Source: Elusimicrobiota bacterium (GTDB lineage: Bacteria; Elusimicrobiota; Elusimicrobia; UBA1565). From it: a stretch of DNA of 22,232 bases. Shown one piece after another: positions 1 to 22,232 of this stretch. Within the stretch, counting starts at the first letter, position 1. Every line of letters begins with the position of its first letter. The notes beneath the pieces are model-generated. The model had not been told where the DNA came from. It did not search any database and worked only from the letters and a program-made list of their open reading frames with translations. The translations under genes were made by a program, and so were the position numbers. The stretch covers positions 1-22,232 of the forward strand of contig JBDREN010000157.1 of assembly GCA_043819795.1 (NCBI GenBank), given 5' to 3'.

Positions 1-2
1 CG

Positions 3-977
3 CGCGTGCGCGTCATCGCCCACGGCTACGCGACCGGCCTGGCCGTCTCCGCCGCTCTCGCGGCGGTCGAGGGCCGCCCCGCGGGCGGTCCTCCGGTCGT
101 CGAGCGCGTGACGGGTGTCGGCATCAGCCTCGCGTCCCTGCGCGACCGCTATCCGGACCTGTTCGCCCGGGCGCGGGCGGCCGAGGCGCCCGCCGTCGGC
201 GAATGGAACAACCTCTGGTCCGACCGGGCGCGGGTCCCGAGGACCTTCCATCTGGAGACCTGGCGGCCCGGGGATCCGGAGTTCATCCGGGTCGAGTTCG
301 GTTGGGGGGCGGCGTCGTGGCCGGTGATCGTGCGGCGCGTCTCGAGCCTCGGATCCAGGGCCTACGCCTATAGCCCGCTGGCGCCGACGGGGGAGGGCGG
401 GGATAGGGTCCGCCCGCTCCAGTCGCGCGAAGGCCGCGTTTTCCGCAAGAGGGCCGGCAAGAATGACGGCAAGAAGGTCGAAAAGAGGGTCGAGGACCTG
501 GTCGTGGGTGACCGGCCGGTCGCCGGGAGAAGGCCGGAGGCCGAGCCCGGTCCCGAGCGCAAGCGCCCTCCGATCACAAAGTACAGCGTGTCGAGCTCAG
601 GCTGGGTCTTCAGGCCGCCGCCCGGCTTCCGGACCTTCGGGTTAAGCGCTGGAACGGTCGATGTTTGGAGCAAGGGACCGTTTCGGATCTCGATGCACTA
701 TGGGCAGGGCCGGAATTCCGGGAGAAGCTCCCGTTCGGTGTGCCGTAAGCACGGGATCGACCTGGTCCGCGCCGACCACCACGGGCATCCCGCGGAGATC
801 TGCAAAGCGTTCCCTTCATTGGGGATCACGGGTGGCGAAACGCTTTATAGCGACTACTTCACGGTCGTCGGGGACCTATACGGCATCACGGTCCACTACA
901 GCTACCCGCAGAGCCGCCGCGATGAGGAGTTGGATACCTACATGACGGCGATCGAGGCCCTCACCCCCGCGCGGTAG
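3..977 (+). CDS. Hypothetical protein, 5'-truncated by the window edge; N-part resembles a degenerate alpha/beta-hydrolase segment, C-part resembles a PsbP/DcrB-like domain
   Basis: Frame is open from position 3 to TAG 975-977. VIAHGYATGLA...VERVTGVG recalls the hydrolase nucleophile-elbow region but lacks Ser. GWVFRPPPGF...LYGITVHY...DTYMTAIEAL recalls the PsbP/DcrB pattern. Domain calls are by eye only. Confidence 0.55.
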   Translation, partial: RVRVIAHGYATGLAVSAALAAVEGRPAGGPPVVERVTGVGISLASLRDRYPDLFARARAAEAPAVGEWNNLWSDRARVPRTFHLETWRPGDPEFIRVEFGWGAASWPVIVRRVSSLGSRAYAYSPLAPTGEGGDRVRPLQSREGRVFRKRAGKNDGKKVEKRVEDLVVGDRPVAGRRPEAEPGPERKRPPITKYSVSSSGWVFRPPPGFRTFGLSAGTVDVWSKGPFRISMHYGQGRNSGRSSRSVCRKHGIDLVRADHHGHPAEICKAFPSLGITGGETLYSDYFTVVGDLYGITVHYSYPQSRRDEELDTYMTAIEALTPAR

Positions 978-1018
978 GTGCGCGGGACGACCCGGGAGAT
1001 CGGGTCCGGCGGGACGGG

Positions 1019-1672
1019 CTACTTCTCCCAGCCGTCTCTCACGATCAGGAAGACCGAATACAGGATGAGGGCGGAGCCGGCCAGGAACACGATGCGGGCC
1101 ACGCCCTCGTTCTGGACGAGCAGGCCCGTCCGCTCCAGAAGATAGGTCCAATCGTGCACGCCGCCGGCGACCAGGGGGAGTTCCTGCCGGCGGGCGTCGT
1201 CGATGTAGATGCTGATGTTGAGGAGGTTCTCCCCCGTCCACCACAGCATGAGCTGAGCCCCGATGGCGGACTTCCTCCTCAGGAAATGGACGGCGCAGGC
1301 CAGCGGGATGGCGAGCTGCATGAGCGTGCCGCCGGCCACCATGAGGAAACGGGGGAAGAACCCGAACACGATGTGGCCGCCTTCGTGGAAGGCCAGGTTC
1401 ACGTGGTCGATCGGGGAGAAATAGACCTCCTGGCGCAGGAAGGGCAGGACCATGAGGACGAGCGCGATCGCCAAGACGACGCGGCCGATGAGCCGCTTGG
1501 AGCCGGCGGGCGCGCTTTGCTCTTTCAGGGTTTTCTTAGGTTCGGCCGGGGGACCCGGCGCGGGCGCCGCCTTTTTCTCTTCGGCCCCCAGCTTCGCGTA
1601 GCAGGCCCAGCAGTATTCGCGCTCGCCGTCGTTGAGCTCGCCGCAGGAGGGGCATTTCACGCGCTCACGCAT
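1019..1672 (-). CDS. Zinc-ribbon plus HExxH integral membrane protein (M50-like putative metallopeptidase)
   Basis: ATG at 1672 overlaps the upstream gene stop (1665-1667). N-terminal CPSC...CWAC, then hydrophobic helices with NLAFHEGGH, AGGTLMQL, YIDDA and GGVHDW. 217 aa. Confidence 0.75.
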   Translation of the reverse strand: MRERVKCPSCGELNDGEREYCWACYAKLGAEEKKAAPAPGPPAEPKKTLKEQSAPAGSKRLIGRVVLAIALVLMVLPFLRQEVYFSPIDHVNLAFHEGGHIVFGFFPRFLMVAGGTLMQLAIPLACAVHFLRRKSAIGAQLMLWWTGENLLNISIYIDDARRQELPLVAGGVHDWTYLLERTGLLVQNEGVARIVFLAGSALILYSVFLIVRDGWEK

Positions 1673-3125
1673 CGGGAGGCGGGCTTCCGGGAGGGGGACC
1701 TTGCTCCTCCTCGAAGGAGTCGGTCTCGAATACCTGAAACTGGGCCTCCGGGGATTTCCAGGCGTCTTTCGCGAGCCCGGCCTTGTGCTCGGCCAGCGCG
1801 GAGAGGAACGCTTCTTTAGTCTTGAATTTCTTCCACACCGAAGGCAGGAACAGCCCGCGCGAGAGACCCAGGCCGATGACGACGCCGAGGCCCGGCCGGA
1901 TCTCATCGAGGCGGGCGGTCCTCATCGGGGAGAGCACCGAGATCTCGCCCGCCAGCCGGGGCAGCTCCTCGGGCGTGACGGGGGCGAAGCGCGTGTCGGC
2001 GCGCGCGCTCTCGACGGCGAAACGGCAAACCGCGTTGCCGAGGGTCCGGCCCGGGTAGGGCGTGCCCACGCACCCGCGCAGCTCCATGCCTTGTTGCCCG
2101 CGGACGCGCCACGTCACGAAGACGCCCGAGGGGACGTTGAAGCGGGGGTTGTCGAACAGGACGGGCTCCGGTTGGGCGCCCGTCTTCAGGTAGATCGCCA
2201 AGGCGCGCCGCGCCAGGGCGAGCAGCTCGCGCCTTTCCTGCGGCTCCAGAGGGACGCGGAACGCGGGCCGCTCCGTCCCGCCGCGGAGGAATACGACGGC
2301 GCCGTAGCCGACGGCGCGGCCCGGATCGCCGCCCGCGTCCGCGGAGTTGGCGTAGGCCAGCACCCGGGCGCGATCCGTCCCCATGGCGAGCAGGGCGTGC
2401 AGCGTCACGGCCACCGCCCCTTTTCCGCACCAGGTGCAGCGCAGCTCGGGGACGCCGAACTCCATGAGGAGCTCCGCGGCTTTCCAGAAGAGGTCGGGAT
2501 GCAGGCTCGCGCAGGACTCGAGGGAGGCGGGGTCCACGCGGCGGGCGTCCTCGGCGGCCGGGTAGTGGGAGAGGTCCGAGGCGGCCAGCACGACGGCCCG
2601 GCGTCCTTTCAGAGTCCGGGCGAGGGCCCGGCCCAGCTCGGCGGCCTCCTCGAAGCGCGACACGCTCGTGACGATGGGCAGCACCTTGACGGAGGGGAAC
2701 AGCCTCTGGAGAAAGGGTATCTGGGTCTCGACCGAGTGCTCGCGCTCATGGGCCTCCGGGGAGAGCCGGACGCCGGGATGGGCCTTGCGGAGGGCCTCCG
2801 CCAGCTCCAGGTCGACCGGGACCGTCCCGAGAGGAGTGGAGTAGGCCTCGTGGTCGTCGACCTCCAGGCCCGGGGCGCGGCCGAAATGGGCGCTGCCGAT
2901 CACGACCGCGGTCTCGACCTGGAGCCCCTTCAGGGCCCGGTAGGCCCGGGCCGCCACCCGTCCGGAATAGGCGTATCCCGCGTGGGGGACGAGGGCGCCC
3001 AGCGCCGTGCCTTGCGGCGTTTCGGAGGGCGATTCCCGCAGCAGGGCGTCGACCAGGTCGGAGAGCTCCCGGGCTCCGCCCGGATAGAAACGGCCGGCCG
3101 CGGCGGGACGGCGTAGGCTCGGCAT
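1665..3125 (-). CDS. amrB: AmmeMemoRadiSam system protein B (MEMO1 family) fused to protein A (AMMECR1 family)
   Basis: MEMO1 motifs RRPAAAGRFYP, PHAGYAYSG, EHSVETQIPFLQ, SDLSHY, WCG, VGYG. AMMECR1 motifs GVFVT, LRGCVG, DTRF, EISVLS, GLFLPSV, KAG. Start placed at ATG 3125, just downstream of a consensus promoter. 486 aa. Confidence 0.9.
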   Translation of the reverse strand: MPSLRRPAAAGRFYPGGARELSDLVDALLRESPSETPQGTALGALVPHAGYAYSGRVAARAYRALKGLQVETAVVIGSAHFGRAPGLEVDDHEAYSTPLGTVPVDLELAEALRKAHPGVRLSPEAHEREHSVETQIPFLQRLFPSVKVLPIVTSVSRFEEAAELGRALARTLKGRRAVVLAASDLSHYPAAEDARRVDPASLESCASLHPDLFWKAAELLMEFGVPELRCTWCGKGAVAVTLHALLAMGTDRARVLAYANSADAGGDPGRAVGYGAVVFLRGGTERPAFRVPLEPQERRELLALARRALAIYLKTGAQPEPVLFDNPRFNVPSGVFVTWRVRGQQGMELRGCVGTPYPGRTLGNAVCRFAVESARADTRFAPVTPEELPRLAGEISVLSPMRTARLDEIRPGLGVVIGLGLSRGLFLPSVWKKFKTKEAFLSALAEHKAGLAKDAWKSPEAQFQVFETDSFEEEQGPPPGSPPPDA

Positions 3126-3132
3126 TTGTCCC

Positions 3133-3161
3133 AGTATAGGCCCAATCCCGGCCGGCGTCAA
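3133..3161 (-). promoter_or_regulatory. Sigma70-type promoter for the amrB-A fusion (probably leaderless mRNA)
   Basis: Minus strand reads TTGACG-17 nt-TATACT followed by only 7 nt before ATG 3125. Confidence 0.75.
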
Positions 3162-3180
3162 CATGCTCGCGTCCCATGTT

Positions 3181-3403
3181 CGCGGCCCTCCCCCGCGGGG
3201 AGGGCCGCGGAAGCAGGAGGGGGCAGATGCCGTGTCGTGCATCAGTGAGGAGTTTGAAGGGCTGCCCCCCCTACTGGAGCAGTCCCCCGCGGGGGGACTG
3301 CTGACATCCCCGCGGGGAGGGACGCGCAAGTAGGAGGGGGGAAGTCGCTGTGTCGTGCCTCAATGAGGCGCTTGAAGGGCAGCCCCCCGTAGGGGGGGCC
3401 GCC
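3181..3403. repeat. Cluster of REP-like GC palindromes inside an imperfect ~84-nt direct repeat
   Basis: Stems 3181-3193/3197-3209 (13 bp), 3278-3288/3292-3302 (11 bp) and 3378-3388/3393-3403 (1 mismatch); palindrome TCCCCGCGGGGA 3307-3318; 3191-3273 is similar to 3308-3391. Confidence 0.8.
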
Positions 3404-3416
3404 GGCACCGCGTCAT

Positions 3417-3445
3417 TTGAACCGGGCCACCCATCTTGTTACAAT
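3417..3445 (+). promoter_or_regulatory. Sigma70-type promoter for the cheY-cheC-like pair
   Basis: TTGAAC (3417-3422)-17 nt-TACAAT (3440-3445), with extended -10 TG at 3437-3438. Confidence 0.7.
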
Positions 3446-3532
3446 GCATGGCTGGCGCGACCCGTCGGGGACCAGGGTTCCGGGAGACGGAGTCCGCCCC
3501 GTCACGGGCCGCCGGAGGTCTGGGAGGTTCTT

Positions 3533-3919
3533 ATGGGTTACCGAGTCCTGATCGTCGACGATTCCCCCGTTCTCCGCATCATGATGCAGGAGATGCTGGA
3601 GTCTCTCGGCCATCAGATCGTCGCCGAGGCCGGCAGCGGGGAAGCCGCGCTCAATGCCTACCGCGCCAACAAGCCGGACCTGGTGACGCTGGACATCTCC
3701 CTCCCGGACATGAACGGCCTGGAGGTCCTGGAGAAGATGCGCCGGATCGACCCGTCGGCCAACGTGCTGATCGTCACCGGCAACAACCAAAAGGAGATCG
3801 AGCGAAGGGCCACCGCCTTGAGGGCCCTCGGCGTGCTGCACAAGCCGTTCGACGAGGAAGATCTGACCGCCTTGCTCGAGAAGGTCGCGGCCCGCATGCG
3901 ATCACGTCCCACGACATGA
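3533..3919 (+). CDS. CheY-like single-domain response regulator
   Basis: RBS GGAGG 3523-3527, ATG 3533. Motifs VLIVDDS, PDLVTLDISLPDMNG (phospho-Asp), IVTG, KPF. 128 aa. The ORF-track start at 3350 runs through the palindrome region and promoter. Confidence 0.92.
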   Translation: MGYRVLIVDDSPVLRIMMQEMLESLGHQIVAEAGSGEAALNAYRANKPDLVTLDISLPDMNGLEVLEKMRRIDPSANVLIVTGNNQKEIERRATALRALGVLHKPFDEEDLTALLEKVAARMRSRPTT

Positions 3920-4515
3920 GCCTGACCCTCCGGGAAAGAGAGAAGATCACCGGCCTCATCGAGGAAGGCGTGGTCATGAGCGCCGACCGCCTCGGGAAGA
4001 TGTCGAGGACGGAATGGGGCGTCATGTCCTCGAGCACCAACGAGTTCCCGGCCGTCCGCCTGCTCACCCGCTTCACCCGCAGCAAGGAGCCCCACGTGGG
4101 GGCGAGGCTGCGCACCGAGACGGAGCTCGCGATGGAGATGCTGATCCTGTTCTCGGCGCGGAGCGCCCGGGCCGTGACGGACGTGGTGACGAAGCCGTTC
4201 TCCGACCGCCTCAGGCGCCTGCCGGACCTCGTGCCGCTGACGATCGCCGAGGTCTCCAATGTCATGGGCCAGAGCGTGGTCGGCGCCTTGGCCGACCGTT
4301 TCGGCCGGGCGCTGATCGTCTCGGCTCCCGAGGTGAAGACGGGGACGAAGGCCGACCTCCTGGGGGAGGCGTTCGACCGCTACGACGGCCGCAAGGACGT
4401 GCTGCTGATGTCGCACGTGGAGCTGTACTCCATGAACCTGGCCGCCGAATGCAGCATGGTCACCATCGTCGAGTCCGCCGCGATCCGCGACTTTCTCGCC
4501 TCGACCCCCGTTTGA
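3916..4515 (+). CDS. CheC/CheX-family response-regulator phosphatase
   Basis: ATGA overlap with the receiver gene. AEVSNVMGQSVVGALADRFGRALIVSAP fits the E-x2-N-x22-P active-site motif exactly. 199 aa. Confidence 0.8.
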   Translation: MSLTLREREKITGLIEEGVVMSADRLGKMSRTEWGVMSSSTNEFPAVRLLTRFTRSKEPHVGARLRTETELAMEMLILFSARSARAVTDVVTKPFSDRLRRLPDLVPLTIAEVSNVMGQSVVGALADRFGRALIVSAPEVKTGTKADLLGEAFDRYDGRKDVLLMSHVELYSMNLAAECSMVTIVESAAIRDFLASTPV

Positions 4516-4545
4516 AGACGGATCCGGCGTCAGGTGTTAAGTTCG

Positions 4546-4592
4546 TTGAGTAACTCGACAGCCGGTGCCAGGCACCGGGTTTGAGTAACTCG
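4546..4592. repeat. Direct repeat TTGAGTAACTCG (x2) flanking the palindrome CCGGTGCC-A-GGCACCGG
   Basis: Repeat copies at 4546-4557 and 4581-4592; palindrome arms 4562-4569 and 4571-4578. Confidence 0.75.
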
Positions 4593-4645
4593 GCGATTAG
4601 CGGGGAGTAGCTGGCTCAGCTGAGATCAGTGACGCCTGTTTGAGC

Positions 4646-6061
4646 ATGGCGGACACCAAAGACAAGGTCCATTTCGTGGGCATCGGCGGCTGCGGCATGA
4701 GCGCGCTGGCCCAGTTCCACGCCATGGGCGGCGGCGAGGCCAGCGGCTCGGACCGCCTGCTCGACCGCGGGCAGATCGCCGACCTGAGGGAGCGTTTGGA
4801 GGCCCTCGGCGTCCGGCTCGTCGCGCAGGACGGCAGCGGGATCGACTCCGGGACCCGGGAAGTCGTCGCCTCGACGGCGGTCGAGGACAGCAACCGCGAC
4901 GTCGCGCGCGCGCGGGAGCTCGGCATCCCCGTCGTCCTCCGGGCCGACGCGCTCGCGCGGCATGTGGCCGGCCACCGGACCCTCGCCGTCGCCGGGACGA
5001 GCGGCAAGTCCACGGTCACGGCCATGGCCTACGAGATCCTGGAGGTCGGCGGGCTCGGGCCGTCCCTCATCACCGGGGCGCCGCTCAACCGGCTCGTGGA
5101 CAAGGGCCTCATCGGCAACGCCTTCCGCGGGGATTCGGACCTTCTGGTGGCAGAGGCCGACGAGAGCGACGGGATGCTCCCGAAGTACGAGCCCTGGATC
5201 GGCCTGCTGCTCAACCTCGGCAAGGACCACAAGGAGGTCTCCGAGATCCGGGACATGTTCCTGAAGCTCCGGAGCCGGTCGCGGCGCTTCGTGGTGAACG
5301 CGGACGCCGCGAACCTGGCCGAGCTGCGGGAGGGAAGCGTGTCCTTCGGCTTCTCCGGGGGATCGGTGCGGGGCAGGGACCTGAAGACCGGGCCGAGGGG
5401 CTCGACCTTCAGCGTGGACGGCGTGCGCTTCGAGGTCCCGCTCCCGGGCCGCCACAACGCGGAGAACGCGCTTGCCGCGGCGGCGGCCTGCATCGAGGCC
5501 GGGGTCGCGCTCGAGACCGCGGCCGGCGCGCTGGCGCGCTACCGGGGCGTGGCGCGGCGCTTCGAGGCCGTCGGGACGAGCGACGGCGTCGAGGTGATCG
5601 ACGATTACGCCCATAACCCGGACAAGGTCAAGGCCGCGCTCGCCGCCGCCCATCTGCGCGCGGGGCGCGTATTGGCCGTCTATCAGCCGCACGGCTTCGG
5701 ACCGACGCGCTTCCTGAAAGCGGAGTTCATCGAGGCCTTCGCCGCGGCGCTGGGGCCTTCCGACGTGCTTTGGCTCTCCGAGATCTACTACGCGGGCGGG
5801 ACGGCGGTCCGGGACATCACCTCCGACGACATCGCGGCGCCGCTGCGTTCCCGGGGTGTGGACGCCCGCTACGCGCCCGACCGCGAGGCCGTGGCCGGCG
5901 AGATCGCGCGCGCGGCGCGCCCCGGCGACGTGGTTCTCGTTCTCGGCGCCCGCGACCCGACCTTGGGCGCGTACGCGCGGAGGATCCTCGAAGCCCTGCG
6001 GCGCCGGTGCTGGCGGCCCGAAGAAGGCCGCGAGGCGTCGCCCACAAGGAGCGCGCCATGA
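4646..6061 (+). CDS. MurC/Mpl-like Mur ligase, divergent stand-alone paralogue
   Basis: VHFVGIGGCGMSALA Rossmann motif, P-loop AGTSGKSTVT, EADESDG, LPGRHNAENALAA, GVARRFE, DDYAHNP. Start ATG 4646 (TTG 4640 is an alternative). Confidence 0.88.
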   Translation: MADTKDKVHFVGIGGCGMSALAQFHAMGGGEASGSDRLLDRGQIADLRERLEALGVRLVAQDGSGIDSGTREVVASTAVEDSNRDVARARELGIPVVLRADALARHVAGHRTLAVAGTSGKSTVTAMAYEILEVGGLGPSLITGAPLNRLVDKGLIGNAFRGDSDLLVAEADESDGMLPKYEPWIGLLLNLGKDHKEVSEIRDMFLKLRSRSRRFVVNADAANLAELREGSVSFGFSGGSVRGRDLKTGPRGSTFSVDGVRFEVPLPGRHNAENALAAAAACIEAGVALETAAGALARYRGVARRFEAVGTSDGVEVIDDYAHNPDKVKAALAAAHLRAGRVLAVYQPHGFGPTRFLKAEFIEAFAAALGPSDVLWLSEIYYAGGTAVRDITSDDIAAPLRSRGVDARYAPDREAVAGEIARAARPGDVVLVLGARDPTLGAYARRILEALRRRCWRPEEGREASPTRSAP

Positions 6062-7800
6062 GCCGGAGTCCCGTCCGAAAGACCTCCGCGAAGAAGAATC
6101 AGTCATTGAAGGCTTTTTTCCGCGGAGAGTGGGAGCACACGCTCCGCGAGCACCCGGTCCTGGCTTCGCGGATGGGGGACCGGCGCTACAACGACCGGTG
6201 GGACGACCTGAGCCTGGATGCGTACGCACGTCGTGAGGAGCACGAGCGGCGGGTGCTCAAGCACCTCTCCGGGCTCGATCCCGCGACGCTTTCCGACGCG
6301 GACCGGCTCAACTGCCGCCTCTTCCTCCGCGAGTGCCGGATGGACCTGGGGATCTACCGTCATCGCCTGCATCTGCTGACGCTCAATCAGCTCGGCGGCA
6401 TCCAGACGGCCAGCCAGCTCGCGGACGAGTTCCCGCTCGAGACCGCGGCGGACTACCGGGACTGGATCGCGAGGCTGCGGGCCTTCCCGGGGTTCATGGA
6501 CCAGATGATCGCGCTCATGCGCGCCGGCATCGAAGCCGGCGTCATCCATCCGAAGGTCGTCCTCGAGCGCGTCGCGGACCAGATCGAGACCCAGATCACC
6601 GAGGATCCGGAGCAGAGCCCGTTCTATAAGCCGTTCGGACAGATCCCCCGCGAGATCGGAAGCAAGGAGCGCGGGCGTCTGGCCGCGGACGGGAAGCGCG
6701 CCATCCGGGACGCCGTCGTCCCCGCGTTCCGCCGGTTCCGGGAGTTCTTCGGGGCTGAGTACCTGCCGGCCGGATACGACAAGGTCGGCATGTGGCAGTT
6801 CCCCCGGGGCAGGCAGGCCTACGCGCACCTCGTCCGCATGTTCACGACGACCGACTTGACTCCCGACGAGGTCCATCGCATCGGCAAGCGCGAGGTGCGG
6901 CGCATCGGCGCCGAGATGAAGAAGGTCATGAAGCGGACGGGTTTTAGGGGCGGGCTCAAGGGTTTTATGCGGTTCCTCCGCACCGACCCCCGCTTTTTTT
7001 ATAAGACGGGCGAGGAGCTGCTCCAGGCCTACCGGGCGCTCGCCAAGCGCATCGATCCCGCCGTCGTGAGGCTTTTCCGGAGGCTGCCGTGGATCCCCTA
7101 CGGCGTCGAGCCGGTGCCCAAGCACCTCGAGCCGCACATGCCGGCGGCCTTCTACCGGCGGCCCGCCGCCGACGGCTCGCGCGCGGGCAGCTTCTTCGTC
7201 AATCTCTATCAGGTCGAGACGCGTCCGAAGTACGAAATGGCGGTGTTGACGCTCCACGAGGCGGTCCCGGGGCACCACCTGCAGATCGCGCACTCGATGG
7301 AGCTCAAGGGCCTTCCGGAGTTCCGCCGCTACGGGGGGTACACGGCCTTCATCGAGGGCTGGGGGCTCTACAGCGAGTCGCTCGGCGAGGAGCTGGGCCT
7401 CTTCGACGACCCTTATTGGAAGTTCGGGCAGCTCACCTTCGAGATGTGGCGGGCGGTGCGCCTCGTCGTGGACACGGGTATCCACTACCACGCCTGGAGC
7501 CGCCGGAAGGCCATAGAATACTGCGTCGTCAACTGCGCGCGGTCCCCGCAGGATATGGTCAACGAGGTCGACCGCTACATCGCCATGCCGGGGCAGGCGC
7601 TCGCCTACAAGATCGGGGAGCTCAAGATCCAGGAGCTGCGCGAGCGCGGGCGCAGGGCGCTGGGCAAGCGCTTCGACATCCGGGCCTTCCACGACGCGAT
7701 CTTGGGCCAGGGGGCGGTCACCCTCGAGGTGCTCGAGTCCCAGGTGAAGGCGTGGATTAGGTCCGCCGCTAAGGGCGCCTCGGGACGCTCTAAGCCGTGA
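6058..7800 (+). CDS. DUF885 family protein (putative zinc metallopeptidase)
   Basis: RBS AAGGAG 6046-6051 and ATGA overlap with the Mur ligase. HEAVPGHH, FIEGWGLYSE, RAVRLVVDTGIH and EVDRYIAMPGQALAYKIG are DUF885 hallmarks. 580 aa, no signal peptide. Confidence 0.9.
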   Translation: MSRSPVRKTSAKKNQSLKAFFRGEWEHTLREHPVLASRMGDRRYNDRWDDLSLDAYARREEHERRVLKHLSGLDPATLSDADRLNCRLFLRECRMDLGIYRHRLHLLTLNQLGGIQTASQLADEFPLETAADYRDWIARLRAFPGFMDQMIALMRAGIEAGVIHPKVVLERVADQIETQITEDPEQSPFYKPFGQIPREIGSKERGRLAADGKRAIRDAVVPAFRRFREFFGAEYLPAGYDKVGMWQFPRGRQAYAHLVRMFTTTDLTPDEVHRIGKREVRRIGAEMKKVMKRTGFRGGLKGFMRFLRTDPRFFYKTGEELLQAYRALAKRIDPAVVRLFRRLPWIPYGVEPVPKHLEPHMPAAFYRRPAADGSRAGSFFVNLYQVETRPKYEMAVLTLHEAVPGHHLQIAHSMELKGLPEFRRYGGYTAFIEGWGLYSESLGEELGLFDDPYWKFGQLTFEMWRAVRLVVDTGIHYHAWSRRKAIEYCVVNCARSPQDMVNEVDRYIAMPGQALAYKIGELKIQELRERGRRALGKRFDIRAFHDAILGQGAVTLEVLESQVKAWIRSAAKGASGRSKP

Positions 7801-8374
7801 GTCCCGGCGACTCCCGCAGGAACTTCCTGAGGATGCGGTAGGTGAGGCCCCAGATCACGTGCCGCCCGGCCCGGTAGGCCGCGACGCGCGCCGTCCGCTC
7901 TCGGACGAGCACCTCGGCCTTGCCGTCCGACTCCCGCAGAGCCCGCAGCCCGGCCCAGAAGGGGCGCTCGACCTCCGGGCTCGGACGGACCGCCGGCATC
8001 CGGGCGAGCCCGAACACGAACGGACGCACCACGATGCGGGGCAGTCCCGGCCCGCGGGGGCGGATGTCGTCGAGCTCGCCCAGGAGCGCCGGCGCCTCGA
8101 GCGCGATCCCCGTCTCTTCGAAGGTCTCCCTCCGGGCCGTGTCGAGAAGATCCCGGTCCTCCGGGTCCCGCCGTCCTCCGGGCAGGCCGACCTGTCCCGA
8201 CCAGGGGTCCGCCGGATGGTCGGCGCGTTTGATGAAGAAGGCCGCGAGGCTCCCGGCACGCCGCGTGAGGATCAGAGAAACGGCGGCCTGGCCCGAACGG
8301 GGCTCGGCTTCGGCGGAGCGGCGCGGTTCTCGAGCGCGCAGGCGCGCGCGGATCGGTTCGAAATCGTGGGGCAT
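7790..8374 (-). CDS. Nudix hydrolase, CoA pyrophosphatase type
   Basis: QAAVSLIL, WSGQVGLPGG-RRDPEDRDLLDTARRETFEETGI (Nudix box), VRPFV, IWGLTYRIL. ATG 8374 (TTG 8383 is an alternative). Its 3' end overlaps the DUF885 3' end. Confidence 0.88.
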   Translation of the reverse strand: MPHDFEPIRARLRAREPRRSAEAEPRSGQAAVSLILTRRAGSLAAFFIKRADHPADPWSGQVGLPGGRRDPEDRDLLDTARRETFEETGIALEAPALLGELDDIRPRGPGLPRIVVRPFVFGLARMPAVRPSPEVERPFWAGLRALRESDGKAEVLVRERTARVAAYRAGRHVIWGLTYRILRKFLRESPGLTA

Positions 8375-8389
8375 ATCGGGCAATACGGC

Positions 8390-8414
8390 AAAAACCCGCT
8401 CTCGGTGAGGCGGG
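8390..8414 (-). terminator. Intrinsic terminator on the minus strand
   Basis: Minus strand CCCGC-CTC-ACC-GAG-A-GCGGG followed by TTTTT. Confidence 0.6.
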
Positions 8415-8442
8415 CGTCTGTTCTCAAGCGCGCCGCGTCAGG

Positions 8443-8490
8443 TCAGAGCTTCTTGACGTCGGTCGCCCGGGGACCCTCATCCGGCTCACC
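8443..8490 (-). pseudogene. Probable 3' remnant of a cold-shock (CspA-family) gene
   Basis: Minus frame reads GEPDEGPRATDVKKL-stop, like the CspA C-terminus (GPxAxNVxxL), with GC3-rich codons and a terminator 30 nt downstream. No RNP1/RNP2 motifs upstream, and an in-frame TGA at 8551-8553. Confidence 0.45.
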
Positions 8491-8574
8491 CGACCGAACG
8501 GCTAGTGAGACGGAATCGCTGAGCCAGTATATCAGTTGCGTGATTCCGAATCAAAAGGACATGCCACGGCGCGG

Positions 8575-8604
8575 TTCGCGCCGGGAGAGCCGCTTATGTA
8601 TAAT
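8575..8604 (+). promoter_or_regulatory. Probable promoter of the TPM-NTase-lemA-OPT operon
   Basis: Perfect TATAAT at 8599-8604; weak -35 TTCGCG at 8575-8580 (18-nt spacer). Confidence 0.55.
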
Positions 8605-8673
8605 GCGTGTCGCGATGACCGAAGCATTCGCGGCCGAATGCGAGGGAATGGTTGAGGCAAGCGGCCGAATACC

Positions 8674-9450
8674 ATGACGAGACTGCTTCCCGCGGGACTC
8701 GCGCTCCTGCTTCTTTCGATCCCGCTGTCCCTTTCCTCCCAGGACTACCCGGCCCCCCGCGGCTGGGTCAACGACTACGCCGGGGTGCTGGACGCGCGTG
8801 CCCATCGGGTGCTCACCGAGGCGCTCGGCCAGGTGCAGCGCGGGGCCGACGCGCAGATCGCCGTGGTCACGGTCCGGGACCTCGGGGGAGGGTCGGTCGA
8901 GGACTACGCCAGCCGCCTCTACGAGCGCTGGGGCATCGGGAAGAAGGGCGGCGACCGCGGCGCCCTGGTTCTGGTCTCGATCGCCGACCGGAAGGCGCGC
9001 ATCGAGGCGGGCTACGGCCTGGAGGGGATCCTGCCGGACGGGCGCTGCGGGGAGATCATCCGCGCCCGGATGATCCCCGCGTTCAAGGCCGGGCGGATCT
9101 CGGACGGGATCCTGCTGGGGACGCTGGAGGTCGCGCGGATCGTGGCGGTGGACCGCGGGGTGACTCTCCGCCTCGGCCAGGGCGGCGGTTTGGGGCCGGC
9201 GAGCCGGAGGATCCCCCTGCGCCGGGCCTCGCCTCTACAGAAGCTTCTGGCCGTGCTCTTTCTTGTCGTCTTGGTGGTGGTCGGAATCCGGCACCCGTGG
9301 CTGCTTCTGCTTCTGCTCTTCTCCGGGCGCGGGGGCTACGGCTACCGTCGGGGGGGATGGGGCGGCGGCGGTTTCGGCATGGGCTCGGGCGGCTTCGGGG
9401 GTTTCGGAGGGGGGCTTTCCGGCGGAGGCGGGGCCTCGGGAAGCTGGTAA
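8674..9450 (+). CDS. TPM domain (DUF477/YgcG-like) membrane protein with Gly-rich tail
   Basis: Signal peptide, GWVNDYAGVL, QIAVVTV, WGIGKKGGDRGALVLV, RIEAGYGLEGILPD, a TM helix, and the GGFGGFGGGLSGGGGASGSW end. Confidence 0.93.
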   Translation: MTRLLPAGLALLLLSIPLSLSSQDYPAPRGWVNDYAGVLDARAHRVLTEALGQVQRGADAQIAVVTVRDLGGGSVEDYASRLYERWGIGKKGGDRGALVLVSIADRKARIEAGYGLEGILPDGRCGEIIRARMIPAFKAGRISDGILLGTLEVARIVAVDRGVTLRLGQGGGLGPASRRIPLRRASPLQKLLAVLFLVVLVVVGIRHPWLLLLLLFSGRGGYGYRRGGWGGGGFGMGSGGFGGFGGGLSGGGGASGSW

Positions 9451-9536
9451 CATCTTGCGATGGATATCAGGATTTTCTTGAAAAAACCGCTTAGCGGGGC
9501 AGAAGGCGGAAAACGCAGGATCGGCGGGAGGGAGCG

Positions 9537-10253
9537 ATGGCATACACGCCTGAGCGGCTGACAGAGGAGCTGAAAGCTATCTATAAGGAAAACCTGGAGT
9601 GCGTGCTGCTCTACGGCTCGGGAGCGGACGGGGACTACGTGGAGAAATACTCCGATTTCAACGTCCTCGTGATCCTCAAGCGCCTCGACCTGGGCGAGCT
9701 CAAAAGGATGTCGCGGACGGTGCGCGATTGGGTCAAGGCCGGCAATCCCCCGCCGCTCATGTTCACCTTGGAGCGCTTCCGCCGCTCCGAGGACGTCTTC
9801 CCGATCGAGTTCCTGGACATGCGCGACCGGCACAAGGTCCTCCACGGGCGGGACCCGTTCGTGGGACTTGAGATCCACCCGACCAACCTGCGCCAGCAAC
9901 TCGAGTTCGAGCTCAAGGGGAAGCTTATCAAGCTCCGCGAGAGCTATCTGCTGGCGGGAGAGGACCCCGGCGAGCTGCGCGCGCTGCTGGTCAAGGCATC
10001 CTCGACGTTCCTCATCCTTTTTCTGGGCGCGCTCCGGCTCTTCGGGCACGAGCCGCTGCCGCCGAAGGCGGAGGCGGCCAAGGCGCTCGCCTCCCGCGTG
10101 GGCTTCGATCCGGAGGTCTTCTACGCTCTGCGCGGGCTCCGCGACGGGGACCCCGCGGCCGAGGCCGCGGACCCCGACGAGCTGATGGAGCGTCTCCTGG
10201 CCGCGGTGGAGGCGGCCGTCGACGCGGTCGACCAGTGGAAGCCGGAGAAGTAA
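9537..10253 (+). CDS. Nucleotidyltransferase-fold protein (Pol-beta superfamily-like) with helical C-terminal domain
   Basis: RBS GGAGGG. LLYGSGADGDYVEKYSDFNVLVIL matches hG[GS]x9-13Dh[DE]h, with N in place of the second acidic residue. Also DVFPIEFLDM and VLHGRDP. Confidence 0.8.
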   Translation: MAYTPERLTEELKAIYKENLECVLLYGSGADGDYVEKYSDFNVLVILKRLDLGELKRMSRTVRDWVKAGNPPPLMFTLERFRRSEDVFPIEFLDMRDRHKVLHGRDPFVGLEIHPTNLRQQLEFELKGKLIKLRESYLLAGEDPGELRALLVKASSTFLILFLGALRLFGHEPLPPKAEAAKALASRVGFDPEVFYALRGLRDGDPAAEAADPDELMERLLAAVEAAVDAVDQWKPEK

Positions 10254-10266
10254 GGAGGCAAGCGAC

Positions 10267-10839
10267 ATGAAGAACAAAGCACTTTGGATCGTCCTGGGAG
10301 GCTTCGTCCTCGTGGCCCTGATGGTTTTCGGCATGGCGGTCGGCGCCTACAACCGCCTCGTGACCCATCAGGAGACGATCGACGAGAGCTGGGCGCAGGT
10401 GGAGAACGTCCTGCAGCGGCGCTACGACCTCATCCCGAACCTGGTCAACACCGTCAAGGGCTACGCCAAGCATGAGAAGGAGCTGCTCGCCGAGGTCACG
10501 CGCCTGCGCAGCCAGTGGGGGGCGGCGGGCACCCGCGCCGCGAAGGTCAAGGCCGCCGGCGCGCTCGAGAGCGTGCTCGGGAGGCTGATGGTCGTCGTGG
10601 AGCGCTATCCCGACCTCAAGGCGAACCAGAACTTCCTCAAGCTGCAGGACGAGCTGGCCGGCACCGAGAACCGCATCGCCGTGGAGCGCCGCCGCTACAA
10701 CCAGGCCATCAAAACTTATAACGTCGTCGTGCGGCGCTTCCCGAGCAACATCATCGCCGGGATGTACGGCTTCGAGAAGAGCGACGCCTACTTCGAGGCC
10801 GCGGCCTCGGCCAAGGAAGCGCCGAAGGTGGAGTTCTGA
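10267..10839 (+). CDS. lemA: LemA family protein
   Basis: RBS AAGGAGG, N-terminal TM helix, YNRLV, LQRRYDLIPNLVNTVKGYAKHE, ERYPDLKANQNF, LAGTENRIAVERRRYN, FPSNIIA. Confidence 0.96.
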   Translation: MKNKALWIVLGGFVLVALMVFGMAVGAYNRLVTHQETIDESWAQVENVLQRRYDLIPNLVNTVKGYAKHEKELLAEVTRLRSQWGAAGTRAAKVKAAGALESVLGRLMVVVERYPDLKANQNFLKLQDELAGTENRIAVERRRYNQAIKTYNVVVRRFPSNIIAGMYGFEKSDAYFEAAASAKEAPKVEF

Positions 10840-12704
10840 TGCGCGGCCGGCTCGAGCTCACTCTGCGGGCGGTCGTCCTGGGGATCGTGCTGTCGGTCGT
10901 CATGGCGGCGGCCAACGTCTACCTCGGGCTGAAGGCCGGGATGACGGTCTCGGCCTCGATCCCGGCCGCGGTCATGGCCATGGCCATCCTGCGGATGCTG
11001 TCCAAGAGCGGCTCCATCTACGAGAGCAACCTCGTGCAGACTGCGGCCTCGGCCGGCGAGTCGCTCGCGGCCGGGATCATCTTCACGATCCCGGCCCTCG
11101 TCATCGCCGGCGTCTGGAAGACCTTCGACTTCTGGGTCACCTCGCTGATCGCGCTGACGGGCGGCCTTCTGGGGATCCTTTTCATGATCCCAATGCGCAA
11201 GGTCTTCGTCGTCGACAGCAAGGAGCTGGCCTTCCCCGAGGGGGTGGCCTGCGCCGAGGTCCTGCGCGCCGGGGAGAAGGGCCAGGAGACCGGCGCCGCG
11301 CTGGTCTTCCGCGCCATCGCCGTCGGCGGGATCTTCAAGTTCCTCGCGTCCTTCGCGGGGATCTTCAAGGCGACGGTGGAGTGGGCGACCGCGGTCGGCG
11401 CGCGGGTGTTCTACTTCGGGTGCGACGTGTCGCCGGCGCTGGTCGCGGTCGGCTACATCGTCGGCCTGCCGATCGCGGTCCTCATCTTCCTGGGCGGCGC
11501 CGGGGCGTGGCTGGTCGGCATCCCGCTCTTGGGCGGCGCGCACGGGGACGCGCTCGAGCACGCGGGGGCGCTCTGGAGCACGCAGGTCCGCTACGTGGGC
11601 GTGGGCGCGATGGTCGTCGGCGGCATCGACTCCATCTACAAGGTGCGGGGCGGCCTCAGATCGGCGTTCCGCGAGATGCGGAGCCATCTCCGGGGCGGCA
11701 AGAAGGACGTGGCCGAGACCGAGAGGAACATCGGCGGGAACGCGATCCTGGCGTTGACCGCGGTCTGCGTGCTGTCCATCCTGGGGATCTACTACCACCT
11801 GACCAAGGACTTCGGCGAGACGCTCATCGCGGCCGCGGCCATGCTGGTGCTCTCGTTCTTCTTCACGGCGGTGGCCAGCTATATCGTGGGGCTCGTCGGC
11901 AACTCGAACAGCCCGGTCTCGGGGATGACGATCACGGCCGTCCTGGCGACGGCCGGGCTTCTCTACGTGATGGGCTACACCGGAGCCCCCGGCATCCTGG
12001 CCACGCTCGGGGTGGCGGGCGTCGTCTGCTGCGTGGCCTGCACCTCCGGCGACGTCTGCAACGACCTCAAGACGGGGGCGCTCATCGGGGCCTCCCCGCG
12101 CAGCCAGCAGATCGTGCAGATCGTGGGGGTCGTGGTCGCCGCGTTCGTTCTCGCGCCGGTCCTCATCGCCATGCATGAGGGTTCTCTGCTCATGGGCGGG
12201 ACCGGCATCGGGGGCCGGGACTATCCGGCCCCGCAGGCCAATCTCTTCGCGAACCTGGCGAAGGGGTTCTTCACCGAGGGCCGGCTGCCCTGGGACATGG
12301 TGGCGATAGGCGTGATCATCGGGGCGCTGATCCTGATCGTGGACTGGGTCCTCAAGACCCGCCGCTCGGCCTTCCGCATGCACCTGATGCCCGTGGCCGT
12401 CGGCATCTACCTGCCGTTCGGGCTGGCCGTCCCCATCCTCATTGGGGGGCTCCTGGCCCACTGGGTCGGCCTGGGCTCCAAGAAGGAGCGGAAGGACGCG
12501 AACCTAAAGCGCGGCGTGCTGGTGTCTTCCGGGATAATCGCTGGAGAGTCGCTCGTGGGCGTGGGCTTGGCCTTCCTGGCTTACTTCGGGATCAGGTCCT
12601 GGGGCCTTGGCGGGAGTTGGTCCAGCTCGACCTTGGACGTCCTGTCAACAGGCGGCTTGGTCGGGGTCTGCTGGCTGTTCTATCGGTGGTCATTTAAGAA
12701 GTAA
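10839..12704 (+). CDS. Oligopeptide transporter, OPT superfamily
   Basis: TGATG overlap with lemA. ELTLRAVVLG, NVYLGLKAGMTVSASIPAAV, ESNLVQTAASAGES, FPEGVACAEVL, NSPVSGMTI, DLKTG, APQA, AVGIYLP; many TM helices. 621 aa. Confidence 0.95.
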   Translation: MRGRLELTLRAVVLGIVLSVVMAAANVYLGLKAGMTVSASIPAAVMAMAILRMLSKSGSIYESNLVQTAASAGESLAAGIIFTIPALVIAGVWKTFDFWVTSLIALTGGLLGILFMIPMRKVFVVDSKELAFPEGVACAEVLRAGEKGQETGAALVFRAIAVGGIFKFLASFAGIFKATVEWATAVGARVFYFGCDVSPALVAVGYIVGLPIAVLIFLGGAGAWLVGIPLLGGAHGDALEHAGALWSTQVRYVGVGAMVVGGIDSIYKVRGGLRSAFREMRSHLRGGKKDVAETERNIGGNAILALTAVCVLSILGIYYHLTKDFGETLIAAAAMLVLSFFFTAVASYIVGLVGNSNSPVSGMTITAVLATAGLLYVMGYTGAPGILATLGVAGVVCCVACTSGDVCNDLKTGALIGASPRSQQIVQIVGVVVAAFVLAPVLIAMHEGSLLMGGTGIGGRDYPAPQANLFANLAKGFFTEGRLPWDMVAIGVIIGALILIVDWVLKTRRSAFRMHLMPVAVGIYLPFGLAVPILIGGLLAHWVGLGSKKERKDANLKRGVLVSSGIIAGESLVGVGLAFLAYFGIRSWGLGGSWSSSTLDVLSTGGLVGVCWLFYRWSFKK

Positions 12705-12860
12705 AAAACAGTACTTTTCCCTATTTCTGTCGCCCACACGGCCCTTCCGGAGAGGTTTGCCGGGATAATCGTGGCGGCGGTGGGCTTCTTCATATTTCAA
12801 GACAATAGTGTTGGAATTTACGTCATAATTTACATTCCGCGTTGATATACCCACCCCCCT

Positions 12861-13005
12861 TCCCCCCTCGGAGGGGGGATTCGGCCCCCTGAACAACGCG
12901 CGACCCCTCCCCGTGGGGGAGGGGCGCGGGCACCACCCAAAACAACGCGCATTCCTCCCCGCGGGGAAGGAACGCGGGCAGCCCCGCGGGGGAGGGGTCG
13001 CGGGG
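12861..13005. repeat. Second cluster of REP-like palindromes (same family as 3181-3318)
   Basis: Stem 12861-12868/12872-12879. Units AACAACGCGC-stem-CGCGGGCA at 12892-12932 and 12941-12980. 12982-13002 is an inverted partial copy of the first unit. Confidence 0.8.
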
Positions 13006-13132
13006 TTGACCACGGTCAATGAGTATTCTCAATGGCGGAAGTCAACGGAGAGCGTTGAGCAATGTCATGATTGGAAATCAAGTTTTCTCGTTGATCGATG
13101 TCATCAAGGCCGGGGCGCGCGATGCGTACAAT
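13006..13132 (+). promoter_or_regulatory. Array of FNR/CRP-like boxes plus a -10 element upstream of the repeat-peptide gene
   Basis: TTGAC-cacg-GTCAA 13006-13019, ATGAG-tatt-CTCAA 13019-13032, ATGGC-ggaa-GTCAA 13032-13045, TTGAG-caat-GTCAT 13055-13068, TGATT-ggaa-ATCAA 13068-13081, TTGAT-cgat-GTCAT 13091-13104. TACAAT at 13127-13132 with no recognisable -35. Confidence 0.6.
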
Positions 13133-13173
13133 AGATACAGAAGTTCGATACAAAGAATTTAAGGAGAACGTAG

Positions 13174-13479
13174 ATGATCGAGTTCCTGATGATCCTGACC
13201 CTGAGCCCCCTGAGCGGGCAGCCCGCGCTTCTGGCGCAGTTCCAGCCTTGCGTTTGGCCGAACACGTGCAACGTCGAGGAGACCGTCGAGGTCGCGCAGT
13301 TCCAGCCTTGCGTTTGGCCGAACACCTGCAAAGCCGAGGAACCCGTCGAGGTCGCGCAGTTCCGGCCTTGCGTTTGGCCGAACAAGTGCCGCGCGGAGGA
13401 GCCGGTGCAGCTCGCGCAGTTCCAGCCTTGCGTTTGGCCGAACACCTGCCGCGAGGATCAGCAGAGCGTATTGCTTTAG
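13174..13479 (+). CDS. Small multi-cassette peptide: 20-aa hydrophobic leader plus 4x AQF(Q/R)PCVWPN(T/K)C cores; putative multi-core precursor peptide
   Basis: RBS AAGGAG 13161-13166, ATG 13174, TAG 13477-13479, terminator downstream. Exact 60-nt period. Linker substitutions are often synonymous or conservative in this frame, which supports coding. Confidence 0.85.
   Translation: MIEFLMILTLSPLSGQPALLAQFQPCVWPNTCNVEETVEVAQFQPCVWPNTCKAEEPVEVAQFRPCVWPNKCRAEEPVQLAQFQPCVWPNTCREDQQSVLL
13234..13449 (+). repeat. Coding tandem repeat, 4 copies, 60-nt period
   Basis: The 31-nt core GCGCAGTTCCAGCCTTGCGTTTGGCCGAACA starts at 13234, 13294, 13354 (one A>G) and 13414. Confidence 0.97.
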
Positions 13480-13511
13480 CGCCGACACCAAGCCGGTCGT
13501 TTCCGTGTCCC

Positions 13512-13541
13512 GAAGCCCCCTGTCCCGGGGGCTTCCTCTTT
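13512..13541 (+). terminator. Intrinsic terminator after the peptide gene
   Basis: Perfect 9-bp stem GAAGCCCCC (13512-13520)/GGGGGCTTC (13527-13535), followed by CTCTTT. Confidence 0.7.
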
Positions 13542-13545
13542 GCAC

Positions 13546-13574
13546 TTGCGCGCCCGGAGGGGCGCTGTTATTAT
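13546..13574 (+). promoter_or_regulatory. Sigma70-type promoter for pcm (probably leaderless)
   Basis: TTGCGC (13546-13551)-17 nt-TATTAT (13569-13574) with extended TG at 13566-13567; 7 nt separate it from GTG 13582. Confidence 0.65.
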
Positions 13575-13581
13575 AGGGTAG

Positions 13582-14358
13582 GTGGCATCCGGAGCTTATC
13601 TCGCACTGGCCTTGATTGTCCTTTGCGGCGCCTGTGGGCCCCGGCAGGACGCCCCCGACATGGAAGCGCCGGCCGCCACGGGGGACCGTTTCCGGAGGGC
13701 GCGGGAGGCCATGGTGGACGACATCGCGAACTACTCGGCGATGCACCGCATCAAGGATCCGAAGGTCCTCGCCGCGATGCGCAAGGTGCCTCGAGACGCG
13801 TTCGTGCCCGAGGACCTCAAGCTCCACGCCTACAGCGACCGGCCGCTCCCGATCGGCGAGGGGCAGACGATCTCCCAGCCCTTCATCGTCGCCTACATGA
13901 CCGACGCGCTCGAGCTCAGGCCCGGGGAGAAGGTCCTCGAGATCGGCACCGGCTCGGGCTATCAGGCCGCGATCCTGGCCGAGGTCGTGGACGAGGTCTA
14001 CACGATCGAGATCGTCGAGACGCTGGGCCGCCGGGCTGAGCGGACCCTCAAGGACCTCGGCTACGACAAGGTCCGGGTGCGGATCGGCGACGGCTACCGC
14101 GGCTGGCCGGAGGCCGCTCCGTTCGACGCGGTCATCGTGACCTGCGCGCCCGACCACATCCCCCAGCCCCTGGTGGACCAGCTCAGGCTAGGCGGACGCA
14201 TGATGATCCCGGTCGGGGAAGAGCTCTCGGGGCGGTCCTGGGCCGCCCAGGAGCTGGTCCTGGTGCGCAAGACCGAGAAAGGGATGCGGCGCGAGAAGAA
14301 GATGGACGTCCGCTTCGTCCCCATGACCGGCGAGGCCCAGGCCCCGCGGGAACGCTGA
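13582..14358 (+). CDS. pcm: Protein-L-isoaspartate O-methyltransferase with N-terminal hydrophobic/lipoprotein-like extension
   Basis: VPRDAFV, LPIGEGQTISQPFIVA, VLEIGTGSGYQAA, GDGYRGWPEAAPFDAVIVT, GGRMMIPVG, VRFVPM. The start codon is uncertain (GTG 13582 versus downstream ATGs). Confidence 0.95.
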   Translation: MASGAYLALALIVLCGACGPRQDAPDMEAPAATGDRFRRAREAMVDDIANYSAMHRIKDPKVLAAMRKVPRDAFVPEDLKLHAYSDRPLPIGEGQTISQPFIVAYMTDALELRPGEKVLEIGTGSGYQAAILAEVVDEVYTIEIVETLGRRAERTLKDLGYDKVRVRIGDGYRGWPEAAPFDAVIVTCAPDHIPQPLVDQLRLGGRMMIPVGEELSGRSWAAQELVLVRKTEKGMRREKKMDVRFVPMTGEAQAPRER

Positions 14359-14414
14359 TCCTTCTTCTTCCTCCGGTGTCCCAACCTGAGCGGCGTTAGA
14401 GACGTATGGAGGGG

Positions 14415-14443
14415 TTGCGGACCGGGCCGCATACCGGTACCAT
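14415..14443 (+). promoter_or_regulatory. Probable promoter for the large membrane protein gene
   Basis: TTGCGG (14415-14420)-17 nt-TACCAT (14438-14443), upstream of RBS GGAGG 14466-14470. Confidence 0.5.
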
Positions 14444-14474
14444 CATGGGTGGTTGTGTCCTTACCGGAGGAACC

Positions 14475-17400
14475 ATGAACACGCGCAGGATCGCCACGAC
14501 TCTCGCCTTGATCCTCGCCGCATCGCTGGCGGCCACGGGGGCGCAAGCCAAGCGGCTCGCCAAAGAGGACGTCCCCGAGCCGCTCAAGCCCTGGATCGGA
14601 TGGGTGCTGGCCGGCCACGAGGTCGAGCAATGCCCGTTCCTGCAGGGCTCGCCCGGTCGGCGGATGTGCGCCTGGCCCGCGGGCCTGAAGCTCGAGTTGC
14701 ACGGCAAGGGAGGCCGGTTCACCCAGCGCTGGAAGGTCTACGAGGAGTCCTGGATCGCACTACCCGGCGAGGCCAAGCGCTGGCCGCAGGACGTGCGGGT
14801 CGGCGACGCTCCGGCCTCGGTGATCCTGCGCGAGGATCGGCCGCAGCTGCGCCTCAAGGACGGCAAGCACACCGTCACGGGCTCCTTCCGGTGGGACTCC
14901 CTGCCGGAGCTGCTTCAGATACCTCCCGAGACCGGTCTCTTGGCGTTGACGGTCCGGGGAAAGCCGGTCCGCTTCCCGGTGCGCGACGAGTCGGGCCGCC
15001 TGTGGCTGCAGAAGGCGCAGGCAGATTCCAAGGAGAAGGCGCGCCTCGAGGTGGACGTCCACCGCCGCGTCACCGACGACATCCCGCTGCGGCTCGATAC
15101 GCACATCCGCCTAAAGGTCTCGGGCAAGAGCCGGGAGGTGGTCCTGGGGAAGGCGCTTCCCGAGGGCTTCGCGCCCCTGTCCCTGACCGGGCCCTTGCCC
15201 GCGCGCGTGGAGCCGGACGGGCGCCTGCGGGTACAGGTCAGGGCCGGCGACTGGATATTGGAGCTCGCCGCGCGGCACGAGGGCCCGGCGGACGAGCTGA
15301 CCCCTCCCGAGCCCCGCGGACCTTGGGACGCGGAGGAGGTCTGGGTGTTCGAGGCCCAGCCCGGGCTGCGGCTCGTCTCGGTCGAGGGCCCGCCGCAGTT
15401 GGACCCTCAGCAGACCGAGCTTCCCGGCCAATGGCGGGGGTTCCCCGCCTATCTGATGCGGCCGGGGGACGCCATGAAGCTGGTCGAGCGCCGGCGCGGC
15501 GACGCGGACCCGGCCCCGGACCGTCTCAGCCTCGACCGCACTTTCTGGCTGGATTTCGCCGGCAGGGGCTTCACGGTCCGGGACAGGGTCAGCGGGGACC
15601 TCAACCGGAGCTGGCGCCTCGAGATGGCGCCGCGCACGGAGCTGGGACGGGCGGCCGTGGGCGGCCGCGACCAATTCATCACGGCGCTCGAGCCCGACGG
15701 CCCCGCGGGGATCGAGGTCCGCCAGGGCCGCCTCGAACTCGACGCCGACAGCAGGATCGAGCGTCCCCTGCGCAAGGTCCCGGCGGTGAGCTGGAACGCG
15801 GACTTTGACAATGTCAACGGGCGGCTCAACCTGCCGCCGGGATGGCGGCTCATCCACGCGTTCGGCGTGGACAAGGCGTCGCCGACCTGGGTGACCCTCT
15901 GGACCCTCCTCGACATCTTCCTGGTGCTGATCATCGGCCTGTCGGTCGGCAAGCTGTGGGGGCGGCGCTGGGGCGCGCTGGCCTTGGTCACGGCGGCCCT
16001 CACCTGGCACGAGCCCGGCGCGCCGCGCTGGGTATGGCTCTTTCTGCTCGCGGGCGAGGCGCTCGTGCGCGCGCTGCCGGAAGGAAGGTTCCTGAAGGCC
16101 ATGAAGGCGTATCGCGGAATCGTCTGGGCGGCTCTGCTCGTGATCGCGGTGCCGTTCCTCGTGCTGCAGGTCAAGCAGGCGCTCTATCCGCAGCTCGAGA
16201 GGCGGCAGGAGGGCGTTCGCCCCTTGGCGTCGGCCTCCAAAAGCGAGGCCGAGGCTTTCGATGAGCGCTTCAGGGGCAAGGGCCGAGCGGTCATGCGCAA
16301 GGCCATGGTTGGCGGCATGCTCGCGGAACAGGCCATGGACTTCGACGCCGCGCCGGAGGCTCCGTTCGAGGCTGAAGGAAAGGAGTTCGCGATGAGGCCC
16401 TCCAGTCTCATGGCCGCCGGTGGGGCCGCCCCGGCGCCGAGGCCGCTGTTCGCTCTCGACCCGAATTCCCAGGTCTCGACCGGACCCGGCCTTCCCACCT
16501 GGGACTGGCGCGCGGTGTCTCTTTCCTGGCGCGGGCCGGTCAAGTCCGGCCAGCAGTTGCGGTTTCTGCTGATCTGCCCGGGAATGAACTTCGCGCTCAC
16601 CTTACTCCGGGTCGCGCTCGTCGTCGTGTTCGCGCTGCTGGTCTTCGGGCTCCCGATCGACAGGTGGGGTCGCGACCTTCGCTCCCGCGGCGGCTGGGCC
16701 AAGGCCGCCGCGTGGCTCTTCCCGGCCCTCTTGATCATCTTCGCGCAGGCCGGCGCGGCGCGCGCCGAGCCCGCGGGGTCGCAGGGCTTTCCCACGCCGG
16801 AGATGCTCAATGAGCTGCGCGGGCGCCTGCTCGAGAATCCCGAATGCGCGCCGCGGTGCGCGGAGAGCCCGAGGCTGCGTTTGGAGGTCTCCGGGAACAC
16901 ACTCCGCGTGCGCGTGGAGGTGAACGTCGCGGCCGAGACGGCGGTGCCTTTGCCGGGCGGGGTGAAGCAGTGGGTCCCGACGCGAGTACTCCTGGGCGAG
17001 AGCTCCGCGCCCGGGCTCAGGCGCACCCAAGACGGCATGCTCTGGATACCCCTCCCCAAGGGGTCCCACCAGGTGCTGCTCGAAGGTCCTTTGCCGGATC
17101 GCGACACCGTGCAGGTGCCGCTCCCTCTCAAGCCTCGGCGCGTGGTGGCGAAGGTGTCGGGCTGGATCCTCGACGGGATCCGCGAGGACGGGGTGCCGGA
17201 GGGGAACCTCCAGCTCTCCCGGGTGCGCGGGGCCAAGGGCCGCCCCGGAAGCGGGCTCGAGCCTGGGGCGCTTCCGCCCTTCGTGCGGGTCGAGCGCACG
17301 CTGGTATTGGGGCTCTCCTGGCGGGCCGATACGCGCGTCATCCGGCTCACGCCGGTTGGGACGCCCATCGTGGTCCCGGTGCCGCTCATCGCGGGCGAGT

Positions 17401-18656
17401 CGGTGACCACTGCCGACGTGCGGGTCGCCAAAGGAGAGGTCCTGGTCAACATGGGCCCCCACGACGCGACGGTCCGATGGACGTCGACGCTCAAGGAGAG
17501 CGACAGCATAACGCTCGAGGCGCCCGACAAGGTCCCCTGGGTGGAGAAATGGCGCCTGGACGTGGGTCCCCTCTGGCACGCGGAGCCGGAGGGCATACCG
17601 ACCGTCCACTCGGCGGGCAGGCCTCAGGCCAAGATCCGCGAGTGGCGGCCCTGGCCCGGCGAAGCGGTCACGGTCGCGCTCACCCGTCCTGAAGGCGTCG
17701 GAGGGCGGACCCTCACTATCGACCACGCCGCGCTCACGATGAACCCGGGGCTGCGCGCGAGCGACGCGACGCTCGCCTTGAAGCTGCGCAGCAGCAGGGG
17801 CGGGCAGCATACGCTCACGCTTCCCGAGGGCGCGGAGCTCCAGCTGGTCCAGATCGACAACAGGGCTCAGCCGGTCCGCCAGGAGGACCGCAAGGTGACC
17901 CTCCCCATCCAGCCGGGGAGCCACTCCGCGCAGCTCGACTGGCGGCAGGACGGGGGGATCAGCCTCTTCTATCGCACGCCGGAGGTGGATCTCGGGGCCG
18001 AGAGCGTCAACGCCGACCTCACCGTCAAGATGCCCGCGGAACGGTGGACGCTACTGCTCGGCGGGCCGAGGCTGGGGCCGGCGGTCCTGTTCTGGAGCCT
18101 CTTGGCGGTCTTCCTGCTCGTGAGCGTGGGCCTGGGGCGGTTGCGACTGACGCCCCTTCGCTGGATCCACTGGTTCTTGCTGTCCTTGGGGCTCACGCAG
18201 GTCCCCCTGACGATCTCGGGGACCGTGGCCGTCTGGCTGGTGGCGCTCGGCTGGCGCAAGGAGCATGCTCCCAAGCGCCCATGGGCGTTCGACGGCCTGC
18301 AGGCTTCGTTGGGGCTGCTGACCCTGCTGGCTTTCGCCTGCCTGTTCATGTCCATCAAGCGCGGGCTGCTCGGCCTGCCGGACATGCAGATCGGGGGCAA
18401 CGGCTCGAGCTCGCAGCTTCTGTTGTGGTACCAGGACCGTTCCGGCGAGGTCCTGCCGCGCGCCTGGGCGTTGAGCGTCCCGCTGATGCTCTACCGGGCG
18501 GCGATGCTGGCCTGGGCGCTGTGGCTGGCGTCGTCGATGCTCAAGTGGATCAAGTGGGGCTGGGCCTGCTTCACGGCCGGCGGGATGTGGCGTCCGGTGA
18601 GGGCCAATCCCAAGGCCAAGGAGAAGCCGGCGGTCCCGAAGCCGCCCGCCCCATAG
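14475..18656 (+). CDS. Large uncharacterised exported/multi-pass membrane protein with two homologous halves
   Basis: RBS GGAGG, ATG 14475, signal peptide ending AQA. 1393 aa with strong GC3 bias. Two beta-rich soluble regions, each followed by TM bundles. Confidence 0.85.
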   Translation: MNTRRIATTLALILAASLAATGAQAKRLAKEDVPEPLKPWIGWVLAGHEVEQCPFLQGSPGRRMCAWPAGLKLELHGKGGRFTQRWKVYEESWIALPGEAKRWPQDVRVGDAPASVILREDRPQLRLKDGKHTVTGSFRWDSLPELLQIPPETGLLALTVRGKPVRFPVRDESGRLWLQKAQADSKEKARLEVDVHRRVTDDIPLRLDTHIRLKVSGKSREVVLGKALPEGFAPLSLTGPLPARVEPDGRLRVQVRAGDWILELAARHEGPADELTPPEPRGPWDAEEVWVFEAQPGLRLVSVEGPPQLDPQQTELPGQWRGFPAYLMRPGDAMKLVERRRGDADPAPDRLSLDRTFWLDFAGRGFTVRDRVSGDLNRSWRLEMAPRTELGRAAVGGRDQFITALEPDGPAGIEVRQGRLELDADSRIERPLRKVPAVSWNADFDNVNGRLNLPPGWRLIHAFGVDKASPTWVTLWTLLDIFLVLIIGLSVGKLWGRRWGALALVTAALTWHEPGAPRWVWLFLLAGEALVRALPEGRFLKAMKAYRGIVWAALLVIAVPFLVLQVKQALYPQLERRQEGVRPLASASKSEAEAFDERFRGKGRAVMRKAMVGGMLAEQAMDFDAAPEAPFEAEGKEFAMRPSSLMAAGGAAPAPRPLFALDPNSQVSTGPGLPTWDWRAVSLSWRGPVKSGQQLRFLLICPGMNFALTLLRVALVVVFALLVFGLPIDRWGRDLRSRGGWAKAAAWLFPALLIIFAQAGAARAEPAGSQGFPTPEMLNELRGRLLENPECAPRCAESPRLRLEVSGNTLRVRVEVNVAAETAVPLPGGVKQWVPTRVLLGESSAPGLRRTQDGMLWIPLPKGSHQVLLEGPLPDRDTVQVPLPLKPRRVVAKVSGWILDGIREDGVPEGNLQLSRVRGAKGRPGSGLEPGALPPFVRVERTLVLGLSWRADTRVIRLTPVGTPIVVPVPLIAGESVTTADVRVAKGEVLVNMGPHDATVRWTSTLKESDSITLEAPDKVPWVEKWRLDVGPLWHAEPEGIPTVHSAGRPQAKIREWRPWPGEAVTVALTRPEGVGGRTLTIDHAALTMNPGLRASDATLALKLRSSRGGQHTLTLPEGAELQLVQIDNRAQPVRQEDRKVTLPIQPGSHSAQLDWRQDGGISLFYRTPEVDLGAESVNADLTVKMPAERWTLLLGGPRLGPAVLFWSLLAVFLLVSVGLGRLRLTPLRWIHWFLLSLGLTQVPLTISGTVAVWLVALGWRKEHAPKRPWAFDGLQASLGLLTLLAFACLFMSIKRGLLGLPDMQIGGNGSSSQLLLWYQDRSGEVLPRAWALSVPLMLYRAAMLAWALWLASSMLKWIKWGWACFTAGGMWRPVRANPKAKEKPAVPKPPAP

Positions 18657-18682
18657 TCGCGCTCAGGCGGGCCGCGGCCCGG

Positions 18683-18895
18683 CTACCACCAGCGGCCGCG
18701 GTCTTGGTAGGTCTTGATGAAGGTCTCGATGGACCGGTCGTAGGTCCGCTCCACGTCCTTGGGAAAGAGGCACCCGGGCAGCTCGCCTGAGCGCCAGTGG
18801 TACTTGAGGCACTCGCAGCAGATCCCCGTCCGGCTGCAGGAGCCGTAGGTGCAGGCGCAGCCGCTCTTGTTCTTCTCGACGTTGCATTCTCTCAT
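18683..18895 (-). CDS. Small Cys-rich protein (resembles DUF6485 family)
   Basis: RBS GAGAGG, ATG 18895. MRECNVEKNKSGCACTYGSCSRTGICCECLKYHWRSGELPGCLFP...TYDRS pattern. 70 aa. Family name is from recall of the CxC..C...G.CCEC..YH....LP.C.F motif. Confidence 0.8.
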   Translation of the reverse strand: MRECNVEKNKSGCACTYGSCSRTGICCECLKYHWRSGELPGCLFPKDVERTYDRSIETFIKTYQDRGRWW

Positions 18896-18956
18896 GTCTT
18901 CGGCCTCTCGGTGGGTTGACCGTCCCTTGATAGCGGAATATCCCCGGCGGTGAAAG

Positions 18957-19919
18957 TCAGTCCGGCTTCTTGCCGCCTTCGATCTTGCGCAGCCGGCCGC
19001 CCACCCAACCGGCCTCGTCCTGGAAACCCGCTCTCTCATAGAACTTGCCGAGCTTCCGGTAGCGCTCCGCGACGTCGAAGCCGGCGCTGTGCTGGAGCTT
19101 GCGCAGGCAGACCGGACAAAGGTGGATGGGCCGGGAGTCCGATTCCGCGAGGTGGTTGGAGCCGTTTATGACGCACCGGAAGAATACGCAGTGCTTCAGC
19201 CCGAACATGTGGGCGGTCTCGTGGACGAGGACCTTAAGGCTCCTGCGCAGGAGGACCTTCTCGGAATCCTTCCCGCGCTTCAGGCCGTAGAAGGCGGGGA
19301 CGTAGCGGACGAAGCTGAACACGCCGACTCGGTGCTGGAGGGATGCCTGGCCGAAGACGAAGTTCCAGTCCGGGCCGGGATAGAGGTCCTCCATAGTGAC
19401 CGCCACGACGGCGAAGGCCTTCTCGGGAAGGCGCCCCCTCAGGAAGGCCAGGACGTCGCCCGTGAGCAGCTGCCGGGCGCCCGCGTGGGGGTTGTCCCGG
19501 GTCGTGATGCCGGTCTTCTTGAGATCGGAGGGCTTAAGGAGGTCCGTCTCCGTGCCGAAAAAGATCCCGGCGAACTCTTTGAGGCGCTTGAGCGAGGGGC
19601 TGCGCTTCTTCGGGAATTCTCCCAAAGGCTGGATGTAGAGCGTGCTTCTCGCCTCCTCCGGGCGGTTCGGCTTCGACTCCAAGAACTTCTCGAAGCTCTG
19701 CCCGAGCTCCCGATGCTCGGCCAGCCAGTCTCCGGGCTTGGGGTCCGGGACGGGCTCGAAATCGCCGCCCGGATCGAGGGCGCGGCGCATGTTTTCGGCG
19801 AGCCCTTTTGTGGGACCGATGGCGCGCAGCCTCTCTTTGGGACCCGGCGGTTCGAACGAGAAGGAATAGTAGTCCATGAAAGTCACTAGCGCGACCGCGG
19901 CGACGAGCGTGCGTTTCAT
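18957..19919 (-). CDS. Archaemetzincin (peptidase M54 family) with N-terminal hydrophobic segment
   Basis: PGDWL, DLYPGPDWNFVFGQA, VGVFSF, HETAHMFGLKHC...C...GSNHLAESD...LCPVC (HExxHxxGxxH plus Cys4 site). ATG 19919. 320 aa. Confidence 0.9.
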   Translation of the reverse strand: MKRTLVAAVALVTFMDYYSFSFEPPGPKERLRAIGPTKGLAENMRRALDPGGDFEPVPDPKPGDWLAEHRELGQSFEKFLESKPNRPEEARSTLYIQPLGEFPKKRSPSLKRLKEFAGIFFGTETDLLKPSDLKKTGITTRDNPHAGARQLLTGDVLAFLRGRLPEKAFAVVAVTMEDLYPGPDWNFVFGQASLQHRVGVFSFVRYVPAFYGLKRGKDSEKVLLRRSLKVLVHETAHMFGLKHCVFFRCVINGSNHLAESDSRPIHLCPVCLRKLQHSAGFDVAERYRKLGKFYERAGFQDEAGWVGGRLRKIEGGKKPD

Positions 19920-19932
19920 CCCTGCCTCTATG

Positions 19933-19961
19933 ATTCTAACCCCTCGCCGGCCGTTTGGCAA
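19933..19961 (-). promoter_or_regulatory. Sigma70-type promoter for the archaemetzincin gene
   Basis: Minus strand TTGCCA-17 nt-TAGAAT, 13 nt before ATG 19919. Confidence 0.7.
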
Positions 19962-20064
19962 CCTATGGCGGGGCGCCCCGGCGCCCCGACGCTGGCGTTG
20001 GGCCTCGCGGTACGCTATCATTTCCTACGCCGGCGTCGGTAGACCATCGGCCAGGGGGCTGAGC

Positions 20065-21267
20065 ATGGATCAGATGGAGCTCATCAAGCGGATCTCGAGG
20101 CAGACCGATTCAAGGATCGTCTTCCTTATTATGGACGGCCTGGGGGGGCTCGGGGAGCCGGGCGGGAAGACCGAGCTCGAGACGGCGAAGACCCCCAACC
20201 TGGACGCGCTGGCGGCGCGCTCGTCCTGCGGCCTGGCCGACCCCGTGGCCCCGGGCATCACCCCGGGCAGCGGGCCCGCCCATCTGGCGCTCTTCGGCTA
20301 CGATCCGGTCCGGTACAACATCGGCCGGGGCATGCTCGAGGCGCTGGGGATCGATTTCCCGGTGAAACCCGGCGACGTGGCCATCCGGATCAACTTCTGC
20401 ACAGTGGACGACGGCGGCGTGATCACCGACCGGCGGGCCGGCAGGATCCCCACCGAGAAGTGCGTGGAGCTTTGCGCCAAGCTGGACAAGATCGAGGTGG
20501 ACGGCGTCGACATCTCGATTCGGCCCGTGAAGGAATACCGGGCCGCCATGGTCTTGAGGGGAGGCGAGTTGGGAGGCGCCCTGAACGACACCGATCCCCA
20601 GGTGACGGGCAAGCGGCCTCTTCCCTTAAGCCCCGGCGACGGGCCGTCGGAGCGCACCGCGAAGATCGTGAACGCTTTCATGGAAAAGGCCGAGAAGGCG
20701 CTCAAGGACGACCGGCCGGCCAACATGATGCTGCTGCGCGGCTTCGCGCTCTGCCGGCCGTATCCCTCCATGGCCGATCTCTACAAGCTCAAGTCCGCGG
20801 CTATCGCCCAGTATCCCATGTACAAGGGCCTGGCCAGGATGCTGGGCATGGATGTCCTGGACGCGGGGGATAAGAAGTCCGAGCTCTTCGATGTCCTGGA
20901 AAAGCGCTTCAAAGACTATACGTATTTCTACGTCCACGTGAAGAAGACGGATTCGGCGGGCGAGGATGGGGATTTCGCCCGCAAGGTGTCCGTCATCGAG
21001 GAGACCGACGCGCTCATCCCCCGGCTCACGGCCCTTGAGCCCGACGTGATCGTGATCACGGGGGACCATTCCACGCCCGCGCGCCTCAAGAGCCACTCCT
21101 GGCATCCGCTGCCCTTCCTCCTGCACAGCCGCTACTGCCGGGTGGACGAGGTCAAAGAGTTCGGCGAGACGGCCTGCGCCCGCGGAGGCATGGGGCGCCT
21201 GCCGAGCACGGCGCTCATGCCCCTAGCCATGGCCAACGCCCTCAAGCTCGATAAGTTCGGAGCCTGA
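20065..21267 (+). CDS. apgM: 2,3-bisphosphoglycerate-independent phosphoglycerate mutase, archaeal (ApgM) type
   Basis: IMDGLGG, TPNLD, TPGSGPAHLALFGYDP, DRRAGRI, HVKKTDSAGEDG, TGDHSTP, HSWHPLP. ATG 20065 (or 20074). 400 aa. Confidence 0.92.
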   Translation: MDQMELIKRISRQTDSRIVFLIMDGLGGLGEPGGKTELETAKTPNLDALAARSSCGLADPVAPGITPGSGPAHLALFGYDPVRYNIGRGMLEALGIDFPVKPGDVAIRINFCTVDDGGVITDRRAGRIPTEKCVELCAKLDKIEVDGVDISIRPVKEYRAAMVLRGGELGGALNDTDPQVTGKRPLPLSPGDGPSERTAKIVNAFMEKAEKALKDDRPANMMLLRGFALCRPYPSMADLYKLKSAAIAQYPMYKGLARMLGMDVLDAGDKKSELFDVLEKRFKDYTYFYVHVKKTDSAGEDGDFARKVSVIEETDALIPRLTALEPDVIVITGDHSTPARLKSHSWHPLPFLLHSRYCRVDEVKEFGETACARGGMGRLPSTALMPLAMANALKLDKFGA

Positions 21268-21271
21268 GTAG

Positions 21272-21306
21272 TCAGCGTATCAATCGCGGCGCGGTTGATG
21301 CGCTGA
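21272..21306 (+). terminator. Long 3' hairpin immediately after apgM (terminator or stabiliser)
   Basis: 16-bp stem 21272-21287/21291-21306 whose only two non-Watson-Crick positions are G-U wobbles on the + strand; no clear U-tract. Confidence 0.6.
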
Positions 21307-21373
21307 TGCCTTAGCCGTGTATTAGGAGTTCCTGCCTGCCCTGCCGGGCAAGCCCCTTGTGACCACCTGGGTC

Positions 21374-21402
21374 TTGACGGACCCCTGGGTGCCCTATAAA
21401 CT
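21374..21402 (+). promoter_or_regulatory. Sigma70-type promoter for the LamG-like gene
   Basis: TTGACG (21374-21379)-17 nt-TAAACT (21397-21402). Confidence 0.65.
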
Positions 21403-21549
21403 AACTAAAGATTCCCCTACCCTCAAATAGGGAATAGCCTGAAGCCTCGACCGGAGCGATTTGACAATTCTCGCGGGGCTTATTGGAGGCCATCCGATAG
21501 GGTCGGCTGCCGCCGGACCGACGGAGGCTGGCGCAAGGAGGAGACGGCC

Positions 21550-22232
21550 ATGATGCGATCCCTTAAGAATAATACGCTGAGAATTACGGGAGCGACGATT
21601 TTTGCGTTCGCCGCGCTGGCCATCTTACCGTCCCTGCAGGCGCCTGCCTGGGGCGCGGCGCCGGCGGGCCTGTTCGGGTACTGGACCTTCGACGACGGGA
21701 CAGCCACGGACAGCGCGGGGGACAACCACGGGACCGTGTTCGGTGCCACTCCGGTCCCCGGCATGGTGGACGGCGCCATGAGCTTCGGCGGCGGCGATTA
21801 CATCCAGCTGCCCGAGGCGCCTGTGTTCGGTTCCTCTGATTTCACGGTCACCGTATGGGCCAGGGACGACCAGTCGGCCACCGGCGTGGAGGGTGTCTTC
21901 TCGAGCTTGATGGGCCCCCCCTGGAAGCAGGCATTCGTGTACATAAACAGCCAATTCTACACCCTCCTTCCGAACTCGGCCGCGTGCGTCTCGGGAGCCT
22001 TCGTCCGGACCGACTGGAACTACATCGTCCTGAGAAGGACGGGCGACACCTTCCAGTGGTTCGTGAACGGAGCTCCGAGCGGGGGAGCCTGCTCGTGCGC
22101 CGGCGTCTGGAACGCGGCCAACCCGGAATACGGGATGCGCCTGGGTTCCACGCGCAACAACTACATGTTCGAGGACCTGACCGGGGTGCTCGACGAGCTG
22201 GCGTTCTTCGACCGGGCCCTGTCCGATTCGGA
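21550..22232 (+). CDS. Secreted LamG-like (concanavalin A-like jelly-roll) domain protein, 3'-truncated by the window edge
   Basis: Not in the ORF track because it has no stop in the window. RBS AAGGAGGAG, ATG 21550. Hand translation gives a signal peptide, then GLFGYWTFDDGTATDSAGDNHGT...DFTVTVW...WNYIVLRR...FVNG...GVLDELAFFDRALS. Confidence 0.88.
   Translation, partial: MMRSLKNNTLRITGATIFAFAALAILPSLQAPAWGAAPAGLFGYWTFDDGTATDSAGDNHGTVFGATPVPGMVDGAMSFGGGDYIQLPEAPVFGSSDFTVTVWARDDQSATGVEGVFSSLMGPPWKQAFVYINSQFYTLLPNSAACVSGAFVRTDWNYIVLRRTGDTFQWFVNGAPSGGACSCAGVWNAANPEYGMRLGSTRNNYMFEDLTGVLDELAFFDRALSDS

Follow-up and report, generated by a model that had tools for sequence, protein, structure and literature searches.

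A gene at positions 13174-13479 (+ strand) of the window, the whole stretch of 22,232 nucleotides analysed here, encodes a four-core precursor of 101 residues whose relatives form what is, to judge by sequence, an undescribed peptide family confined to one branch of free-living Elusimicrobia. The reading preferred here, with a probability of roughly 0.4, is that the product is a secreted peptide signal, an exported, unmodified disulfide-loop ligand that phages have copied to steer their hosts. The part of this reading that concerns manufacture, namely Sec export with a mature N-terminal glutamine, a disulfide as the sole modification and class II activation by an adjacent FNR-like protein, is quite probable. 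A more elaborate version is doubtful as a whole: in it a multi-copy disulfide-loop pheromone and an entire secretome would both be driven by an FNR-like regulator gated by oxygen, and several unrelated phages would each have acquired the single-core form on their own. Peptide signaling common to bacteria and phages is established in Firmicutes (RRNPP, arbitrium), and an oxygen-gated version shared by bacteria and phages in a diderm phylum would, if true, be new. Even under the rival explanations there would be an undescribed bioactive peptide of 12-14 residues, the mature form of which is marked by the phage copies so that it can be synthesized and tested. The promoter also brings to light an uncharacterized regulon of secreted proteins in free-living Elusimicrobia, a group predicted in parts of the text of 10.1101/765248 to respire oxygen and nitrate.

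The peptide gene and its relatives

The open reading frame to which an earlier note on this DNA had drawn attention was confirmed, as were the four cores claimed for it, by a repeat finder, pattern matches and the homologue family. A 60-bp tandem repeat occupies 13234-13449 (3.6 copies, 87% matches, score 327; Tandem Repeats Finder), and the cores, all on the + strand, are at 13234-13269 (core 1, A|QFQPCVWPNTC), 13294-13329 (core 2), 13354-13389 (core 3, AQFRPCVWPNKC) and 13414-13449 (core 4). The ribosome-binding site ascribed to the gene is present as a Shine-Dalgarno AAGGAG at 13161-13166 (+). For the terminator there is a terminator-like hairpin (13517-13531, +) with a pyrimidine tail extending to 13541, but alone it is weak, as 12000-14500 has five such sites against 2.0 ± 1.3 in shuffled sequence. 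The linkers are acidic, as had been described, in the window gene only; those of the family are mostly near-neutral (net charge 0, -1 or +1 in 381 of 470), range from 5 to 46 residues and are rich in A, V, P, E and T. The window gene, which has a promoter to itself, is a relocated secondary copy, of a kind whose neighbors are unrelated; a three-core paralogue is on contig C112 of the same genome. Also in the window, at 14406-18656 (+), is a gene for a signal-bearing membrane protein of 1416 residues with no match in Pfam or NCBIfam.

The earlier note was right to see a new family, conserved in its core and variable in its linkers; it did not notice the FNR-type regulon or the phage copies. Homologues number 38 at 90% clustering and 229 representatives at 50% identity, and no characterized repeat family matched in Pfam, NCBIfam, PHROGs or PDB. 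Two weak PDB matches (E 0.03 and 0.07), both to disulfide-hairpin peptides of scorpions, were taken to reflect chance cysteine spacing, and the ESM Atlas search gave nothing usable. Fifty-six of 57 genome loci are titled Elusimicrobiota and the other is labeled only ‘bacterium’. In a sample of the phylum 42 of 401 genomes have a match, and 39 of these belong to the order of the window, for which the sample had 59 further genomes; a weak match containing stops (G274) was left out of the count. At the level of the class a DNA pattern matches 63 of 251 genomes, one of them (G269) by chance, with none in seven families. The literature text searched has no occurrence of CVWPN, QPCVWP or RPCVWP, and the accessible portions of papers on Elusimicrobia peptides, FNR, quorum sensing and RiPPs have nothing on the family. 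Elusimicrobia are likewise absent from the accessible main text of a survey of MNIO enzymes, the supplements of which, with their small-ORF lists, could bear on novelty (PMC12452194).

Copy number varies from two to five cores per host gene. Among 252 distinct sequences, a set that includes close relatives and was gathered with a multi-core query that disfavors single cores, two cores occur in 79, three in 133, four in 35 and five in 5, and peptide genes are in tandem in 14 of 59 loci. Of the 1472 cysteines in this set 1444 are within cores, the consensus of which is A(75%)-Q(72)-[FVI](91)-x-[PT](93)-C-V(84)-W(86)-P-N(77)-x-C. Conservation of the core holds across 235 cores, where C-x2-P-x2-C, W and N are retained while synonymous codons vary. 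Loop position 3 is aromatic (W, Y or F) and position 5 is N, K, R or H, with W-P-R in 9%.

Phage copies and the minimal unit

Pattern scans of viral contigs, once reading frames had been taken into account, yielded five distinct peptide genes on six contigs, and a sixth gene, with two cores (L138/L139), is on two phage-like metagenome contigs. Matches dropped as chance at that step were 7 of 11, 4 of 8 and 1 of 3, and four records from annotated phages at E 4-6 were judged non-relatives. Four of the phage genes have a single core, and in each a basic, hydrophobic signal of canonical type ends in A-x-A and is followed by 12-14 residues: PARA|QFQPCVWPNICAQ in L141, PAAA|QFKPCVWPNTCAQ in L147, RAHA|QFRPCVWPYTCG in L148 and NARA|NVEPCVWPNHCITK in L122, which is the same as L126. 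The residue immediately after A-x-A is Q in three and N in one. Cleavage by signal peptidase I follows the A-x-A rule and, since these single cores are directly behind a Sec signal ending in that way, one core is likely to be the unit, with its mature start at Q and a length of 12-14 residues.

A further phage gene, L142, has three cores. Terminase genes flank L141, L147, L148 and L142, and because of their presence these contigs are taken to be phage DNA. Packaging genes are all that the viral loci have in common; no shared neighbor is fit to be a receptor or enzyme of their own, and the viral copies would therefore rely on host machinery. The host-type box described below is retained in three of the six viral or phage-like genes, in one case with the exact 9-nt tandem spacing, and is absent from L122, L142 and L139. 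The second core of one phage-like two-core gene is without A-Q. A terminase search of 251 genomes of the class, made to find the phage host, gave 28 matches, all of them outside the peptide-bearing families.

Predicted export, cleavage and disulfide

What had been regarded as a RiPP-type leader looks like a Sec signal instead. Residues 1-21 of the window gene (13174-13236, +), ending L-L-A, are predicted to be a Sec-type signal by comparison with homologues that have canonical signals and the same A|Q end, and this signal is without the usual basic N-region. By a hydrophobicity heuristic the N-termini are hydrophobic in all 78 host genes scored, with a leader of 20-21 residues in 53 of them, and just 24 of the 252 sequences have K or R within the first five residues. 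The canonical and host-type N-termini would be interchangeable, since L251 is a chromosomal member that has a canonical signal together with a three-box promoter.

One of three alternatives offered in the earlier note was cleavage at A|Q. For the first site this is strongly supported by the four single-core phage genes, and for the inner cores it would be by extension: their release is plausible but not required, as A-Q stands before 172 of 252 first cores and, among inner cores, before 302 of 470. Another of the alternatives, an unprocessed, membrane-tethered metal or redox protein, is conceivable for the host forms and does not fit phage forms of 12-14 residues. DsbA-type proteins, which are relevant to disulfides, are present in the genome to which the window belongs.

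Promoter and regulator

The gene does have its own promoter, but it is of the activator type with an FNR-like box, and no consensus sigma-70 promoter was found. A box scan revealed an array of FNR-type boxes at 13006-13081 (+), with starts at 13006, 13019, 13032 and 13055, and a further half-site ending TCAA (13078-13081, +) that is 9 nt before the promoter-proximal box, TTGATCGATGTCAT, at 13091-13104 (+). A -10 hexamer, TACAAT, is 22 nt after this box at 13127-13132 (+). Across the family the -10 hexamer follows the proximal box by 22-24 nt, which would center this box near -41.5, the position of a class II activator. This array is the highest-scoring box cluster in the 4.99-Mb genome, where the two best clusters are those of the two peptide genes. 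For 78 host genes (three further ORFs had no start called) a strict TTGAY-N4-RTCAA box precedes 50, against 0.02 in base-shuffled controls, and two boxes 9 nt apart with a -10 hexamer 21-24 nt further on precede 73, the proximal box again being centered near -41.5 as in members of an FNR-type regulon. Between the OPT gene and the box array of the window, at 12887-13002, are GC-rich imperfect inverted and direct repeats with 30-nt arms that may be REP-like or a terminator.

A CRP/FNR gene is upstream of the peptide gene in 35 of 59 loci (within 300 nt in 32 of 59) and has a TPR gene in front of it; at these linked loci the genes that come next, on the opposite strand, are housekeeping nucleoside genes. 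The FNR-like regulator is present in 40 of 40 peptide-positive genomes and in 15 of 20 that are peptide-negative; the latter 15 have neither the peptide gene nor the boxes behind it. At one locus (L115, genome G317) a three-box promoter behind the FNR-like gene is intact with no peptide ORF next to it, and the peptide gene of that genome is elsewhere. In all 63 orthologue sequences the regulator has an invariant C-x2-C-x5-C and a fourth cysteine, the position of which we take to differ from that in E. coli, and it scores 60 against the NCBIfam Fnr model, below the cut-off of 228. The box equals the consensus TTGACnnnnGTCAA of the FNR-like HcpR in the parts of PMC545781 and PMC1274295 that describe it; HcpR and DNR are, in the latter, without the FNR cysteine motif. 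As the regulator linked to the peptide has four invariant cysteines, it may perhaps be an FNR-type Fe-S oxygen sensor. The likeness to FNR and HcpR regulons as set out in those parts extends to the TTGAC/T-N4-A/GTCAA box, to an activator site upstream of the -10 and to a regulator gene beside its main target, but unlike in those regulons the tandem-box targets here are secreted proteins of no recognized function.

Partner genes and known peptide systems

The remaining alternative of the earlier note, a maturase encoded in trans, was not upheld, as none is adjacent or co-occurring, and profiling for radical SAM, YcaO, DUF692 and glutaminyl cyclase genes gave no linkage to the peptide. DUF692 (MNIO, PF05114) is in 12 of 40 peptide-positive versus 7 of 20 peptide-negative genomes and is absent among the neighbors in 59 loci, which sets the peptide apart from MNIO RiPPs. 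Glutaminyl cyclase (PF05096) is in 1 of 61 genomes only, so any pyroglutamate would have to arise spontaneously or by another type of enzyme. GrrM over its cut-off is in 0 of 61 genomes and a WgkB-type synthase in 0 of 41, WprB having been tested through this relative. There is no YcaO in the window's own genome (90% complete), and among the conserved neighbors none was recognized as a YcaO, PatA/G protease or ATP-grasp ligase, the genes that a cyanobactin or microviridin type would have linked to it. A scan for CxxxCx[FYHM]C in the ORFs of 59 loci gave one match, not an evident radical SAM protein. The own genome has 35 radical-SAM-like ORFs, and the eight that were classified are HxsB/HxsC4, heme-related or unassigned, with no cyclophane synthase. 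These genome counts, drawn from non-independent kin and incomplete genomes, argue against a dedicated maturase without proving its absence. Two His-Xaa-Ser radical SAM clusters (HxsB over cut-off, HxsC4-like) are on contigs C32 and C96 of the own genome (G000), and a DUF692 gene with a partner-like ORF and no evident precursor alongside is at C126:48776-50432 (L060:8777-10433).

Two neighbors in the window were considered and set aside. The downstream pcm scores as a housekeeping PIMT (242.9 versus a cut-off of 188) and not as FxLD (148 versus 320), and is adjacent in only 3 of 59 loci. The OPT transporter gene, considered as that of a dedicated importer, adjoins the peptide gene at 3 of 59 loci; since it occurs in all 40 peptide-positive genomes and also in 14 of 20 peptide-negative ones, it is uninformative. 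An exported TPR protein (L001:10449-11675, - strand; 408 residues, Pfam TPRs, signal-like N-terminus) is conserved, its gene lying one place ahead of that for the FNR-like regulator in most of the order's genomes, and is present in 37 of 40 peptide-positive and 9 of 20 peptide-negative genomes. It is only a candidate receptor, absent from the window locus and from the phage loci fetched, and a complex prediction of a two-core fragment, the TPR protein and a regulator dimer scored 0.00, which is no evidence either way.

The peptide fails the tests for membership of RRNPP, MNIO, cyclophane and YcaO-type systems, but it has features of several. As with Phr, NprX and AimP of the RRNPP and arbitrium systems, covered in parts of PMC10075063 and PMC5199041 (see also PMC6458997), the product would be a small propeptide, predicted to leave by Sec, whose short mature peptide is C-terminal; duplication has taken place both within genes and of entire genes, host and phage alike carry it, and the ancestral locus has a TPR gene. 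The size of the window product, 101 residues, compares with 10-100 for RRNPP propeptides, and canonical signals are found in phage and some host members. Unlike RRNPP peptides it has diderm hosts, a disulfide-loop core that hardly diversifies and no sequence similarity. No adjacent cytoplasmic TPR receptor of 250-500 residues was found: the TPR protein here is itself predicted to be exported, and the FNR-like gene lies between its gene and that of the peptide, and the phage copies, in contrast to RRNPP phage systems, are without an adjacent receptor. With the cyclophane RiPP precursor WprA, which in the part of PMC11851443 consulted has three WPR repeats 18 residues apart, it shares a multi-core precursor and repeated W-P-X at a spacing of 18-20 residues (also PMC12957482, in part). 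The aromatic-X-X repeats of three-residue cyclophanes (Wpr, Wgk, Grr) are thus present and the adjacent radical SAM synthase is not. W-P-N is dominant instead, a cysteine pair flanks it, there is an export signal, and the adjacent WprB and WprC that WprA needs (PMC11851443, same part) or a protease are lacking. Bufferins and oxazolins, in parts of PMC12452194, likewise have a signal peptide and Cys-containing repeats, and some cores here end K-C-G; differences from them are C-x5-C with W-P-N, FNR-type control and no linkage to or co-occurrence with MNIO, DUF2063 or DoxX.

What the peptide may do

In the mechanism proposed, the FNR-like protein would activate the peptide gene from the class II site, perhaps sensing low oxygen through an Fe-S cluster. 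The precursor would be exported by Sec and cut by signal peptidase at A|Q, and its two cysteines would oxidize to close a seven-residue disulfide loop (C-x5-C). Inner cores could be freed by proteolysis or stay as a multivalent string, in either case raising the dose. The core might then bind a host envelope receptor and contribute to the cell state that goes with synthesis of the co-regulated secreted proteins, and phages, some with the host regulatory box, would carry a single core to forge the signal.

The signal reading is favored because the gene is behind a regulator, is amplified within genes and by gene duplication as are the Phr/NprX autoinducers (PMC5199041, in part), and has a possible variant allele in another genus, and because phages carry the peptide with neither receptor nor enzyme. 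Retention of non-cysteine residues (W 86%, V 84%, N 77%, F/V/I 91% at -3) points to a ligand read by a protein. There are also points against a signal. The core is nearly invariant across several families, unlike Phr-type signals, which diversify (PMC5199041, in part). The regulator resembles an Fe-S sensor and not a peptide receptor, other CRP/FNR paralogues of the genome could read similar boxes, and the regulon persists without the peptide, several regulator-positive, peptide-negative genomes keeping tandem boxes for other secreted proteins. Neither receptor nor response has been identified, and the TPR protein occurs in peptide-negative genomes too (9 of 20). Most host N-termini have no basic residue and may be cut poorly, A-Q is absent from 168 of 470 inner cores, and three of the phage or phage-like genes (L122, L142 and L139) have no box.

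A core so little changed across families would suit a conserved target, and it is conceivable, if rather unlikely, that the exported loop blocks a conserved envelope protein such as a phage receptor, pilus, porin or periplasmic protease, with hosts making a multivalent form at low oxygen and phages relying on one core to achieve superinfection exclusion or lysis control. Inhibitors are commonly built as tandem repeats of loops constrained by disulfides; A-Q would not be needed at every inner core, and the phage genes do stand alone, often inserted against the direction of their neighbors. No target has been identified, however, searches of Pfam, NCBIfam, PHROGs and PDB showed no resemblance to a known inhibitor or exclusion protein, and the position of the gene right behind a regulator is left unexplained. 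A further explanation is that the peptide acts as an unmodified dithiol in the periplasm, either by binding Cu(I) or another soft metal or by buffering thiol or NO stress at low oxygen, in the manner of a bufferin without its enzyme. The confinement of nearly all cysteines to cores and the high copy number suit a stoichiometric role, the box matches the HcpR/FNR-like consensus, and in the own genome similar boxes stand upstream of what are, by recognition, sat-aprBA, an operon for NO reductase, and genes for a NifU-like protein and a ferredoxin. Yet His and Met are scarce, F/V, V, W, P and N are strictly conserved beyond the cysteines, DUF692 does not go with the peptide in the counts above, no metal-handling genes are adjacent and a single phage core would add little buffering, and this explanation is unlikely.

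Less likely still is that host forms stay uncut and membrane-tethered, as small regulators of the MgrB type or a surface repeat, with only the phage forms released. K and R are missing from the first five residues of 228 of the 252 sequences, and the AlphaFold model of the precursor (pLDDT 53, pTM 0.15) has an N-terminal helix at residues 3-9 and is otherwise disordered; but the hydrophobic stretch of about 8-10 residues is short for an anchor, A-Q is before most first cores, and chromosomal members with canonical cleavable signals exist. The least probable of the explanations is a RiPP modified in trans, through a Trp-to-X3 cyclophane on W-P-N/K/R as in WprA or through MNIO cysteine heterocycles. 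It draws on the aromatic residue at loop position 3 with N, K, R or H at position 5, as in three-residue cyclophane motifs, on the repeats of WprA, and on the DUF692 gene without obvious precursor and the many radical-SAM-like ORFs of the own genome. It is opposed by the absence of an evident radical SAM in 59 loci, by the counts for GrrM, WgkB-type synthase and YcaO given above, by the identities of the eight radical SAM proteins tested and of pcm, and by the phage forms, which leave no space for a leader.

Other genes under tandem boxes

The tandem-box pattern has 98 matches in 25 genomes versus 3 for a reversed control. Promoters were examined in the loci returned, in 20 more regions and in two small searches, which make up part of the 98, and among 39 distinct ones with a -10 hexamer 9 precede the peptide and 27 precede signal-like ORFs (background, 29% of 3370 ORFs of the own genome). 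The other three, uncalled by the script, precede another peptide gene, a signal-only ORF of 29 residues and a transporter-like ORF. Apart from the peptide, tandem-box promoters appear to drive almost only uncharacterized secreted proteins. In two genomes without the standard peptide (G276 and G298) the same promoter precedes a 53-residue gene (L219:1032-1190, - strand, and L234) whose product is a signal followed by QDPGPPPCAINHTCH, with Q...C-x5-C, and which is a possible variant allele or functional replacement of the standard peptide.

Targets of tandem boxes include a DUF333 protein and two exported families, neither of which was found in the own genome (90% complete). A proline-rich family of 170-210 residues (L153, L155, L180, L181, L184, L195, L211, L215, L217 and L224) has an L..FDG motif in many members and a C-terminal tail resembling TLPE.DL..E[LI]G, possibly a sorting motif. 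The other, of about 250 residues with four conserved cysteines (L218, L216, L222, L223, L189, L167, L210, L212 and L214), folds at pLDDT 79 with no Pfam match and no clear structural match (best Z 5.2). A signal-only ORF of 29 residues behind a three-box promoter at L160 seems to be what truncation has left of a proline-rich family gene; a pyruvate oxidoreductase-like gene lies downstream of it. Single boxes at the promoter-proximal position in relatives (25 loci) precede genes that we take, by recognition, to be those for 2-oxoacid oxidoreductase, cytochrome oxidase, succinate dehydrogenase/fumarate reductase and PEP carboxykinase; in the own genome they precede the sulfur, NO-reductase, NifU-like and ferredoxin genes already named. 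At C222:50785-62736 (L062) of the latter, two FNR-type boxes are before sat in a cluster of sat-aprBA and DsrMK-like genes, so labeled by recognition, which suggests that the genome is that of an Elusimicrobium with dissimilatory sulfur metabolism.
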